Origin: a virus | Strand: one strand, 5' to 3' | Virus record (IMG/VR): IMGVR_UViG_3300046824_000031 | Span: 1,191 to 65,190 of that record | DNA: 64,000 nt | In this document: positions 1-64,000 of the stretch, in pieces | How positions within the stretch are numbered: position 1 is the first letter of the stretch | Layout: every line of letters starts with the position of its first letter | The notes under the pieces: generated by a model | What the model was told of the DNA's origin: nothing | What the model saw: the letters and a program-made list of their open reading frames with translations, nothing else | The model's database searches: none | Translations under genes and position numbers: made by a program

Positions 1-1
1 G

Positions 2-1036
2 ATGGCGTATGAATGGCGGCACCAACGGCGACAGCGTGCGCTGCCTGAGCCGAATAAGCTCGGGCAATCGATGCGCTACAAAGCTCGCCGTGAGCGGGAG
101 CTTACCGCCAAACAGATCTACGATCTTCAGATGCGCGAAGCGGTTATGCGCATGGCATCTGATGGGGTTCCCAAGCGAGAGATTGCAGACTATCTCTGCA
201 CCAGTACGGGCGTGGTTACCAAATATCGCAACGCTGCTCTTCGCAAGTCGATTCAGCGAGAACGAGATCGGCTTCGCTGGAAGCGCGTGGTTGCGAAGCA
301 CCACGCAATGCAGCCCAAACGACCGAAGCTTCTCCCAGGGTTTAGCCTGATGATTGGCGATATCATTCCGCCGGATGATCCTGCTGAGGATCGGCAGGAT
401 CTCCCCCCTGACTGGATGGAGGCGGTACGCGGGCCTGACTCGTCAGGTCTACGGGCGCTACCGCCTCCATCCTTCTCTGATGGGGAGGAAGATGACGATA
501 CGGTTCCCCCCTCGTCATCTTCTTCCCCTCACGGCTCCTCCCCCCACTCCTCGTCGGGTGAAGTCCTCGATTCCCCCGATGCTCTGATCATGCGGCAGGA
601 ATGCTTACGGCTTCGAAAGGCCATGATCCCCTACGACATCATGGCCCAGGCGCTGCACATCACCACCAAGGAAGCGAAACAGTACACCTCCGAGGCGCTG
701 ATAGAGCTTCAGGAATCTGAGGAACTGAATACTGATCTGCATCGGCAGTTGATGATCGCGCAGATCGACCAGATGATTGCGGCGATCCACGCTCCCTCCA
801 CCGGCTCCCATCTCGACGGAACTCCAGTGCCGGTGATGCTCGAAGCTATTGATCGGATGCTCAAGCTGATGAAGCAGAAGGCTGAGCTTCTGGGTCTGAA
901 CACGCCGGTCGCGGTGGACATCAGGATCCGACTCCAGTCTCTGGCAGCAGAGGGCGGCTATGATATCGTGGAGCTTGAAGACATCGCGAAAGAGGTGCTC
1001 CAGGCTCATAAGGTCAAGCTCCCAGATTTCAACTAA
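2..1036 (+). CDS. Putative terminase small subunit (two HTH-like segments)
   Basis: HTH-like stretches (GVPKREIADYLCTSTGVV; IPYDIMAQALHITTKEA), C-terminal LLGLNTPV typical of TerS, upstream of terL; the start may lie outside the window. Confidence 0.55.
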   Translation: MAYEWRHQRRQRALPEPNKLGQSMRYKARRERELTAKQIYDLQMREAVMRMASDGVPKREIADYLCTSTGVVTKYRNAALRKSIQRERDRLRWKRVVAKHHAMQPKRPKLLPGFSLMIGDIIPPDDPAEDRQDLPPDWMEAVRGPDSSGLRALPPPSFSDGEEDDDTVPPSSSSSPHGSSPHSSSGEVLDSPDALIMRQECLRLRKAMIPYDIMAQALHITTKEAKQYTSEALIELQESEELNTDLHRQLMIAQIDQMIAAIHAPSTGSHLDGTPVPVMLEAIDRMLKLMKQKAELLGLNTPVAVDIRIRLQSLAAEGGYDIVELEDIAKEVLQAHKVKLPDFN

Positions 1037-1053
1037 CTCTGGAGGCTACGTGG

Positions 1054-1305
1054 TTGGGTGGAGACGTGTGCTTTTCTCCTGGGGCTTTGGCGCTGTTAGG
1101 CGCGATCTGGCTCGTGCTTCAGGGGGTGATTGTCTTTCTTTTTCGCGGGTGGTTCGGGGCGTTGAACCAACAGATCGCGGCCGAGCATGCCAACGTGATG
1201 GAAGCCCGATCAGAGCGAGACCGGGTGACGGACAGTCTCGAAGCGACGATTGGCCTCGGGGAGAAGGCCGTTCGCAGAAGCGGGCAGCGGAGGAGTCCAC
1301 CGTGA
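1054..1305 (+). CDS. Holin-like single-TM/coiled-coil protein
   Basis: N-terminal hydrophobic helix then coiled coil; in the lysis cassette. Confidence 0.45.
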   Translation: MGGDVCFSPGALALLGAIWLVLQGVIVFLFRGWFGALNQQIAAEHANVMEARSERDRVTDSLEATIGLGEKAVRRSGQRRSPP

Positions 1306-1487
1306 TGCAGAAGCTCCTGGGGTTTTTGGGACTGATCCCCAGGTTTCCGGCGTCCGAAGAAGCTGACGAGGATAAGTACGCCTTTCAACGTCGCAAGCGT
1401 GTGTTGGACATCCGACTTCAGAGGCTGACCCGAGAGGTTGAAGCGCAGATCCAATCCGATGTACCGGAGGATCATGCGGCATGGTGA
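1305..1487 (+). CDS. Small hypothetical protein (60 aa)
   Basis: ATG overlaps the upstream TGA; C-terminal part of track ORF 960..1487. Confidence 0.5.
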   Translation: MQKLLGFLGLIPRFPASEEADEDKYAFQRRKRVLDIRLQRLTREVEAQIQSDVPEDHAAW

Positions 1488-1897
1488 AAGCCTCTCCCCT
1501 TGAGTGGGCCTGGACCCTGGTGGCTGCTGCCGGGCTGTGCTTCTCGATCTGGCTGGCGGTGAGCGGCTACCTGGATCTCAGGGCGGTGGTCGATGCCTCC
1601 CAGGAGAACCCACCCAGAGCGCGGATCTGGGGGCCGCGCTACTGGGTGGCGCTCTCATCCTGGTGTGCGAACGGAACCCTCTGTGTGATCTGGGTCGGGT
1701 TCATCCTGATTGGCGCGGTCGCGATGCAGTATCCGCCCCCACCGCCGACGGTGGACCAGACCGTCTCCAACCAGTGGGTTGGCTGGGTCTTGATCTTGAT
1801 GGAGCTTCTGCTGGCTGGGGTGCAGGGCTGGCACCTCTTTGTACGGGGGAAGATTGAAGCGGCGGATTCTCAGATGAGAGCACCGGGAAGGAAGTGA
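1481..1897 (+). CDS. Multi-pass membrane protein, possible holin
   Basis: About 3 hydrophobic segments; upstream of the lysins. Confidence 0.5.
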   Translation: MVKASPLEWAWTLVAAAGLCFSIWLAVSGYLDLRAVVDASQENPPRARIWGPRYWVALSSWCANGTLCVIWVGFILIGAVAMQYPPPPPTVDQTVSNQWVGWVLILMELLLAGVQGWHLFVRGKIEAADSQMRAPGRK

Positions 1898-1898
1898 T

Positions 1899-2282
1899 AT
1901 GCGTGTACTGTGGACGCTGGTCATGCTCGTACTGTCTCTGGGAGCGACTCAGGTTACTGCTCAGGCGCAAAGTCTAGCGGGGTTCAACCAGGACTGCGGA
2001 ACCTACGAATTCGACGGGGATCTGACCAAGGGCCGGACTGACGGGATGGTCGTCAAGGTTGACCACACCCAGGGCTGCTACCGGTACAAGTTCATGACGA
2101 TCATCGGGGCTGACCGCGAAGAGATGGCGTCGAACCCCACGAGCGAACGATCCTGGCAAACAGCCCTCTGTCAGAAGGCTGGGCGGGAAGCAGCCGTCGG
2201 CCACTTCCACTACTACCGGGGCATAGAGATTGACGGATCCAGCGTCAAAGTCTCCTGCACCCCCTACCGAGGAGATGACTGA
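1899..2282 (+). CDS. Secreted protein with signal peptide and 4 Cys
   Basis: MRVLWTLVMLVLSLGATQVTAQA signal peptide ending A-Q-A; four Cys in the mature part. Confidence 0.6.
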   Translation: MRVLWTLVMLVLSLGATQVTAQAQSLAGFNQDCGTYEFDGDLTKGRTDGMVVKVDHTQGCYRYKFMTIIGADREEMASNPTSERSWQTALCQKAGREAAVGHFHYYRGIEIDGSSVKVSCTPYRGDD

Positions 2283-2508
2283 TCCTATGGCTCGGCGCTT
2301 TCACCTGGAACGAGACGTAGATGAAACCGGCATTTCGGGAACTGGACGTATCGCTGAGGGCGTCCAGTTTTCGTCAGGCTGGTGTTCGATGATCTGGTTG
2401 ACGCAGTACTTCAGCGTGGTGGTCTACCCCGATGTCGAGTCAGTTGTCCTGATCCACGGGCACGGCGGCAAGACCCGTCTGGTCTGGGATGATGAGGAGC
2501 ATGCCTGA
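2275..2508 (+). CDS. Conserved phage hypothetical protein
   Basis: FHLERDVDETGISGTGRIAEGVQF resembles a widespread actinophage family; GAGGAG RBS before ATG 2275. Confidence 0.65.
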   Translation: MTDPMARRFHLERDVDETGISGTGRIAEGVQFSSGWCSMIWLTQYFSVVVYPDVESVVLIHGHGGKTRLVWDDEEHA

Positions 2509-3530
2509 TGTTTGGGCTGGTCGTTTCCCCTCCCTTCTTGCCCTCCCTGAACGAAGTCGAAGCGTTGCGGCCAGCCCTGCTCCGATCCATCCTCTATCAC
2601 GTCGATGACTGCTGGGCTGTCAGCGCCCGCAGCCGGCCCTATCTGGTGACGGTCAACAACGAGTGCGCTGAGGTCAAGTCAGACTGGAGTGGCTGGGATG
2701 ACGCGATCAAGCAGATCGCAAACCTCCCGAACAAACCCTGGGCCGTCGAAGTCGGCAACGAGTTCGACCTGTTCTGGCAGAATAACCCCCACGATGTCCC
2801 CCCAGAGTTTGCCGCCGATCTCATTCAGCGAGCTTCGGTCATACTGCGGCCCCGAGGGATCAAGGTCATTGCCACGTCTGTCGCCGGTGGCCGCTGGCCT
2901 GAGTACCTGGATCGTCTGGCCAGTCTGTGCCGTTCTTCGGTGGACTACTTCAACCTCCACCCCTACGGCCAGCGACCGACAGGCTGGGGAGTACCCGGCT
3001 GGGGGTTTGGAGACCTGAAGGACGCGATCACGACGGCTCACGGGATCTCGGGGCGACCGATCTACTGCACCGAGATCGGGGTCACCGTCGGGATGGCGGG
3101 GGGTGAGCAGCAGCAGGCTGCCTGGCTGACCCAGGCAGCGCAGACCCTCTACGATCTCGGCCCCGAGGTCTGCGAGGGAGCGTCTATCTTTGCCTGGAAG
3201 GATCAGATCGGCGCCCCCTGGGAGCGGGGTCCGAGTGCGTTCGGTCTCCGACGCGATGATGATTCACGGCGCCCTGGCTGGTATGCTTTCCAGGAACTGC
3301 CGTCCCGATCTGGAGAGGAAATGCCGGTGTTCACCGTTGGAGACGGGGTCAAAGCCCAGATGGCGTTCTATGGTGATGAGCCTGGGACGGACGAGATCTA
3401 CCACCCCATCGGAGCGTCTCAGGGCAAGCATCAGTACAGCGAAACGTTTGGTAAGTCTGGCCGCCGGTACGTGTACATCTTCTCGAACGGAAAGACCGTA
3501 ACCTACGCACCCGAGGCACCTGTTGTATGA
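2508..3530 (+). CDS. Clan GH-A (GH5-like) glycoside hydrolase with C-terminal putative cell-wall-binding domain
   Basis: VGNEF acid/base, NLHPYG, YCTEIG nucleophile; C-terminus homologous to that of the next gene. Confidence 0.75.
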   Translation: MFGLVVSPPFLPSLNEVEALRPALLRSILYHVDDCWAVSARSRPYLVTVNNECAEVKSDWSGWDDAIKQIANLPNKPWAVEVGNEFDLFWQNNPHDVPPEFAADLIQRASVILRPRGIKVIATSVAGGRWPEYLDRLASLCRSSVDYFNLHPYGQRPTGWGVPGWGFGDLKDAITTAHGISGRPIYCTEIGVTVGMAGGEQQQAAWLTQAAQTLYDLGPEVCEGASIFAWKDQIGAPWERGPSAFGLRRDDDSRRPGWYAFQELPSRSGEEMPVFTVGDGVKAQMAFYGDEPGTDEIYHPIGASQGKHQYSETFGKSGRRYVYIFSNGKTVTYAPEAPVV

Positions 3531-4375
3531 GTAGCTCAGGCACCGCAGTCCGAGGCGTGGATGTCTCGAATCACCAGGGTTGGATCGACTGGGATCAGGT
3601 TCGCGACGCTGGTTATGTCTTTGGATTCGCCAAGGCCACCGAGGGAACCTATTACAACGATCCGTACTTCCCCCAGAACTGGGGAGAGATGCACCGCGTC
3701 GGTATGCACCGAGGTGCCTATCACTTCGCACGACCGTCCTCAGGATCTCCAGACGCCGAAGCCAGCTTCTTCCTCGCTTCGATCAACCATGTCGGGGGCC
3801 TGGAGCCTGGGGACATGGTCGTTCTGGACATGGAAGACGAGAAGTACCATACGGGTGGACCCTACGCCTCAGCGGGGGCCTGGAGCCTGGGGTTCCTGGA
3901 CTACCTGGAGGAGGTTCTGGGGTTTCCCCCGCTGATCTATACCGGAGCCTGGTACACGTCGTCTCGGGGGATGTCTGAAGAACAGGGCTTAGCCGACTAC
4001 CCGCTCTGGCTCTCGAACTACCGCGCGACGATACCCGCGCCCCCTGAGCCCTGGGAGCGGATCAGCTTCTGGCAACACTCGGACATCGGACAGGTGCCGG
4101 GGATTCAGGGGAACTGCGACCTGAACATCTTCAACGGCGACGCCAGCAGAATTCCCCTTCTCGGCAAACCAGGGCACGTCATCCCCAAACCTCCGGCGAC
4201 GACCTATAATGTCGGGCCGGGGATTCTGGTCGCGATGCAGGAGAATCAGGATATCCCCGCAACCAATGAACACTATCTGACACCTGATTGGTCCGAAGCC
4301 TACGGAGAGTCAGGCTCGAAGTACGTCTACATCGCGTCCCTGAATCGTGTTGAAACGTTCTCCCCCGATGCCTAG
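3527..4375 (+). CDS. Endolysin, GH25 muramidase plus C-terminal binding domain
   Basis: GVDVSNHQG, AKATEG, GAYHF, LDMED, WQHS, DLN motifs of GH25. Confidence 0.92.
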   Translation: MSSSGTAVRGVDVSNHQGWIDWDQVRDAGYVFGFAKATEGTYYNDPYFPQNWGEMHRVGMHRGAYHFARPSSGSPDAEASFFLASINHVGGLEPGDMVVLDMEDEKYHTGGPYASAGAWSLGFLDYLEEVLGFPPLIYTGAWYTSSRGMSEEQGLADYPLWLSNYRATIPAPPEPWERISFWQHSDIGQVPGIQGNCDLNIFNGDASRIPLLGKPGHVIPKPPATTYNVGPGILVAMQENQDIPATNEHYLTPDWSEAYGESGSKYVYIASLNRVETFSPDA

Positions 4376-5963
4376 CCGTGAAAACCCCTTCTACGTACCG
4401 GAGGATGTGGCTGATGAAGTCCTCAAAGACATCGTCGTCCGCGCGGCAGCCAGCAAGAAGCTCAAGCCGAAAGTCTTCAACCCCGCTCTCGGAGCAACCG
4501 CTGAAGAAGCTGAGGAGACTCTCGCTGCCATGCGGGGCAGTGTCGATCTTTACGGTGAATACGTCTTCGGCCATACTGCTGCGAGAGTTCACCAGTTCTG
4601 GAACCGGCAAGTAGATGATGTGATCTTTCGCAGGATCCGACAGAATAAGATCCTGATCCTGGCGCCCCCCAACTCAGCCAAGTCCACCTGGAATAGTTTG
4701 ATCCGGCCCTGCTTCTACCTGGGGAACAGGCCGGATCACAACCTGCTCTTCATGACCTCGTCGGACGACATGGCGAAGACCTTCGGGACCACGGTCCGGA
4801 TGACCTTGCAGGAGTCAGAGCGCCATGCAGAAGTCTTCCCCGATGTGTCTTGCCGTCCTCACCGAGCCAGAGGCTGGTCTGGAGATGGTCTTTACCTTAG
4901 AGGTACGCCTATCGGATCGAAAGATCCAGCGTACAAAGCCGTTGGATTCGGCATGTCCGTCATGGGGGCTAGAGCAAACGGGATTATCCTGGACGATGTA
5001 CTCGACCAAAAACAAGCCGAGTCAGACATCGAGCAAGCGAAAGCCATCAACTATTACACCAAGACTGTGGTCCCTCGTCTGAACACCCAGGACGGCTGGC
5101 TGCTGGCTGTCATGACCCGCTTCGCTGAGGGGGATCTGGGGGGCCACTTTATGAAGCTGGCCGAGCAGTCAGGGGACTGGCTGATCATCCGCACCCCCCT
5201 CGAAGCAGAAGACGGCGACCCGATGGGGAGACTCCCCGGAGAGTCCGTCTGGGTTGACCAGTTCCCCCCTGAGTTCATCGCAGCCACCAAGAAGTCTATG
5301 TCGATAGCTGAGTACGATCTGGTCTATCAGGCCGATCCCCGAGGCATCGGTGGGGACATCTTCACCAACGAGTTCTATTTCAAAGATCTCCCCCCGAACT
5401 TCTGGCAGGAGATCTTCCCCCAGTGCTTCACCGCCCAGGCCGTTGACCTGGCGTTCTCGAAGAACAAGCGGACCTGTTTCACCGTGATCCTGACCTATGC
5501 CGTGGACGCCAACTTCAACATGTATCTGCTCCACGTGGACCGGAATAGGTATCAGGTCCGAGACTCTGAGGAACGCCTCAAGGAACTGATCCGGCTGACG
5601 AAGCCCCTGGTCACGGTCATCGAGACCGAGAATTTTCATGACGCCATGATTCGGTCGATGGTGATTCGGATCATGTCGGAGATCATGTGTGACATTCGCT
5701 TAGACAAACCGGAAGCTGATAAGATTGCACGTGCCCGACTTCCAGCGGGACGGGCGGAACACGGCTTTATGTATGCAGATCGGGAGGCTCCCTGGTATCG
5801 GACGTTCATGTCCGAACTCCTGGGGTTCCCCAACTCGACGTTCAAGGATCAGGTCGATGCCCTGTCCCTGGCGGCACTGACCGTGCAGAAGATGGAGGAG
5901 CAGGCCACCCGCTTGAAGCGGTCGAGTAAACCTGTACAGACGCAGATGGTGATGTCCGCGTAA
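4347..5963 (+). CDS. terL: Terminase large subunit
   Basis: LAPPNSAKST Walker A, IILDD Walker B, YQADP, nuclease AVDLAFS and DQVDALS. Confidence 0.93.
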   Translation: MLKRSPPMPSRENPFYVPEDVADEVLKDIVVRAAASKKLKPKVFNPALGATAEEAEETLAAMRGSVDLYGEYVFGHTAARVHQFWNRQVDDVIFRRIRQNKILILAPPNSAKSTWNSLIRPCFYLGNRPDHNLLFMTSSDDMAKTFGTTVRMTLQESERHAEVFPDVSCRPHRARGWSGDGLYLRGTPIGSKDPAYKAVGFGMSVMGARANGIILDDVLDQKQAESDIEQAKAINYYTKTVVPRLNTQDGWLLAVMTRFAEGDLGGHFMKLAEQSGDWLIIRTPLEAEDGDPMGRLPGESVWVDQFPPEFIAATKKSMSIAEYDLVYQADPRGIGGDIFTNEFYFKDLPPNFWQEIFPQCFTAQAVDLAFSKNKRTCFTVILTYAVDANFNMYLLHVDRNRYQVRDSEERLKELIRLTKPLVTVIETENFHDAMIRSMVIRIMSEIMCDIRLDKPEADKIARARLPAGRAEHGFMYADREAPWYRTFMSELLGFPNSTFKDQVDALSLAALTVQKMEEQATRLKRSSKPVQTQMVMSA

Positions 5964-6003
5964 ACGTGTGCTACCATAGGTTCAGCTTCCGAAGGAGTTT
6001 ATC

Positions 6004-6249
6004 ATGGCGAGAGCCACCGGTACGCAGGCCCTGTCAGTTACTCCCGTTCAGCTTCCAGCGCAGCCCTGCCTGGAAGTCAGCATCGCCAACAACGATGCGT
6101 CTATCGCCGTGTTGATCGGGTGGAACGCGACCACGCAGACCTATACGATTGCCGCTGGTCACAGCGTGGTTGTTCAGGCCCAGAACCTCAACCAGTTGTG
6201 GGCGAAGTCAGCGTCGGGCACCCCGACCCTGAGCTACATCACGTCCTAA
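6004..6249 (+). CDS. Small beta-rich virion protein (possible head decoration)
   Basis: GAAGGAG RBS; beta-strand pattern; between terL and portal. Confidence 0.55.
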   Translation: MARATGTQALSVTPVQLPAQPCLEVSIANNDASIAVLIGWNATTQTYTIAAGHSVVVQAQNLNQLWAKSASGTPTLSYITS

Positions 6250-6259
6250 GGGGAGCACC

Positions 6260-6487
6260 ATGTCTCCCTCCAGTAAAGGTGTAGCGATCACCAAGAGCGA
6301 CTCCACGGATCTGACGGGGATCAAGCAACTCTACGTCGGTACGACCGGTGATGTTGCTGTCAGGCTGACCCGAGATCCTGGGAATACGCTGGTGATCCCG
6401 ACCGTGCCAGCAGGCACGATCCTCAAGCTCAGCATCACGCGCGTCATGGCAGCTTCAACCGCTGCGGGATTCGTCGGGTTCTACTAG
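6260..6487 (+). CDS. Head-spike base protein (RcGTA Rcc01079-like)
   Basis: AITKSDSTDL..LYVGTTGDVAVRL..VPAGTIL..RVMA matches the spike-base pattern as recalled. Confidence 0.7.
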   Translation: MSPSSKGVAITKSDSTDLTGIKQLYVGTTGDVAVRLTRDPGNTLVIPTVPAGTILKLSITRVMAASTAAGFVGFY

Positions 6488-8614
6488 ATGACCTTTCCTG
6501 ACGAGAGAAGCCTCGTTGCCTCGCCCGGTTGGACTGGCTTCGCCAAGATGGGGCCGGAAGATCGGGCGAGGGCTGCCCTGGACTTCGTGTCCGATCTCCG
6601 CGAGGACTTCGTCCAGCGTGACACGATGATCCAGTTGATCGACCGCGTCGTCTTCCTGGAGCAGAAGGTCAACATCCCGAGTAACTTCCAGGACACGGCG
6701 ATCTCCGTGCAGTCCCCGCTTCCCCGGCACATCGTCAATCAGATCGTCGCGGCCCTTTCCCTGAACGCTCCGACGGTGCATTTTGACCCGATCAAGTTTG
6801 GCGACGACGGTGAAGACGATGCCGCTCATCGCTGCCGGTTCTTTGAAGGTTCGTGGGTTCGACAGCAACGAGAAAAGAAGCGCCCCCTTCACCGCCTGTT
6901 CATGGATGCGGTGGTCACCAAAGGCGACGGCTGGTTCAAGACGATGGAGCGGAAGAACCGCGCCTGGGCCAAGTACACCCCCTACTCCCGAGATCTCCTC
7001 AAGGAACTCGACCGCAAGGTAGATAGCGGGGAGATGGACCGCGACCATGCGACCAGGATGTGGGACGCCCTGACCGAAGAGAAGAAGCGTGGGCTCCCCT
7101 ACCCCATCGAAACGACCGAAGTCCCGCCGGAGTTCATGTACTATCAGCGCGGCGAAGACGGCTTCGTCCGAATAGCCGAGGTCTCAGCAGTCCCGTATTT
7201 TGAGACGCTGATCAAGCACAAGTCTGCCCTGAACGCCAAGGGCGAAGTGGTCGCGATGGACGACGTAGCCTCCCTTCCCTTGCCGATGGATAAGTGGGGG
7301 CAGGTCTTCGGGAAGTCCAACTCGATGCGGCAGACTATCGAGAAGGTAGAACTCTGGGATCCCGAGAAGTGTACGGTGATCCTCAGAGGCCCCGGTGACA
7401 TCGTAGACAAGCGACGTGGCTCTGGGATGATGGTGGAAGAATGGGATCACGGCTACGGAGATCCGAATCTGGGAGTCCTGAGGGGTCCGTATTTCCAAGC
7501 AGCCGGCATTCTTACGTCTTCTCGGGAGCCGCACAAAGCCCATCTCTCTGTCCTGTATGCCTATCTCCACTTGTTCCCGTTACTCAACGCGCTCCTGACC
7601 ATGCAGTCGCAGGCTGCCTTTTCGTTTGCGTATCCCGCGTACCGAAGAACACAGGCCCCGACCTATAACCTCCCTGACGCCCCGTTTGGGTTGGCGGCCG
7701 ATGAGATCGTAGGGAACCGGCAGAAGATTGTTCCAGGCGCCATTTTCCCGCACGACATCGCCCCGATGGATCAGCCTCATACCTCTGTTGATCTGGACAA
7801 GGCGATCCAGTTCGTCAAGTCCATGATCGACCTGGCCCTCCCTGACACCGTCCAGGGGGCGGTCTCTGGCGAGATGGCAGGCTACGCCCTGAATCAGGCA
7901 GCCCACCTGGCCTCGCTGACCTGGGGGCCGATTGTTGATAACGTCCAGACCTGTCATGCTGAGCGGACCAACTGGGAATCAGCCCTGATCGAAGAGAAGA
8001 TCGGGGAGACGGTCTACGTCTACGGGTCAGTCCCGCAGCCCCGTAAGCGGCCGGGGCAGCCTCGTCAGTACAAGGCTGGCTGGATTGGGTTGGGTCCGAA
8101 AGAGATTGACGGGGTCCACAACTACGAGATCGAACTCAAGCCGGCGACGATCAACAACGACGAGCTTGAGCTTCGGATCATTCACCAGGAACTGGACATG
8201 CGGCTGATGTCCCCCGAGGAAGCAGTCCGACGACGAGGACGTAACCCTGTTGAAGTGGAACGATCATGGATGCTGTACGAACTGAAGCAGGATCCCGAGA
8301 TCCGCAACAACATGAAGCAGCGGATCTTCCAGCAGTTGAACATCCTGGAGCAGCAGAGTATGCAGGCACTCGGCCCCGAAGGTGCCCCTGGTGGTGCTCC
8401 TCCGGTAGAAATGTCTGGCCTGCCCCCAGGTGCCCAGCCGGGTGTCTCCCAGGGATTGCCCACAACGGGATTCGTCCCACCGGCAGGTTCCGTAGCACCC
8501 GCCCCGACTCCTCCGCCGATGAGTCTCCCGCAAGCCCCTGGACAGAATCAGGGAGCGCCAGCGGGAGCTAGACCTGCGCCGCCGCAGCATCTCCCGCTTC
8601 CAGGGGGTGGCTGA
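6488..8614 (+). CDS. Portal protein with long Pro/Gly/Gln-rich C-terminal tail
   Basis: 708 aa helical protein after terL; GAVSGEMAGYALNQ resembles podovirus-type portals. Confidence 0.8.
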   Translation: MTFPDERSLVASPGWTGFAKMGPEDRARAALDFVSDLREDFVQRDTMIQLIDRVVFLEQKVNIPSNFQDTAISVQSPLPRHIVNQIVAALSLNAPTVHFDPIKFGDDGEDDAAHRCRFFEGSWVRQQREKKRPLHRLFMDAVVTKGDGWFKTMERKNRAWAKYTPYSRDLLKELDRKVDSGEMDRDHATRMWDALTEEKKRGLPYPIETTEVPPEFMYYQRGEDGFVRIAEVSAVPYFETLIKHKSALNAKGEVVAMDDVASLPLPMDKWGQVFGKSNSMRQTIEKVELWDPEKCTVILRGPGDIVDKRRGSGMMVEEWDHGYGDPNLGVLRGPYFQAAGILTSSREPHKAHLSVLYAYLHLFPLLNALLTMQSQAAFSFAYPAYRRTQAPTYNLPDAPFGLAADEIVGNRQKIVPGAIFPHDIAPMDQPHTSVDLDKAIQFVKSMIDLALPDTVQGAVSGEMAGYALNQAAHLASLTWGPIVDNVQTCHAERTNWESALIEEKIGETVYVYGSVPQPRKRPGQPRQYKAGWIGLGPKEIDGVHNYEIELKPATINNDELELRIIHQELDMRLMSPEEAVRRRGRNPVEVERSWMLYELKQDPEIRNNMKQRIFQQLNILEQQSMQALGPEGAPGGAPPVEMSGLPPGAQPGVSQGLPTTGFVPPAGSVAPAPTPPPMSLPQAPGQNQGAPAGARPAPPQHLPLPGGG

Positions 8615-8799
8615 TGAAGGAACGTCGGTGCTACCGGTGTCATCGTATGGGATTCCGAGTTCCCGTTGGGGTCACCCGCCCGAACACCTGGATTTTCTGT
8701 GGATCGTGTGGAGCCAAAGGCCCGATTCATGAGAAGCCGATTGTTCGCTGTTCATTTGGAGAAGGAGGGTCGCGATGTATGTCGGGGGCGGTCTCGTAG
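8614..8799 (+). CDS. Small Zn-ribbon protein
   Basis: CYRC and CGSC; ATG overlaps the portal TGA. Confidence 0.5.
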   Translation: MKERRCYRCHRMGFRVPVGVTRPNTWIFCGSCGAKGPIHEKPIVRCSFGEGGSRCMSGAVS

Positions 8800-8849
8800 G
8801 ATTGTTGGTCGTGATTATCCTGGTCATCCTGATCCTCAGGATGGTCTGA
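8775..8849 (+). CDS. 24-aa single-TM microprotein MYVGGGLVGLLVVIILVILILRMV
   Basis: GAAGGAGG RBS; hydrophobic; not in the ORF track. Confidence 0.65.
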   Translation: MYVGGGLVGLLVVIILVILILRMV

Positions 8850-8862
8850 CGGAAGGACGATA

Positions 8863-9078
8863 ATGGTCGAACACGCTCTGCACCCCCATCATTGCCGGAC
8901 CTGTAGTATCGAGCGAGCCCTGGCGGTCTCAGCCCTGGTGATCTTCGCGATCTTCTTCGCGGTCTTCGTGATCTGGCTGTCGTTCTCGAAGCAGAACTCG
9001 AAGCTGTACGAGGCTGATAACGTGGTCTGCGTGAGCCAGCCCCTGAGTGTCCAGTGCTTCGAGCGAAAGGCTCGGTAG
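8863..9078 (+). CDS. Single-TM membrane protein
   Basis: GAAGGA RBS; one TM helix; Cys pair after the TM. Confidence 0.6.
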   Translation: MVEHALHPHHCRTCSIERALAVSALVIFAIFFAVFVIWLSFSKQNSKLYEADNVVCVSQPLSVQCFERKAR

Positions 9079-9079
9079 G

Positions 9080-9247
9080 ATGGTGACGATTCTCTGTACC
9101 TGCTGCAAGCGGCTGATACGAATTGATCAGCCTCAGAAGCTCTGCTGGGAGTGCCAGGGTCGGCCCCCAGCCTCAGGGCATGTGATCCCGCCTGCGGGTG
9201 AACGAGCCCCAGGCTGTCCGCACATGGTTCCTGCGACGAGTCGATAA
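9080..9247 (+). CDS. Small Cys-rich protein
   Basis: CTCC and CWEC; ATG just after the upstream stop. Confidence 0.45.
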   Translation: MVTILCTCCKRLIRIDQPQKLCWECQGRPPASGHVIPPAGERAPGCPHMVPATSR

Positions 9248-9248
9248 G

Positions 9249-9638
9249 ATGCCTGAACAGCAACATCCTTTTGACGGGATAGCCGACGACCTCTTTGATT
9301 GGATGAATGGGGAAGTTGACTATCACGTCGAGGCGATGCGTGGGGGCTATCGGGATCCGTTCTCGGCTGCGACCAGTGAACGCGACAAGCTGGATTATTT
9401 CCGCCGGCAGATGTATAAGACCAAACCTGACGGGACGGTTCAGTTCGATCAGCCGAACCCCGAAGGACGTGATAAGATCCTGAAGCAGTATGGGACGCAG
9501 ACCTACGCTGAGATCATGGAGACGGTCAAGCCCAAGCAAGGGCTTCGCCCCCCTCCAGAACCTGAGCCGACGACTGATCCCATGCAGATGCCGATGCCAA
9601 CCATGCCTGAAGATACGGAGCCAGTGGAGCCGGTATAG
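9249..9638 (+). CDS. Hypothetical protein (virion module)
   Basis: ORF 9198..9638, likely start ATG 9249; coupled to the next gene. Confidence 0.65.
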   Translation: MPEQQHPFDGIADDLFDWMNGEVDYHVEAMRGGYRDPFSAATSERDKLDYFRRQMYKTKPDGTVQFDQPNPEGRDKILKQYGTQTYAEIMETVKPKQGLRPPPEPEPTTDPMQMPMPTMPEDTEPVEPV

Positions 9639-11335
9639 TGGCTAAGAAGGACGATTCGGCCGATAAGCTCTATAACCTTCAGGCCCAGCAACTCGCGGCT
9701 CAGGTTGCAAATTGGGCCGCGACGCTTGATTTCCAGAAGGAACGGTTCCGACTTCTGGAGATGCCCCAGTTCCAGGCGTCCACGCAGTTAGAAGTCGATA
9801 AGCTCGCGTGGCAGAAGGCTCAGGATACCTGGGAGAGATCCTTCCAGGAAGCTTCTGTTACCGGTATGTATCAGGGGCAACCGACCACCCAGTGGTTGAT
9901 GGATCAGGCCCGTCTGACTGGATCGTTCAACGGTCAGCAAACCCTGGAGGGCAAGCTTACTGACGCCCAAGTCCAGGATATGCACGACAAGATGAATCTG
10001 GCGAACGCCCAGTTTCTGGCTGGGGCTACGGGCTATCTCAATGGGCAGAAGACGTTTGATCGGGAGAAGTTCGAGGCAACCCAGGGGCTTGAGGGCTGGA
10101 AGTTTATCTCGTCCCTGACAGGTCCACAGAACGCCTTCAAGCAGGCCCGCGCTATCGGAAACATGCCAGGAGGCATGGCTGGATTGATGGGGGCCTACGC
10201 TGGGCAGTACATGCTCCCCTCAGGAACCTCAGTCGGAGCCGGTGGATACGGTGCAGCGAACACCGCCGGTCAGTTGTCCGACATGCTGCTCGGTGCTGGC
10301 AACGGCAACCCTCCTCCTCCCCCTCCTGGAGGGTTTGTTCCTCCGTATGCGACGCCTCAGTACAATCCGACCCAATACGGTCCTCAAGCACCGTTTGTTC
10401 CCGTGGCTCCGTACATACCTCCCCCTGGCACGCCCCCCGCCCCGCCGCCCGCCGCCGCTCCTCCCCCGCCCCCTACTTATACCGGTCCTCCTTGGGCGTC
10501 GTTCAATCCCATCCCTCGACCGAGTGATCCTGATTACGACGCGAGGAAGCCTCAGTGGGATGCGGCTCATCCTGGCTATACGCTGGATGGCTCGAATGTC
10601 GGATTCCATTCGGTCAATGGGGCGCCTATGCCTATACCCGAAGGGCCGCATATCACGGCGGCGGATATCGCTGCGGCGCAGGCGACGTGGGGAGCGAGCG
10701 GAGGGTATACGCTCCCCCCACCATCGCCGGGTTACGCCTCCCAAGCTCCTCAAGCGCAGGCTGCTGCCGCCCCAGGAGCGACGACAACGCCTGCATACGG
10801 CATCACCGATCCTGGATTCGATCCCAACGCGGCGGCGGTGCGACAGAGCTACATTAATGCTCTGCCGGAAGATCAGAAGTCGATGTATCGGCAGTACGCT
10901 GATCCTCAGATGAGTACGATTTACGCCCAGACGCAAGGTGGGTACAGCTATCAGGCCCCAGGGGTGCAGGCTCCGGTCAACGCCTACAACTACTCAACTG
11001 ACGGAACAGGTTCGGTTGGGGTCTATCCTCCTGGAGTGGCCTCCCCAGCCCACACGGCTGACGTGAGCAGCGTGGCTCCGATGTCTGCTTCGCAGGCAGC
11101 CCCCCTGGTCAATCAGCCCTATCAGTACGGTGGGGGATCTACTAGTATGGGTGGAACTGTCCCCCTTCCGAACCAGATCAACGCCCAGAACTACGGAAAT
11201 TCGTACGACTACCAGAAGGAGCTTCTCTGGGCGAACTACGAGGACCAGGGCTGGGATAAGGGGCTGGCTCAGGAAGCGTTTGCCAAGAGTTTGCCGAAGT
11301 ATCAAGGCATAACCAAGGGAAGCGTAGCTTTCTAG
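9638..11335 (+). CDS. Putative internal virion/ejection protein
   Basis: Q/A-rich helical N-half, Pro-rich middle, VYPPGV motif; start overlaps the upstream TAG. Confidence 0.6.
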   Translation: MAKKDDSADKLYNLQAQQLAAQVANWAATLDFQKERFRLLEMPQFQASTQLEVDKLAWQKAQDTWERSFQEASVTGMYQGQPTTQWLMDQARLTGSFNGQQTLEGKLTDAQVQDMHDKMNLANAQFLAGATGYLNGQKTFDREKFEATQGLEGWKFISSLTGPQNAFKQARAIGNMPGGMAGLMGAYAGQYMLPSGTSVGAGGYGAANTAGQLSDMLLGAGNGNPPPPPPGGFVPPYATPQYNPTQYGPQAPFVPVAPYIPPPGTPPAPPPAAAPPPPPTYTGPPWASFNPIPRPSDPDYDARKPQWDAAHPGYTLDGSNVGFHSVNGAPMPIPEGPHITAADIAAAQATWGASGGYTLPPPSPGYASQAPQAQAAAAPGATTTPAYGITDPGFDPNAAAVRQSYINALPEDQKSMYRQYADPQMSTIYAQTQGGYSYQAPGVQAPVNAYNYSTDGTGSVGVYPPGVASPAHTADVSSVAPMSASQAAPLVNQPYQYGGGSTSMGGTVPLPNQINAQNYGNSYDYQKELLWANYEDQGWDKGLAQEAFAKSLPKYQGITKGSVAF

Positions 11336-11351
11336 CCGGCCGTAGGGAGAT

Positions 11352-11753
11352 GTGATGGCGACATCGAACAAAGATATGGCCGATATGATGCGTCAGCGTC
11401 GTACGGCGATGGCTGATCTGCCGGCCTATGGGGGTCCACCATCTGAAGAGGTCTCGGAACCCTCCGATACCCCTACGGAAGAAGCGACAGAATTTACCGT
11501 GAAGGCTCCAGGGGAGCCTTCGACGGGCGAGGGCTTTGAATACGAGCCGATGTCGTCCAGTCCAGGGGCCTGGGTGGTCTATCCGCCTGGGGTTCCCTGC
11601 GATGACACGCAGTATCGGGTCACTATGACTGGTCCTGCGGCAGCATCAGACTTTGCTGGGATGGAGAAGGCCATCGAAGACGCAGGAGGATCCACCGGGG
11701 AGGCTCCTGAGTCTACGCCGAGTTCTCTGGACGAAGAGGGGAGTGAATACTAA
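11352..11753 (+). CDS. Acidic protein with VYPPGV module
   Basis: GGGAGA RBS; module shared with both neighbours. Confidence 0.65.
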   Translation: MMATSNKDMADMMRQRRTAMADLPAYGGPPSEEVSEPSDTPTEEATEFTVKAPGEPSTGEGFEYEPMSSSPGAWVVYPPGVPCDDTQYRVTMTGPAAASDFAGMEKAIEDAGGSTGEAPESTPSSLDEEGSEY

Positions 11754-12247
11754 TGGGACCGGACATGAACGCCTCAATCCGCCGAGCCGGGAATAGATCT
11801 CGGGTTTCTCCCCTCCCGAATATCGGACAGGATCCTATCCTGGCACCTGCGACGACTGCTCAGGCCATGCAGGGGGCGGGAGCGGCTGGTGCTGCGGGCG
11901 CAGCCCAACAGGTTCAGCAGGCCCCCAACCCGATGCAGCCGCAGGGCCAGATGCAGCCCAATCCCTACGCCGCGCCCAACATTCAACCGACGACGGCGAT
12001 GATGCACCCTCCTGGGGTACAGGCTGATCCGAACCAGTACAACTACGAACCGGAGGCTGATGGAGCGTGGCGGGTCTACCCCCCTGGTGTGCAGGCCCCG
12101 CCGAATATGCATCAAGCGTCTCTCCCCAGGGCAGCCAGCACAGCCGATTATCGTAGAATGCAGCAGGCATTCCAGCAGCCTCAGATGCAGCCGAACGCCA
12201 ACCCGATGCAGCCCGCTGCGCCGATGGCTCCGATTCCAGGCTACTAA
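11753..12247 (+). CDS. Q/P-rich protein with VYPPGV module
   Basis: TAATG coupling; module shared with upstream genes. Confidence 0.65.
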   Translation: MGPDMNASIRRAGNRSRVSPLPNIGQDPILAPATTAQAMQGAGAAGAAGAAQQVQQAPNPMQPQGQMQPNPYAAPNIQPTTAMMHPPGVQADPNQYNYEPEADGAWRVYPPGVQAPPNMHQASLPRAASTADYRRMQQAFQQPQMQPNANPMQPAAPMAPIPGY

Positions 12248-12262
12248 GGCGAGGATCGTCAG

Positions 12263-15200
12263 ATGTCATCGTTCTGGAAGAACTTCCCCCCAGGTTGGTT
12301 TGCCTATGACGAGTGGGACGATGTCTCCGGTGAGCTTCATGGGGGTGGCGGTGGGGACGACGACGACGACGACGACGATGACGACGATGATGATGATGAC
12401 GACGATGACGGTGGTGGGGGAGGCGGTGGCGGTGGCGGGGACAACCACGATGAAGGAGATGGCGACGGGGGCGTAGATTTTAGCTGGGGTGGGGACAACA
12501 ACAACGATAACGGTGGTGGGGATAACTTCGACAACGGTGACTCGAACGACTTCGGGGTTAGTAACCGGAGTCGGATGGATGATAACCGTCAGAAGCAACA
12601 GGACGAGGATCGACGCCGACAGCAAGATCAGCAGGAAGCAGAACGCCAGCGTCAGATAAATGAACAGCGCCGCCAGATCGATGAACAACGGCAGCGCATG
12701 GATGAAGAACAGCGCCGTCAGGAAGAGCAGCGTCAGCAAGAAGACCGCGATGGCGACGGTATCCCTGATGCTGGGACGCTGACCTCTCCTGACTCTGGGA
12801 GTCCCGCTGGGGCAGATGTCTCTCAGAATCTCCAGCAGGAGTTCATCGACTACGGAGCGGAGCGCCAGAAGCAGGAGGCGCTCTTTGATCCGAAGAGCCC
12901 TGACTGGCTTCTGACTTCGGGACCAGCCTATAAGCCTCCGGTCACTCTGGTCCGACCTCAGAGCAGCCCAGTCCATCCTGCCCTCCCCGAGCATGTCTTT
13001 GATGTAGCTCCTGACCCGGCTATTCCTCAGGTCGCGGCCACGGCTGCGGCGACGGCGGCTGCTAATGCAGGAGGATCCCCTGAGGACATTGCTCATACCG
13101 CTGAGACGGCAGCCAGGATGGCCTCTGACCGGCAGACCCTGGCCCAGCAGAGTTCTTGGACCCGCGCAGCCTTCAGGAGTACCTATGGCGCGGACGCTGA
13201 TACTCAGTGGCTTCGACAGCATCAAGCTGAACTCGCTCGCAATCGAGATCTCTACGGTTCTTCAGAACCGCGAGCGGGAGCGGCTCCACTGGCGAATACT
13301 CCAGCAGGGACACCAGTGGCTCCTGATCGTCGGATCGGACGGACGCCGCCTCCGCAGCCTGGGCAGACGGCTCAGTATGGCATCAACAGCGGAAGTGCAA
13401 CCGGAGCACCAGTTCAGGCTACCGCCCCTGGCGCCGCTCAAACAGCACGTGCAGCACCGGCTGGGGTAACGGCTCCTGCTGCGACTGGGCCAGCCCCCGC
13501 TCCAGGGGCTGCTGCTCCAGGAGCGCGGACGCCTGGAGGATTCTCTCCAGGCGAGACAACCGCCGATACGATGATCCAGCCCACGGATTATCTGACCGTC
13601 GAAGACACGACCAGTGGGACCAAGAGACTGATCCGTGGGAGCGACTGGCCGAAGTTCAATCAGCCAGTGTCTCCAACGATCCCCAGCCCCTGGCGGCTTA
13701 TAAAAGTTGAGCCAGAGACTTCGCCTCAGAACATGCCGGCTAATCCCTCGGGGACAGAAGATCTGACGCCGATCACACCTATCAAGGCGCCAACGACGCT
13801 TCCAGGAGCCTATACGGGAGCTACTGAGGGTCCATCCCGAGAGCGTGGTACTCTGCCCGGTGCTATACATGCTCCCGAAGGACCATCCCACGAACGAGAT
13901 GCGATGCCTGGGGCCATATACCCTCCCGAGGGACCATCCCACGAACGAGATACGATGCCTGGAGTGGTGCCCCCACCAGAAGGATCCTCCCGAGAACGAG
14001 GTACGCTCCCTGGGGTGGTAGCTCCCTCTGAACCTTCTCCAGAACCTGCGGCTCCTGCCCCTGAGCAGTACTACCCTGATGATGTCCTGACGATTCAGAA
14101 GGGGAACGATCCGCTGACGCAGGAGGATCTCTCTCGGTCGGAGTGGGAGGATCGGATTCGATCCAGGCCCGATTACGCCGATGCCTGGAACGTCATCAAC
14201 GCTCGAACCTCGTCGCAGAGACAGTTCCAGAACCTGCCTCCTTCGTCCTATGAGCCCACCCAGGGATCCTATGAGCCTGCCTCCTGGCATGCTCGAACTG
14301 GAACAGGTGATGATGGATTCTATCGAGGACCGGGAGCGGCGGCGAATGCTTCGACCGATCCAGGATTCCTTCGAGGGCCAGAGGCCCCGCCGGCTCGAAC
14401 CCGACCAGGGTATCCCAATATTGAACTTCTCTCCAGCACCGACACGGCCCTTACTCCAGGCCTGGGCACTGCCGAGCCAGCCTACCGTGACCCGGTCACA
14501 GCGGCTATTAGAACCACGCGGCCCCTCGCTGCGCTGGCATCTCTGGCAGCGACGGAGAAGGGTCCAGGCTATGACGCTAGCCAGGACGCCTTTCACATCG
14601 CGAATGGCATCGCTGCGATGCTACGCGGGGATCGTGACGAGACAGGAAAGCCTATCGTCTGGGCTGAGCCTTATCTGAACGATGTGGCACGACTCGCCTG
14701 GAGCCGTGAAGAGGCTCAGAACGGGCGGGAATCTGATCCCCGTAAAGCTCCGGTTGAGTACGTCGAGAAGTGGAAGGACGCCTTCTACGGGGCGGATGAG
14801 AAAGTCCCGCTGGTCAAAGAGATTCAGCAGGAGATGATCGACAACGCTGCTGCGAGAACCCCACCAGGGAAGCCCTTCCAGTGGCAGGATGCCTACGGCC
14901 CCACGGGGGAGAAGGGGTTGATCTCGCATCAGGTTGATCTGGTGGACTGCGGTCCGAATGCCTTCTCAACTATCTTGCGGTCCCGAGGGTACAACGCCGA
15001 TCCCAGGCAGACATTCAACTTCGCTATTGACCGGGGCTACCATTCGAGTCGCTTGATGGCGAACGGAAAGTACTCAGACGGAGAGTTCTCTGGTCCCGAT
15101 AACATGGTGCGGATGCTCAAGGATGAGGCTGGTCTTCAAGCCTCTTCCGCTCCCATCAGTCCTGATGGGAAGGGCTGGGAGAAGGTTGATTCGGAGCTAG

Positions 15201-16711
15201 CAGCAGGCCGACCGGTAATGCTGTCGTCTCCTGGACACTACTGGGTGATTTCGTCGAAAGATCCGAACACGGGTAAGTACTACGCCGGTGGAACAACGCT
15301 CACGAGTGAGCAGCCCTGGTTGACTCGGGGAGGATTCACGTATAGGGGGGCGGCAAACACCGCCATCTTCACCAATGGGGACGTGGATCCAAACTCGCGC
15401 GCTGTCAAGGCTATGAACCTGAAGCCTCCGCAGATGGGGCAGCCGAACACGCGACCGCTGTTGTCAGGTCAGACGGAGTTCGCCCCGCCAGCCCCGAGCA
15501 GGAATGGCCCGCAGCCGATGAGCGCGCCTGACACGCAGACGGTTGATTGGATCAAATCTCCTGGGGCTCAGAAGATCCCAGAACCGTACCGGCCTATGGT
15601 GGTGTTGGCTGCGACTTCAGAAGGCGTTGATCCCGACTGGGTCACCGCCATCATGATGCAGGAGTCGAAGGGAGATCCGACGGCGATCTCCCCGAAGGGC
15701 GCGTCTGGGCTGATGCAGTTGATCCCGTCAACAGCGAGATCAGTCGGCGTCACTGATCCAATGGATCCCGCCCAGAGCATTCGGGGTGGGGCACGGTACT
15801 TCAAGCAGATGCTCGATCTGCATGGGGGCGATCCGAAGCTGGCGCTTGCAGCCTATAATGCCGGTCCTGGTGCGGTCAAGCAGTACGGCGGTATTCCTCC
15901 CTACGCTGAGACGCAACACTATGTCAACGTAGTTACCGGAAACTATAATCAGATTAAGGCTGAGCGGGGAGAACATCAACGGGGACCAGTGGCCCCTGAC
16001 ATGCTCTACAAGTCTCCAGCAGATAGACTCGGAGAGCGGGTCATGGACTCCTGGAAGGCTGAGACTCCTGAAGGGGATCCCCGAGCGTCTGTGGAGCAGG
16101 GGGATCCAGGATCGTATGGTGGTCCTCGCCAGTTGGCTCCACTTGCGGAACGGGCCATGCAAGAGAACCCCTGGGATCCTGATCCTGCGGCTCAGGAAGC
16201 TAGGCACGCGGGTATGCGAGCCTTTATTGATATGTCTCCAGAGGAACGGAGCGCGATCTACGATGAGTCTATCGACAGAGCACTCACCGAAGAAGGAATT
16301 ACTGATCCGGCTGAGAAGGAGTACTGGAAGCGGAACATGAAATTGGTTTCGACAGGGGATCGCTCCTTCCCTGGGGAGAACCCTGGGCTCAATCCCTTCA
16401 TGATGGCGGGGGAGAATAGAGGGACGCCGCTGTATGCTTCAAGTACTGAGGATAAGTCGGCTCGATCTAATGAATTGAACTCTGCGGCAATGGGGTACTA
16501 TCAGTTCATCATCCATGACCCCGTAGATCCGAAGAAGGATCCGTACGGTCATAAGCGATTCATTCCGCCCGACGCGAACTTCTTTGACCCGGTAACCCAG
16601 CATCGAATGTTCATCCGAGCCATTAGAAATCCTGGGTCAAAACATCATGGCGATCCCGCCAGCGTAGTTCGAGAGAAGCGGGAACGTTCCGATCACACCT
16701 GGGGGCCATAA
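12263..16711 (+). CDS. 1482-aa virion protein: low-complexity N-terminus, C39-like peptidase, lytic transglycosylase (SLT), second lysozyme-like domain
   Basis: DCGPNAFSTIL..GHYWVISSKD (Cys-His-Asp); MQESKGDPTAISPKGASGLMQLIP..YNAGPG (SLT); ENPGLNP..AMGYYQFI. Confidence 0.8.
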   Translation: MSSFWKNFPPGWFAYDEWDDVSGELHGGGGGDDDDDDDDDDDDDDDDDDGGGGGGGGGGDNHDEGDGDGGVDFSWGGDNNNDNGGGDNFDNGDSNDFGVSNRSRMDDNRQKQQDEDRRRQQDQQEAERQRQINEQRRQIDEQRQRMDEEQRRQEEQRQQEDRDGDGIPDAGTLTSPDSGSPAGADVSQNLQQEFIDYGAERQKQEALFDPKSPDWLLTSGPAYKPPVTLVRPQSSPVHPALPEHVFDVAPDPAIPQVAATAAATAAANAGGSPEDIAHTAETAARMASDRQTLAQQSSWTRAAFRSTYGADADTQWLRQHQAELARNRDLYGSSEPRAGAAPLANTPAGTPVAPDRRIGRTPPPQPGQTAQYGINSGSATGAPVQATAPGAAQTARAAPAGVTAPAATGPAPAPGAAAPGARTPGGFSPGETTADTMIQPTDYLTVEDTTSGTKRLIRGSDWPKFNQPVSPTIPSPWRLIKVEPETSPQNMPANPSGTEDLTPITPIKAPTTLPGAYTGATEGPSRERGTLPGAIHAPEGPSHERDAMPGAIYPPEGPSHERDTMPGVVPPPEGSSRERGTLPGVVAPSEPSPEPAAPAPEQYYPDDVLTIQKGNDPLTQEDLSRSEWEDRIRSRPDYADAWNVINARTSSQRQFQNLPPSSYEPTQGSYEPASWHARTGTGDDGFYRGPGAAANASTDPGFLRGPEAPPARTRPGYPNIELLSSTDTALTPGLGTAEPAYRDPVTAAIRTTRPLAALASLAATEKGPGYDASQDAFHIANGIAAMLRGDRDETGKPIVWAEPYLNDVARLAWSREEAQNGRESDPRKAPVEYVEKWKDAFYGADEKVPLVKEIQQEMIDNAAARTPPGKPFQWQDAYGPTGEKGLISHQVDLVDCGPNAFSTILRSRGYNADPRQTFNFAIDRGYHSSRLMANGKYSDGEFSGPDNMVRMLKDEAGLQASSAPISPDGKGWEKVDSELAAGRPVMLSSPGHYWVISSKDPNTGKYYAGGTTLTSEQPWLTRGGFTYRGAANTAIFTNGDVDPNSRAVKAMNLKPPQMGQPNTRPLLSGQTEFAPPAPSRNGPQPMSAPDTQTVDWIKSPGAQKIPEPYRPMVVLAATSEGVDPDWVTAIMMQESKGDPTAISPKGASGLMQLIPSTARSVGVTDPMDPAQSIRGGARYFKQMLDLHGGDPKLALAAYNAGPGAVKQYGGIPPYAETQHYVNVVTGNYNQIKAERGEHQRGPVAPDMLYKSPADRLGERVMDSWKAETPEGDPRASVEQGDPGSYGGPRQLAPLAERAMQENPWDPDPAAQEARHAGMRAFIDMSPEERSAIYDESIDRALTEEGITDPAEKEYWKRNMKLVSTGDRSFPGENPGLNPFMMAGENRGTPLYASSTEDKSARSNELNSAAMGYYQFIIHDPVDPKKDPYGHKRFIPPDANFFDPVTQHRMFIRAIRNPGSKHHGDPASVVREKRERSDHTWGP
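12355..12440 (+). repeat. GAC/GAT (poly-Asp, 18) and GGN (poly-Gly) codon tracts
   Basis: Directly visible; in frame within the 1482-aa gene. Confidence 0.9.
13790..14030 (+). repeat. 51-bp (17-aa) coding tandem repeat, ~4.5 copies
   Basis: EGPSxERxTxPGxxxxx units starting at 13826, 13877, 13928, 13979. Confidence 0.9.
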
Positions 16712-16989
16712 TGAGCGTAGATCCGCAGAGCGGGCCGTCCTATCAGTATCCGGCTGATAGTGCTCCTACCCGACCAGAGCCGGTAGATCCAGGGTTCTAT
16801 GCCCCCGCCTCGGCCACCCCTGACGAGGACATCAGCCCCCTGCATGTCACTCCGGCTGGTCAGGAGTGGATTAGGCGCAACGTGATCGACCAGGACTACG
16901 TGATAGACTGGGGAACACGGGAAGTCATTGATCCTGAGACTGGCGAGGTCAAGGGGACGGTGCCCTCGCAGGTTCCGAAGGTGATCTAA
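16711..16989 (+). CDS. Hypothetical protein
   Basis: TAATG coupling; ends IDPETGEVKG. Confidence 0.6.
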   Translation: MSVDPQSGPSYQYPADSAPTRPEPVDPGFYAPASATPDEDISPLHVTPAGQEWIRRNVIDQDYVIDWGTREVIDPETGEVKGTVPSQVPKVI

Positions 16990-19900
16990 GTGCCTAGACT
17001 CCCAGACGTGCGCCTAGATGACTGGTGGAATGACCAGCAGCAGCAGTTCCGTGAGAAGACGGAAGGGTTGATGCCGGCCCTGGAGTTTGAGCTTCAGGGT
17101 CGCATGGACGAAGCCCAGATCCCCCCTGACTACGATGCCCCAGGCGGCATGGACCAGTGGAAGCAGGCCGAGCAGAGCCTGATGGAGCGGGGCCTCGCTG
17201 TCGATCAGAAGGCTGAAGAGGAACGCCGTCGTCAGGAAGAAGAACAACTCCAGGAACAACTCCGGCTAGAGCAGGCGCAGGCACAGCAGAAGCAGCAGGA
17301 CGAAGAGCATCAGCGCGAGATGTCCATGCTGGACCAGGCGAGAAGCCTGGGCATCCCCACCCCTGAAGACGCCTTCAAAGACTTTCAGGAGCCGGGAGAT
17401 CATACCAGCACGACGGGGATTTTCGATCAGGGTTCTTCCCCTGTAGATCAGTTCAACGCTCATGCCGGTTCGATGATGAGCGACGTATTTGGCTCTCCCC
17501 CAGATCCCGATCAGACGCAGCCCCCTCCGAGAGACGACACTAGTTCCTCCGGCATTCTAGATCAGCGGTCGTATTGGACGCCGACTGCCCGAGAGTCCGA
17601 AGGGATGGGGCCTGCCGTAGGTCCAGAGTTCTTGCCTGAGGGGATCAGGCGAGCGGCAGGGGTAGCGACCAGAGCCGTAACGGGTGCGGCTCGTGCTGAA
17701 CCTGCTGGTCCCGAATGGCTTCCTGGGGGTGTTCGGCAGGCGGTCGGGTCGTTCGGCGCGGCCATGGAGCCGCTGCAGGCTGTCGATGATTACCGGAGTG
17801 CGAGACTCGATCCGCAGACCTGGGCATTCGCCCATGACGGTATCGCCAGGACCGAGCTTGATCCGGGCGAGCTTGAACGGTGGAACGACCTTCAGGGATC
17901 GCTCAGTGCTGAAGGCGGGCGCAAGTACGCCTATGTGACGCCTGAGGAACAAGCGGAGATCGATCGCATCACGGGGAAGGTCGATCGCATCTATCAGTCG
18001 ATCAAGGACGATCCCGACAAGCTCAACGATTACGCGAAAGCATCGCCAGCGTACGAAGCTACCCGAATGATAACGGGGACGGTGCTGGGTGGAGCCCTGG
18101 GCAACGTCGTCGGCGGCGCTGCTGGCAGTGCCGCGCGTGGTCTCGGGGCCGGTCATCGTGCGATCAAGGCCGCTGAGTACGCTGGTGATATCGCCGCGCA
18201 GACGGCGTTCGATCCGACCACGCCGGCTATACAGCCGTTGGGCGATCTGGCTATCAAAGGTCTCGGGGCCGGGGTACGCGGCACCCGAGGCGTGCTGGGC
18301 CGTGCAGGCGAAGCGCTCGTTCGCTCCGCTGATGATGTTCCTGCGGATGTACAGCGTCTAGGATCAGGTGCTGTTCCTGAATTGGGGGAATCTATTCCTC
18401 CTCATAAGGGGGGATCGACGTGGTATCACGGCTCACGTTCCGATTTCCCCTACTTTGATCCTGATAAATTTGATCCTGATGGTGACTGGGGTCCAGGAGC
18501 ATATCTCACGAGTGATGCAGATACGGCGGGTATTTTTGCTGCTGATAACATGGTAGATGCTGCCGAAGGCGGCAACGTTCGGAAGATCGGTCTGCCGAAG
18601 AAGATCAATCTCATCAATGGAGATAAGCCGCTGGATGCTACAGAGGCTGGGGAAGCAGCCCTCAAGAATATCAATACGGTTTTCCAGGAAGCGTTTGGAA
18701 AGTCGCCACTCAAAGAATCCTGGAGAAGTTTCCCGTATCCATTCGATATGCAGTACGCGGCATTGGTTAGAGCCGCTGATGGAGATAAAACCTTTGTCAA
18801 TGGAATTTTGTCGGATGCCGGATATGATGGAGTTCGTTGGCGCTATGAAGGAGCGGAAGGTAGATTCAAACCGGCAGTAGTTGTATTCGAACCCTCCCTC
18901 GCGAAGATGCGGAATGAATTCTCCGGTACTGCTGGAGGTTCTGGGGTTATTCCGAATCTCCGTCGGCCGTTGTTCAATGCCGCGCAGGGTGGTGTCATCG
19001 GTGCGGTGAGTGAACCGCTCGAATACGACGAGGAAGGTCGACCGATAAACAGCGCGAGTCGACTTCGGAATATAGGCATCGGGGCCGGGCTGGCGATGCT
19101 GGCAGGCTCCCGAGGCGCTCGTCGGGTCGCCGGTAGAGCCTTGCAGGCGGTCGGATCTGGTGTAGTCCCTGAAGGCGGGGCAGGTAAGGTCGATGTTGAG
19201 GGGATGATTCAGGCTATCAGGCAGATGCGGATAGCTGGGGCTACTGACGACGTGATTCTGGGGGCTGAACGGCATCTCGCAGAGAACACCGATCTCACCC
19301 TCCCTGACGTACAGGCCAGGACACGAGAGATGGTGTCGGCTACCCCCTCTGAACCTCTTCCACGGGAGACGGCTCCTCCTTCCGTGGAGGAGCCTTCCCC
19401 TTCGCCGTATAGCGGGGGGACTCGGGCGTCGCTACCGACTGAGTCCACCCCCTATACGCGGGGGCTGACGACCGAAGAAGCTGAGCAGATGGGGCTGCCT
19501 GGGTTTGAGAACGTTCCGAGAACGGAGACCCCGCAGCCACGACAGGGAATCCGAGGATTTGGGACCGTTCCTCAGGATATGTCTGAAGACACTGAGCGGG
19601 GGATCAGGGGAGTAGCCGGTGAAGCAGCCCGAGAGCGTGCGCCCTATACGCTCCAGCAGCAGGCTGAGGATGTTGGCGCTCTTCTGGATGCTGACCCTGA
19701 GGCCATCAAGCCGATTCTGGGCAGAGCCCTGCTCGCCTCCCCGCAGGCCAGTGCCATTGAGCAGGGTATGCTCCGAGAAAACTCCCGAACCTGGGGAGAT
19801 GCCTGGGCAAAAGCCCGACAGAACTGGGTTGATATCCAGGAAGAGATCGCAGACCTAACCCGAAATGGCCGGGTGATCCCTGATGACGTGGCAGAAGAGG

Positions 19901-22900
19901 CTACGCTGCGGGCGACGACACTAGCAGAGGTCTACAACGGACTCAAGACAGCGGTCAAGGGTCAGAGCTTGTCTGCTGCGGCCCATTCCCGTGGATTGAA
20001 TGCCCAGAAAGGGGCGCGGCTGGGGGCGGCGGCGGTCGCAGAGTCGCGTCGCCTGGATGATATCGGGGATGTGGCGAAGAAGGCCGCGAAATCGATCAAA
20101 GATGGGGTCGTAGACGAGGATGCCCTCAAGGATGTGGGCACGAAGCTCGGAAGCTCCCGTACACGCAAGGCTGTGACGGGTACGTCGAGGATCGGGGAGT
20201 CTCTCGGCCCAGGTACGGGTGAAGGAGGGGGTGGAAAGGGCTCTGGCACCCCGAGAACGCGCTCAGGTGCCCCCTCCGAACCACGAGAAGAGACGCTGAT
20301 CGAGAAACTCGGCCGGTTGATGCGCGAACAGGGCACTCTGGAGAATCGGCTAGAGGAATCGTCACAGGCTACGGGCCGAGGCGCCCGCACCAGCCTCCCC
20401 AATCCGCTCCATGTGACCGATCCTGCTGAGCGAGGGGTCCATGCGGGCCGTCTGGCCGAAGTCAGGGCTGAGATCGAGGACATTCACGGCCAGATGCGGA
20501 CCCATGCCGATGAATTGGCCCAGCAGCGCCTGGCAGCGAAGGCTAACAGGGGGCCGCTGACCCTGGAGGAGACCGAACGGATCGTCAACGAGGCGATTGG
20601 CCGTAAGGCTCAGGCCAGGATGACTCGGGAAGCCACTCGAAAGGCTCGGGGCCTGACAGGGGATGAGGCTGGGATCACGAAGGGTATCAAGGAAGGTATT
20701 GACCGGCACTATAAGACTGCGCAGAGCGACATCCAGAAGGAATTCGAGAAACTCTTCACCGACGAGGCTAAGCGCGAAGCGAAGATGAAGCTCTGGCATG
20801 ACCGGAGGGTCGATGGGATCCTCGCCCAGGAGCGAAACGCCAAGACGCGCAAGGAAGTCAAGAGTCTGTCTGACGTAGCTCAGTCCTGGGCGAAAGACAT
20901 TCGAGACGATGCCAACCCCAAGTTGAATCCAGAGCGACGGGCTCAACTTGATGATCTGAAGAAGGATGTGGATCTCCGTCAGGAACTTGATGATGTTCTG
21001 GTAGAGATGCGCTCGCATTCCACCGTCGGGGAGCGGGTCGCCAATGACCTGGAGGGTCGTCTGGGCGTCAACCTGGATAAAGACGATATCCTACGAACCC
21101 TTCGAGACCAGCGTGCAGCCGGTCGGGAGATCACTGAGGCCAGGATTCGAGCCGTTCGGCAGCAGATCCAGGATGTGCTCGACAATCCTCGTGCCCCTGA
21201 TCGACATACCAGGATCGCAGATCTGTATCAGGATCTGGAAGATATCGGGAACGAGGGGAAGAAGCGGGCGTCAGAAATGCGGCACCGCGCGCACGACGAG
21301 GGCATTCTGAAGTCGGGCCTGGATGCTTCAGGGAAGAGTTCGGATGAACTTGCGAAGATGATGGCGGCGGTAGATCCGAAAGATCCGGCATCGGTCAAGC
21401 CGATCCTGGAACTGATGGCGAGACCAAATGCCTGGGGCGTTCTCCGAGAGATCTCGTTCATCAATATGCTGTCGAACGCCAAGACCCATACGACGAACAT
21501 CTCGTCTACGGCCTACAATGGCGCGCTTCGACTCCTCTTGAGAAATCCTGTTGAGCAGTTCTTCTCCCGAGGAGAACTCTCAGGAAGCCGTGCTGCCTTT
21601 GAAGGACTAACAGCCGGAGCAAAAGAGGGGCTGCGTCTCGCGGGGAAGACGATGACGACAGGCATCAACCCGCGCCGAATCGAATCAGCCGTTGCCACCG
21701 GAGAGTATCAGCACATCGGGCGAGAGCTTCTGCCAGAAGTCTTGGGGAAGGTCAAGCTGGGGAAGCTCGGGCAGGCCATGCACTTCGTCAGCACCCGCCC
21801 CCTCGAAGCGATGGATGCCTTGATGGGCAATATGATGTACTCATCGGCTACCCACCAGTTGGCTCAGCGAAAGGCTGATGATCTGATTAGAGCCGGCGAA
21901 AAGATGATCGACGGGGTGCCGATCCAGAACCGAGAGCAGGCGGCTGATCACATCCTGAAGAATATCTGGGATCATCCCGAGATCATCAAAGACGCTGGCA
22001 AGATTGAGGACTACACCCTGTTTCGATCCCGAGATCCAGGGAAATTTGAGCGACTGCTTCGACAGGCGATGGGACTCAAAGAGCTTGGACCGAATCCGAC
22101 CACCCGTGACGTACTCCAAGCGGCTCTGATCGATATGGTCATGCCGTTCTTCAACGTCCCGTACAACTTCACCAAGCAGGGCCTGGGCAACGTAGCGCAT
22201 GGTCTCGCTGCTGTCCCCCGAGAGTTCACCACGATGGGCGTGGGAGCGAAGATGCTCCGAGGGCAGAACAAAGAAGCCGGAGAATTGGCTGCGAGATCCG
22301 CGCAGGGCGCAGCCATGATGGCGGTCCCGATGTATTTCGCGATGTCTGGTGATCGCTGGGACGACAACATCACCGCTCAGGGACCGACCGACGCTGGGCA
22401 GCGTCGCGTCTGGATGGAGAACCACCGCCCCTATTCCTTCCGGTGGCCTGGTACAGCATCGTGGATTAGCTACGAAGGAACGCCGGTGGCTATTCCCTTC
22501 GCTGCTGTTGCTGGAGGGGCGGAAGCTATCCAGCAACAGCAGGACAGCCCCGACAAAGGCTCTGCGGGGGCGCAGGCTCTGGGTATCGGACTTGGCGCCC
22601 TCAAGGGCGCGGGCCAGGGTGCCCTCTCGCAAACGTTCCTGGAAGGAGCGCAGAGAAATATCGAAGCTCTGACCGGTGATATCAAGGGTCCAAACGCAGG
22701 AGCCCAGGTACTGGCGGGCCTCGCTACTCGCTATGCTCCGTCCCCTGTACCGACAGGGATGCTGAGCTTCCTGGCTCAGATGACAGATTCCGTCGAACGA
22801 GATCCAGGAAGGGCTCGATCTCTGGACGATGTCCTCCCAGTAGCCGCAGATGTTGTCAAATCTAGAATACCGGGACTACGAAACCAACTCCCCGAACGGC

Positions 22901-23307
22901 GAGGAGCCTTTGGCGAGGTGGTTGATAACCCATACTCCGGTGGATGGGCGGCGGTTCCGAAGAGTCTGGTTGGTGCTCGTGCCCCAGGTGAGGGGGATCC
23001 GATTGTCTCCCAGCTAGAGCGGGGAGGGGTCGGAATCCCGAATGCTCCTACGGATCTCCCTATGGGAGAGGGTTCTGTTCCTCTGACTATCAAGGAACAG
23101 CAGATGTATCAGAGGGTCTGGGGGCAGGAGTACTATAAACTCCTCAAAGAGATGGGGGCAGGGAAAGAAACCTTTACCGATGTTGAGCTTACGAATATGA
23201 GAAATGGGGCTCGTAGGATGGCGGCTGGAGCCGTTCTTGATACGCTCACCAACCCAGAGATTGATCGTCGGTGGGTGCGTAAACCTGTGCTTGAGGTGGC
23301 TCCATGA
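16990..23307 (+). CDS. 2105-aa large polyvalent/ejection protein with ADP-ribosyltransferase-like domain
   Basis: WYHGS..WGPGAYLT..GYDGV..VVVF (ART-like); C-half MPFFNVPYN, PYSFRW, KSRIPGL..LPERRGAFGE resembles podovirus large internal proteins. Confidence 0.75.
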   Translation: MPRLPDVRLDDWWNDQQQQFREKTEGLMPALEFELQGRMDEAQIPPDYDAPGGMDQWKQAEQSLMERGLAVDQKAEEERRRQEEEQLQEQLRLEQAQAQQKQQDEEHQREMSMLDQARSLGIPTPEDAFKDFQEPGDHTSTTGIFDQGSSPVDQFNAHAGSMMSDVFGSPPDPDQTQPPPRDDTSSSGILDQRSYWTPTARESEGMGPAVGPEFLPEGIRRAAGVATRAVTGAARAEPAGPEWLPGGVRQAVGSFGAAMEPLQAVDDYRSARLDPQTWAFAHDGIARTELDPGELERWNDLQGSLSAEGGRKYAYVTPEEQAEIDRITGKVDRIYQSIKDDPDKLNDYAKASPAYEATRMITGTVLGGALGNVVGGAAGSAARGLGAGHRAIKAAEYAGDIAAQTAFDPTTPAIQPLGDLAIKGLGAGVRGTRGVLGRAGEALVRSADDVPADVQRLGSGAVPELGESIPPHKGGSTWYHGSRSDFPYFDPDKFDPDGDWGPGAYLTSDADTAGIFAADNMVDAAEGGNVRKIGLPKKINLINGDKPLDATEAGEAALKNINTVFQEAFGKSPLKESWRSFPYPFDMQYAALVRAADGDKTFVNGILSDAGYDGVRWRYEGAEGRFKPAVVVFEPSLAKMRNEFSGTAGGSGVIPNLRRPLFNAAQGGVIGAVSEPLEYDEEGRPINSASRLRNIGIGAGLAMLAGSRGARRVAGRALQAVGSGVVPEGGAGKVDVEGMIQAIRQMRIAGATDDVILGAERHLAENTDLTLPDVQARTREMVSATPSEPLPRETAPPSVEEPSPSPYSGGTRASLPTESTPYTRGLTTEEAEQMGLPGFENVPRTETPQPRQGIRGFGTVPQDMSEDTERGIRGVAGEAARERAPYTLQQQAEDVGALLDADPEAIKPILGRALLASPQASAIEQGMLRENSRTWGDAWAKARQNWVDIQEEIADLTRNGRVIPDDVAEEATLRATTLAEVYNGLKTAVKGQSLSAAAHSRGLNAQKGARLGAAAVAESRRLDDIGDVAKKAAKSIKDGVVDEDALKDVGTKLGSSRTRKAVTGTSRIGESLGPGTGEGGGGKGSGTPRTRSGAPSEPREETLIEKLGRLMREQGTLENRLEESSQATGRGARTSLPNPLHVTDPAERGVHAGRLAEVRAEIEDIHGQMRTHADELAQQRLAAKANRGPLTLEETERIVNEAIGRKAQARMTREATRKARGLTGDEAGITKGIKEGIDRHYKTAQSDIQKEFEKLFTDEAKREAKMKLWHDRRVDGILAQERNAKTRKEVKSLSDVAQSWAKDIRDDANPKLNPERRAQLDDLKKDVDLRQELDDVLVEMRSHSTVGERVANDLEGRLGVNLDKDDILRTLRDQRAAGREITEARIRAVRQQIQDVLDNPRAPDRHTRIADLYQDLEDIGNEGKKRASEMRHRAHDEGILKSGLDASGKSSDELAKMMAAVDPKDPASVKPILELMARPNAWGVLREISFINMLSNAKTHTTNISSTAYNGALRLLLRNPVEQFFSRGELSGSRAAFEGLTAGAKEGLRLAGKTMTTGINPRRIESAVATGEYQHIGRELLPEVLGKVKLGKLGQAMHFVSTRPLEAMDALMGNMMYSSATHQLAQRKADDLIRAGEKMIDGVPIQNREQAADHILKNIWDHPEIIKDAGKIEDYTLFRSRDPGKFERLLRQAMGLKELGPNPTTRDVLQAALIDMVMPFFNVPYNFTKQGLGNVAHGLAAVPREFTTMGVGAKMLRGQNKEAGELAARSAQGAAMMAVPMYFAMSGDRWDDNITAQGPTDAGQRRVWMENHRPYSFRWPGTASWISYEGTPVAIPFAAVAGGAEAIQQQQDSPDKGSAGAQALGIGLGALKGAGQGALSQTFLEGAQRNIEALTGDIKGPNAGAQVLAGLATRYAPSPVPTGMLSFLAQMTDSVERDPGRARSLDDVLPVAADVVKSRIPGLRNQLPERRGAFGEVVDNPYSGGWAAVPKSLVGARAPGEGDPIVSQLERGGVGIPNAPTDLPMGEGSVPLTIKEQQMYQRVWGQEYYKLLKEMGAGKETFTDVELTNMRNGARRMAAGAVLDTLTNPEIDRRWVRKPVLEVAP

Positions 23308-24719
23308 GTAGTCCCAACAATCGCCGTCCGCTGAGTCCTGAGCAGCTTCAGGCGTGGCTAGACTCGCATAAAGGCTATGCCGGGAGAAAAGAGAACACTC
23401 GCATTATCCCTGAAACCAAGGATCCGGCTGGACGTACCCTATCTCCCTCTCAGCAAGTCGTTGAGAGTGTCACGTACGAGGCTGCCGATGGGGCCACGAT
23501 CACGGTCCGAGAGCTAGAAGCTGACGCGCCAGGAACGTACGGCCCCCATGCCAGTGAGAGTGGCGCTATTTATACGCAAGTCGGAGAGACTCCTCCAGAT
23601 CGAACCAGAGATAGAACTCCGGCACAGACCCGAGGCGACGAGGCTGTTGCCACCCAGCAGGAGATCAAAGCCGCTCAAGATGCGAAGGATGAAGCGGAGA
23701 AAGACTCTAACTCGAAGACGCCTGACGAGTTTGGGGTCGTTGCGAGAGAAACCAATGCCGATCGAGCCAAGCGGGTTGTAGATCGTCGGAATGCTGAGCG
23801 GCAGCAAGAGGCGACTCGGCAGCAGATCATCGCGTCTCAGGCTTCGACGGCTGCGACGAACGCCAGGATCCAGCAGGACGCCTCGAAGCAAACGTCTGAC
23901 GATGTCAACTCGGCAGCAGACCGAGCCCTGCGGGCACGTCAGATTGCGAACCAGGAAGCCAAGGACGCACGGGACGCGAAGAAGCCGGAGTTTCTCTCGA
24001 CGGCTGATTCCAAGAATAAGACTATCGTTCGGTATGATCCAGAAACAGGACAAACCGTCACTGAAGCGAATCCGAACTACGACCAGACCAAAGCTGATGC
24101 CGAAGAGAAGCGGGCTGAGATCGCCTCGCAGATCTCGCTGCGCCAGATCACCCTGGAAGAAGGCAAGCAGCAGTACACCCAGTGGTTTGACTCCAACGTC
24201 CGCACCCCCCTGATGATCGCTCAGGAAGCCAGAGCCAAAGCTGAAGAGAAGCGGCAGGCCCTCGAAGCTGAAGAGAGACGCCGGCAGTTTGCGGCTGATT
24301 ACAGCTTGCGGAAGGCCACCCTGGGCCAGCAGGCAGGGCAGGATGCTTCCCAGAACGAGATCAGTCTCCTCCCCTATCGGTCTGGTCCGACCTGGGGGGC
24401 TGACATCTCCAGTGCCATCAATTCCCTCGGGGCTGGGGGGAAGGTCAACGGTCCTGACGCTGGGGCTGGGATTCACTTCTCCGATTCCAGCTTTGCCTTC
24501 GACCGTCCGAACTTCAAGAAGATCGCGGCTGAAGCGACCAAGCAAGTGCTTGGGGGCCTGACGGATTACCGGCCCAGCGATCAGCAGTTTGAGACAGCAG
24601 ATTACTCCGGCGTCCCTCCCGTCAACACCAGTGGTATGCCAGCCTATACCTTTGGTGGGGGCGCGAGTGCTGCCCCGCCGAGTGCGCTTCCGCCCCCAAG
24701 CCCTGAGTACACGCAATAA
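23304..24719 (+). CDS. Putative internal virion protein (coiled coil)
   Basis: ATGA coupling; Q/A/E-rich helices. Confidence 0.6.
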   Translation: MSSPNNRRPLSPEQLQAWLDSHKGYAGRKENTRIIPETKDPAGRTLSPSQQVVESVTYEAADGATITVRELEADAPGTYGPHASESGAIYTQVGETPPDRTRDRTPAQTRGDEAVATQQEIKAAQDAKDEAEKDSNSKTPDEFGVVARETNADRAKRVVDRRNAERQQEATRQQIIASQASTAATNARIQQDASKQTSDDVNSAADRALRARQIANQEAKDARDAKKPEFLSTADSKNKTIVRYDPETGQTVTEANPNYDQTKADAEEKRAEIASQISLRQITLEEGKQQYTQWFDSNVRTPLMIAQEARAKAEEKRQALEAEERRRQFAADYSLRKATLGQQAGQDASQNEISLLPYRSGPTWGADISSAINSLGAGGKVNGPDAGAGIHFSDSSFAFDRPNFKKIAAEATKQVLGGLTDYRPSDQQFETADYSGVPPVNTSGMPAYTFGGGASAAPPSALPPPSPEYTQ

Positions 24720-24746
24720 CCAGTGTAGACGGGGCCGGAAATTGCG

Positions 24747-24755
24747 TGATATCCT
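24747..24755 (+). promoter_or_regulatory. Candidate extended -10 promoter (TGATATCCT) before the scaffold gene
   Basis: TGnTAnnnT in the intergenic gap, TAGACG 18 nt upstream of the -10; the pattern is common by chance. Confidence 0.35.
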
Positions 24756-24777
24756 ACAGCAGTAACCAGGAGGTTGC

Positions 24778-25791
24778 ATGAGCGTACCTGCGAGTGCAGA
24801 ACCGAATGCTCAAGGCACAGTCCCCGAAGCGCCTAGTACAGGGCAGGCTGGAGTCGCCCAAGCCCAGGAACAGCGCGCTGATCCCACCCAGGTTTCGGGT
24901 GCGGGAACTCAGGAGCAGACTACTAGGACGCCAGACTATGTGCGCGACGCTTTTGCGCGGCTGAGAGGGTACACGCAGCAGGCTTCAGCCTCTGCCCCCC
25001 AGGCCCCTGCGAACGGCTACGCGCCAGAACCGGCAACCCAGACTCCCCCTGCTTCGAGCCCTCCTGCGCGGGAGGCTGGACGATCTGCGACACCGTCTAC
25101 GGGACCGGCTACGACATTCCCCCCTGCTCAAACTCCCCCCTCTACCCGTCAAGGGCAGGGGCGGCAGAATCAGCAGGCACCTCAGGACAGTCAGATCGTA
25201 CTGACGCCAGAGGAGTATCAGCGGCGGATCCAATCCGAAGCTGACCGCATCCTCGCCAAACAGCGACGGGACGACGAGACTCGTAACGCTCAGGAGCAGG
25301 AGCGCGAGCTACGCCGAACGAATCCGTTCGAGTATGCCCGCCTGATGGAGTCGAAAGAGCAAGAACTAGAAGCGAGCCGCGCCGAGACGACGAGACTTTC
25401 GGGGATCGTTGGCACCCAGTTGCAGTACTACGACCGGGCCGTACTGGATACGTTCGTCGGGGCTCTCCCTGAGAACGAACGTCAGCATGTGATTGCACCA
25501 GACGGCGACGGTATCGAGAACCGCAAGGCTACGGCTGCCAACACCCTGAAAGCCCTCCGTACCCGGTGGGTAGCCGAGGGTAGGGCCTCCGCTCGGGAAG
25601 TCTTGATGAAGGATCAGACCTTCATCAAAGAAATCCTCGCTCGCTATGGTCAGTCGGCCCCGGAAGCTCCGACATCTCCTGCTTATGCCCGCGCCTCACC
25701 TGGGGCGGGGGGCAATGCTTCTGGGTTGAGTGATGAAAGCGCAAGGATGGGAGCGTTCATTCGTGCGGGGGCGTCAGCCGCTCGCACGTAA
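24778..25791 (+). CDS. Capsid scaffolding protein
   Basis: Disordered N-half, coiled coil, directly before the MCP; AGGAGG RBS. Confidence 0.75.
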   Translation: MSVPASAEPNAQGTVPEAPSTGQAGVAQAQEQRADPTQVSGAGTQEQTTRTPDYVRDAFARLRGYTQQASASAPQAPANGYAPEPATQTPPASSPPAREAGRSATPSTGPATTFPPAQTPPSTRQGQGRQNQQAPQDSQIVLTPEEYQRRIQSEADRILAKQRRDDETRNAQEQERELRRTNPFEYARLMESKEQELEASRAETTRLSGIVGTQLQYYDRAVLDTFVGALPENERQHVIAPDGDGIENRKATAANTLKALRTRWVAEGRASAREVLMKDQTFIKEILARYGQSAPEAPTSPAYARASPGAGGNASGLSDESARMGAFIRAGASAART

Positions 25792-25826
25792 TGCTCCGCA
25801 TGTAGAACTACGAGGGAGTCTGGGTC

Positions 25827-26834
25827 ATGGCGTATGGAGCCGTACTCACCCGTGGTAGTGGACCGACCTATTCGGCCACACCGGGTACACATCCCCTTAT
25901 CCCTGAAGATGTCTCCAGGGAGATCATCAAGTCCACCACCCAACAGTCCGCTGTCTTGTCGATGTTCAAGCATCGGACCATGTCTACTGCCCAGCAGCGG
26001 ATGCCGGTGCTGGCAACCAAGCCGACGGCCTACTTCGTCACTGGGGATACCGGTCTCAAGCAGACCACGAGTATTTCCTGGGCGAACAAGTTCCTGGATG
26101 CTGAGGAACTGGCGGTTATCATCCCCGTTCCTGAGAAGCTCCTGGACGACACCGACTACGATATCTGGGGTGAGATCAAGCCCGAGATCATCGAAGCGAT
26201 GGCTATCGCCCTGGACGCAGCGATCCTGTTCGGCTTCAACAAGCCGGCATCGTGGCCTGCGAGCATCGTGGCAGCGGCTATCGCGGCTGGCAACACCGTC
26301 ACTCAGGGCACCGGCATCGATGTTGCGGATGACATCAACAACGTGATGGCGGCTGTCGAGCAGGACGGCTACGACGTGAACGGGTTCTTCATCAGGAACT
26401 CGATCAAGGCTGAGCTTCGCGGCCTGCGAGACGCCAACAACGGGTTCATCTTCCAGTCCCCCGCCGACACGGGCATGTCAAACTCGGTCTACAAGGGGAC
26501 CATCTACGGCGAGAAGGCCGTTGCTTCGATCTCGGGGATCTTCGAGGCTGAGGATGCGGGGACGTATGGGCGTACCGTCAACTCGGTCAAGCTGATCGCC
26601 GGTGACTGGACGCAGGGGCTGATTGGGATCCGGCAGGATCTTACCTGGAAGATGCTGGATCAGGCGGTCATCACCGACAACAACGGTCAGATCGTCTTCA
26701 ACCTGCCGCAGCAGGACATGGTGGCGATGCGGGTGGTCGCTAGGTACGCGTTCCAAGTGCCAAACCCAATCAATCGCATGAACCTGACCGAGGCCACCCG
26801 GTATCCGTTCGCCGTGCTGCGAGACGCTGCCTAA
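25827..26834 (+). CDS. Major capsid protein (HK97 fold)
   Basis: LIPEDVSREII, EELAVIIPVPEKLLDD, ALDAAILFG, QQDMVAMRVVARY. Confidence 0.93.
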   Translation: MAYGAVLTRGSGPTYSATPGTHPLIPEDVSREIIKSTTQQSAVLSMFKHRTMSTAQQRMPVLATKPTAYFVTGDTGLKQTTSISWANKFLDAEELAVIIPVPEKLLDDTDYDIWGEIKPEIIEAMAIALDAAILFGFNKPASWPASIVAAAIAAGNTVTQGTGIDVADDINNVMAAVEQDGYDVNGFFIRNSIKAELRGLRDANNGFIFQSPADTGMSNSVYKGTIYGEKAVASISGIFEAEDAGTYGRTVNSVKLIAGDWTQGLIGIRQDLTWKMLDQAVITDNNGQIVFNLPQQDMVAMRVVARYAFQVPNPINRMNLTEATRYPFAVLRDAA

Positions 26835-26851
26835 GAGACGGGGAGAGACTG

Positions 26852-27250
26852 ATGAGCGCATTTGCAACGCAGATCGCGCGGGCAGATATGCCCGCTGCGA
26901 TTGCGGCGGCGGTCCCCGAGACACCGCTCGGGGAAGTCAACGCCCCCTATACCGTAACCGAGGTCAGCATCGTCTCCGAGGCTGCCCTGACCGGGGCGAC
27001 GGCGACGGCTCGGACCTTGACCATCTACAACCGTGGGCAGGCAGGGGCGGGGACCACGGTCGTCGCGACCCTGGCTCTGATCACGGGTGTCGATCTTGTC
27101 GCCAACGACAAGAAGCTGTTCACCCTGTCAGCGGTCGCTGGCGCCCTCACCCTGGCGGCAGGCGATGCCCTGGAGTGCGTCGAGACCGTCGCGTCTACGG
27201 GTACGGCTCGCGGCAACTGCCAGTTGACCGTGCTGGGCACGCACCTCTAA
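26852..27250 (+). CDS. Capsid decoration/cement protein (putative)
   Basis: Ala/Thr-rich beta protein right after the MCP; GGAGAG RBS. Confidence 0.6.
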   Translation: MSAFATQIARADMPAAIAAAVPETPLGEVNAPYTVTEVSIVSEAALTGATATARTLTIYNRGQAGAGTTVVATLALITGVDLVANDKKLFTLSAVAGALTLAAGDALECVETVASTGTARGNCQLTVLGTHL

Positions 27251-27267
27251 GATGACAGCAGAGGTCG

Positions 27268-27303
27268 GGGAGGGAGCGCATGCTCTGCTACTCCCTCCCT
27301 TGA
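27268..27303 (+). terminator. Hairpin after the capsid genes, possible intrinsic terminator
   Basis: GGGAGGGAG (27268-76) pairs with CTCCCTCCC (27291-99); only a short T run follows. Confidence 0.5.
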
Positions 27304-27326
27304 TCTCTCGGAGAAAGAAGAAGCTG

Positions 27327-28148
27327 ATGGCCGAAGCAGGCAAGCTCCAGGCTCCACCGGCCCTTCCGGTGTACTACATGAAGATGCTGACCCCCAACTC
27401 AGATGCCCGCTTGGGCAAGCTGGCTGAGGGGCAGATCGTCCCGATGGATCAGGCGAAGGCGACCCGGTATCTTACTGCCAACGTCGCTGAGCAGGTCTCC
27501 AAGGGCGAGTTCGATCAGCAGCAGGACCGCAAGCAGACCAAGGCTACCGCCGCTCAGAACGCCTATCGGGCGCTGAACGACGGGCACGCGGTCTGGGACG
27601 TTGCGACCTACCGAGACGTTCTTACCGCCCCTGAGAGCGGGCTACGGATCGCGCACGAGCGGGGCATCCCGCTGGTGAACGTTCACATGCTCCGCGACGA
27701 GGACGGGGACGTTCTCCCCCCTGACGCTGACATTGACGACATCCTGGATGCCAGAGCCAATCTGCATCCTGACCTGGCTGCGCCGTTTGCGGCACACGAC
27801 CGCTCGTCGGTGATGGGCGGGGGCTCCCCGTATGTCTCGAACATGCCGGGTGCTACTCCGATGCCCCTCTCGCCCCAGCATCGGGCGCAGATGGAGCGGG
27901 TCCAGGCGCAGGAAGTGATGGCTCAGCGGCCGGCTGCGTTCTCGTATGATCGCGAGAACCCCAACGCTCGGCCCCCGCAGACTGGGGTAGGCTCAAACGA
28001 GGAGCGCACCTCGCGAGCGTCGCACAGGACAGGGCGCCCCCAGGTCCAGCCGAAGGATTCCCCCGTGTCTCCTGAGGCTGCGAAGGCCGCTGAGCAGGCT
28101 GACGTGAAGCCAGCGTCTGGTACGCTCACCTCGGAGCAGCGGGCCTAA
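27327..28148 (+). CDS. Hypothetical protein
   Basis: ORF 27252..28148; purine-rich RBS before ATG 27327. Confidence 0.6.
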   Translation: MAEAGKLQAPPALPVYYMKMLTPNSDARLGKLAEGQIVPMDQAKATRYLTANVAEQVSKGEFDQQQDRKQTKATAAQNAYRALNDGHAVWDVATYRDVLTAPESGLRIAHERGIPLVNVHMLRDEDGDVLPPDADIDDILDARANLHPDLAAPFAAHDRSSVMGGGSPYVSNMPGATPMPLSPQHRAQMERVQAQEVMAQRPAAFSYDRENPNARPPQTGVGSNEERTSRASHRTGRPQVQPKDSPVSPEAAKAAEQADVKPASGTLTSEQRA

Positions 28149-28183
28149 GATGGTCGGATCCAAAGAGGCGAAGAAGGGACTGG

Positions 28184-28693
28184 TTGATGCCGAGTAACAC
28201 CCCCTTTCAAGCCTCTATGGATCCGGCTCAACCGAAGATCCTGGACAAAGAAGTCCCCCACGACGGAGATTCGGCAAAACTCCAGTACGTCGGTCTTGGG
28301 ATCGCCACAGGATCTGAAGCCTCAGGCTATACCTTCCGAGAGCTTGCGGCGCTTGATACCCTAATTCAGTCTCTCCTGACCATACAGTCTCCGGCTACGG
28401 CGACGAACGCTGCGTCTGGTACAGCCGATGTTCAGATGCTTGCAGCGACGACCTCCCTCAGGCTGATGGGGTATAGCTCCAAAGAGAATGCCGGCTCTCC
28501 CGCGACTGCTGAGTTCATTCTTCGGAACGGCACGTCCACTGCTGGTACTCCCCTGGCGCATGTCAAGCTCGGCCCCAACGAATCGGTCCGCGACTGGTTC
28601 GGCCCTGGAGGCATGATCGCCTCGGGTGGAATCTATCTGGATAGGATCTCGGGGACGACTGAGGTCACGATCTTTACGGTGATTGCCCCATGA
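28184..28693 (+). CDS. Jelly-roll-like virion protein
   Basis: C-terminal beta domain (LRLMGYS..FILRNG..GGIYL). Confidence 0.55.
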   Translation: MMPSNTPFQASMDPAQPKILDKEVPHDGDSAKLQYVGLGIATGSEASGYTFRELAALDTLIQSLLTIQSPATATNAASGTADVQMLAATTSLRLMGYSSKENAGSPATAEFILRNGTSTAGTPLAHVKLGPNESVRDWFGPGGMIASGGIYLDRISGTTEVTIFTVIAP

Positions 28694-29718
28694 GTTCTTC
28701 GGGGAAGTTGATCGCGCCTTCGGGGAGAAGAAACCGCATCATCAATGGATCGATGCGGGTCTCTCAGCGGTTGGTACCGAATACGGGGGTGGTGGGCGTA
28801 GACAACAGCTATCAATCTGTTGATCGTTACCGTACGCTCTGGGACGGAACAGGTTCTACTCCGACTATCACCCCAGATTTTACGTACTCCGATGGACAGG
28901 GGAGATCGAAACGTGCGCTCCTGGCTCAGACGACGGGCGCCAGCAATGGAAAGCATGGGTTTATCCAGATCCTAGAAGGACTAGACGTTCAGGATCTGCG
29001 GGGGCAGACCGTCTCCTTCCAGGCCACTCTCTTCGTCCATACCTCCCAGAACGATGCGCGGATGGCGTTGCTGACCTGGACTGGGACTGAGGATGCTACA
29101 TCAGGTGATCCGATTAGTACCTGGAATTCTGCCGGTACTAACCCTACTCTGGCAACCAACTGGGCGTACGCGATCACGCCGGTAAATCTGAATCCATCAA
29201 CCCAATGGGTAACGTATAAAGTTGAAGGCGTGGTCTTAGGCACGACGTTTACGAATCTCGCGATGATGGTCTGGAATGAAGACACGGTTGTTGATAATGG
29301 AGCTATCTGGGCGACGACCGATTGGCAGTTGGAGAACGGTTCGGTCTGTACCCAGTTTGAACGAACACCTCTGGCGCACGATATCGAACTCTGTAGTCGG
29401 TATTATGAGAAGAGCTACAATATGGTAGATGTGCCGGGAACTAATACGGTTTCTGGTCTGGTCGGAGGCTCGATGTCAAACAGTGGAGCGACGAACGTTC
29501 AAGCCGTCGTTCCATTCAAGACTCAGAAGAGAGGTTCTCCGGTGGTTGCGCTCTATGGAAAGACGGGAGCGGCTAACCAGTTCTACAGCCAGGCAACAGG
29601 AGTAGATGCTGTCGGCATTGGTGTTTCGTATATAGCTGATACTGGCATGGTGGTGACAAGCAGTACCACAGCCTCAGAGTCCGTGCTGTTCCACTACACG
29701 GCGGCAGCGGAGTTGTAG
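28690..29718 (+). CDS. Tail fibre/receptor-binding carbohydrate-binding-type protein
   Basis: RNRIINGSMRVSQR and DIELCSRYYEKS typical of phage fibre tip modules. Confidence 0.7.
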   Translation: MSSSGKLIAPSGRRNRIINGSMRVSQRLVPNTGVVGVDNSYQSVDRYRTLWDGTGSTPTITPDFTYSDGQGRSKRALLAQTTGASNGKHGFIQILEGLDVQDLRGQTVSFQATLFVHTSQNDARMALLTWTGTEDATSGDPISTWNSAGTNPTLATNWAYAITPVNLNPSTQWVTYKVEGVVLGTTFTNLAMMVWNEDTVVDNGAIWATTDWQLENGSVCTQFERTPLAHDIELCSRYYEKSYNMVDVPGTNTVSGLVGGSMSNSGATNVQAVVPFKTQKRGSPVVALYGKTGAANQFYSQATGVDAVGIGVSYIADTGMVVTSSTTASESVLFHYTAAAEL

Positions 29719-29720
29719 GC

Positions 29721-30290
29721 ATGGCCGAATATCAACTCACGCAGACCGGCATGATTCTTCATACGGTGATCACCGAGACTGAGGCTGGATTCGTCACGAG
29801 AGTAGACACTATCCCGGCTGATCCGGCGAACAGTGAGTATCAACACTATCTTGCCTGGGATGCCATTCCAGGGAACACCGCAGATCCAGCAGATCCTTTG
29901 CCGGTTCAAAAGCAGGGGTATACCGTCGTTCGGATCGAGGACATACGAACCTCCGATGCGACTGTTTTTACGTTCGCCTCCTGGCCCCTGGAGGAGAAGA
30001 CGCTGTACACCGCCCGCTTCACGATCATGGCGGTAGACACCGTGAGCGGAGCCTGTCACGTCTGGTACGGCAAAGCCTCAGCCAAACGGCTCACAGCCAA
30101 TGCGATTCTGGTTGGAACCCCGAACATCGACACCGATCATCCTGACGCGGCAGCAGCCGGCTGGCTCGTTGCGGTGGATGTTTCCAGTACGAACTTCAGG
30201 ATCAGAGTGACGGGGGCCGCAGGACGAACGATCTCCTGGAATCTCGTGGGAGAAGTTCTCCGAGCGAGACCAGACGGACTGGTGGACTGA
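29721..30290 (+). CDS. Tail fibre assembly-like protein fused to a beta domain
   Basis: IPADPANSEYQHYLAW..GNTADP motif commonly follows fibre genes. Confidence 0.6.
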   Translation: MAEYQLTQTGMILHTVITETEAGFVTRVDTIPADPANSEYQHYLAWDAIPGNTADPADPLPVQKQGYTVVRIEDIRTSDATVFTFASWPLEEKTLYTARFTIMAVDTVSGACHVWYGKASAKRLTANAILVGTPNIDTDHPDAAAAGWLVAVDVSSTNFRIRVTGAAGRTISWNLVGEVLRARPDGLVD

Positions 30291-30448
30291 TGTTGATGCT
30301 CTGGCTCGTTCTTCCCTTTATCAGCGGGACGCCCATTCCCGATGACGATCTGGTCGGGTACGATTGGGAGATTACGGAATCCAACACGGACTCAAACCAG
30401 GCCGTGTATGTTATTCCGCCGATCATCATCAGCGACGAGACGATCTAA
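30290..30448 (+). CDS. 52-aa hypothetical protein
   Basis: TGATG coupling; hydrophobic N-terminus, acidic remainder; not in the track. Confidence 0.4.
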   Translation: MLMLWLVLPFISGTPIPDDDLVGYDWEITESNTDSNQAVYVIPPIIISDETI

Positions 30449-30466
30449 GGGAGAGGAGAGAACCGT

Positions 30467-30874
30467 ATGGCTGGGAGTTTCTCAGACTACCTGGAGAACC
30501 TTGTTCTCAACCACACGTTCAACGGTGCCGCCTTTACTTCACCGGCTACGGTGTATGTGGCCCTGTTCACCGCCACCCCCTCCGACACAGGCGGCGGCAC
30601 CGAAGTCTCAGGGAACGCCTATGCCAGAGTCGCTGTCACCGGGAATACCACCAACTTCCCGACGACCTCGACGGGATCCATCTCCAACGGAACGGCGATC
30701 ACCTTCCCCCAGGCGACACCGTCGGGGTGGGGCGTGATCACCCAGTTCGGGATCTTCGATGCGTCAACCTCTGGGAACCTCCTGGTCTGGGGAGACCTCT
30801 CGGCCTCCAAGACTGTGGACCCGCTCGACACGGTCTCGTTTGCCATCGGCGCGCTGACCATCACGCTCGCGTAA
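30467..30874 (+). CDS. Conserved phage minor tail/fibre protein
   Basis: FSDYLENLVLNH..YVALFT..EVSGNAYAR..GIFDASTSGNLL; GGAGAGGAG RBS. Confidence 0.75.
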   Translation: MAGSFSDYLENLVLNHTFNGAAFTSPATVYVALFTATPSDTGGGTEVSGNAYARVAVTGNTTNFPTTSTGSISNGTAITFPQATPSGWGVITQFGIFDASTSGNLLVWGDLSASKTVDPLDTVSFAIGALTITLA

Positions 30875-30896
30875 TCAGGGGGAGGAAGAGAACATC

Positions 30897-31163
30897 ATGG
30901 CTACCCTCTCCCAGGCTGAACGGGATCGGATCTTTCGCTGGATACAGCGAGATCCGAATCTCGGGTCGGCGCTGTTCACGAAGCCGCAACTTGCTGCGGC
31001 TATTGGGGCGGCTGATGATTGGGTTGATGCCAACTCCGCAGCCTTCAATGCTGCCCTCCCGGGAGGATTCAGGAACGCAGCGACGCCGGAACAGAAAGCC
31101 ATGTTGCTGACCTACGTGATCACGCGGCGTTTCGGACGGGCACCTCGGGATGGGGATGATTAG
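30897..31163 (+). CDS. Hypothetical virion-module protein
   Basis: GGAGG RBS; helical. Confidence 0.65.
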   Translation: MATLSQAERDRIFRWIQRDPNLGSALFTKPQLAAAIGAADDWVDANSAAFNAALPGGFRNAATPEQKAMLLTYVITRRFGRAPRDGDD

Positions 31164-31168
31164 CCCTC

Positions 31169-31669
31169 ATGGCTACACGATTCGTCGGCACACCCTACGC
31201 CGCTGAGTTTCCGTCCACGAACTTCCCGCAGTTGACGATCTCGAACACGACGGCTCGCCGTCCCGTGCTGGCCTTTGATGCCAGCACTGACGAGACCTGT
31301 TACTGGACAGGTGTTGCCCCTCAGGGTCTGACCGGTACGATAACTTTGGTTATCACGTTCATTATGGCAAGCGCGACCTCGGGGGCCGTCGGCTTTCAAG
31401 CAGCCTTGGAAGCTATCACCCCAGGGGATTCTGTGGACGTGGATTCCAGCACGTCGTTCGATAGCGTCAATAACAGTGCGAGCACGACGGTCCCAGGGAC
31501 GGCAGGCTTTGAAGGTTCGATCAGCATTACGATGACGAACGCCGACAGCGTAGCAGCCGGTGATTCTATCAGGCTGTCCTTGAACCGGGATGCTGACGGA
31601 TCCGCGATCACCGACAGTGCTACAGGGGATGCTCAGGTTCTCAGTGTTGAGCTTCGAGATTCGGCCTAG
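31169..31669 (+). CDS. Beta-sandwich virion protein
   Basis: LAFDASTDE..IRLSLNRDA..DAQVLSVEL jelly-roll pattern. Confidence 0.6.
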   Translation: MATRFVGTPYAAEFPSTNFPQLTISNTTARRPVLAFDASTDETCYWTGVAPQGLTGTITLVITFIMASATSGAVGFQAALEAITPGDSVDVDSSTSFDSVNNSASTTVPGTAGFEGSISITMTNADSVAAGDSIRLSLNRDADGSAITDSATGDAQVLSVELRDSA

Positions 31670-31682
31670 AGAGCCCTGACCG

Positions 31683-33248
31683 ATGGCTATTCGTGTTACA
31701 GCAGCTACCACCTACCTGAGCCATCTTTCGATCAGCGTCCCTGATGATGCGTTTACCATCATGGGGTGGTTTTATCTGACCACGGACAGAAACGCTACCG
31801 GCGTGCTTATGCAGTGTCTCAACGCCGGTGGCACACGGTACAAGGTCGTGAACCTGGCGACGGATGGTACGACGCTCGTCCTCGTCAGTAGCGACTTCGC
31901 CACAGTGAACGGCACCAATCTTTCGACAGGAACGTGGTATCACGTCGCCCTGGTCGCCAACGGGTCGAATACCTACGTCTACCTGAACGGCGTCCAGGAC
32001 GCGACGAACACGGATGCCTCTGGGGCGACAACCTATACCGTCCTGATTTTCGGATCGAATAGCGTCCAGTTTATGGACGGGCGTATCTTCGATCTCAAGA
32101 TGTGGAACACGGCTTTGACGGTGTCTGAAGTTCAGCAGGAGATGAACACGATCCGCCCCCAGCGGTTCGATAGCCTGTACGGTTCGTGGCCGGTCTTCCC
32201 AGGATCAGGGGAGAGGGGGCGAGACTACTCAGGAAACGGGCGGAACCTGACCGAGAACGGTTCGCTCTCCGACGAGGATCCTCCCCCAGTCAGCTACGGT
32301 GCTCCCGGCTGGATCATTGTCCCGTTCACCTCTAGTGCTGGATCAGAGGCAGCCGTAGGACAGTCGGACGGATCGTCATCAGTCACAGGGACGCTCGAAT
32401 CTACCGTCCCCATCGCAGCGAGTTCTGCTGGGGTCTCGTCGGATACCGCCGCCCTTTCATCTACCGTCCCCATCGTCGCTTCTAGTGCCGGTGCTTCCTC
32501 TGATTCAGCGGCCCTCAGGGCTACCGTCCCGATCATCGCGTCGTCTGCTGGGGACAGCAGTACCACGGGCACGGTACGAGCCACAGTCTCCATCATAGCC
32601 TCGTCGGCTGGGGCCAGCAGTACCACAGCCACCGCGTCCTCGACAGCCCCCATAGCCGCGACTTCTGCTGGAGCTAGCAGTACCACAGCCGCAGCGAGAG
32701 CGACCGTCCCCATCGCAGCCAGTTCTGCTGGGGTCTCCAGTACGACAGCGACCCTGGGGATGTCAGGCGGGGACGAGGCGGCTGTCGGGTCCAGTGCTGG
32801 GGTGAGTTCGACCTCAGGGACGGTGACGATCCAGGCGAGAGCCGTTGGATCTAGTGCAGGCGTCAGTTCTACTGTAGCGGCCCTCAGTGCGACCGTCAGG
32901 ATCGTAGGATCGTCTGCTGGAGTCTCGTCGGACTCGGGGGCGGCATCGGCTAGTGTCAGGATCGTAGCTTCCAGTGCCGGTGTCTCTAGTATCCTGGCGG
33001 ATCTTACCCGCACTCCCTGGGCAGGAGAACCAGAAGCGGCTATCGGATCCAGTGCCGGTGTATCTACAGTTCTGGGGGCCTTGCGATCTACGGTCCCCGT
33101 GGGAGGGCTGTCTCAAGCGGTCTCCTTCGCGAGTCTCTTTCTCACCCCGATCCCAACTGGCCCCCCAGAAACGCATCGCTATACGCAGTTCGTAGAGCCA
33201 GGAGACGGCTTGGAGTACGCCATCCTGGCCTCGCAGTCCCGAGGCTAG
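31683..33248 (+). CDS. LamG/ConA-like lectin domain plus 20-aa Ser/Ala repeat stalk
   Basis: FTIMGWF..TWYHVALV..YVYLNGVQ..DGRIFDLKMWNTALT LamG signature. Confidence 0.8.
   Translation: MAIRVTAATTYLSHLSISVPDDAFTIMGWFYLTTDRNATGVLMQCLNAGGTRYKVVNLATDGTTLVLVSSDFATVNGTNLSTGTWYHVALVANGSNTYVYLNGVQDATNTDASGATTYTVLIFGSNSVQFMDGRIFDLKMWNTALTVSEVQQEMNTIRPQRFDSLYGSWPVFPGSGERGRDYSGNGRNLTENGSLSDEDPPPVSYGAPGWIIVPFTSSAGSEAAVGQSDGSSSVTGTLESTVPIAASSAGVSSDTAALSSTVPIVASSAGASSDSAALRATVPIIASSAGDSSTTGTVRATVSIIASSAGASSTTATASSTAPIAATSAGASSTTAAARATVPIAASSAGVSSTTATLGMSGGDEAAVGSSAGVSSTSGTVTIQARAVGSSAGVSSTVAALSATVRIVGSSAGVSSDSGAASASVRIVASSAGVSSILADLTRTPWAGEPEAAIGSSAGVSTVLGALRSTVPVGGLSQAVSFASLFLTPIPTGPPETHRYTQFVEPGDGLEYAILASQSRG
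32401..33110 (+). repeat. 60-bp (20-aa) coding tandem repeat
   Basis: TVPIAASSAGxSSxxAxLxx units at 32401, 32461, 32521, 32581, 32641, 32701, then degenerate copies. Confidence 0.9.
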
Positions 33249-33299
33249 ACAGTCTTCGAGAGAACACGGTACGATACTTCAGAGAAAGAGGGGCTGAGC

Positions 33300-34472
33300 A
33301 TGACAGTTGTCTCGATCCATCGAACGAGGAACGGCGTGCTTACGTCGGCAGATTCTGCCACCCTCTCTATCGTGAATGCCACGGGATTTACGGTGCTCCC
33401 GACAACCACGATCACCCCAGAATCTGAGGGGATCTACGTCTACACGACATCATCCCTGGCCTCTGGGAGATACACGGCGACCTGGATATTTACGGTCGAT
33501 GGGCTCGCCAATGATACGGTTGCCAGAGCCTTTCAGGTTGATAGCTATGTCGAACTCTCTGAAGGCATCATGCTGATGGATCTAGAGCGATTAGTCGCCC
33601 GCAGAATTGGTCCCTATAGACGACTCAGGGTAGGTTCTGGATCGAGCACCAACAGTGTCTCTATCCCGAGGATCAAAAGCTCGCTGGCCCTGGGAACCTA
33701 CGAGGATCAGTATCTCTTGCGAAGAGGCTTGTTGTTTGGGGACGAACTGGTTCAGAACTTCAATGCCCTGGATAGGGTCCGGCAAGTAGATACCTACGAT
33801 TCTACGAACGGGGCGCTGACGGTTGATCTGGCCTACGCTCTGACTCCGGTCATGAATGAGGGCATAGAAGTTCACTCCCTGGATCCTGAGGAAGAACTCA
33901 GACCGGCAGTGATCGACGGGCTGAAGCGATGCTTCTTCTGGGATACCCTGTCAATCAATGTCACCGGCTCTGGGGTGTACAACATCGACCTGTCAGCCAC
34001 GGTTCCCTGGCTTACGAACCCGGCATGGATCAGAAACGTCTCCCTGTCCTACCCCTCCCAGCTTCTGCCTCCCACGCGCATGCAGTGGTGGGAACCGTAC
34101 AGGGACGGGAAGAGCCTCAAGCTCTACACCAAGGGGGGAGCCGTCGGGTCGGTAACCCTCTCAGTCCTCAGGCCCGCTCACACCCTGGTCAATGGGGAGG
34201 ATTCTCTCGGCGGTCCCAACGATGACCTTGATGTTCTCTACGTTGACGGGGACTATGCTGCGTGGTCTGGGGTGCTAGAGTGCTGGAAGAACTATCCAGA
34301 GATCCTGACCCCCCTGGCGGCACAGAGTATGCGTCCATCTCGGACCGATGCCTCTGAAGAGTTCACCAAGAAGAGTCTGTCGATCTCCAATCAGGAAGTG
34401 GACAGACGACAGGTTGACTACGGGTATCCTGACATCGTCCAGATCGGGAACCTCGCGGAGCCAGTAACCTGA
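33300..34472 (+). CDS. Putative head-tail adaptor with N-terminal Ig-like domain
   Basis: Directly before the nozzle-like gene; Ig-like N-terminus, helical/beta C-terminus. Confidence 0.55.
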   Translation: MTVVSIHRTRNGVLTSADSATLSIVNATGFTVLPTTTITPESEGIYVYTTSSLASGRYTATWIFTVDGLANDTVARAFQVDSYVELSEGIMLMDLERLVARRIGPYRRLRVGSGSSTNSVSIPRIKSSLALGTYEDQYLLRRGLLFGDELVQNFNALDRVRQVDTYDSTNGALTVDLAYALTPVMNEGIEVHSLDPEEELRPAVIDGLKRCFFWDTLSINVTGSGVYNIDLSATVPWLTNPAWIRNVSLSYPSQLLPPTRMQWWEPYRDGKSLKLYTKGGAVGSVTLSVLRPAHTLVNGEDSLGGPNDDLDVLYVDGDYAAWSGVLECWKNYPEILTPLAAQSMRPSRTDASEEFTKKSLSISNQEVDRRQVDYGYPDIVQIGNLAEPVT

Positions 34473-34642
34473 TGACCTGTGCATGCCCGACCCCCTACAC
34501 TGTCCCGGGTCTTGTCGAGCATATGGACTGTGAGGACTTCAAGTACCATCTGGTAGATCTCATAGATCAGGGGGTAGAGGAACGGTATGCGTCCCTCGTG
34601 GAAGAATGGGAAGCTGAAATTCTCTGGGGGATCCAACGGTAA
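34472..34642 (+). CDS. 56-aa hypothetical protein
   Basis: TGATG at the start and TAATG at the end (coupled on both sides); not in the track. Confidence 0.6.
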   Translation: MTCACPTPYTVPGLVEHMDCEDFKYHLVDLIDQGVEERYASLVEEWEAEILWGIQR

Positions 34643-36741
34643 TGCCTGGAGCAACACTCTGGAATTCCAAGCGACGACCGTTCCCCTATGACATGTACCT
34701 GGGGGACGTGCGCTGCATTCTAGAGCCAGGGTCAGATGGGAACCTCGTCACCTCAAAGACCAAGACCCTGGATGCAACCGCCCCCGTGGACTACACCTAC
34801 TCGTCTGCCAACCCCTACAAGGAACGAGCGTTTGAGTGGCAGGAACTCTACGGTGGGTTTGGGCAGGGGACGGCCCCTCCTGGTGGTCAAGTACCACGCC
34901 GGTATTCCCATACGGTCAAAGCTGACCTCAGCGTTGACGGCCTCTGGATGAAAGGCCCCAAGTTCGAGACGCACGAAGAGGCGCTATCGGGAGCCGGCGA
35001 GATCCGTCAGATGATCTGGGCCTTGCACTCAGGGTCTCCCGCCCTCTTTGCCATCTGCCAGAATGGGGTGTACCGCAGGGTCGCTGACAACAACTGGGCC
35101 GTGTCCCTCAGTGCGGCGACGCTTGGAGGCGGGGTCTTCCCTCAGCAGGCGATGCGGTTCAAGCACCGAGGGGCCACCCCCCTTGATGCCCTCTATGTCG
35201 CGACGAATGCCAGTAATCTCTGGCAGTACAACGGGACGACCAACACCTGGGCACTGGCAGGAACTACGGCAGGGCCAGGGACAGGATCGACTCAGGGAGA
35301 GGCTCGCTATATCGAGCGGGTCAATGACGAACTGTGGGTAGCCGGGAACTACTGGGTGGTGAAGGTCACTGACGATCCGATGGATCGGACCAAGTACAGT
35401 GCCGTGATCTACATCGGGGACCAGACGGCCAAGATCACCTGGCTGAAGCAGTTGAACGATACCCTCATCATCTACAAAGAGGATGGTGTCTACACCGTAG
35501 ATACTACCGGTCTAGATCATGAGTTGTTCCCGACCCTGCGGGGGGCGAACCACCCGAACAACGGCAAGAACGCAGCGGTCTGGATCAACAGGATCTGGTT
35601 CACCTTCGGAGATCAGACGTTCACGATTGATGAGCAGGGGACGCTGAAGCCTGATGGAACCGAGCAGTTACTGGAGAACACCAGTGACGTGCATGGTCAG
35701 TGGGTAGCGGGGGCCGGTCATAACACGTGGTTCTTCTACGAGATGTACTACAACCTCGATAACAACATGACCTACCTGATCAAGCATGGAACCTGGGTCG
35801 AGGAGAATTCCTCCCAGGCCACCCCAGGCGTCGCGCAGTTCGCAGAAGCGCATCATGGTGCCCTCTACGATTGGAACAAGCAGGGCTGCTTTCTCGACGT
35901 GGTCTCGGGGGCAGCGTCTACGGGGAATGACCGGATCTATGTGGGGTTCACGGACGGGACGATCCAATGGGCGGTCCTTCCCCAGAACAGTCCGAACCCG
36001 GCTGAAGACGTACACTGCGAGTTCACGAGCCTGGACAGCTACGTCTATCTTCCCACGCATCACTCAGGCTTTCGGGCTGATAACAAACTCTGGCATGCCA
36101 TCACGGCCACTGGCCCCCATCTGACCAACACCGAGTGGATCGAAGTTGAATACCGGCTGGACATCTCGAACGATCTCAGTGAGTGGGTGCCTGTCACTGA
36201 CGACGGGGTGAAGTTCACCATCCCCTCCCAGAGAAAAACGTTCACCGATGACGAGGTCAACGATCCCGTCTCAGGGAAGTTGATTCAGTTTCGGGCGAAG
36301 CTCGTGAAGGATCCGTCGCTCTCCGAATCTCCACCGTTCCTCTCCCCTGTCAGTGAGGGGATTATCATCCACGAAAGTATTAGACCGGCATTCTCTAGGG
36401 AGTTTACGTTCTCGATCAAAGCCGCGAGCTTCCTGCCCCGTCGGGACGGCATGGCTGACCGACGACGGGGCGAGGACATTCGGCAGCGGGTGCTCCAGCG
36501 GTGTGCCCAGGTCGGCCCCCTGAATGTCCTGATGCCGACGGGTGAGTACGAACCCCTGACCATCGTGGATTACCGGGACTCTGGGGCATCCTGGTCGAAG
36601 CGGAGAGATCATGAGTATCTGATCCAGATCCAGGGCATTCAGCTTGGGGTACTCTCGGTCGAGACACCAGGTGTCTCGTCTGGTCTGACCTACGACACCC
36701 TGGAGCAGTACACGCTTGACGAGTTGGAGGCGATCATCTAA
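34642..36741 (+). CDS. Short-tail nozzle/stabilisation protein (beta-propeller-like)
   Basis: 699 aa, Trp/Tyr-rich beta repeats, podovirus position after the adaptor. Confidence 0.6.
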   Translation: MPGATLWNSKRRPFPYDMYLGDVRCILEPGSDGNLVTSKTKTLDATAPVDYTYSSANPYKERAFEWQELYGGFGQGTAPPGGQVPRRYSHTVKADLSVDGLWMKGPKFETHEEALSGAGEIRQMIWALHSGSPALFAICQNGVYRRVADNNWAVSLSAATLGGGVFPQQAMRFKHRGATPLDALYVATNASNLWQYNGTTNTWALAGTTAGPGTGSTQGEARYIERVNDELWVAGNYWVVKVTDDPMDRTKYSAVIYIGDQTAKITWLKQLNDTLIIYKEDGVYTVDTTGLDHELFPTLRGANHPNNGKNAAVWINRIWFTFGDQTFTIDEQGTLKPDGTEQLLENTSDVHGQWVAGAGHNTWFFYEMYYNLDNNMTYLIKHGTWVEENSSQATPGVAQFAEAHHGALYDWNKQGCFLDVVSGAASTGNDRIYVGFTDGTIQWAVLPQNSPNPAEDVHCEFTSLDSYVYLPTHHSGFRADNKLWHAITATGPHLTNTEWIEVEYRLDISNDLSEWVPVTDDGVKFTIPSQRKTFTDDEVNDPVSGKLIQFRAKLVKDPSLSESPPFLSPVSEGIIIHESIRPAFSREFTFSIKAASFLPRRDGMADRRRGEDIRQRVLQRCAQVGPLNVLMPTGEYEPLTIVDYRDSGASWSKRRDHEYLIQIQGIQLGVLSVETPGVSSGLTYDTLEQYTLDELEAII

Positions 36742-37694
36742 TGGTCAGGGTCACCACGAACAACTACGGTGCCGCTACTGACACGCAGTTCGCGTGGGCG
36801 ACCTCAGGGACGGATCTCTTCAGTCGTACACAAGACCTGTACAGGTTAGCGCAGGCCGTTGAGTTTCACGATCACGGTTCGACACGAGGACTACCGGTCG
36901 CACGGCTCGCGAACAACGCGGTCACAGAAACCTCGATCTCGGCCCTGTCGGTGACGACGACCAAGATCGCTAACCAGGCCGTAACGGTAGACAAGATCGC
37001 TGACGGCAATGTGACCGACGCCAAGATGACGAACCAGAAGGTCAACAGAACCGGTGATACGATCACAGGTGACGTGACCATCTACAGGTCAGGCGCTCCT
37101 ACGACCGGCTATATACTATTAGGGAATGTTGGGAACCATATCGGCTTCGATGGGGCCAACCCCATGTTTAGCGGCAATATCATGTGGCATTCCGGTAATG
37201 ATGGGGTAGGGTCTGCCGTGGACGCTGGACTCCTGGGAGGACAGGCCCCAGCGTTTTATGCCTCGGCTGCGAGTTTAGCCGCAGGATTGGCAGCGGTGGT
37301 CACCTTTCCTCTGGCCGGTATATGCCTATTTCCAGGTGTAGTAAACATCACAGCGGCCGGATCACATTTTGCGCGCTTCACCCCACTCGATGGACGCATG
37401 ATAGTGGGCGCAGGAACCACTGGGGGGCAAATATTCGCTGAAAATACCTCAGGCGGAACTACCTGGACCCCCGCAGCAAGCGTCTCGGCTAACAACGGTT
37501 CTCTCGGAGTCTCAGGAAGCGTGGGCACGCCTACGGAAACCTTCCCAGTCCAGGGGGGAGGAACGCAGGTAGCGTCGAGTGGTCATAGCCACTCGATCTC
37601 TGTGGGTCTATCGGGATCAGTATCTATAGCCGGTAATGCTACTGTCTGGTTCCCTCCCCTCTATGTAGGTGTCTGGGCGCAGAGGGTAAACTAA
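36741..37694 (+). CDS. Tail fibre protein
   Basis: 10-aa VTxxKI repeats, KVNRTGDTITG, Gly-rich tip. Confidence 0.75.
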   Translation: MVRVTTNNYGAATDTQFAWATSGTDLFSRTQDLYRLAQAVEFHDHGSTRGLPVARLANNAVTETSISALSVTTTKIANQAVTVDKIADGNVTDAKMTNQKVNRTGDTITGDVTIYRSGAPTTGYILLGNVGNHIGFDGANPMFSGNIMWHSGNDGVGSAVDAGLLGGQAPAFYASAASLAAGLAAVVTFPLAGICLFPGVVNITAAGSHFARFTPLDGRMIVGAGTTGGQIFAENTSGGTTWTPAASVSANNGSLGVSGSVGTPTETFPVQGGGTQVASSGHSHSISVGLSGSVSIAGNATVWFPPLYVGVWAQRVN

Positions 37695-38143
37695 TGTCGC
37701 AGGATCCTCGTCCAGAGAAACGAACGATCAAGAACTGGGCAGCCCGACTGTCGATGCAGGACGAGCTTCTTACTCTGGAAGAAGCACAGGCGTTCGCGCA
37801 GATCGTGCAGGCCGATAGACTTCTAGAGACGCGGGACATGATCTCGGATATCCAGATTCGGATTATGAGATTGGAACAGTTCATAGCCGGTACTCTCCCT
37901 GGCTACGACGAGTTCGTTCGACAGCGTCTCGAACGAGACACAGAGTACAAGCAGGCGCAGGGGCTTCCTGCTCCCGAGTCTCCCCAAGAGCAGCCGCCCC
38001 CGCCTCCCCCTTCCCTACCTTCACGAGGAGTACGACCGCATGTCACTGCCCCCGCGCTTAGAGGGCGATCACCTGTTCTGCTGGGCACAGACCGTCGCTC
38101 GGGAAGAACAGATCGTCCAGGCCAAGCAGTCCCTGGCGATTGA
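37694..38143 (+). CDS. Hypothetical protein (coiled coil)
   Basis: TAATG coupling. Confidence 0.55.
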   Translation: MSQDPRPEKRTIKNWAARLSMQDELLTLEEAQAFAQIVQADRLLETRDMISDIQIRIMRLEQFIAGTLPGYDEFVRQRLERDTEYKQAQGLPAPESPQEQPPPPPPSLPSRGVRPHVTAPALRGRSPVLLGTDRRSGRTDRPGQAVPGD

Positions 38144-38366
38144 GTATCTCACCGATCTAGGCTATACCCCCGGTGAATATCTCCTGACTAATGACGGCTA
38201 CATCATTTCGGCTGCGGAGAATGATGCTCGGGTGCGGACGTACTCCGCTCTGCCCCCAGAGTCTGCACTGACCCCACCTGAGGACCATCGGCCCCCTGGT
38301 AATGGGAGCCCAGGTCAGGATCTCCATACAGAAGACTGGGCTGAGAGTTCATCGCTTCAAACCTGA
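38040..38366 (+). CDS. Hypothetical protein
   Basis: GAGGAG RBS; overlaps both neighbours. Confidence 0.5.
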   Translation: MSLPPRLEGDHLFCWAQTVAREEQIVQAKQSLAIEYLTDLGYTPGEYLLTNDGYIISAAENDARVRTYSALPPESALTPPEDHRPPGNGSPGQDLHTEDWAESSSLQT

Positions 38367-38790
38367 TCTGGCAGATCTTCATGGTCGGGCGCAGCACGAT
38401 GGTATCTGGCCCCAGGTTCTTCAGTTCCAGCGTCAGCCTGCCTTCCCACCCTGGATCTACAAAGCCGGCTGATTCAACCTGAAGCCCGAACCGGGCCAGA
38501 GTACTCTTGCCGACAACGATCCCCGCCAGATTCCCAGGGATCTTCACGTACTCCAGGGTGCAGACGTTCACGAACTCCCCTGGCTTCAGGTAGTGCAGAT
38601 CAAAGGCCTTGGGCTGGTCCGTAGTCCCGAGCCCCATCATGGGGTCGATGATATGCCCACCCTGGGGGACGATGATCTCGTACCCCAGGCGCAGATCAAC
38701 CGACGCTGGCTGGATCGGGGTGAGCAGGGGCTTGACCAGGAGCGAGCCATCGTTCAGCATCCACCGTATGTTCCGGTTACTGAGGATCAT
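38203..38790 (-). CDS. dcd: dCTP deaminase
   Basis: MILSN, IQPASVDLRLG, GKSTLARFGL, AGFVDPGWEG..TLEL, ICQI, YQG. Confidence 0.93.
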   Translation of the reverse strand: MILSNRNIRWMLNDGSLLVKPLLTPIQPASVDLRLGYEIIVPQGGHIIDPMMGLGTTDQPKAFDLHYLKPGEFVNVCTLEYVKIPGNLAGIVVGKSTLARFGLQVESAGFVDPGWEGRLTLELKNLGPDTIVLRPTMKICQIRFEAMNSQPSLLYGDPDLGSHYQGADGPQVGSVQTLGAERSTSAPEHHSPQPK

Positions 38791-39001
38791 GCTGGAGTGC
38801 CTTTCGTCCGACTCTGCCTACTTTGGAGGGGAAGGCTTTCGGGACCATGTCTATGGCATCGTAGCCATCGTCCAGGATAAGCATCAGGTTACCGGTACTG
38901 AGCTTGACCACGTTGACCATAGCTCCAGGGGTGAAGCCCAGAGAGAAGGCTGCGTCCCCGAGGGGGACGCAGCCTTGAGAGTTGACGGCTGTTCGGTGCA
39001 T
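38777..39001 (-). CDS. AbrB/MazE/SpoVT-like DNA-binding protein
   Basis: VNSQGCVPL..LGFTPGAMVNV..GNLML swapped-hairpin pattern. Confidence 0.5.
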   Translation of the reverse strand: MHRTAVNSQGCVPLGDAAFSLGFTPGAMVNVVKLSTGNLMLILDDGYDAIDMVPKAFPSKVGRVGRKALQHDPQ

Positions 39002-39306
39002 CAGTCTTCTCCGGTATAGTATGGGGGAGCGAGGATATACCCTCGTCGCCGAAGTCCCGCCAGGACCGCACGAGCCGTGACTCGATCATACTCTTGAATA
39101 TTGGGGGCGAGATCCTCGTACGGAATCATGTCGGGGTGATGTTCATCGACATTGAGGGTACACTGAGGCCGGCAGGCTCCGACCCTGATACCCTCGTTCT
39201 GTCGTACGAAACGATGGGCGTGGTCCGCGAAGCCCTGCCGTATCCTCTCCTGCATCCAGGCTTTGTGGACATCGTCTGCGATCAGATCGATAATCGGATC
39301 TTCCAT
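39001..39306 (-). CDS. RyR-domain protein
   Basis: HKAWMQERIRQG..HPDMIPYEDL..EYDR. Confidence 0.8.
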   Translation of the reverse strand: MEDPIIDLIADDVHKAWMQERIRQGFADHAHRFVRQNEGIRVGACRPQCTLNVDEHHPDMIPYEDLAPNIQEYDRVTARAVLAGLRRRGYILAPPYYTGED

Positions 39307-39770
39307 CAGTCCGGCACCTCATCGGGGAGGAGTACGAGGGATCGCTTCCGCTGCTCTCGGGAGATCAGGTTCAGGCACTGGGACTTGATGCAGGCGGCTA
39401 CCTCCAGGACGATCCACCAGAGGTCTGCCCGTCCATGCAAGCGGGTCTCTATCCCCACCTGACCGTCGTCGTAGAACTCACTGTTAGGGGCGGCTTCCAT
39501 CCCCAGGCTGTACATCCGTTGGTACGCTTCTCTGGCGGTCACGTAGGCGATGGCAAAGTGGGGGATGCTGAGGTTCTCTTTAGGGACGTTGTAGACCAGA
39601 TGATAATGTTCCGGTGAGGCTTGGGCTCGTGGGCCTGGGGGAAGGATCAGGCCGTTCGCCTGAGCCTCCCCAACCGTACCCCCCTCAAGCCGCTTCATCT
39701 GGACCTGACGGAGGGCAGCCTGCCTCAAGGCCCACCGAAGCTGGGCGTCCCTCCCCTGGGGATCATTCAT
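39306..39770 (-). CDS. Hypothetical protein
   Basis: Coupled to the downstream gene. Confidence 0.6.
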   Translation of the reverse strand: MNDPQGRDAQLRWALRQAALRQVQMKRLEGGTVGEAQANGLILPPGPRAQASPEHYHLVYNVPKENLSIPHFAIAYVTAREAYQRMYSLGMEAAPNSEFYDDGQVGIETRLHGRADLWWIVLEVAACIKSQCLNLISREQRKRSLVLLPDEVPD

Positions 39771-39781
39771 TAGTCATCCGG

Positions 39782-40267
39782 TCAGTCTTGCTTTGTGGCA
39801 TATGCTCCATCTCCAAACAGATCTCGGTAGTTCACCCCTCGTTCTCGTAGCTCGCGGGCCTTCTTGAACATTTCCTGAACGTCATACTTCTGCTTCCGGT
39901 ACTCTAGTTCTCGTAGCCTTTCTGCCATCTCCGCTTTGATCGCTTTGTTGCGTCGTTCTTTCTCCGCATCGGTGAGAGTTTCTCCGGTGGGATCCTGATC
40001 TGCACGGACTCGCCGTTGAGAATCGTCGTCCCACCGCCAACCTTTCGGCATATACGGACCATGCACTGGACCCTTCTCTTCTTCCCTACCGGGCACTGGT
40101 TCGTTCCCCTGCGGATCAGACCCTTGTCGTGACTCGGGCAGAACATCGGCTCTCGGACTTGGGTCTTCAGGGTTGGCGTCGTGTTGGTCACCGCTGTCCT
40201 CGCGGCGATCCTTCCTGTGGGCATGGTCTTCCTCCATCTCCAGGGTGATCTGTACGGTGATCTTCAT
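39782..40267 (-). CDS. Hypothetical protein with CPSH/CP Zn-like motif and charged helix
   Basis: GGAG RBS; FCPSH..QCP..HGP. Confidence 0.55.
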   Translation of the reverse strand: MKITVQITLEMEEDHAHRKDRREDSGDQHDANPEDPSPRADVLPESRQGSDPQGNEPVPGREEEKGPVHGPYMPKGWRWDDDSQRRVRADQDPTGETLTDAEKERRNKAIKAEMAERLRELEYRKQKYDVQEMFKKARELRERGVNYRDLFGDGAYATKQD

Positions 40268-40270
40268 GAT

Positions 40271-41167
40271 CTACTCCGTTCGGTAGGCCCAGCCATCTAT
40301 GTCCAACTGTGGTCCCAGGTTCGGCGTCCCGCTCTCCCCTGCGTAGTGCTTCCTCAGGGACATCCAGGCCCTGTACGCCCCGAATCTGGCACCACCGCTC
40401 TTGGTGAGCCGTGCTGGCCCCTCCAGGGGCGTCCAGTGCCCATCACGCACGAATGACTGGCAGCGTTCCACGTCCTCCTCAAGAGTCTTAGCTTCTCCTG
40501 CTCGGCCATAGCTCGCCCTCCCACAACGAGCAGCCGAAAGCTGGGGGAGGAGAATAGGATTGATCGTGTTCCGTTCCTCCTCGGTCACATAGGGAAGGTG
40601 CCACGGAAAACTACAGGAACCTGGGGTAGGATGGAATCCGCACACAGGAATCCTCGTTATCGGAACACTCGAATTGTAGGCAGCGTACATCAGACCGGCG
40701 AGTTGTCGGTGTGCCCCCTGAGCATCCTCCCCGAGCCGTAGCTTCCAGTAGTTGTCCCAGTCGGTGGCAGTCGCCACGACGGTCGCATACATCCAGGGCT
40801 CTAGATACCGGTTTATGTCTTCCTTCGAAGCCTTGAGCTTCTCCATCTCCTGGACGATTTCCAGGACGTTCCGACGCAACGCTGCTTCCAGTGACGACAT
40901 CTTGCCAGCGTCTCCCGTAGACATCGGATCGGCTGGCTGCATGCCCCGCTTTCGGTAGTGCCACTGAGAGGGGAGGTACGGATCCATCTGGATCTGCTCC
41001 AGGATCTGCTGGGTCGGGCGGGCTCGGCTGCTCTCGGCACTGTTCCTGATCAGGGTGTGCTTGTTGAACTGGGCGATCAGGCACTTGGGCATCACCAGTT
41101 CAAACGTCGTGATCCTGGCCTTCGAGGTTTCCCCAACAGAATCCGCGACGATCTTTGCGGAGATCAC
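40271..41167 (-). CDS. thyX: Flavin-dependent thymidylate synthase-like (phage ThyX type)
   Basis: ITTFEL..AQFNKH..RNSAESSRA..HWTPLE; GTG start with GGGAGG RBS overlaps the polA TGA. Confidence 0.75.
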   Translation of the reverse strand: MISAKIVADSVGETSKARITTFELVMPKCLIAQFNKHTLIRNSAESSRARPTQQILEQIQMDPYLPSQWHYRKRGMQPADPMSTGDAGKMSSLEAALRRNVLEIVQEMEKLKASKEDINRYLEPWMYATVVATATDWDNYWKLRLGEDAQGAHRQLAGLMYAAYNSSVPITRIPVCGFHPTPGSCSFPWHLPYVTEEERNTINPILLPQLSAARCGRASYGRAGEAKTLEEDVERCQSFVRDGHWTPLEGPARLTKSGGARFGAYRAWMSLRKHYAGESGTPNLGPQLDIDGWAYRTE

Positions 41168-43137
41168 AGCCAGCACCTCCCCCAATCTATCCCGACGTTG
41201 ACGGGAGCATTCTTCCCCAACACATCCTGCATGCCCCTGATCATGCACGTCTTGGCGAGTTGAGCGAAGTCGTGACAGTCCTGCTCAGGGAACTCGAAGA
41301 GGACTTCATCGTAGATCTGGCCGAGAACGTATGGAGTCAAGCCGGCTTCCATCAGATACCTGAAGCTCGACTTCATCCCATAGGCTGCGGTCGATTGGAT
41401 GATCGTGTTCAACCAGGACGTAGGCTTCCGGTTGAATCCTTCGAGGGGCCGCTTGTAGCCGACCATGTTCTCGACAACAACACGATCCGTCGTCTCATCC
41501 ATCGCTCGGTAGGCCATGTTCTTGGTCTTGCGCAGTCCAGGATACAACGAGAAATACTGCTGCATCATGATCTCAGCTTCGCCTGTACTGAGCACCGTAT
41601 CGAACAGGGTCAGGGCCTGCGTGACCAGGCCGTCCCTGCCCCCTCCAAAGAGCAAGCCGAAGTTTGCGATCTTCGCAGCCTGCCGGCGAGGGTCTGCCTT
41701 GGTCATGTCCTTGTCGCCTGAGATCATCATGGCGGTCTTGAGATGAGGGTCACCCGTGGCACAGGCTGCGATGAGGGCTGGCTCATCAGCGAATACACCA
41801 GCCACGAGTACCTCGATAGCGGAGTAATCAAGACTCGCGATGAGATGGTTCTCCTCCGGCACGAAGAGTGAACGGAACTCTGTCGCCCTCGGGATCTGTA
41901 GAAGATTCGGTTTCCAGCACGAGGGGCGACTAGTCTCCGTTCCGATCTGATTCCAGCCAGGATGGAACCGCAGACATTGATTGCATACAAACTCGTCAAG
42001 GTAGTGTGGCCCCCAGTTCTTGAGCCGAGTGGCAAGATGCCGCTGCTGGAGCAGCTTGTCTACGGCAGGAAAGGTTCCAGCCATCTGTCGCAGCAGTTCC
42101 TTCCGAGTATGTGTGAGCTTCCCTCCCAGGACTTTCGTTGATGCCTCTATGATTTGCTTGGGACTGTTGAAGTTCTCCACCCCAGGCCACAGAGGAATCA
42201 GTTCCATCAGGACGTTGTGGTGTTCTTCCTTCCAGCCCTCAATAGCGTTCTTCCAGGCTGGCACGTCGGGCTTGATCCCGTTGACCGTCATCCAGGCGGT
42301 CCCGAAGACGGCCTCCTGTTCGATCCACGAGGCTCTCTCTTGTCCTGACTGGAGGATCTTCTTGTCAATAGCCCGGTTCAGATCGTTCAAGTACCCGATG
42401 TCTTCGAGCATGTAATCGACCATCTCGTCAGACCACGGGCCGGTCCAATCAGTGGTCTCGTGGTCGATGCCCTTCGTGATCTCGACCCCGAGGTTCTCAG
42501 CCAGGACCGCCTGCAGATCGTTGGGCTCCCAGAGTTGGGGGCGACCAGCTTTAGCGGCCCCTGTTTTCGTGCGGTAATCGTGGGATATCTGGGACTTGAG
42601 CATCGTGTCCTGGATATTCCTGGCGTAGACCTGCCCATTCTCCCGATCAGGGCAGTGCTCGATCATCCAGGCCAGATCGAACTTGGCGTTGTGCATGACC
42701 TTGGGGATCGAGGCATCAGCCAGTAGCTCAGGCCACCACTCGGGAAGCTCTCGGAAGATGTACTTCACTCCGGCGGCTTCGACAATAACGGCCCCGATAG
42801 CAGCTTCCGCCGACGCATGCGGATGGAGTCCTTTGGTTTCGAGGTCGACGGCGACGGGGGTGCTGGGATTGCTGGCGAGAGACTTCCTGAGAGCGTCGCT
42901 GTCATCGGAATAACGGGGCCTCCCCACACGGCGGGAGGTGGGAAGGTGGGCACCACGGGCGTTGTCGCTAACGCACGAGACATCTTCAGCATCACCCACT
43001 GCTGGGACAGATTGAAGCCCTTCCAGTACTTGGGGCTCCACTCTAGCTGGAGCATCGTTTCGGTCATCAGCAACAGGGGGTTGGGTGCCGGGTGTAGTGC
43101 GGATGCGGGTTCTGCTCGCCATGCGATGGCTCTCCAA
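41164..43137 (-). CDS. polA: Family A DNA polymerase with 3'-5' exonuclease
   Basis: DLETKG, HNAKFD, YMLED; motif A DYSAIE, B KIANFGLLFG, C IYDE; start uncertain (ATG 43122 has a GGAG). Confidence 0.9.
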   Translation of the reverse strand: MESHRMASRTRIRTTPGTQPPVADDRNDAPARVEPQVLEGLQSVPAVGDAEDVSCVSDNARGAHLPTSRRVGRPRYSDDSDALRKSLASNPSTPVAVDLETKGLHPHASAEAAIGAVIVEAAGVKYIFRELPEWWPELLADASIPKVMHNAKFDLAWMIEHCPDRENGQVYARNIQDTMLKSQISHDYRTKTGAAKAGRPQLWEPNDLQAVLAENLGVEITKGIDHETTDWTGPWSDEMVDYMLEDIGYLNDLNRAIDKKILQSGQERASWIEQEAVFGTAWMTVNGIKPDVPAWKNAIEGWKEEHHNVLMELIPLWPGVENFNSPKQIIEASTKVLGGKLTHTRKELLRQMAGTFPAVDKLLQQRHLATRLKNWGPHYLDEFVCNQCLRFHPGWNQIGTETSRPSCWKPNLLQIPRATEFRSLFVPEENHLIASLDYSAIEVLVAGVFADEPALIAACATGDPHLKTAMMISGDKDMTKADPRRQAAKIANFGLLFGGGRDGLVTQALTLFDTVLSTGEAEIMMQQYFSLYPGLRKTKNMAYRAMDETTDRVVVENMVGYKRPLEGFNRKPTSWLNTIIQSTAAYGMKSSFRYLMEAGLTPYVLGQIYDEVLFEFPEQDCHDFAQLAKTCMIRGMQDVLGKNAPVNVGIDWGRCWL

Positions 43138-43454
43138 TCGAAGAGATACAGCGTTCTGTTCTGGCCGACGGCCAGGATGGGGACACCAACGTCAGACTTC
43201 GCGACTCCCGACAGTGCCTGTCTCTGCCCTGGGGTCACGTCGCTCAGCAGGTTGATGGACCGGCGAGAGTTGGGGATCGACTTGACTTCGATCATCCAGT
43301 ACCGGCCGAGTTGATCGCAGGCATGCCAGTCTATTCTCGGCTGCCCGCCGTACATCGGGGAGTCGTACGGCTTGTAGCTGTAGACGAACTCAGGGTGGAG
43401 GCGAGGTTCGAGCAGCAGCCCGATCCTCGCCTCCCATGGGGTCTTACCAGCCAT
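42765..43454 (-). CDS. PD-(D/E)xK nuclease, RecU/Holliday junction resolvase-like
   Basis: RIDWHAC..WMIEVKS..TPGQRQAL. Confidence 0.65.
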   Translation of the reverse strand: MAGKTPWEARIGLLLEPRLHPEFVYSYKPYDSPMYGGQPRIDWHACDQLGRYWMIEVKSIPNSRRSINLLSDVTPGQRQALSGVAKSDVGVPILAVGQNRTLYLFDWRAIAWRAEPASALHPAPNPLLLMTETMLQLEWSPKYWKGFNLSQQWVMLKMSRALATTPVVPTFPPPAVWGGPVIPMTATLSGSLSPAIPAPPSPSTSKPKDSIRMRRRKLLSGPLLSKPPE

Positions 43455-44205
43455 GGCGGAACACCCTCATAACGCGCGCTCCTGCCCTCAGGAGGGCGTT
43501 TCTACGGTTCACCCAGGTCTGAGTACCTTTACCTGCGGTTGGGGGGCTCTTGCCCTCCCAGACAGCGATGACGTTTCTCCAGAAGATCCGATGATCTTCC
43601 CTCCCCAGAGCCTGTACTGTCCGCTGATTCAGGATCCGGCAGTTCGTGCAGGCAAACGGAGATCGGAAGACGAGCGTCCAACTCAGGCCCCACTTGTGGA
43701 ATCGGAGGGCTCGTTCGGTGGGCCAGAGGGCGAACGTTCGAGAGCAGACTCGGCAGAGGTACAGCCCTGAAGTCCGTGGCTTCTCGTTCGGCTCGAAGTC
43801 CTCGCGAGGTTCGAGACTCTCCGGTACAGCGTTAGCCGACGAGACCTTCGACTTCAGCGGCAGGATCTTGACGCGGGAGTAGTCGATGGGATCCGTCGCT
43901 TCGACCCCCTCCCAGATGTTCTCGGGCCGATCTGATCGGGGGATCTTCTCTTTGGTTCGCCAGTCAGGGCCAGGGTGGTCCATCAGATAGCGGTCCACTG
44001 CACTGATGTCGTTCTCAGTACGGCGGGGATCCTTCTGGAAGTACCCAGGGTAGGGTTCCTCCCAGTTCATCAGACGTAGATCTTCGTCGGTCAGGGCCTG
44101 ACGCTTCTCATCGGACATGGAGTACACGGCCAGTCGGACCTGGGATAGAGCCAGCCGTTTGGCGTGAGCTAGCCCTCTATCCATCTCGTCATCGGTCGGC
44201 TGCAT
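43444..44205 (-). CDS. Hypothetical protein with C-terminal CxxC..CxxC
   Basis: GAGGAG RBS before ATG 44205; CRVC and CTNC. Confidence 0.6.
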   Translation of the reverse strand: MQPTDDEMDRGLAHAKRLALSQVRLAVYSMSDEKRQALTDEDLRLMNWEEPYPGYFQKDPRRTENDISAVDRYLMDHPGPDWRTKEKIPRSDRPENIWEGVEATDPIDYSRVKILPLKSKVSSANAVPESLEPREDFEPNEKPRTSGLYLCRVCSRTFALWPTERALRFHKWGLSWTLVFRSPFACTNCRILNQRTVQALGREDHRIFWRNVIAVWEGKSPPTAGKGTQTWVNRRNALLRAGARVMRVFRHGW

Positions 44206-44236
44206 CGGGGTCTCCTCAGTGAGGTTTGACACGGCT

Positions 44237-44265
44237 ACTGTATCACGTTGTCTCGGAGGGGTCAA
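44237..44265 (-). promoter_or_regulatory. Sigma70-type promoter TTGACC-17-TACAGT
   Basis: -35 at 44265-60, -10 at 44242-37, upstream of ATG 44205. Confidence 0.6.
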
Positions 44266-46267
44266 CGGCCTCAGTGTCCGTGTCCTGTCCTGGATCGTAG
44301 ACCGTAGCCTCAGCTACTTTGTACAGTCCCCCTATGCGTTTGTTCTGCTCGGTCATCACCAGCTTGCCGTCTTCCACGAGCTTGCCGATGTGTCGATGGA
44401 TCGTAGACTCGGAGGGGGCGGGCTTGCCTGGTACGGTCCAGGCTTGCTGCAGCATGAGGGTCAGTTGCTTGGTTCTGAAACCTGGGGTGCCTGGACCAGG
44501 AGCCATAGCCGGCATAGCAAAGCACTCTTCGAGGATCCACTCCTCAATCTTCTTCGCATCCCCACCCGATTCGGCATAGGCTGTGGCCCTTGCTTCGGAG
44601 AGCTTGCAAAGATATTGCACGCTCGTAAAGAGCCCGTCGTTCGTAGAAAAACGAGCCACCCAGGACGGAAGCTCAAGCGATGTCCTGGCCTTGACGTGGT
44701 GCATCGTCACCAGCTTCTCGTCGTTGTCCTCCATAGCGGTGCCGGAGCTATAGAGGAACATCATCACGCAGGCATCAGCCTGCTGATAGAGTTGGCCTGA
44801 GCCACGCACCGAGAACTGAGATACAGGTTCTCCCTTCTTGACTCTACCTCCCGGTGGCTTGAGCAAATGATGGAGCAGCGCAAAGCTACAGCCCGTTCTC
44901 TCGATGATCCCCCGCAGGACTGAGTAGAACTCTCCGACCTCAGAGGCGCTGTTCTCGTCGCCGTGCCAGGACATCGACAGTGAGTCCAGGATCACGAGCT
45001 TGGCGCCTGTTGCCATGACGGCATCCTCGAGCCGGTCCCTATCGTCGGGCTTGTTCAGGTCAAACTCTGGCTCGATGGGGAAGATCAGGTGCGAGGCGAC
45101 GGTCTCCTTGTAGCCCGGTATGCTTTTGTACTTCTCGTCCAGGGTCAGAGTTTTGAGACGCTGACCCAGAATCATGCCGGACATTTCTTTGTTGATGTAG
45201 AGCGTCGTGAAGGGGTCGGACTCAAAGACCAAGGAGGGGTGTGAGAGCCACGGAAATCCAAAAGCCGAGTCCAACCCCAGCCCCAGGGCATTCCAGGTCT
45301 TGTAGGTACCGCTGTGGCCCGCTATGAGGGTGATAGATCGGTCGGGGATGAGGGGGTAGATCAAATGCGGGATCTTATCGCCCGCTTCTTCGATCAGTTC
45401 CAGCCCCGTCTTCAGTCGGAAAGGTCTTCGCTGTCCAGACTGATCGGAGATGGCTCGCTCAGGGGTTTGGGCGAACCCCAGAAGATCCCGAAGCGTGCCA
45501 CCCCCTGCCAACCAATCATCAGCCCCCTGCTTTTCCATCCCGGCAGGAGGCGTGACCACGAGAAGAGTGCGATGCTCCCCAGTCTTAGACGACAGGTAAG
45601 TCGCACATCCATTCCAGCCGGAGGACACACGGTTGTTGGTTCGGTAGTCACTGTCGGAGTTGATGAAGACACGTCGGCCTCCCCAGGCAATGTCCAGAAA
45701 ATCAGGGGAGGCGATGCTGGATCGGGGCTGAGGATTCTCCTCCCCCTCCTCGCTCTCCCCGATCTTGTTTCTCCACCCATCACAGCCGTTGACGGCGATG
45801 ACCAGCAGGGGGAAGTCTTCAGCTATCGACGCACTCAACACGGCGTCGGCTTTCTTGATGCCCTCGGTAATAAAGACCGGGGCATCTGTGTCGTACAGGA
45901 GATCCAAGCTATCGGGGTGTACGTCCAGGCAGAGCCGGAGTCCCGTCGGCCAGACGTACTTGTAGGGACTGTCTCCCCCAAACATCCTGATGATCTGTCC
46001 GTGGTTCTGTTCGTCAGGTCGCCAGATCGGTATCGCCATCCAGGACTCGGCTTTCAGGACCGACGGTCCGACGATCCCTCGGCTCACGAGGTGGGTGACC
46101 TGAAGTTTTGAGAGACTGTGATACCCACGCCGGTCAATGATCTCAGGTGAGATCTGGCTGGAGATCTCCAACACCTCACGGTGCTCAGGATCTAGAGATC
46201 TCGACGCGCTCGGGGCGATCTCTTCCCACACGTCAAGATGCGATGACATACACACTCCAGACGACAA
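44243..46267 (-). CDS. Primase-helicase (DUF3854/TOPRIM-like + RecA-type AAA_25 + C-terminal wHTH)
   Basis: FITEGIKKADA, DSD, IAGHSGTYKT, LVILDSL, LLHH; likely start 46249. Confidence 0.85.
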   Translation of the reverse strand: MSSGVCMSSHLDVWEEIAPSASRSLDPEHREVLEISSQISPEIIDRRGYHSLSKLQVTHLVSRGIVGPSVLKAESWMAIPIWRPDEQNHGQIIRMFGGDSPYKYVWPTGLRLCLDVHPDSLDLLYDTDAPVFITEGIKKADAVLSASIAEDFPLLVIAVNGCDGWRNKIGESEEGEENPQPRSSIASPDFLDIAWGGRRVFINSDSDYRTNNRVSSGWNGCATYLSSKTGEHRTLLVVTPPAGMEKQGADDWLAGGGTLRDLLGFAQTPERAISDQSGQRRPFRLKTGLELIEEAGDKIPHLIYPLIPDRSITLIAGHSGTYKTWNALGLGLDSAFGFPWLSHPSLVFESDPFTTLYINKEMSGMILGQRLKTLTLDEKYKSIPGYKETVASHLIFPIEPEFDLNKPDDRDRLEDAVMATGAKLVILDSLSMSWHGDENSASEVGEFYSVLRGIIERTGCSFALLHHLLKPPGGRVKKGEPVSQFSVRGSGQLYQQADACVMMFLYSSGTAMEDNDEKLVTMHHVKARTSLELPSWVARFSTNDGLFTSVQYLCKLSEARATAYAESGGDAKKIEEWILEECFAMPAMAPGPGTPGFRTKQLTLMLQQAWTVPGKPAPSESTIHRHIGKLVEDGKLVMTEQNKRIGGLYKVAEATVYDPGQDTDTEAVDPSETT

Positions 46268-46292
46268 GGGGCCGAGCTTCCTGCTCGGCCCC
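46264..46292 (-). terminator. Hairpin terminator after the SSB-like gene
   Basis: Perfect 10-bp stem GGGGCCGAGC/GCTCGGCCCC, then TTGT on the minus strand. Confidence 0.6.
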
Positions 46293-46312
46293 AGCCAGCA
46301 TACCTCGTCTGA

Positions 46313-47329
46313 TTAGTTGGAGGTGTCGTCGTCTTCCATGCTTGCCCGAAGATTCGCCGACCCCATCTGCCGGGCCATTGACGCAGCACGACGAGCGATC
46401 CGCTCGAAGCCCTCAGCGTCAGTGCTGTCGTAGAAATCTACGGTCGGGATGTAGAACGTGCCTCGGGGATTGGTCTTGATCTCCACCCCCAGTTCGAGGA
46501 TCACGGTGTTCCAGACCCCGCCAGCCTCCATGACCTGGGTGATCAGGTTCTTGGCTGCCTGGGTGGCAGTCGAGCGGAGCCTGAGCATGCCCGTCATCGG
46601 CTTGGCCTTCGCGGGGTTCTCGATCTCAGACTCACGGATGATCAAGCCTGGGAAGTTGTAGGTCTGGCCGCACGGGGGAGGCTTGTTGTCCGTCCAGAGA
46701 CGGAGCGGGCAGCCCCGACGATCTGCTGGCATGGTCAGGCGCTCTTCGTAGGTGCCCTCGCAGGATCCACCAGGATCGCCCTCTCCATTGAGCAGGTCGA
46801 AGGACCGGCACATCAGGCCCTGACCCTGTACGAAGTAGGCCCGCGACTTCCGCATGTCAGCCGGGATGAAGTAGACCGTCTCGCCCAGGTTCTCACCGCT
46901 GGTGCTGTGATACCAGTTCCCCTGCTGGACACCCTCGGCCCCCTTGGTCCGCTGGTAGGTCATGTTCGTCTTGCTCATGGCCTGGGAAAGCTGGAGCTTC
47001 GGGATGATCATGTCGCCAGCCGTGATCTGGCGGGTCAGATCTTCCTGCACGGGCTGAGCAACAGCGAGCGGCATCGAGACGCGCGGAGCCGCAGGACGGG
47101 CGTCGATCACGGTCCCGTTGCCCTGCTTCACGTCGTTCACGATCTGCCCAATGGACGGCGGCAGATCATCGGAGCCGAACGCCTCTTCGGCAGCGGCGTC
47201 AACGTCATCGTGCTCGATCTCGGCGGGAGTAGGTTCGGGAGTGGGCGCAGGCTGCGCGTCGATCTTGGAGCGGGCAGCGGTCGATGCGGCACGACGGGCA
47301 GCGCGGGCGCCAGTTGCTGGGGTTGCCAT
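46313..47329 (-). CDS. Putative ssDNA-binding protein
   Basis: IIPKLQLSQAMS, GNWY, aromatic beta core, acidic C-terminus; first gene of the replication operon. Confidence 0.55.
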   Translation of the reverse strand: MATPATGARAARRAASTAARSKIDAQPAPTPEPTPAEIEHDDVDAAAEEAFGSDDLPPSIGQIVNDVKQGNGTVIDARPAAPRVSMPLAVAQPVQEDLTRQITAGDMIIPKLQLSQAMSKTNMTYQRTKGAEGVQQGNWYHSTSGENLGETVYFIPADMRKSRAYFVQGQGLMCRSFDLLNGEGDPGGSCEGTYEERLTMPADRRGCPLRLWTDNKPPPCGQTYNFPGLIIRESEIENPAKAKPMTGMLRLRSTATQAAKNLITQVMEAGGVWNTVILELGVEIKTNPRGTFYIPTVDFYDSTDAEGFERIARRAASMARQMGSANLRASMEDDDTSN

Positions 47330-47391
47330 TCTCGGATCCCTTCGGTTCGTTCTGCACTACTGCGCAACTTGGATGACTGATTACGGCCTTC

Positions 47392-47420
47392 AGCATACCA
47401 GAGTCTGAAAGCCGTGTCAA
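47392..47420 (-). promoter_or_regulatory. Sigma70-type promoter TTGACA-17-TATGCT
   Basis: -35 at 47420-15, -10 at 47397-92, upstream of the SSB-like gene. Confidence 0.75.
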
Positions 47421-47516
47421 TCAGGGCGGAACCTGGCCTGTTTCCCGCCTCCACAGGGAGCGGCCCAGGTATAGTTTTGCAATGTGGGAGTGTCATATCC
47501 CACGAGGAGGTACGTC

Positions 47517-47879
47517 ATGGCGATGAGGTTACTACCGGTTCCGCATAACTTCCGTGCCGAGATGGCTCGGTATCGGATCACGCGGGCCGAGATCTGCGAG
47601 GTCATCGGGATGAACCAGAACCAGTTCTCCGATTACATCAACGAACTCCGGCCCCTTCAGCCGTGGGTCATGCACAACATCGGCTTCGCGATCAACACGT
47701 TGGTCGGGCTGGAGATCTTCAGGACCGACATGAAGCTGGGGGTGGTCGCTCCCCCAACACCGCAGGGTGGGGGAGGAACACTGGCCGAAGCTCGGCAGGA
47801 GATCGCGCTCAACGTGTCGCGGGAGCAGAACTGGTCTCGCAAGAAGTTGGTGGGGGGCGAAACGCCCGTCAAGAATTGA
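47517..47879 (+). CDS. XRE/Cro-CI-type HTH transcriptional regulator
   Basis: ITRAEICEVIGMNQNQFSDYINE HTH; GAGGAGG RBS; only + gene in the minus arm. Confidence 0.8.
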   Translation: MAMRLLPVPHNFRAEMARYRITRAEICEVIGMNQNQFSDYINELRPLQPWVMHNIGFAINTLVGLEIFRTDMKLGVVAPPTPQGGGGTLAEARQEIALNVSREQNWSRKKLVGGETPVKN

Positions 47880-47980
47880 GATACGGCGGTTCTCTTTCTT
47901 GCAGATGGGGGTCGAAAAAGAAAGATTCTGATTACAGAACTTCTTTCCCATACCCCCTCATCCCTGAGGCGATCCTGCGG

Positions 47981-48047
47981 GTGCGTCACCGAGAAAGTCA
48001 CCGACCCCCCTACGGGGGAGTCGTCGGTGACTTACTCGGAGACGCAC
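47981..48047. repeat. Long imperfect inverted repeat (~28 bp paired)
   Basis: GTGCGTC-a-CCGAG-a-AAGTCACCGAC pairs with GTCGGTGACTT-a-CTCGG-a-GACGCAC, plus inner C5/G5. Confidence 0.85.
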
Positions 48048-48118
48048 TCACAGACAGGATTTCAACTCGCCTCCGAAATTTTTTCGCAAGTTTTCACTAA
48101 CTTTCACCCCCCACATTA

Positions 48119-48153
48119 CAAAAAGATATCACCCTGTATATCAAAAAGATATC
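48119..48153. repeat. Direct repeat CAAAAAGATATCA x2 in an AT-rich core
   Basis: Directly visible. Confidence 0.75.
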
Positions 48154-48241
48154 ATCCCCTTCCTATCTGGTATCTCGTTTCTGTGATAGGTTTTCCCACC
48201 CCTCACGGGGAGATTTTCCGAAGTTTTCCTACGGTGACACG

Positions 48242-48317
48242 AATGTCCTGACAATCGAACCCTTCACGGGTAAGTCACCCAAAAACAGGGTTTGAAGGGT
48301 TCGATTGTCAGGACATT
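48242..48317. repeat. Perfect 25-bp inverted repeat with 26-nt spacer
   Basis: AATGTCCTGACAATCGAACCCTTCA (48242-66) and TGAAGGGTTCGATTGTCAGGACATT (48293-317). Confidence 0.95.
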
Positions 48318-48371
48318 TCGGTCCTATTCAGGGGGTGTATCGCGTCATGTGTGCGTACACCCGTCTCTTAT

Positions 48372-48683
48372 TTAGTCCTCAACGGCGATGTAATACCCCC
48401 CGTTCTTGGTGATCTGCACGTCGATTCCCTCGACAGATCGTACCCGGTAGACGTACTGCTTTACGCTAGCCGGCTGTAGTCCTAGACGACCGGCAATTTC
48501 CTCTGCTGTCATCGGGTATTGCTCGCTCGCTTCCTCCCATAACAGCCGGACGAATGCCTGTCGGGCACGGGGCGGGCGACCGATAAACTTGCTCGGCTCC
48601 TCAGTATCCAGGCGTCTGCACAACTGCTTACACGTTGGGCAGACGTGCCGCCCAGGCACGTTCGAGATGTCCCGAATCCTCAT
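48372..48683 (-). CDS. Zn-finger + HTH protein
   Basis: CPTC; MTAEEIAGRLGLQPASVKQYVYRVR. Confidence 0.65.
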   Translation of the reverse strand: MRIRDISNVPGRHVCPTCKQLCRRLDTEEPSKFIGRPPRARQAFVRLLWEEASEQYPMTAEEIAGRLGLQPASVKQYVYRVRSVEGIDVQITKNGGYYIAVED

Positions 48684-48979
48684 ACGTTGTCCCTCGGGAA
48701 GAGCAGATTGTATCGGTCTATAAGCTCTACCTCAGGCTTAGGTATGCCCTTCCCATAAAGTCTCTTCCCAGTCGTAAGCTCCTCGGGCTGGGCGCGTCGC
48801 TCGCAGTGGCGGGAGCAGAAGTTGTAGTCCCCACTCCCGCCGTGCTCCTCGCGCATGTGCTTCCAGACCTGAGCGTGTGCGTGGGGATCTCCGAGTACGG
48901 CGGGAGGAAACAGTTCTCCACACTCCCGGCAATAGTGAGGTTCGTTCTTCATGCGTACTTGACCTCTCCTGTATCCCAT
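48680..48979 (-). CDS. C2H2-like Zn-finger protein
   Basis: CRECG..HMREEH..CSRHC. Confidence 0.55.
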   Translation of the reverse strand: MGYRRGQVRMKNEPHYCRECGELFPPAVLGDPHAHAQVWKHMREEHGGSGDYNFCSRHCERRAQPEELTTGKRLYGKGIPKPEVELIDRYNLLFPRDNV

Positions 48980-49179
48980 CCCAAATCTCGCACGCGGCGT
49001 CGCTCCCTATGGCAGGACCGGCACCGTCTCCAGGTATTGTTGGGTCCACCCCAGCGGGTGTTCTCGGGGGTGTAGGCGTGCCCTTTCGGGCACGCCTCTG
49101 GGTTTCTCTTCATGGCTCGGAGCTTCTTGATCTGGGCCTGATGAAAGGCGATGGCAAGAAGCCGTTCGGCTTCGGTCAC
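48949..49179 (-). CDS. Small Zn-binding protein of the HNH-associated type
   Basis: CPKGHAYTPENT..RRCRSC. Confidence 0.65.
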   Translation of the reverse strand: MTEAERLLAIAFHQAQIKKLRAMKRNPEACPKGHAYTPENTRWGGPNNTWRRCRSCHRERRRVRDLGWDTGEVKYA

Positions 49180-49187
49180 GATGCCCC

Positions 49188-50162
49188 TCAGTACAGCCAG
49201 GTTAGATCGTCGGGCTGGGGGGCAGAACCCTCAGGAAGGTTCTCCCTAGCTTCCCGTGCCTTCTTCTCTTCCTGGTAGATCTTCCTCCGCATCGTCGAGT
49301 TCGTCCCCCAATCGGTCCGCTCTCCCTGGTATATCTTCGTGCCGGTGTAGTCCTGCCAGGGACCAAGTCGTTTACCAGGATGTAGCCGGTGATTATAGAT
49401 CTGAACAACCGCCTTCCCGAGACGAGAAGACTTATTCTCAGATCGAGCCCCCACAGTTCCGGCTATCTGGTAGAGTTCATCTACGGATACGCGCCGGAGC
49501 TTCTCGATCAGCCGCTGCTTGTCGAGTTTGTCGTGATACCGCGCCCAGAACTGTCGGAACCCCAGGACGATGTCGGTGACCCAGGCCTGACGATCCGTAC
49601 TCCACACCTGATACATCACATCCAGAACATGCCTGAAACCCTCCGCTCCGAGGTCCGCATAGGCTTCGTCCAGAGCAGAGACACAGGACAGGACACCAAC
49701 CGATCCCCTCCCTCGATAGTTGCCTTCGATGCCTTCAAGGTCCAGACCAAACTCCCGCACGATCTTGACGATGCCAACGGCCCGAGGCTCTCGGTAATGA
49801 TACCGGTACTGGAACTTGTTCGTGGCGGTCTGGCGGTTTGTGAAGTTCAGCTTGTCGGTAAGCTCCGCTCGCTCCTCGTAGGTCAGGTCCATGAAGACGT
49901 TGGCGGGGAGCCTCGTGATCCCCAGCTTCTGAAGCATGGCGATGCGGTGCTGACCATCGAGAATAGAGTAGGCCCCGTCGGACTGGAGGTGGAGGGATAC
50001 GAACTGAAAGGCCTTGGGATCGTAGCCCTTCTTGATCATCATCATCATCTTGTAGGTGGACACCGGCCGGCAGAACGCCTCACGAACGAGGGTGATCTTC
50101 GAGAGATCCAGGATCTCGGTCAGGCTCGGGTGCTCGGTGGTCACGAGGTTTTCCTTCGTCAC
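49188..50162 (-). CDS. ParB/Srx-like domain protein (DUF6551-like)
   Basis: YDPKAF..YSILDGQHRIAM. Confidence 0.7.
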   Translation of the reverse strand: MTKENLVTTEHPSLTEILDLSKITLVREAFCRPVSTYKMMMMIKKGYDPKAFQFVSLHLQSDGAYSILDGQHRIAMLQKLGITRLPANVFMDLTYEERAELTDKLNFTNRQTATNKFQYRYHYREPRAVGIVKIVREFGLDLEGIEGNYRGRGSVGVLSCVSALDEAYADLGAEGFRHVLDVMYQVWSTDRQAWVTDIVLGFRQFWARYHDKLDKQRLIEKLRRVSVDELYQIAGTVGARSENKSSRLGKAVVQIYNHRLHPGKRLGPWQDYTGTKIYQGERTDWGTNSTMRRKIYQEEKKAREARENLPEGSAPQPDDLTWLY

Positions 50163-51571
50163 TTCAACAACTCCAGTGCTTGTGATCGGGTCAACTGCCG
50201 GCTCATGTCTGCTCGTTGCAAGAGCTTCTGTCGAACGTACTCATCGACGCTGTCTCGGGTGGTCAGGTGGATGATCTCCAGGTGGGTGGCCGTCGTCGTC
50301 AGCCGCATGTTCCGCTCTTGAGATTGCAAGTACACGTCGAGGGACCAGGGGAGGGAGTGGTAGATCATGCGTTCGGCTCGGGTCAGGTTCAGTCCGTATC
50401 CTCCTTTCGCAAGTTGCGACACGAAGACGTTCGTCTCCCCTGCCATGAACCGCTCGACGGCACCCGGCTGACCGAAGACCACGTGGTCAATCTTCTTCTT
50501 GCGAAGATTGGCTTCGATGGTCAGAAGCTCAGGCCGCCACCAGTACCAGATGACAGTCGGTCGGTCAGGTTCATCTTCCAGCAGATCGAGCAACGCTGTT
50601 GTCTTCGCACAGGGAAGGCCCACAACCTCCCCTTCGATGTTTCTGGCAAAGCCCGCAGTAATCTCTTGCAGTCTCTGCAAACGAGTAGCATACGTTTTGA
50701 CCATGGATTGGAAGGTGACATCGTCTACCCTCTCGATCTCCAGACGCAGCGTTTCCTGGAGTTCCTTGTACGCTTCTCGAGCCTTACCCGGCATGGTCAC
50801 CCGAGGCACGTGCATCACCCGATCAGGCAGGTCCGACCGCACGTCGGACAACTGGCAGGAGATCCTGTTGGCGTCCATGATGGCTCGAAACTCTGCCGTC
50901 TTGTCGGGCCGCAGCCCGATGGCATCTCGGTTCTCGAACCCACCCATCAGGCAGTAGGTCGTCTTGAAATTCTGGACATTCCTGGTCCCGAACAGACCCG
51001 GTCGGATGAAGTTCATCACGTACCAGACATCGGTCGGTGCCCGAGGGGCGAGGTTCCCCGTGAAGGCGTAGCGTGTGGCAGCCCTGCTGGTCAGGACGTT
51101 CAGTGCCTTGGTCCTGTTGCTGTAGTTCCTGAAGCGGGACGCCTCGTCAATGATGGCGGCTGCCCACTTCCGAGAGGACAGAGCTTCGCGGATCTGCGGG
51201 TAACTCATCGCCTCATGGGATATCACGTAGGCCGCAGCCTTCCCATACCGGAGGTGATGTCGTCGGTCCTCAATGGTGTACTTCCCCGACAGAATCATCA
51301 GGTACTTCTCACACCACGAGAACCCGAGCCACTTCTCAAACTCTTCGTAGGTCTGTTCGATCAGGGAGTTCGGAACGGAGATCAGGACCGGTGTCTCTCC
51401 TGCCTGGATTATGGCCTGCGTCATCTCGACGTAGACCCTGGTCTTGCCGGTCCCTGTCCCGTACTCCGTGAGCAGAGCTTCGCGGTCGAGGGCCTCGTCA
51501 ATGGCGAAGTCCTGGTGCTCCCCCAGCGGGGGCAGCCCTCCACTTGCCGAGGGCGTGGCGAGTGTAGCCAT
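50159..51571 (-). CDS. SNF2/DEAD-like helicase
   Basis: YGTGTGKT, IIDEAS, TGN, GGYGLNL, QSQERNMR. Confidence 0.9.
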   Translation of the reverse strand: MATLATPSASGGLPPLGEHQDFAIDEALDREALLTEYGTGTGKTRVYVEMTQAIIQAGETPVLISVPNSLIEQTYEEFEKWLGFSWCEKYLMILSGKYTIEDRRHHLRYGKAAAYVISHEAMSYPQIREALSSRKWAAAIIDEASRFRNYSNRTKALNVLTSRAATRYAFTGNLAPRAPTDVWYVMNFIRPGLFGTRNVQNFKTTYCLMGGFENRDAIGLRPDKTAEFRAIMDANRISCQLSDVRSDLPDRVMHVPRVTMPGKAREAYKELQETLRLEIERVDDVTFQSMVKTYATRLQRLQEITAGFARNIEGEVVGLPCAKTTALLDLLEDEPDRPTVIWYWWRPELLTIEANLRKKKIDHVVFGQPGAVERFMAGETNVFVSQLAKGGYGLNLTRAERMIYHSLPWSLDVYLQSQERNMRLTTTATHLEIIHLTTRDSVDEYVRQKLLQRADMSRQLTRSQALELLK

Positions 51572-51584
51572 GACTGTCTTTCTG

Positions 51585-51689
51585 TTAGCGGGTGATGCTC
51601 TTGATGAGGACGTACCCCACGAGCAGGGCGAGGACGGCGCTTATCACGCCGACGATACCGAAGAAGAACAGTTCGAGTGTCACCTCCAT
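51585..51689 (-). CDS. 34-aa single-TM microprotein
   Basis: MEVTLELFFFGIVGVISAVLALLVGYVLIKSITR fills the intergenic gap. Confidence 0.55.
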   Translation of the reverse strand: MEVTLELFFFGIVGVISAVLALLVGYVLIKSITR

Positions 51690-51696
51690 CACGGTG

Positions 51697-51933
51697 TTAT
51701 CCAGGGGTGTGGGAAGGATTGATCAGTCGATCAATCTCTTCGGGAGATTCGACGGCACTGAGAATGTGAGCAGCCCCCGAGAACAGGAGATCAGTCTGCG
51801 AAGTGCAGGGCGATAGTCCTGCGGCATCACAGCCTCCGTCGCTGTGCTTGTGGGGGAAGTACGTCAGCAGCAGATCGCTGTTGAACCGGGCAATGATTCC
51901 CTGCGGGGAACTCAGGCGAATGAACTGCGACAC
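51697..51933 (-). CDS. Hypothetical protein
   Basis: GGGAGG RBS. Confidence 0.55.
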   Translation of the reverse strand: MSQFIRLSSPQGIIARFNSDLLLTYFPHKHSDGGCDAAGLSPCTSQTDLLFSGAAHILSAVESPEEIDRLINPSHTPG

Positions 51934-51943
51934 GTTCCCTCCC

Positions 51944-52429
51944 TTACGCCGTCTTCATGAGGCGGTAGGACCGAAAGGTCTGCCCGTCCCTGCTGGCTGT
52001 CGTGAATCGTATGTACCCCGGCTCCATAGGGGTGATCGCAGCGAGCGGTGTCGAGTCCAGGTACGCATTGATCTCAGGGTCTGGCATGTACCCTCCGATG
52101 TACACCCCACCCCCAGGGACTCGGGCCTCACTGTAGTAGAGGGAGTAGTGATCGCCGTACTCGTTGAACCAGTGGACGACCACACCCCCGCAGGGCTGGA
52201 CATCCACACGCATGTAGTACTGCTCGTACACACCGGCTATGTCATCTTGCTTGAACGCTCCTTCTTTGCAGAGAACCGGTGGCTGATACGGTTGGGGTGG
52301 GAGGGGAGCGGCGTAGGCTACCTCCCCTATGAGTACCTGAGACAGGGCCAGGGACACCCCCAGAACGTGCGCTAGAACGATCAGGACGAGCGCAGTGCGG
52401 AGTCTGGACAATGGGAAGGGGGAGATCAT
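51944..52429 (-). CDS. Exported/membrane-anchored beta protein
   Basis: N-terminal hydrophobic helix ending AYA; two Cys. Confidence 0.6.
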   Translation of the reverse strand: MISPFPLSRLRTALVLIVLAHVLGVSLALSQVLIGEVAYAAPLPPQPYQPPVLCKEGAFKQDDIAGVYEQYYMRVDVQPCGGVVVHWFNEYGDHYSLYYSEARVPGGGVYIGGYMPDPEINAYLDSTPLAAITPMEPGYIRFTTASRDGQTFRSYRLMKTA

Positions 52430-52671
52430 TTCGGGGCCTCCTCAGGCTCTAGCTTGGCGACGGCGATGAGCAGGGATCCGTAGATTTTGAGTGCCTCTTG
52501 ACCGACATCCTCGCTGTCATCGCCGTCAATCCTGACTGACACTTTCGCCGGTCCCCTCGTCATCCTCTCGATCTCGACCGACACTCTCGAACGCGGAGCC
52601 TCGACCAAGCTGACGGAGCGTAGCGTGGGCGGATAGTTTCGGTGATCGGTTCTCGGATTCTGTGTTGCCAT
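52426..52671 (-). CDS. Hypothetical protein
   Basis: Likely start ATG 52671; coupled to the downstream gene. Confidence 0.5.
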   Translation of the reverse strand: MATQNPRTDHRNYPPTLRSVSLVEAPRSRVSVEIERMTRGPAKVSVRIDGDDSEDVGQEALKIYGSLLIAVAKLEPEEAPK

Positions 52672-52897
52672 CGTCAAACCCCTTTTCAAATCCCTCGTCG
52701 TAGCCGGCGATAAACCCAGCCATGTACATGTCGGCGGCACGCTGAACATCGTAGGGGGAGGAAAGCTCTACGATAATCTCGTCGCTCCCCTCCTGTCGAA
52801 GCCGGTAGTTTAGTCCGTCTCGCTCGATCAGCAGGGTGAGGGAGATCTCCCCGTCCCGATGGATGTGAGCGGCGAGGGTGGTGAAGGAGTAGCTCAT
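52526..52897 (-). CDS. Hypothetical protein with GxxxG repeats
   Basis: GGAG RBS; ATGA coupling; tail overlaps the next gene. Confidence 0.5.
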   Translation of the reverse strand: MSYSFTTLAAHIHRDGEISLTLLIERDGLNYRLRQEGSDEIIVELSSPYDVQRAADMYMAGFIAGYDEGFEKGFDDGNTESENRSPKLSAHATLRQLGRGSAFESVGRDREDDEGTGESVSQD

Positions 52898-53196
52898 GGC
52901 ATCTCCAGTCCGAGGCTTGCTACAAACTTATTGCTCCGTCCAAAGGCTCGCTGGTTCTGACGGATCGCTCGATCCTCCCATAGTTTGCCCGGCTCAGGTT
53001 GGTTCTTCGCTCGGTAGTACGTCGAGAGGATCAGGGCGTAGGCCCCTGACTTCGCTCGATGAATCCGACTCCGGTTCATATCCTTCTGGTCTACGCAGTC
53101 CACCGCCATCTCGTTCTCGGTGTGATAGAACTGCTTGAGCACGTCCACCCATTGCTCTTCTTCCCATACCGGCGATGTTATTGTTTGGTCACTCAC
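52894..53196 (-). CDS. Hypothetical protein
   Basis: GGAGAG RBS. Confidence 0.6.
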   Translation of the reverse strand: MSDQTITSPVWEEEQWVDVLKQFYHTENEMAVDCVDQKDMNRSRIHRAKSGAYALILSTYYRAKNQPEPGKLWEDRAIRQNQRAFGRSNKFVASLGLEMP

Positions 53197-53228
53197 GAGT
53201 CTCTCCTATTCTGAGATAGGTTCGGGTG

Positions 53229-53256
53229 AAAGAATGAGGGGGGCATGGCCCCCCTC
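53229..53256 (-). terminator. Intrinsic terminator
   Basis: 9-bp stem GAGGGGGGC/GCCCCCCTC followed by ATTCTTT on the minus strand. Confidence 0.65.
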
Positions 53257-53260
53257 TAGA

Positions 53261-54064
53261 CTAGCGGGAGCCAGCCTTCGCGAGCTTCTCCTTACGGAGC
53301 CGTCGCTTCTCAGCCCGCGCCTCTCGTGCCGCATCCTCGTCGGCACTCGGGGCCTCGAACGGAGACTCCGCGAGAATCTCCTCAGCCTCAGCGACAGCGG
53401 CCTCCTCCTGGGGAAGCTCATCGACGGGGACGGCGACACCGTTGACGATCTCAGCATCGACGCTCTCTGACGTGATCGAACCATCCTTATGAGCCTGGAC
53501 TCGGGTGACCTTCAGGCCCTTCGACTTGCGCTTGCTCTTGGGCTTGGTTGCTGCGACTGCCGCTGCCTCTTCGTCGGCCATGTCCTGGATCTGTGATCCA
53601 GGGGCAGCGGCGACGGCCTTCTTCTTGCGGCCCGTCTTGGGTCGCGATGCCGAGTAGGTGCCAGCCCCACCCGCCGAGTGGACCATGCCACCATAGGTCA
53701 CCGGCGTAGCGAGGGTCTGCCCCCAGTTGAAAATGTCCCCCATCCGTTCGATGGTCAGGACAGGGGGCCGCTGGTTCGGATCGGTAATGTCCCCCTTGTC
53801 CATAGAATACTGCCGGTTCAGGCACTCGCTGTTCACGGCACTGGCACTCATGTTGTAGTGCTTGACGCCGTCGCAGTGGGGGCAGGTAGGCTTGTCAGAA
53901 ACAGGCGTGCGCGTGGTCCCCTTGCCTGAGCGGGAGACGACCACCGTAGGAGCAGCGGCTGCCCCGCACGAGTGGTTGTTCATCGACTCACCGCAGCCCT
54001 CGCAGACTGCGTCGTTGGCCGAGATCTCAGTGCCATCAGCGAGATGGATGCCAGTAACTGTCAT
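53261..54064 (-). CDS. Zn-finger, Lys/Ala-rich protein
   Basis: AAAGGA RBS before ATG 54064; CEGC..HSC and CPHC..C; basic low-complexity tail. Confidence 0.6.
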   Translation of the reverse strand: MTVTGIHLADGTEISANDAVCEGCGESMNNHSCGAAAAPTVVVSRSGKGTTRTPVSDKPTCPHCDGVKHYNMSASAVNSECLNRQYSMDKGDITDPNQRPPVLTIERMGDIFNWGQTLATPVTYGGMVHSAGGAGTYSASRPKTGRKKKAVAAAPGSQIQDMADEEAAAVAATKPKSKRKSKGLKVTRVQAHKDGSITSESVDAEIVNGVAVPVDELPQEEAAVAEAEEILAESPFEAPSADEDAAREARAEKRRLRKEKLAKAGSR

Positions 54065-54276
54065 GGTCTTTGGTAGTCCTTTCCATGAGTTCCGTAGCGG
54101 AACGGTCTTGTAGAACCGGGGGTCTCCCTGTAGCAAGGTCTCCATAAATTTTCGGTACAGGGTGGGGCTCACGATCCCTTTCTCTTGAAGCCTTTGTTTC
54201 AGGCGAACGACAGGATTAGGTACGGATGCGACGAGTCTTGCCAGGGGTACACCTCCCACAACCTGACCGGAATTCA

Positions 54277-54305
54277 AGTATAGCAGGGAGTGGACGCAGT
54301 GTCAA
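54277..54305 (-). promoter_or_regulatory. Near-consensus sigma70 promoter TTGACA-17-TATACT inside a 15-bp inverted repeat
   Basis: -35 at 54305-300, -10 at 54282-77; arms 54282-96 and 54306-20. Confidence 0.85.
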
Positions 54306-54334
54306 CGTCCACTCCCTGCTCTCTGGTCAGGCAC

Positions 54335-55945
54335 TTACAACTGGAACCAGACAGGCTCGGCCTCGTAGGGGAAACAGCCTGAGATGTTGAAGTCCACGTC
54401 CTCCTGAGCGGCGACAGTACTTCGGTAGAGCTTGACCTTCTGCCGACTCAACAACTTGTGCATGGTTTGCGTGTTCGGTACACGCAGAATCTCGTGCGCC
54501 TTCATCCACGAGTCGCACTTCTCCCGTAGCAACCCGTCGCTCTCGTTGTAGTAGCCCATCGGGGGGCACTTGGTCGGCGGTCCTACGATCACCCCGCCGC
54601 AGACCATCCCGTCCGAGAGCCACAGCCTGGGCTTCGGCCAGCGAGCCAGGAGTTGGAGGGCCTCAAAGTCCACGTCATTCCCCCCGTTCATCTCGGGATC
54701 CAGGCCCGTGAACTTGGCGAACCGTCCGTCCTTGGCGATGATGCAGATCCTCCCGAAGACGGAATCTCCTGCGCTGTTCCTGATGCCGTACTCAACGCCG
54801 GAGTAGACGCCCACTCTAACAGCCGGGACTTTCGACATCAGTAACTGCATGTCCTCTTCAGTCCACCGCATCGACCCTGATCCGTCGATCATGATGCCGG
54901 CTTCAGTCAGGAGTCGTTGACTGAAGATCGCCTTATCCAAGAACCACCGATGTGGAAACCTAAGCCCAATCCCCTGGGATACCGGGATAGCTCGACGTGC
55001 AATCCGCATCGAAGGGCGACGGACCGTCGCCGTGTGATCGTGATACTGAACTCGGCCCTCGGTAACCACGTCGCTACCGATCCCAGTCTCCAGCTTTTCC
55101 AGATATTCAGCGTGCTCTTCCTCCTCCTGCTCGGCTGCATCCTGCGCCTCCTGCTCTTCCTTCTTGGGGGGCGGCGGCTTCTGCTCAGGCTCCTGTTCCA
55201 GCGGGAAGAAGACGGCCAGTTCCGACGCGACCTTGTTCCTCGTGTGGTGGGTCGGCGTCTGGTACATCTTCATGCAGCCGCGTATCATCGCTCGACCTAG
55301 TCGCTCGTTCTCTTCGAGGACCATAGCCCAGCACTTGTCGAAATACTCCGCTGTGTCAGGGTCAACAGCCCTGGCGGGTGGTGGATTTGGTACTCCCGAT
55401 TTTCCCCCCAATCCACGGGAAGCCCAGACAGTCCAGGCAAGTTGCAGACACATGCCCAACGCATAGAGAACTGTCGGCGGGTCGGGCATGAGGCTCCAGT
55501 CCAGAGTCTCACGAGCAGGTCGCAGGTCAATACCCTTCCGGTCCCATAAGATCCAGTCAATCCTATTCTCTTCCATCATCTTCTGGATCTTCATGACAGC
55601 GTTTGGATCGACCGGCTTCCCAAGCTGTATCTGCGCACTCGTCAGTGCCTTGAGAACCTGCTTGTCCCAGTCACGGGGGCTGAACTTGATGTGTCCCGCT
55701 TCATGCATTCTCGCCAGTCGCTGGGCTGGCGTGTTAGGGGGAGGAACCCACGCTTCCTGGTTCGCCGTGTCTACCGCTGCGTCCTGGATGTCTACCTCGT
55801 TGACCGTCCAGGCCCCAGGGTTTGGGTCGATCAACTCGGGGAGGTAGAGCGTCGGGTTTCCCCGACGCCTTGGCTTGTCTGTCTTACTCGTCGTCATCGT
55901 CATCATCCTCGTCGTCATCCAGGAGATCGTCGTCCTCGTCCCCAC
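54335..55945 (-). CDS. HExxH metallopeptidase-like + vWA (MIDAS) protein
   Basis: MHEAGH; IDGSGS; LSDG. Confidence 0.8.
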   Translation of the reverse strand: MGTRTTISWMTTRMMTMTTSKTDKPRRRGNPTLYLPELIDPNPGAWTVNEVDIQDAAVDTANQEAWVPPPNTPAQRLARMHEAGHIKFSPRDWDKQVLKALTSAQIQLGKPVDPNAVMKIQKMMEENRIDWILWDRKGIDLRPARETLDWSLMPDPPTVLYALGMCLQLAWTVWASRGLGGKSGVPNPPPARAVDPDTAEYFDKCWAMVLEENERLGRAMIRGCMKMYQTPTHHTRNKVASELAVFFPLEQEPEQKPPPPKKEEQEAQDAAEQEEEEHAEYLEKLETGIGSDVVTEGRVQYHDHTATVRRPSMRIARRAIPVSQGIGLRFPHRWFLDKAIFSQRLLTEAGIMIDGSGSMRWTEEDMQLLMSKVPAVRVGVYSGVEYGIRNSAGDSVFGRICIIAKDGRFAKFTGLDPEMNGGNDVDFEALQLLARWPKPRLWLSDGMVCGGVIVGPPTKCPPMGYYNESDGLLREKCDSWMKAHEILRVPNTQTMHKLLSRQKVKLYRSTVAAQEDVDFNISGCFPYEAEPVWFQL

Positions 55946-56675
55946 CCATAGCGAGAGCTTCCAGGAACCCTGTCGCCAGTTTCAGGTGTCCGTGGCAGGC
56001 CGACAAGGCCGCTTGCTCCAGGGGCAGGACGGCACGTAGGGCCTGGAAGGACATCAGCATCCGAAAGGTAACAGCCGGTCCGATCATGGGATCTTCGGGC
56101 TTGTCGTAGCTGTCCTCGCAGACCGATTGAAGATCCTTGTCCAGCAGGGCTATCTGCTTGGCCGACGGCTTCGTGATGATGAACGTGGCGTCAAACCTAT
56201 CGAGCAGAGCCGGATCGAGTGACCCATCGTAGGGCCAGCCGTTCATGGTCGCCACGTTCATCATGCCCCGCTCAGGCTTGAAGGTTCGACCGATATAACT
56301 AATCTCCCCGCCCCGCCCGTTGTCGAGGGCGCCGTGCAAGAAGATCTTCATCGGACCGGAGGCTTCGTTGATCTCGTCGTGGATCAACATCCCTCCGTTC
56401 TGGTACGCCAGATCGAGGGGGCCAGGCATCCAGTCGAACGACTTTTCCTTGGGCACATACATCCCGAAGATCTCAGGGGGGCTGCCTTCGGCGTGGTGCT
56501 GAACCTTATAGGCCAGCATCTTCAGCAGATCAGCGAGCAGGAAGGGGAAGGTGGTCTTGCCCACCCCTGGAGGGCCTGCGAGCAGGATGTTCCTCATCGT
56601 CAGCTTCAGTTTGCGAGCCTGGACGACAGCCTTGAACACATCCTGAAGATTTGCGGACTGAACTAATGCGGCCAT
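55884..56675 (-). CDS. MoxR/CbbQ-type AAA+ ATPase
   Basis: GPPGVGKT, IHDEINE, ATMN, ALLDRF; acidic tail. Confidence 0.88.
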   Translation of the reverse strand: MAALVQSANLQDVFKAVVQARKLKLTMRNILLAGPPGVGKTTFPFLLADLLKMLAYKVQHHAEGSPPEIFGMYVPKEKSFDWMPGPLDLAYQNGGMLIHDEINEASGPMKIFLHGALDNGRGGEISYIGRTFKPERGMMNVATMNGWPYDGSLDPALLDRFDATFIITKPSAKQIALLDKDLQSVCEDSYDKPEDPMIGPAVTFRMLMSFQALRAVLPLEQAALSACHGHLKLATGFLEALAMGGDEDDDLLDDDEDDDDDDE

Positions 56676-56883
56676 GGATCTCTCCCATGTTCAACTGACC
56701 CATAGGGTCAGGTATGTAGATGCGACACTGACGACGACAGACCAAGGCTATAGGTCGATGACCCTCCCGATAGAGTGAACGCATCCTCCGACGCAGTGAT
56801 GGCCTGTCTGCGGGAGGATACGTCCACACGTCGTACCCCTGCCGGAGTACGACATGAAAGTGGAGCGTTCCAAAGTCGTTCAT
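56530..56883 (-). CDS. Hypothetical protein
   Basis: AAGGGAG RBS; 146-nt overlap with the AAA gene. Confidence 0.4.
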   Translation of the reverse strand: MNDFGTLHFHVVLRQGYDVWTYPPADRPSLRRRMRSLYREGHRPIALVCRRQCRIYIPDPMGQLNMGEIHGRISSVRKSSGCVQGCRPGSQTEADDEEHPARRPSRGGQDHLPLPAR

Positions 56884-56892
56884 GTCTCCCTT

Positions 56893-57270
56893 CTATTGGA
56901 CTCGAACGAATTTGACCTTGCCCATCGCAGCGCGGGCATCGAACCGAATTTCGTTGAGTTCTTTGGTTCGTATGTCCTGCGCCATCGTCTCGATGTCTGG
57001 GAAAATTTTTGCCAGGTTTAGCACGTCTGTCCCGATGTTCTCGACGGCGTCGTTGATGCACCGGACCGAATTGTCTAGGCTTTCTAGGTCTGTGTTCCGA
57101 AGATCCTCAAGCCGATCCTCTAACCTTCCAAGCCGGTCATGTGTGGTCAGCAGCATCGAGTCGATACTGTCGAGTCGCTTGGCGAAGCCGTCCACTGCCG
57201 CAGCCAGGTCATCGAGCGCCTCGATGATGACGCTCTTGATCTGCGCCGACTTCTCGTTCTTGGTCGTCAT
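56893..57270 (-). CDS. Coiled-coil protein
   Basis: GGAGG RBS; heptad pattern. Confidence 0.65.
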   Translation of the reverse strand: MTTKNEKSAQIKSVIIEALDDLAAAVDGFAKRLDSIDSMLLTTHDRLGRLEDRLEDLRNTDLESLDNSVRCINDAVENIGTDVLNLAKIFPDIETMAQDIRTKELNEIRFDARAAMGKVKFVRVQ

Positions 57271-57285
57271 GATTCCTCCGAATCA

Positions 57286-57303
57286 CAGTGTCATTCTACA
57301 CTG
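57286..57303. promoter_or_regulatory. Candidate operator CAGTGTCATTCTACACTG overlapping -10 TAGAAT (minus)
   Basis: Imperfect palindrome; similar sites at 44217, 47412, 54297. Confidence 0.55.
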
Positions 57304-57305
57304 TA

Positions 57306-57422
57306 CTAGATGGTCCTGAACAGGTAGATGACCATCAGGATGGCGATGCCGATGGCGACTCCTCCGCAGAAGAACAGGAGTCCGATCATGAACGTATCGA
57401 GTCGGTCAAGGGGGTCAGTCAT
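57306..57422 (-). CDS. 38-aa single-TM microprotein
   Basis: MTDPLDRLDTFMIGLLFFCGGVAIGIAILMVIYLFRTI; overlaps the upstream stop. Confidence 0.6.
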   Translation of the reverse strand: MTDPLDRLDTFMIGLLFFCGGVAIGIAILMVIYLFRTI

Positions 57423-57786
57423 CGTTCCTCACCTTAGGCTGGAAGGCTCGGACCGAACACCACATGAGACCTCGATCCCGGCCGTTGAGGTTGACGATGA
57501 GCTTCGCATCTGGCTGGCGGGTCGGAGTCCTTTGATGTACCCAACCCTCAGCCCCGTCGTACTCGAAGCGGTCGAACCAGGAGCCGTCGTACATGAGGAT
57601 GACGAGATCGTTTGGGATCTCCTGCGCCCCATAGCCGGAGTCGTAGTCGAAGTTCGCGAGCTTCCTGAACTGCTCCCAGGTTATGGCGTAGGTGCCATCG
57701 GCGCTGCCGATCCAGGCAATATCCGTTGAGGGGGAGTAGCCACTCTCGATCACTAGGTCGGTGGTTTCCTTGAGAAAGTTCGTCAT
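57415..57786 (-). CDS. Conserved phage hypothetical protein
   Basis: YDSGYGAQE..DLVI..DGSWFDRFEYDGAEGW; GGAGG RBS. Confidence 0.7.
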   Translation of the reverse strand: MTNFLKETTDLVIESGYSPSTDIAWIGSADGTYAITWEQFRKLANFDYDSGYGAQEIPNDLVILMYDGSWFDRFEYDGAEGWVHQRTPTRQPDAKLIVNLNGRDRGLMWCSVRAFQPKVRNDD

Positions 57787-57787
57787 G

Positions 57788-57907
57788 TCAGCACCTCCAG
57801 AGATTTTCAAAGGCGTACGGCAGCCCCGAGAGAATCATGAACACGATGACCGAGGCAGCCACGACTCCCCAGACATGAAGCACGTCGAGCGGTCCTTTCG
57901 GTGTCAC
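57788..57907 (-). CDS. 39-aa single-TM microprotein
   Basis: GTGA coupling; MTPKGPLDVLHVWGVVAASVIVFMILSGLPYAFENLWRC. Confidence 0.55.
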   Translation of the reverse strand: MTPKGPLDVLHVWGVVAASVIVFMILSGLPYAFENLWRC

Positions 57908-58140
57908 CTTCCCCATCTCCCGAGCGTAGGTCGTCGCCAGTTGGGGCGCGTATCCCACCGAACAACGCTCTTGTCTCGATCACGGCGAGCCGTGAGTAGA
58001 ATCTGTGCGAACTCCTTTCGGGTGATCTTTCGGGGAGTCGAGCTATCCTCTTCCACCCGTACATGGGTGGCTTCAGGGTAGTACCGAAGAAATCGTCCGG
58101 TTAGTCCGAAGATGATGCTGTAGTAGATCACCAGTTCCAC
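57904..58140 (-). CDS. Hypothetical protein
   Basis: GTG start, GGAG RBS. Confidence 0.5.
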   Translation of the reverse strand: MELVIYYSIIFGLTGRFLRYYPEATHVRVEEDSSTPRKITRKEFAQILLTARRDRDKSVVRWDTRPNWRRPTLGRWGR

Positions 58141-58220
58141 TCCGAGATTCTCCAGAGGACGTAGATGACGCTGAGCGCAGCGAGAAACAGCAGGAAGTCG
58201 GTCACGGTCTCTCGATCCAT
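58128..58220 (-). CDS. 30-aa single-TM microprotein
   Basis: TGATG coupling; MDRETVTDFLLFLAALSVIYVLWRISEWNW. Confidence 0.55.
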   Translation of the reverse strand: MDRETVTDFLLFLAALSVIYVLWRISEWNW

Positions 58221-58438
58221 CACAGCCACTCCCGTTTCACGTCGTACCCAAACTCCCTCGCCATCCTGATCATCTCGTTGACTCGGGCTCGGGTATGGAT
58301 CCTGGAACTGGGGTTCGGGGAGCGAATAAACTCCCCGTTCTCCAGGCAGCCCTCCTCGACGGATCGATCCGAGTACACGCGATATGCGTAGATCTTTTTG
58401 ACGTTGGTCAGATGCACACTGTACTGTCGGCTTCGCAT
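58220..58438 (-). CDS. Hypothetical protein
   Basis: AAGGAG RBS; TAATG coupling at 58438. Confidence 0.6.
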   Translation of the reverse strand: MRSRQYSVHLTNVKKIYAYRVYSDRSVEEGCLENGEFIRSPNPSSRIHTRARVNEMIRMAREFGYDVKREWL

Positions 58439-58632
58439 TACTCTGTCTCCTTCTCTCGCTTCACGGAGTTCTGCTGCCACTTGCAGCATCCGTAGCAGTA
58501 GTCACCGTGGCACATGTCACAGCAGATGCCCTGGTATTCGGTCAGGGTGACCTGGCACAACTGACAGAGCCGGGTCAGTGGGGGAGGAAGTCGCACGTCA
58601 CTCTGGAAGTCGTCGTCGGTTCCTCGTACCAT
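58438..58632 (-). CDS. 64-aa Cys-rich Zn-finger protein
   Basis: GAGGAG RBS; CQLC..CCDMCHGDYCYGCC. Confidence 0.6.
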   Translation of the reverse strand: MVRGTDDDFQSDVRLPPPLTRLCQLCQVTLTEYQGICCDMCHGDYCYGCCKWQQNSVKREKETE

Positions 58633-58859
58633 CAGATCTCCTCGTCGCTCGTGTCCTGCGCGTCTTGGAACGCCTTGAGCAGAGCCTCTTTCTCCCTCCC
58701 TGTCTTGAGATCCAGCCCCATATCTGCCGTACTTCGAGACTCCCGATAGGCGCGCTCTGCCTCCATCACCGCGCTCATATGGAGCCGGAAGTGATTCTGC
58801 ATGGCTCGAACATACGCTTCGACGGCGTTCAAGAGGTGCTGCTGTCGCTTTGTCGTCAT
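58632..58859 (-). CDS. Hypothetical helical protein
   Basis: GGAG RBS; coupled. Confidence 0.6.
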   Translation of the reverse strand: MTTKRQQHLLNAVEAYVRAMQNHFRLHMSAVMEAERAYRESRSTADMGLDLKTGREKEALLKAFQDAQDTSDEEI

Positions 58860-59305
58860 CAGGAATTCTCCTCCCGGTTCTGCGTGAGATTACGAAGCTG
58901 TCGCAGTGCGGCCTGGGCGTGGGCGTAGACCTCAGGGATCGTCCACTCGTGACCCCCCTGTCCGCGACCATAGGTTCGGTCGATTTTCGTGTAGTCTCCC
59001 CAATGGGCGTAGTCCCAGCCGTACCAGTACCATCCGGCAGGCCAGATGTCCGTACCTCCTGGCGTGCCATAGGTCATGCCCCCGTGAACGTCGAGCATGC
59101 CGTCCATCTCCTCGTAGTTCAGGTGAGCCAGGAGATGATCGAGGGGCACACCGACATACGCCGTCAGGGAGGCGGCGCTCTCCACCACCAGAGCCCGAAG
59201 CGGGTTCTGCCCGTCGTCGTCCGTCGTCACCCAATCCAGGTAGACGAAGCCGATGTTGTCGTACTGTCGCTCGGGGATGCGGACCAGATCCTTCAGGCTG
59301 TTCAT
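58859..59305 (-). CDS. Conserved phage hypothetical protein
   Basis: AYVGVP..H..VHGGMTY..WYGWDYAHWGD family pattern. Confidence 0.7.
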   Translation of the reverse strand: MNSLKDLVRIPERQYDNIGFVYLDWVTTDDDGQNPLRALVVESAASLTAYVGVPLDHLLAHLNYEEMDGMLDVHGGMTYGTPGGTDIWPAGWYWYGWDYAHWGDYTKIDRTYGRGQGGHEWTIPEVYAHAQAALRQLRNLTQNREENS

Positions 59306-59306
59306 G

Positions 59307-59552
59307 TCAGTTCCCTTCGCTTTCCAGGTCCATGAGCATCTTCAGGGCGTCGCGCAGGTTCTCTTCGATCCAACTGAGTTGGAGTCGGAGGGTCTCGGCA
59401 TCGTTCGCCAGTACGATCCTGTCGGCGTTCCTGGTCGCGTTGATGATGGCGCTGTGCCAGCCTATCGTTCTCTGCTGCGTGATCTTGGCCTGTATCAGGG
59501 CGTCGGTCAGCGTAGCTCGAAGCGTCTCGATCCTGGTCCTGTCGTCGGTCAT
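59307..59552 (-). CDS. Coiled-coil protein
   Basis: AGGAGG RBS. Confidence 0.6.
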   Translation of the reverse strand: MTDDRTRIETLRATLTDALIQAKITQQRTIGWHSAIINATRNADRIVLANDAETLRLQLSWIEENLRDALKMLMDLESEGN

Positions 59553-60103
59553 GAGACTTTCCTCCTGTTCATATCCCGTAGCGCCGCTGCGTATCCGTCT
59601 GAGAAGCCCTCGTCGTAATCTCCCTGCCGATCCTCCCCGTACCAGCCCTGGTCAAGCAGTTCCGCCCGCTGGCGCTGATAGTCTCTCTCCTGCCGGTAGT
59701 AGTCGGCCTCGTACGCTTCGGCCGAGTAGTCCACGCCGTCGTGGAACCGGTCGTCGTAGTACTCACCGCAGCATGAGCAGCCATAATCGTCCACGAACCG
59801 GTCGTCGTAGTCCAGGCCGGAGTCGTACCGCTCCTGGCGAACCTCGTCGTCCTCCTCATAGGCTCGCTCAAACGGCTCGGAGTAGGTCGCAGCCAGCCCT
59901 TCGAGGATGAATCGCTTCCCGTCATGGCGTCGGAAGTGGGTCAGTGCCCGCTTCTGAAACTTCTTGTACGCGGGACTGGACGTGCGCCAGTCGTAGCCGC
60001 TGTACTCACGAGCGTCAGGCGTCCTGATGAACCGGCCCATCATCTTCTGACGGCTGCTCCGCGCGTGGTAGACGGTTCCGAACATCGGGCTGGGCTGCGA
60101 CAT
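59549..60103 (-). CDS. Protein with basic N-half and Asp/Glu/Tyr-rich C-half
   Basis: GAGGAGG RBS before ATG 60103; composition visible. Confidence 0.65.
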   Translation of the reverse strand: MSQPSPMFGTVYHARSSRQKMMGRFIRTPDAREYSGYDWRTSSPAYKKFQKRALTHFRRHDGKRFILEGLAATYSEPFERAYEEDDEVRQERYDSGLDYDDRFVDDYGCSCCGEYYDDRFHDGVDYSAEAYEADYYRQERDYQRQRAELLDQGWYGEDRQGDYDEGFSDGYAAALRDMNRRKVS

Positions 60104-60201
60104 AGTTATCCTCCTCACGCCACGACTCCAGAAGGGAGTCGTCCACCTTTTCGGTGTCAGAGCAGCGACGTAACTCCAGTTACGTCGCTGCTCCCGCACG
60201 A

Positions 60202-60429
60202 CTAGGAGATGGTCCTCCAGGTGCTGCGAATCGGGGCGTCGTAGTCGCTGGTGCCCTGTATGAAGCCGGTGGTATTCGGGGCATGATACCCGTGCTTGGC
60301 TGTCGCCGTAATGGGGCGAGACCGGCTCTTGACCCTGATCACAGGGTCGCCGGTGTTCTTGGGGCAGTCGGCATTCGGGCAGGGATCTGCCCCCCACTTC
60401 AGGGTCTTGCAGGATCGGCAGCGTCGCAT
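60202..60429 (-). CDS. Small Zn-ribbon protein
   Basis: GAAGGA RBS; CRSC..CPNADC. Confidence 0.5.
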   Translation of the reverse strand: MRRCRSCKTLKWGADPCPNADCPKNTGDPVIRVKSRSRPITATAKHGYHAPNTTGFIQGTSDYDAPIRSTWRTIS

Positions 60430-60613
60430 GCTGAAGTCCTTCTCGCCGTTCGGCGGTATGAGGGACAGGGGCGACAACGTCGCCCCTGTCAGAGCCAGGA
60501 GTCGCCATTCTGAGGGTGTCTGGGGGAGCGTTAGTCTCTGTTCCGCAGGTACAGGCCGAAGAGTCGGAGTCGCTCCAGCCAGCAGTACGAGCACAGGAGC
60601 CGCTTGCAGAACA

Positions 60614-61420
60614 TCAGGCCACCTTGCCCAGTCGCATAGCACGGTCAGCGCGCTTCTGCGCCCGTGCCGCTCGCTTCTCGTCGTCGGTCAGCCCCGAGTC
60701 GTTCTGCCGTGCGTTGGTCGTCGCCTCGGAGACAGGCGCGGGTGTCGGGACGGTGTGATGGGGGCAGGCAGACCGAGCGATGTTCCACTTGCAGGGCAGG
60801 CCGTCGCCCTTCGGCGCTCCGCACCGGGCCACGTCGGGCCGATCCTGGGCGACGCTCGTCGGCACCGGCAGGGGATCGGTCACCTGAGCGACGCTCCGAA
60901 CCTTCTCCAGTTCAAGCTGAAGGAGTCGGATCTGCTCGTTCAGAGCCGTGATCCGTACGATGGCGCTCTGGAGGAGGGTGTCGAACTCATCCTCGATCTT
61001 GGAGCGAAGCTCCGCCTCAAACGTGTCCAGGGAGACGGTCGGCTCGCAGGGCGTCGGGGCAGGAGTCGTCACCAGAGCCGCCTTCGCCACGTTCTGGGCG
61101 TCGAGTAGCTTCCTGGTCGCGATCCTGACGGGGGCGTTCGCCTGTGCTGCCTTCTTGGCTGCCTGCTTAGCCTTGTCGTCCAGGCTTACGGGGAATCCGA
61201 GCATCTTGACGCAGTTCGGGTGCGCCCACGTCCCATACTTCGAGACGTTGTAGGAGATGGCGTAGTGTCCGCCCTTGTCGCCCACGTCGTCGTGGCAGAT
61301 CGCGCAGTTGTACGCACCGGCCTTCGCCGCGCCGTCCTGCCGAAAGAGAAGCTCCGCGCTGAAAAACGGGGCGAGAAGCTTTGCGATGTCGTCACGAGTG
61401 ACCGGGGTGTTGTTCGCCAT
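60614..61420 (-). CDS. Zn-finger + coiled-coil + CxxxxxxGxxC..CxxH protein
   Basis: AAAGGA RBS; CAICH..HPNC; CGAPKGDGLPC..CPHH. Confidence 0.7.
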   Translation of the reverse strand: MANNTPVTRDDIAKLLAPFFSAELLFRQDGAAKAGAYNCAICHDDVGDKGGHYAISYNVSKYGTWAHPNCVKMLGFPVSLDDKAKQAAKKAAQANAPVRIATRKLLDAQNVAKAALVTTPAPTPCEPTVSLDTFEAELRSKIEDEFDTLLQSAIVRITALNEQIRLLQLELEKVRSVAQVTDPLPVPTSVAQDRPDVARCGAPKGDGLPCKWNIARSACPHHTVPTPAPVSEATTNARQNDSGLTDDEKRAARAQKRADRAMRLGKVA

Positions 61421-61635
61421 GATTCTGTGTTCCTTTGCCCGTTGGGGCAGGTCGTCGCGTGATGTCGTTCGTCTGCCGACGCCATAGGCCAGCCTGATTT
61501 GGCCTATCCCCGCTCGGGCGGGGGACGGAGACGTACTCCCTTTTGGAGTACGTCGCCGTTCGCACGAATGGCAGTCAGGAAAAGCGCAGCCAGTCGATTT
61601 CAGCGCGCAGTCTCCAGTACGCAACGCGAAGTCGT

Positions 61636-61824
61636 TCAATCATTGGAGCATTCCCCCCGCGAGTCGCGCATCAACTCGATGATGGCGCCCAGTTCGGAGC
61701 GGAAATCGTTGGAGATGACCGGCTCTAGCGTTGCCATGAGGATGCGGGCGCGCTGGATAGCCTCGGTCAGCATCTCATGGGCGCTCTGCATGCGGATGGC
61801 GTCGGATGGGGCACGGTGGAACAT
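61636..61824 (-). CDS. Hypothetical helical protein
   Basis: AAAGGAG RBS. Confidence 0.6.
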   Translation of the reverse strand: MFHRAPSDAIRMQSAHEMLTEAIQRARILMATLEPVISNDFRSELGAIIELMRDSRGECSND

Positions 61825-61917
61825 GGGGTTTACTCCTTTTCAGGGTATGAGAACGGCGCCCTTCAAGCGAAGGGCGCCGTCGTGGCGACTGGAGGGAGGC
61901 AGGAGCGGCGAGAGCGC

Positions 61918-62397
61918 TTACCGCTTGACGAGATACCAGACACCCTTTTCGGTCGCGCTCGATGCAACGGTCAACTTGCCCGCGCTCTTGACGCCAAGAT
62001 CGAGCGCGCGATTGCGGGCGCTCTTGATCTGCGCGACTGGGCTCTTGACGCCATCAGCCGTCCGCTCGATCTTCAAGAATCCTGGCGCCTGCCCGTCGAT
62101 CCATTCGATGACGGGATACCACGGATTCGTGGTCGCGCGACTGGTAGGCGTCTTGACGGTCGCGGTCAAGGCGCCTGCGATGAATGTCAACTTGAAACTA
62201 GGAACGGTCAGGACGGCGGGAGCGGTCGGTACGGGAGCAACGGGCGCGGTCTTGACCGCGTTCTTCTTTACGGGCGGGACGGTCACGCCATGCTCCGCCG
62301 CCATCTCCGCGATGATCGGATCGCGCGCCACGGTCGCAGTCGCGGTATCAGTCGCGAGCAGCGCGGCAAGGGTAGCAGCCTTCGAGGTACGTGCCAT
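61918..62397 (-). CDS. Ala/Thr/Lys-rich early protein
   Basis: AAAGGA RBS before ATG 62397. Confidence 0.65.
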   Translation of the reverse strand: MARTSKAATLAALLATDTATATVARDPIIAEMAAEHGVTVPPVKKNAVKTAPVAPVPTAPAVLTVPSFKLTFIAGALTATVKTPTSRATTNPWYPVIEWIDGQAPGFLKIERTADGVKSPVAQIKSARNRALDLGVKSAGKLTVASSATEKGVWYLVKR

Positions 62398-62523
62398 GAT
62401 CTGTTGTCCTTTTGGCGTCAATGCGCCAGTATGTTGTGATCCTACGCCATGAGCCGGACTGAATTTGGCTCATCCTGTCGTATCAGGTACGGCGCCATCC
62501 GATAGGATGGCGCCATCGCACGC

Positions 62524-62925
62524 TCAGATCATCAGTTTTCGAGGATACCGCTCATTGAATTCTCGCGATGGTTTCTCGCCTTTCTTAGGGTATCGCGTCG
62601 TGTCACGGATGATCTCATGGGATGGTTCCATGTCGTGCGTTTGGATCATCGGGCGCGGATAGGTCGCACCATGCTCTGCCGCGTGGCAACGGCCGCTCGT
62701 CTGGCATTCGCGGCAGTACGTGGTGATCGGATTCGTCGCGACTACCGTCCGAACGATTTTTCCTGGTGTGCGTGGTGACACTGGGCGCGGCATTCGTGGA
62801 GCAACGGGCGCAGGTTCCTGGTAGTTCCTGACTCTGGTCGAACCATCATCCATCATGCGCCACGCTGCCCGACGACGCGCTTTTCTGTTGGCGCCTGCGA
62901 ATGTCTGATATGTCGTGGTTTCCAT
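62524..62925 (-). CDS. Basic early protein with CRECQ..CH
   Basis: GAAGGA RBS. Confidence 0.55.
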   Translation of the reverse strand: METTTYQTFAGANRKARRRAAWRMMDDGSTRVRNYQEPAPVAPRMPRPVSPRTPGKIVRTVVATNPITTYCRECQTSGRCHAAEHGATYPRPMIQTHDMEPSHEIIRDTTRYPKKGEKPSREFNERYPRKLMI

Positions 62926-62929
62926 GTGG

Positions 62930-63040
62930 CTAATCCTTCAGGACCACGCAGGCTACGACGAGCCCGACCGAGAAAAGAACGGAAGCAACGAACATGAGCA
63001 GCGCAACGATGCTGGCGACATCGAGGATGGTTTCAAACAT
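62930..63040 (-). CDS. 36-aa single-TM microprotein
   Basis: GGAG RBS; MFETILDVASIVALLMFVASVLFSVGLVVACVVLKD. Confidence 0.55.
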   Translation of the reverse strand: MFETILDVASIVALLMFVASVLFSVGLVVACVVLKD

Positions 63041-63215
63041 GACAACAACTCCAGTGTGATGGTTTCCACGGTGGAACGGATCGCCTTCGAGACGATAGAC
63101 ACGGGGCGCCAATGGCGCCCCGCCCGTCCGTTCCTGATCAGTGATCGCGTGACATAGCAGTCTGATCAGGACTGATCGCGTTTTTGGCAGTGACGGTCAT
63201 GCTAGATCCCTCGTT

Positions 63216-63281
63216 TGCCATTCGCTCCACTCGAAGGATGCCCACCGTACAGCGTGGCATCTATCGAGCGGAGCGAAGGCA
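63216..63281. repeat. Long hairpin (~26 bp paired, 2 mismatches)
   Basis: TTCGCTCC-a-CTCGA-a-GGATGCC pairs with GGCATCT-a-TCGAG-c-GGAGCGAA, extended by TGCC/GGCA. Confidence 0.8.
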
Positions 63282-64000
63282 CGGTCCCCAACATGGTCCC
63301 GTAGTGGCACCAGCATTCACACTGGTGCCTACCTACACTCACACTTCGAGTAGTTCATCCGTGCCCGTTCAATCGTGGGGAACGTCCTAGAAGAAAGCGC
63401 CCGACGGTAGCTCAGGATTTGAGGATGGCCAATGGTCACAATCCTCATGGAGCGGTACTGCTGTACACATTCCGTCTGCACTCTGGCGACGAGGAACGGA
63501 TGCCCAGAAGGAAGAGGTACGGCGTGAACGCTCCCGTACGTACTCTCACACGGCACCATCCGCAATCTATCGGCAGGATGCTTGCTCGAAGTGATCTCGA
63601 TCCGTCTCGTTTGCCTACTCACCAGGACCGCCGTGCTTCTCAGTGGAAGCCTCAGCCCGCTAGTCCTGGTGCCAACGTTGGCGGATCACTTTCGGTTGTC
63701 AAAGTGCTGGGCACGGCTTGCGCCGCACCCCATTTGTACCCCCCAGGAGTGGACGTGTCCACTGCCCGTACACTCTTGACCGGTCGGAAGTTACCTAGCG
63801 CGCGTGAAGAGCCGGCCCGTTTCCCTTCGAGTATCTCGTTTCTCAGAACCAATTTCCGACCGGCCCAAAAGTGTGCACAAAGAAACCCTAAACGGGAACT
63901 TGACAAATATTCCTTGACCGGCATGTTCGATAGCGTTCTGATAACATCCTGACTGCATTTCAATCTGCAAGTGACTCACTATTGCGATGCTAACAGCACA

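Follow-up and report, generated by a model that had tools for sequence, protein, structure and literature searches.

The locus examined here raises the question of whether a lysin gene of a metagenomic virus encodes one polypeptide or two. The window, i.e., the whole 64-kb stretch of DNA that was analyzed, comes from a 67-kb viral contig of IMG/VR (CheckV completeness 51%; ~59% GC). Near the 3′ end of a 340-aa open reading frame (2508–3530, plus strand), a Shine-Dalgarno (SD)-like sequence, GGAGAGGAA, occupies positions 3312–3320 directly before an ATG at 3321–3323. We estimate the probability at roughly two in three that 2508–3530 is a two-product lysin gene, from which the full-length enzyme and, via the internal start, a free C-terminal domain would both be made. 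The device itself has precedent, as a preliminary description of this DNA had pointed out. Pinto et al. (2022) report seven endolysins in which an internal start between catalytic and binding domains has been confirmed by experiment, and their RBS Calculator screen of cultured Gram-positive phages predicted such starts in about 50% of 3,780 endolysins vs. 15% in a portal control (PMC9430671). The figure for portal genes indicates that such predictions give false positives. Two-polypeptide endolysins are known as 1:3, 2:2, and 1:5 heteromers, and the two products of one endolysin gene do not always interact (PMC9430671).

The gene belongs to a lysis-type cassette that forms the left end of the window. 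The cassette opens with a holin candidate of 138 aa (1481–1897, plus strand), in which three hydrophobic segments were read by eye and for which no Pfam or PHROG family was found. A 127-aa protein with a signal-like N-terminus (1899–2282) and a 92-aa protein assigned to phrog_7499 (2230–2508) precede the 340-aa gene. Directly downstream lies a GH25 muramidase of 282 aa (3527–4375, plus strand; PF01183, E = 9.7e-43; phrog_291 endolysin), whose start overlaps the stop of the gene under study (ATGA), and the large terminase follows from 4347. A search of positions 1300–4600 found no sigma-70-like promoter and no terminator, so an internal promoter that would give the C-terminal domain its own transcript is not indicated. 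No Rfam family matched within positions 1–8000. Since all TerL matches fall below 30% identity, no host can be inferred. Relatives of the 340-aa enzyme were absent from the cultured phage collection and from the genome contigs searched, and a metagenome scan for relatives gave two loci. Two minus-strand ORFs that cover the internal site (3264–3731 and 3349–3543) were set aside as the usual antisense frames of GC-rich DNA; both overlap two well-supported genes.

What kind of enzyme the gene encodes is clear from its fold and its catalytic residues. The protein matches PF11790 (Glyco_hydro_cc; E = 1.4e-07, 31.8 bits vs. a cut-off of 21), and its AlphaFold (AF2) model has a mean pLDDT of 91.7. 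A catalytic TIM-barrel domain, delimited by AF2 secondary structure, pLDDT and fold matches, spans residues 1–262 (2508–3293, plus strand). It is followed by an interdomain linker of residues 263–278 (3294–3341, plus strand), a loop with a pLDDT of ~73 whose amino acids vary among homologues, and by a small domain that begins at residue 279 in the model. The best Foldseek matches of the enzyme were PslG/GH39 (PslG, E = 1.6e-11) and GH128 (TM-score 0.73, normalised to target length), and N84, E85, and E189 do not vary among 27 homologues. The features that define clan GH-A (a TIM barrel, an Asn-Glu acid/base motif, and a second catalytic Glu) are all present. Taken together, the Pfam match, the fold matches and the invariant residues identify the 340-aa protein as a clan GH-A polysaccharide hydrolase and not a classical muramidase. 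A role in lysis may be suggested by its position in the cassette and by the C-terminal domain that it has in common with the GH25 enzyme, but its PslG/GH39/GH128-like fold is that of a polysaccharide hydrolase and not of a known muramidase.

The preliminary description, which was made from the sequence alone, had placed an SD and an in-frame ATG exactly at the boundary between the catalytic and binding domains and had given the internal product as 69 aa. Coordinates, frame, domain position, and length all proved correct. The ATG at 3321 is in frame with the ORF [(3321 − 2508)/3 = 271] and corresponds to M272, and a ribosome starting there would reach the stop at 3528–3530 after 69 aa. The same SD-like sequence could also serve an in-frame GTG at 3327–3329 (V274, plus strand), which would yield a product of 67 aa; GGAG stands 5 nt before the ATG, and GAGG stands 8 nt before the GTG. 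Both M272 and V274 fall within the 263–278 loop of the 340-residue model, between two well-folded domains. The internal ORF (3321–3530, plus strand) would thus give the free C-terminal domain, a putatively wall-binding module made of a helix and a four-stranded sheet. Anti-SD duplex energies were −6.4 kcal/mol for ATG 3321 and −8.6 kcal/mol for GTG 3327. These two boundary starts rank first and second among the nine in-frame internal ATG, GTG, and TTG codons of the window gene, in which no other internal codon reaches −6.4 kcal/mol. The scan employed a generic anti-SD (16S 3′ tail) sequence, which may differ from that of the host. LysP7951 (phage P7951 of Streptococcus thermophilus) and the survey of Pinto et al. 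are among the closest known systems. In the spirit of that survey's bioinformatic criteria, the site lies between domains, inside neither of them, and more than 20 codons from either gene end. Its initiation signal likewise exceeds the background of the same gene, as measured by an anti-SD energy proxy applied to metagenomic relatives, where the survey of Pinto et al. relied on the RBS Calculator.

The preliminary description had also made its proposal depend on whether the SD and the Met are conserved in homologues. The SD and a nearby start are conserved, but the Met codon is not fixed at one position. DNA was fetched for nine homologous genes, which together with the window gene gave 10 that were read codon by codon, while the homologous loci P0006, P0008, and P0009 were taken at the protein level only. 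In 11 of the 11 related genes with DNA (nine GH-A genes, including that of the window, plus L010 and L014), an SD-like motif of the GGAG/GAGG type is followed by an in-frame ATG, GTG, or TTG no more than 1–4 codons from the start of the domain, which opens with a conserved FTVG (1–3 codons in the 10 genes read codon by codon). The same relative position is occupied in L013, a truncated short contig with AGGAGG-7 nt-GTG at the joint and a frame that is open upstream. This constancy accompanies linker peptides that differ from gene to gene (SGEEM, RGGPM, TEELPM, QEPMPM, PEDPM, WEELPV, LEVIPV, GGEETPV, PEEPM, and QEPLPM). The motif of L008, GGAGGTGATC, is complementary throughout to the generic 16S 3′ tail on which the energy scan was based. 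In L010 (P0042) and L014, another N-terminal catalytic domain is attached to this C-terminal domain, and their joints read GGAGGAA-CCG-ATG and AAGGAG-5 nt-ATG, respectively. As to the start itself, the codon column of M272 holds ATG in four of nine GH-A genes and TTG, ATC, ACG, or CTC elsewhere, and the ATG of L010 lies one codon downstream of that column. The V274 column contains the only start-capable codon (ATG or GTG) in L008, L009, and L011; some homologues are restricted to GTG, or to an ATG two codons later. Nevertheless, every gene has an ATG or GTG no more than two codons away with an SD in front of it. At the protein level, 8 of 20 representatives of 50%-identity clusters with the domain at their C-terminus have a Met within six residues upstream of it, often as (E/D)xMP.

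The strength of the signal was compared with that of other codons in the same genes. By anti-SD energy, no gene has more than one in-frame internal start ahead of the one at its joint, and the joint starts range from −6.6 to −15.6 kcal/mol. By comparison, the median is −3.1 kcal/mol for the background of other in-frame internal starts (n = 119; 5th percentile, −6.6 kcal/mol) and −7.4 for the 69 gene starts called in these phages. The energy at the joint is just −6.6 in L005 and L011, equal to the 5th percentile of the background. The joint columns have a mean SD energy of −8.8, the second strongest in the gene (gene mean −3.05, sd 1.84), and among the columns common to all nine aligned genes, the joint has the strongest value for its weakest member. 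The only stronger SD-like column is dictated by an invariant peptide, GDAGGE, and is not followed by a start. Folding of the mRNA around the joint is slightly weaker than is typical for the gene (median percentile 0.18). As far as DNA comparison can tell, the internal SD and start are more than chance. The homologues are related to one another, and hence the 11 cases do not amount to 11 independent events.

These data bear directly on the possibility that the motif is a by-product of composition, with the Gly/Glu-rich codons of the linker (GGA GAG GAA) mimicking an SD in DNA of 59% GC and the neighboring Met or Val being coincidental. Most linkers do contain Glu-Glu or Gly-Glu, and GAG codons in an acidic linker produce GGAG by themselves, automatically so wherever the preceding codon ends in G. 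The conserved GDAGGE peptide, moreover, creates an SD-like site of equal strength where no start follows. Against this, sites of equal quality (a start with an SD of ≤ −6.4 kcal/mol) occur outside the joint at 11 per 3270 codons, which corresponds to a chance expectation of 1.3% per gene for a 4-codon window, compared with the 11 of 11 observed. In addition, the linker of L002 is devoid of Glu (RGGPM), yet GGGGGA precedes its ATG; the Met-Pro start recurs in unrelated fusion contexts; and the joints of GH25 genes, which serve as a control, are negative. We therefore regard a purely compositional origin as very unlikely.

The GH25 control deserves particular attention, since the two neighboring enzymes of the cassette carry the same domain. 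This had been asserted in the preliminary description and was confirmed here: the C-terminal ~60 aa of the GH25 muramidase (4190–4372) align with the domain of the GH-A enzyme at 35% identity over 63 residues (E = 7e-11). An internal SD or start at the domain joint was found in none of six GH25 genes (0/6), in which the joints are Pro-rich, have no start within nine codons and show weak SD energy. The joint of the large L016 fusion protein is alike in all these respects, as is that of the distant relative L001, and the more distant relatives with a diverged domain (L001 and P0014–P0039) have Pro-rich linkers and no start. The negative joints of GH25, L016, and L001 show that the signal is not general to linkers in these genomes; it is specific to the joint between a TIM-barrel head and the domain. 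L016 had also been considered as a fusion of both window enzymes (a Rosetta stone), and this was rejected: its N-terminal domain is not significantly similar to the GH-A domain of the window (E = 0.13) and has no Pfam match.

The same control weighs against a role of the motif in elongation. Internal SD-like sequences were once proposed as ribosome pause sites, and the motif lies exactly at the domain boundary, where a pause, once the TIM barrel is out of the ribosome, might aid domain-wise folding without any initiation. However, GH25 genes face the same two-domain folding problem and lack the motif, and the pausing effect itself has been disputed as a profiling artefact. A pause would leave unexplained both the in-frame start codon present in every homologue and the existence of a stand-alone gene for the domain (described below), and we consider it extremely improbable.

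The small domain is predicted to fold independently of the enzyme. Modeled alone (AF2), it forms one helix and four strands with a pLDDT of 93.5. Its family comprises 36 representatives, mostly located at the C-terminus of wall hydrolases, in keeping with the putative wall-binding role. The domain is mobile, being attached to GH-A, GH25, SLT, Amidase_2-like, and other heads, and it is N-terminal in P0065. The best conserved motifs of the family are GDxPATDE and SETFGxSG. The tandem-repeat proteins P0051 and P0067 were rejected as family members because they match just a 20-residue hairpin of the domain. Searches of Pfam and PHROGs with the domain returned no family; a PDB sequence profile search gave just insignificant matches to designed propeller repeats (E = 0.15), and no PDB structure was matched by Foldseek at E ≤ 0.001. 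In an exhaustive structural comparison, the best match was 6swz, an LGFP repeat unit from the C-terminal domain of Corynebacterium glutamicum mycoloyltransferase A (Z 6.5, rmsd 3.0 Å, 58/69 residues aligned), followed by many beta-propeller blades at Z 4.3–5.2.

LGFP units serve as wall anchors and act in tandem, a logic that a single, multimerising unit would fit. The likeness of the modeled fold to LGFP is suggestive, not conclusive. The propeller blades score nearly as high, PF08310 (LGFP) has no match to the domain at E up to 0.1 or to any of 45 aligned family members at E up to 1, and 6swz is absent from the results of the PDB sequence profile search. A Z score below 8 may reflect merely a common helix-plus-four-strand arrangement.

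A free form of the domain exists in nature, as indicated by a stand-alone gene in another virus. In L015, a 45-kb viral contig, the domain is encoded by a separate 61-aa gene (2501–2686), which has a GGGGGAG motif for itself and lies beyond the end of the preceding gene at 2492; its reading frame, followed upstream, yields only Arg-rich nonsense. The small gene is followed by those for a 141-aa protein and a 51-aa hydrophobic (membrane-type) protein. The 141-aa protein is a probable papain-like peptidase, as its language-model neighbors are C70/C39_2 peptidases of this kind (score 0.95, to be taken as a lead only). A second candidate for a stand-alone gene, P0047 (67 aa), was rejected, since its 518-bp contig is open in frame to the edge and the protein is a truncated fusion. 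The gene caller had picked the internal start in this case, and P0047 was kept solely as a further example of a joint with an SD and GTG.

The existence of a separate gene also raises the possibility that the SD and start are relics of fusion, i.e., that the domain was once a gene with its own initiation signals and that the leftovers no longer drive meaningful initiation. The stand-alone gene of L015 and the mobility of the domain across so many heads fit such a history, and L010 and L014 would be independent fusions that could each carry a relic. On the other hand, the GH-A clade, with 59–70% protein identity to the window enzyme, keeps the SD and start in nine of nine genes, and the signal persists despite turnover of the linker and shifting of the start between codons. 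Moreover, no trace of it is seen in the GH25 fusions that carry this domain, whether it was lost there or was never present. An unselected 6-nt motif and start are unlikely to survive such divergence, which weakens this explanation, and we consider a relic unlikely.

The reading that we prefer is therefore an active internal start, and the release of a free domain, as claimed in the preliminary description, finds good support in the comparisons: the SD and start are present at 11 of 11 joints despite variable linkers, GH25 joints lack them, a stand-alone gene exists, and self-association of the domain is predicted. Ribosomes that start at ATG 2508 would make the full-length GH-A glycosidase with its small C-terminal domain, while others would start via GGAGAGGAA at ATG 3321 or GTG 3327 and make the 67–69-aa domain alone, as a stable product. 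The free domain would probably join the domain of the full-length enzyme head-to-tail, and the outcome would be a unit that binds the wall multivalently and bears a single catalytic head. Such a design has been demonstrated by experiment for Lys170, LysIME-EF1, CTP1L/CD27L/CS74L, and LysP7951.

Structure prediction lends support to the association step. Four copies of the domain, modeled with a 45-row alignment, gave a score of 0.62 vs. 0.01 for the best of three controls. Of 30 proteins solved as pairs of one chain, 20 reach this mark, vs. 1 of 23 solved as single chains. Because the calibration was made with two copies and with alignments built by the tool itself, these counts hold only roughly for the four-copy run. 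Contacts agreed to at least 89% among three runs, with a partner pLDDT of at least 82. Two distinct faces of each copy take part in the contacts (residues 4, 20–26, 43–47, and 64–67 vs. residues 28–29, 38–39, and 51–63), which implies a head-to-tail ring or chain. Both conserved motifs, GDxPATDE and SETFGxSG, lie on the first of these faces. The models thus support self-association of the domain, at the level of a prediction.

Such a design has a counterpart in PlyC of streptococcal phage C1, where several copies of a small binding subunit are supplied as a separate polypeptide: the catalytic PlyCA is combined with a ring of eight PlyCB binding subunits encoded by a gene of their own. The layout of L015, with a domain gene and a probable peptidase, is similar. 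In the window, by contrast, the binding subunit is nested in frame within the enzyme gene, and among the matches listed for the small domain, none is to PlyCB by sequence or fold.

Closer parallels are provided by endolysins with internal starts. Lys170 of Enterococcus phage F170/08 and LysIME-EF1 (PMC7098653) are each reported to come from a single gene with an in-frame internal start and to combine one full-length chain with three free binding domains. Like these enzymes, the GH-A protein consists of one catalytic and one C-terminal binding domain with an SD and start in the linker, and the free domain is predicted here to join the full-length chain in a head-to-tail manner compatible with a small ring. 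They differ in their catalytic heads (amidase or CHAP in those enzymes, a clan GH-A glycosidase here) and in the binding domain, which here is without Pfam, PHROG, or PDB sequence matches. In the clostridial endolysins CTP1L, CD27L, and CS74L, a secondary translation product is reported to regulate the enzyme (PMC4777826). As proposed here, an internal start releases the C-terminal domain of those enzymes, where it binds the full-length protein. However, they are amidases or GH25 enzymes with another C-terminal fold and form 2:2 complexes (PMC9430671), whereas in the window the GH25 enzyme is the product of the one gene of the pair that has no internal start.

In-frame internal starts in endolysin genes are thus known and reportedly frequent, and our finding is in this respect confirmatory, not surprising. 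What is new is the class of the enzyme (a GH-A polysaccharide hydrolase), the use of an unclassified domain for binding, how strong the comparative evidence is, and the asymmetry between the two lysin genes of one cassette. Should the internal start be functional, the one-gene-two-polypeptides design would extend to a non-peptidoglycan glycosidase with an unclassified wall-binding domain, and it would reach beyond the cultured Bacillota and mycobacterial phages in which it has been described. Expression of these enzymes would then require the small product as well for activity or binding, and annotation pipelines would miss that product.

The presence of the same domain on two adjacent enzymes, with an internal start in one gene only, amounts to a clean natural experiment on the purpose of the free domain. 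It is conceivable that the blade-like domain binds the wall only as a ring and that the internal start of the GH-A gene supplies blades to both enzymes. The GH-A hydrolase and the GH25 muramidase would then sit on one platform, as a lysin of two genes and three polypeptides; a hetero-oligomer of three components had been inferred in the preliminary description from the shared domain. Such mixed rings would explain why an internal start is kept in just one of the two genes, but we regard them as speculative and unlikely. The copy of the domain on the GH25 enzyme keeps most residues of one predicted interface and has a 7-residue deletion beside the other.

In structure, the catalytic domain of the first lysin, a GH-A TIM barrel (window 2508-3293, + strand), comes closest to enzymes that hydrolyse exopolysaccharides and glucans (PslG/GH39, GH128) and not to peptidoglycan hydrolases. 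A secondary wall polymer or the capsule may be the target of the first lysin at lysis. Lysins of this kind are paired with other wall enzymes in two related loci. In that of the related protein P0006, an M23 peptidase precedes the same GH-A enzyme, in place of the GH25 gene that follows it in the window, and in L010 an Amidase_2 gene follows P0042, which joins a different catalytic domain to the same binding domain.

Directly upstream lies a gene for a 92-aa protein (window 2230-2508, +; phrog_7499, E 5e-26), the stop of which overlaps the start of the first lysin, and PF26761 'Acb5' is recorded for its counterparts in seven related loci. The retention of a small anti-defence-type protein within the lysis cassette was unexpected.

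The genes are tightly coupled at window 3527-3530, where an ATGA overlap links both lysin genes, and at 4347-4375, where the GH25 gene overlaps by 29 nt the terminase ORF listed from GTG 4347. Since this GTG has almost no SD (-0.9) and lies within the GH25 overlap, the real terminase start may be further downstream. At L008 3140-3823, in a related phage, the gene after the GH25 lysin has an 850-aa product with faint homing-endonuclease matches (Hom_end/LAGLIDADG_3), which suggest an intein or endonuclease inserted in the terminase.

The binding domain common to the window lysins also occurs in other arrangements. A reading frame of L016 (749-2701), some 650 aa long and uninterrupted between its two flanking stop codons, carries, in order, an unclassified N-terminal domain, a GH25 domain and this same C-terminal domain. 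NELN and GEWN motifs are present in the N-terminal domain, which is possibly a TIM-barrel glycosidase; its similarity to the window GH-A domain was not significant. On the viral contig L015 (2501-3320), the binding domain is a separate, stand-alone 61-aa copy, followed by a 141-aa protein, by language-model similarity only a probable papain-like peptidase, and then by a 51-aa hydrophobic protein. This arrangement may represent a PlyC-like split lysin.

Follow-up and report, generated by a model that had tools for sequence, protein, structure and literature searches.

Gene setting of the giant protein

The stretch of DNA analysed here (hereafter, the window) has a length of 64 kb and comprises bases 1191-65190 of a 67,172-base IMG/VR virus record, which represents an uncultured phage of ~67 kb. 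The head-gene block contains, in this order, the gene for the large terminase, a gene for a 1482-aa protein bearing an SLT lytic transglycosylase domain, the gene for a giant protein (P0001), two genes without assignment, and the gene for the major capsid protein (Table 1). The database gene call for the giant protein (P0002, 2099 aa) has a GTG start at position 17008, six codons later than the start of P0001, and its product is 100% identical to P0001. An antisense ORF of 280 aa (18433-19275) with no family match was taken as spurious. The capsid protein of the window shows 44% identity to capsid proteins of Arthrobacter phages, and most of its matches (n = 707) correspond to phages of Mycobacterium and Microbacterium. 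Given this resemblance at the sequence level, the host of the phage is probably an actinobacterium.

Table 1. Positions in the window of the genes, domains, motifs and predicted catalytic residues dealt with in the text.
Feature	Position (nt)	Strand	Basis or remarks
Large terminase	4347-5963		Head block
SLT lytic transglycosylase domain protein, 1482 aa	12263-16711		Upstream neighbour of the P0001 gene
Giant virion protein gene P0001	16990..23307	+	2105 aa; ORF list and translation
Variable block, about aa 258-736	17761..19197	+	Present in the window, P0004 and P0009; BLASTP segment map, alignment A5
Motif 1, LGSGAVPE, aa 457-464	18358..18381	+	Borders the ART core on the left; DNA homology to L001 ends with it
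ART-PolyVal core, aa 478-636	18421..18897	+	Pfam PF18760; alignment A1; AlphaFold model; ART-fold matches
Predicted catalytic H480	18427-18429	+	Invariant in A1 (H19, A1 numbering); end of strand 1 (E15-21)
Predicted catalytic Y505	18502-18504	+	Invariant in A1 (Y44, A1 numbering); within strand 2 (E43-46)
Predicted catalytic D613	18826-18828	+	At least 90% of the 36 A1 rows (D152, A1 numbering); one residue before strand 5 (E153-159)
Motif 2, GGSGVIP, aa 648-654	18931..18951	+	End of the ART module; DNA homology to L001 restarts
Conserved tail of ~66 aa (NAAQGG... and a glycine-rich stretch)	18952..19149	+	Follows the ART in the motif-bearing subfamily
Motif 3, VGSGVVPE, aa 721-728	19150..19173	+	GSGVVPE from nt 19153
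Conserved helical C-terminal domain of P0001, aa 1380-2105	21127..23304	+	Common to all orthologues and to many ART-bearing giant proteins
Major capsid protein	25827-26834		Downstream of the P0001 gene

P0001 is a very large protein encoded among the late/virion genes of a phage, which is how Iyer et al. (2017) characterise phage-type polyvalent proteins. An AlphaFold model of its C-terminal 726 residues (pLDDT 80.7) matched entries of BFVD with E-values of 4e-15 to 1e-9 and TM values of about 0.6. These entries are named either as internal virion proteins of Synechococcus and Pelagibacter podophages or as polyvalent proteins containing LPD, ART-PolyVal or MuF-C domains. When the same model was compared with the PDB using Foldseek, no significant match was obtained (only helical membrane transporters, with E-values above 0.06), and homology of the whole protein to gp27 of cyanophage A4 or to gp16 of phage T7 is therefore unsupported. 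Zero matches resulted from the phmmer comparison of P0001 with PDB sequences, and also from tblastn searches of 50,697 phage records using either the whole protein or aa 455-735.

Relatives with a C-terminal domain of the P0001 type bear NlpC/P60, glucosaminidase, DdrB-ParB or LPD38 domains, and the only enzymatic domain recognised by Pfam in P0001 is an ADP-ribosyltransferase (ART). A zincin-like MPTase domain, frequent in polyvalent proteins and not reported as required (PMC5512222), was searched for in P0001, with neither an HExxH motif nor a peptidase Pfam match being found. No transmembrane segment was detected in the protein at the usual threshold, the best stretch being aa 360-378 with a Kyte-Doolittle value of 1.3. 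The position in the head block, the C-terminal fold and the domain content of its relatives place P0001 with the phage-type polyvalent/internal virion proteins, which suggests that it is packaged. Moreover, its gene position, the C-terminal fold matches and the likeness of its ART to a pre-ejectosome chain of cyanophage A4 (see below) point to a virion protein that would be ejected, in agreement with the giant ejection-type protein of the original prediction.

Family, fold and active site of the embedded module

The original prediction had recognised an ART-like cassette within P0001 from a series of short peptides bracketed by GSG motifs. WYHGS, FDPDK, WGPGAYLT, GYDGV and VVVF were all found in the P0001 translation between GSGAVPE (nt 18361) and GSGVIP (nt 18937), and the third motif, GSGVVPE, is also in place. 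The module corresponds to residues 458-652 of P0001. Its sole meaningful Pfam match is PF18760 (ART-PolyVal), against which P0001 scored 27.6-28.4 bits (E-values of 3e-6 to 6e-6), thus narrowly missing the gathering cut-off of 31.2 bits. A weak match of the module to DUF3990 was also observed.

An exhaustive HMMER search for relatives of the module, covering 1.84 billion representatives, identified 111 representatives, nearly all of them located within proteins of 1000-4600 aa, and phmmer linked the module to its relatives with E-values of 1e-17 to 1e-10. Alignment A1 was composed of 36 homologues aligning along the full length of the module and sharing only about 30% identity; of these, 22 matched PF18760 (best E-value 1.9e-18). 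Comparison with this family had been put forward as a check of the ART assignment, and it showed homology to accepted family members, with the score of the module itself falling just short. The window's variant is compact, with about 180 aa, and lacks two elements found in most relatives, namely a helical insert of ~60 aa that follows strand 2 and a hairpin linking strand 5 to strand 6.

The module was modelled by AlphaFold on the basis of A1, with a pLDDT of 87.5 and a pTM of 0.83. The best structural match of the model was 9k3a_B, a chain of the pre-ejectosome of cyanophage A4 (VIA-align Z of 11.1 over 163 residues; Foldseek E-value of 1.9e-5). Further matches included the catalytic domain of diphtheria toxin (Z of 8.4 over 127 residues), ParT (8.0), MbcT (7.7), RES (7.3), tankyrase (7.2), exotoxin A (6.6) and AcrIF11 (6.5), and nearly all the top structural neighbours were ART-fold proteins. 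At the sequence level, the A1 profile retrieved from the PDB only weak matches to PARP12 and PARP16 (E-values of 0.1-0.4), and the alignment to PARP12 spans the YHGT...GxGxY stretch.

According to its definition, ART-PolyVal carries a His in strand 1, a Tyr in strand 2 and an Asp in strand 5 (Iyer et al. 2017, PMC5512222), and the residues predicted to be catalytic in the module are H480, Y505 and D613. Conservation in A1 extends to the GPG turn, to the threonine of YLT and to the arginine of NVR. The original prediction had seen no clear catalytic Glu and had considered an atypical target or chemistry for this reason. However, the H-Y-D family has no such Glu, and the predicted active site of the module is, as judged from alignment and model, the normal one of ART-PolyVal, with no call for unusual chemistry. 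By homology, modelled fold and triad, the module is an ART-PolyVal (PF18760) ADP-ribosyltransferase, and these same features suggest that it is probably enzymatically active. It is a further member of an already known family, and the injected-effector strategy had likewise been described. Indeed, its describers rank ART-PolyVal first in frequency among the protein-modifying domains found in polyvalent proteins (PMC5512222, PMC9503650).

The module shares with ART-PolyVal the homology detected by HMM at the family level, the ART fold, the H-Y-D residues on strands 1, 2 and 5, and the location in a giant protein encoded among phage head genes; it differs in its compactness, in the lack of the two inserts with a score just below the cut-off, and in the presence of the ~66-aa tail and the bracketing motifs. 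The A4 chain, which from its residue numbering is probably gp27, is also a very large protein, located by cryo-EM inside a podophage capsid (PMC12002296), in a paper that gives no description of an ART-like domain. Nevertheless, no sequence similarity to P0001 was detected, the C-terminal domain of P0001 has no counterpart in the PDB, and A4 infects a Gram-negative cyanobacterium, whereas the window phage probably infects an actinobacterium. Enzymes of the diphtheria toxin/PARP type (H-Y-E), together with AcrIF11, have the same fold (Z of 6.5-8.4), and their His and Tyr occupy positions equivalent to those of the module, but the module contains Asp in place of Glu before strand 5, and identity is only 12-16%. 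A receptor-binding or translocation domain is also lacking.

Phage T4 packages the ADP-ribosyltransferase Alt in its head and, on injection along with the DNA, Alt modifies host proteins. The window phage would follow the same principle of a head-borne ART that enters the host together with the DNA, with the difference that Alt is a separate protein, whereas the window's domain is fused within a giant one. Alt belongs to the R-S-E (Alt/VIP2) clade, which is apart from the H-Y-D ARTs (PMC5512222), and the module, with H, Y and D as conserved residues, does not have an Arg-Ser-Glu active site. The parallel with Alt drawn at the outset is therefore valid as an analogy, and does not extend to membership in the same family.

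Composition, orthologues and bordering motifs

A low GC content had been proposed for the module on the basis of individual lines of sequence. The counts were exact, with 26/60 in each of the lines 18421-18480, 18661-18720 and 18781-18840 and 43/60 in 18241-18300, but the mean of the module (18361-18945) is 50.1%, not 43%, compared to 60.2% in the remainder of the gene. The lowest-GC stretch of 585 nt in the 64-kb window overlaps the module (minimum of 0.496 at 18346, z -3.3). The drop affects mainly synonymous sites, since GC3 is 0.426 in the module and 0.633 elsewhere in the gene, whereas a GC3 of 0.641 would be expected for this amino-acid content under the codon usage of the phage (z -6.5). 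Among 650 segments of 195 codons taken from 54 ORFs, the seven with the lowest GC3 all overlap the module. GC3 is normal on both sides of the module, over the 200 codons upstream (z +0.5) and over the 84 codons downstream (z -1.2). Thus, the sliding GC and codon analysis suggested by the original prediction singled out the module in both measures, and the anomaly in composition, which lies mainly at synonymous sites, is real and has sharp edges. The ART cores of related phages are likewise poor in GC3, clearly in contig L001 (z -5.8) and weakly in L008 (z -2.5), which could reflect either repeated import or a constraint on codon choice. More distant ART-bearing relatives, in contigs of 66-73% GC, exhibit little or no dip at the ART.

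Comparison with orthologues placed the module within a variable block that is absent from ten orthologue clusters (listed as P0003 and P0005-P0013), in which aa 1-190 and about 740-2105 are conserved. The absence of the block was confirmed in an ART-less orthologue encoded on a fully syntenic 66-kb contig (L009). Across orthologues and relatives, ten clusters lack the ART module, three have a compact form of it and one has a longer form, so that, as anticipated, neither the cargo of this site nor its GC content is uniform. The ART of P0004 is of the same compact type and shares 52-56% identity with that of the window, whereas the ART of P0009, encoded on L001, is different and longer, with about 280 aa.

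Flanks and core rank these two orthologues in opposite order. Identity to the window in the flank formed by aa 331-457 is 84-94% for P0009 and 61-70% for P0004, and in the flank formed by aa 650-730 it is 80% and 68%, respectively; in the core (aa 465-645), the order is reversed, with 52% for P0004 and 38% for P0009. At the DNA level, homology between the window and L001 runs up to 18381, the end of GSGAVPE, and resumes at 18931, the start of GGSGVIP. The flank shared with L001 is ~94% identical in protein but only ~76% in DNA, indicating that synonymous sites are saturated and that the identity of the flank is due to constraint rather than recency.

In the tree of ART cores, a long branch carries the window and P0004 and falls outside the clade of motif-bearing cores to which P0009 belongs. 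Nevertheless, joining the window core to those of P0009 and P0020 was not rejected by the AU test (p 0.555), with the constrained tree scoring slightly better, and for this reason the core tree was not used as evidence for a swap. A metagenome scan with the ART core yielded one further compact ART, that of L008, with 49% identity and in an otherwise unrelated protein context, which is not a donor. The scan of viral contigs retrieved no relative of the core, and no donor emerged from these scans or from the phage records searched by tblastn.

The succession LGSGxVPE, ART, GGSGxIP, ~66-aa tail and LGSGxVPE was found in the same order in about ten of the 91 representative ART-bearing proteins, whose detectable similarity to P0001 is limited to the module and its immediate flanks or includes, at most, a weak C-terminal match. 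ART-less orthologues have SGVLGPE at the position of motif 3. The tail is invariant at N-A-A-Q-G, G-A and S-E in alignment A2. A search with aa 645-735 detected it only in ART-bearing proteins, and its consideration as an independent module accompanying other cargo was consequently rejected.

The exchange slot of the original prediction was described as defined by repeats. However, no DNA direct repeats longer than 14-20 nt were found, and none at the motif positions, so recombination at DNA repeats was rejected as well. The codons of the motifs differ and conservation takes place at the protein level; since, in addition, the motifs recur beside the ART in giant proteins that are unrelated, they are taken as part of the cassette. 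A general virion-protease site is unsupported, because within this phage the motif occurs only in P0001, apart from one loose linker copy at 3913. The motifs may serve as a hinge, as a cleavage site or as a docking element. Searches of the text of PMC5512222 retrieved no mention of bracketing motifs such as LGSGxVPE/GGSGxIP, and the word 'linker' is absent from it.

Function and origin of the module

Altogether, the explanation that we propose, and in which we have good confidence as a whole, is that aa 458-652 constitute a compact ART-PolyVal with an intact H-Y-D site, probably active and probably imported, within a 2105-aa polyvalent internal virion protein. It is built on family membership, fold, triad, gene context, and the presence/absence and variant polymorphism observed here, from which we infer packaging, ejection, activity and a target. 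P0001 would be made late in infection and packed into the head beside the SLT-bearing 1482-aa protein, and would exit the head together with the DNA. The ART domain would then use host NAD+ to ADP-ribosylate some host molecule before phage gene expression, a modification that may aid takeover or counter a defence.

The function of the domain admits other readings. An ART-fold domain that serves the internal core as a structural or inactive component, with no enzymatic role in the host, would be in line with the best structural match, 9k3a_B being a structural pre-ejectosome chain for which the authors report no enzymatic role (PMC12002296), and with a variant that is pared down and under the Pfam cut-off. 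Nevertheless, H480, Y505 and D613, as well as the GPG turn, Thr in YLT and Arg in NVR, are kept across 36 sequences at ~30% identity, a conservation unexpected for a purely structural domain, which makes this role very improbable. We also give little credence to a domain that is active as an NAD+ glycohydrolase/phosphorylase or as a nucleic-acid modifier, instead of as a protein ADP-ribosyltransferase. The structural neighbours do include the NAD+ phosphorylase MbcT, RES NADases and toxin-antitoxin ARTs, and no tested member of the H-Y-D family was found in the literature searched. However, a loss of NAD+ just as infection begins would be detrimental to a phage, and modification of macromolecules is what the describers of the family predicted (PMC5512222, PMC9503650).

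Regarding its origin, recombination with a relative of lower GC content probably brought in the ART core or replaced an earlier one, with joints at LGSGxVPE and GGSGxIP, and we consider import or replacement, with moderate confidence, the best reading of the data. Divergence of the core in place, through a fast arms race and deletions, while the flanks were held by constraint and GC3 was lowered by some other cause, would account for the outcome of the AU test, for the protein and DNA identities of the flanks to L001, and for the core being the low-GC3 part in three related phages. We regard it as rather unlikely: selection at the protein level does not produce a GC3 drop of 0.21 that is sharply delimited by the borders of the domain, the identities of flanks and core are incongruent among the three orthologues, the dip is small or absent in more distant ART-bearing relatives, and the module is found in otherwise unrelated protein contexts, L008 among them.

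Import or replacement thus preserves the swapped cassette of the original prediction as far as the polymorphism of the block, the DNA joints at the GSG motifs and the incongruence between flanks and core are concerned, although the tree cannot tell a swap from divergence. By contrast, the swap is not established as recent, since two other phages have the compact type at identities of only 49-56%, the searches yielded no donor and the tree is indecisive. A further elaboration, which we find doubtful, is that the whole succession from LGSGxVPE to the second LGSGxVPE, ART and 66-aa tail included, is a portable effector cassette. Its motifs would be both functional sites (e.g., for a cleavage freeing ART and tail from the carrier, in the capsid or in the host) and in-frame joints for ART exchange, with SGVLGPE as the empty docking site.

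Phages are believed to use injected ADP-ribosyltransferases commonly as an opening attack on their hosts, yet, to our knowledge, almost none of these enzymes has been tested apart from T4 Alt. The locus in the window provides a small domain (~180 aa), confidently modelled and of the H-Y-D type, with clear predicted catalytic residues to mutate. Natural controls are also available, as there are syntenic phages without the module and others with a different version of it. It therefore represents a workable case for the question of the target, in hosts that are probably actinobacterial. The current picture is unchanged, the strategy having been predicted in 2017. Of modest interest are the joints at the motifs, the very sharp anomaly in codon usage and the existence of natural variants with and without the module. 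In particular, the motif-bounded joints offer a concrete, testable picture of domain shuffling in giant virion proteins.

Mosaic organization of the giant gene

Segment mapping by BLASTP against its two ART-bearing orthologues, P0004 (compact ART-PolyVal module) and P0009 (longer module), resolved the giant gene (16990-23307), which encodes the 2105-aa protein P0001, as a mosaic of three parts. The N-terminal 190 aa are common to all orthologues, the middle part (aa 190-740) has a counterpart among the orthologues in P0004 and P0009 only, and the C-terminal 1350 aa are nearest to the ART-less group (about 41%), reaching only 29% with P0009 and giving no match with P0004.

The next-lowest GC3 of the whole window (0.48-0.50), after that of the ART module, was found at about 12890-13570, within the neighbouring gene (12263-16711) encoding a 1482-aa SLT protein, which may carry another imported module there.

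Probable mobility of the ART module, and its flanking motifs

A third compact ART of the P0001 type (49% identity) was detected in a metagenome contig (L008:2858-5644), where all three GSG motifs are present and the module follows the same N-terminal domain as in P0001, but without the region corresponding to aa 190-454. Thus, the ART-plus-tail unit moves independently of the remaining variable block. Some giant relatives among the representatives from the HMMER search (P0019, P0023, and P0029) carry two tandem ART-PolyVal copies within one protein.

Two ART-less orthologues, P0003 and P0007, display SGVLGPE exactly at the site occupied in ART-bearing proteins by the third motif, GSGVVPE, and this sequence could represent the site in its empty state. 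At window position 3913, in a linker of a putative lysin (ORF 3527-4375), GGGSGVSPAD loosely resembles the motif, probably by chance.

Features of P0001 and of its structural match
Feature	Window position	Residues	Strand	Basis
SGVLGPE/GSGVVPE site	about 19130-19195	P0001 aa 715-735	+	alignment of P0003 and P0007 to P0001
Helical C-terminal domain	21127-23304	P0001 aa 1380-2105	+	confident model
ART-matching domain		PDB 9k3a chain B, about 932-1600		solved capsid-core protein, cyanophage A4 pre-ejectosome

Structural relatives of the ART and C-terminal domains

The best structural match of the P0001 ART model was a domain of PDB 9k3a chain B (Z 11.1; Foldseek E 1.9e-5). The term ADP-ribosyl is absent from the text of the A4 paper (PMC12002296), and the solved pre-ejectosome may contain an ART-like domain, possibly unreported so far.

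The C-terminal domain model found no match in the PDB. In BFVD it strongly matched polyvalent proteins and proteins annotated as internal virion proteins from marine podophages. It looks like a widespread carrier domain whose structure is unsolved.
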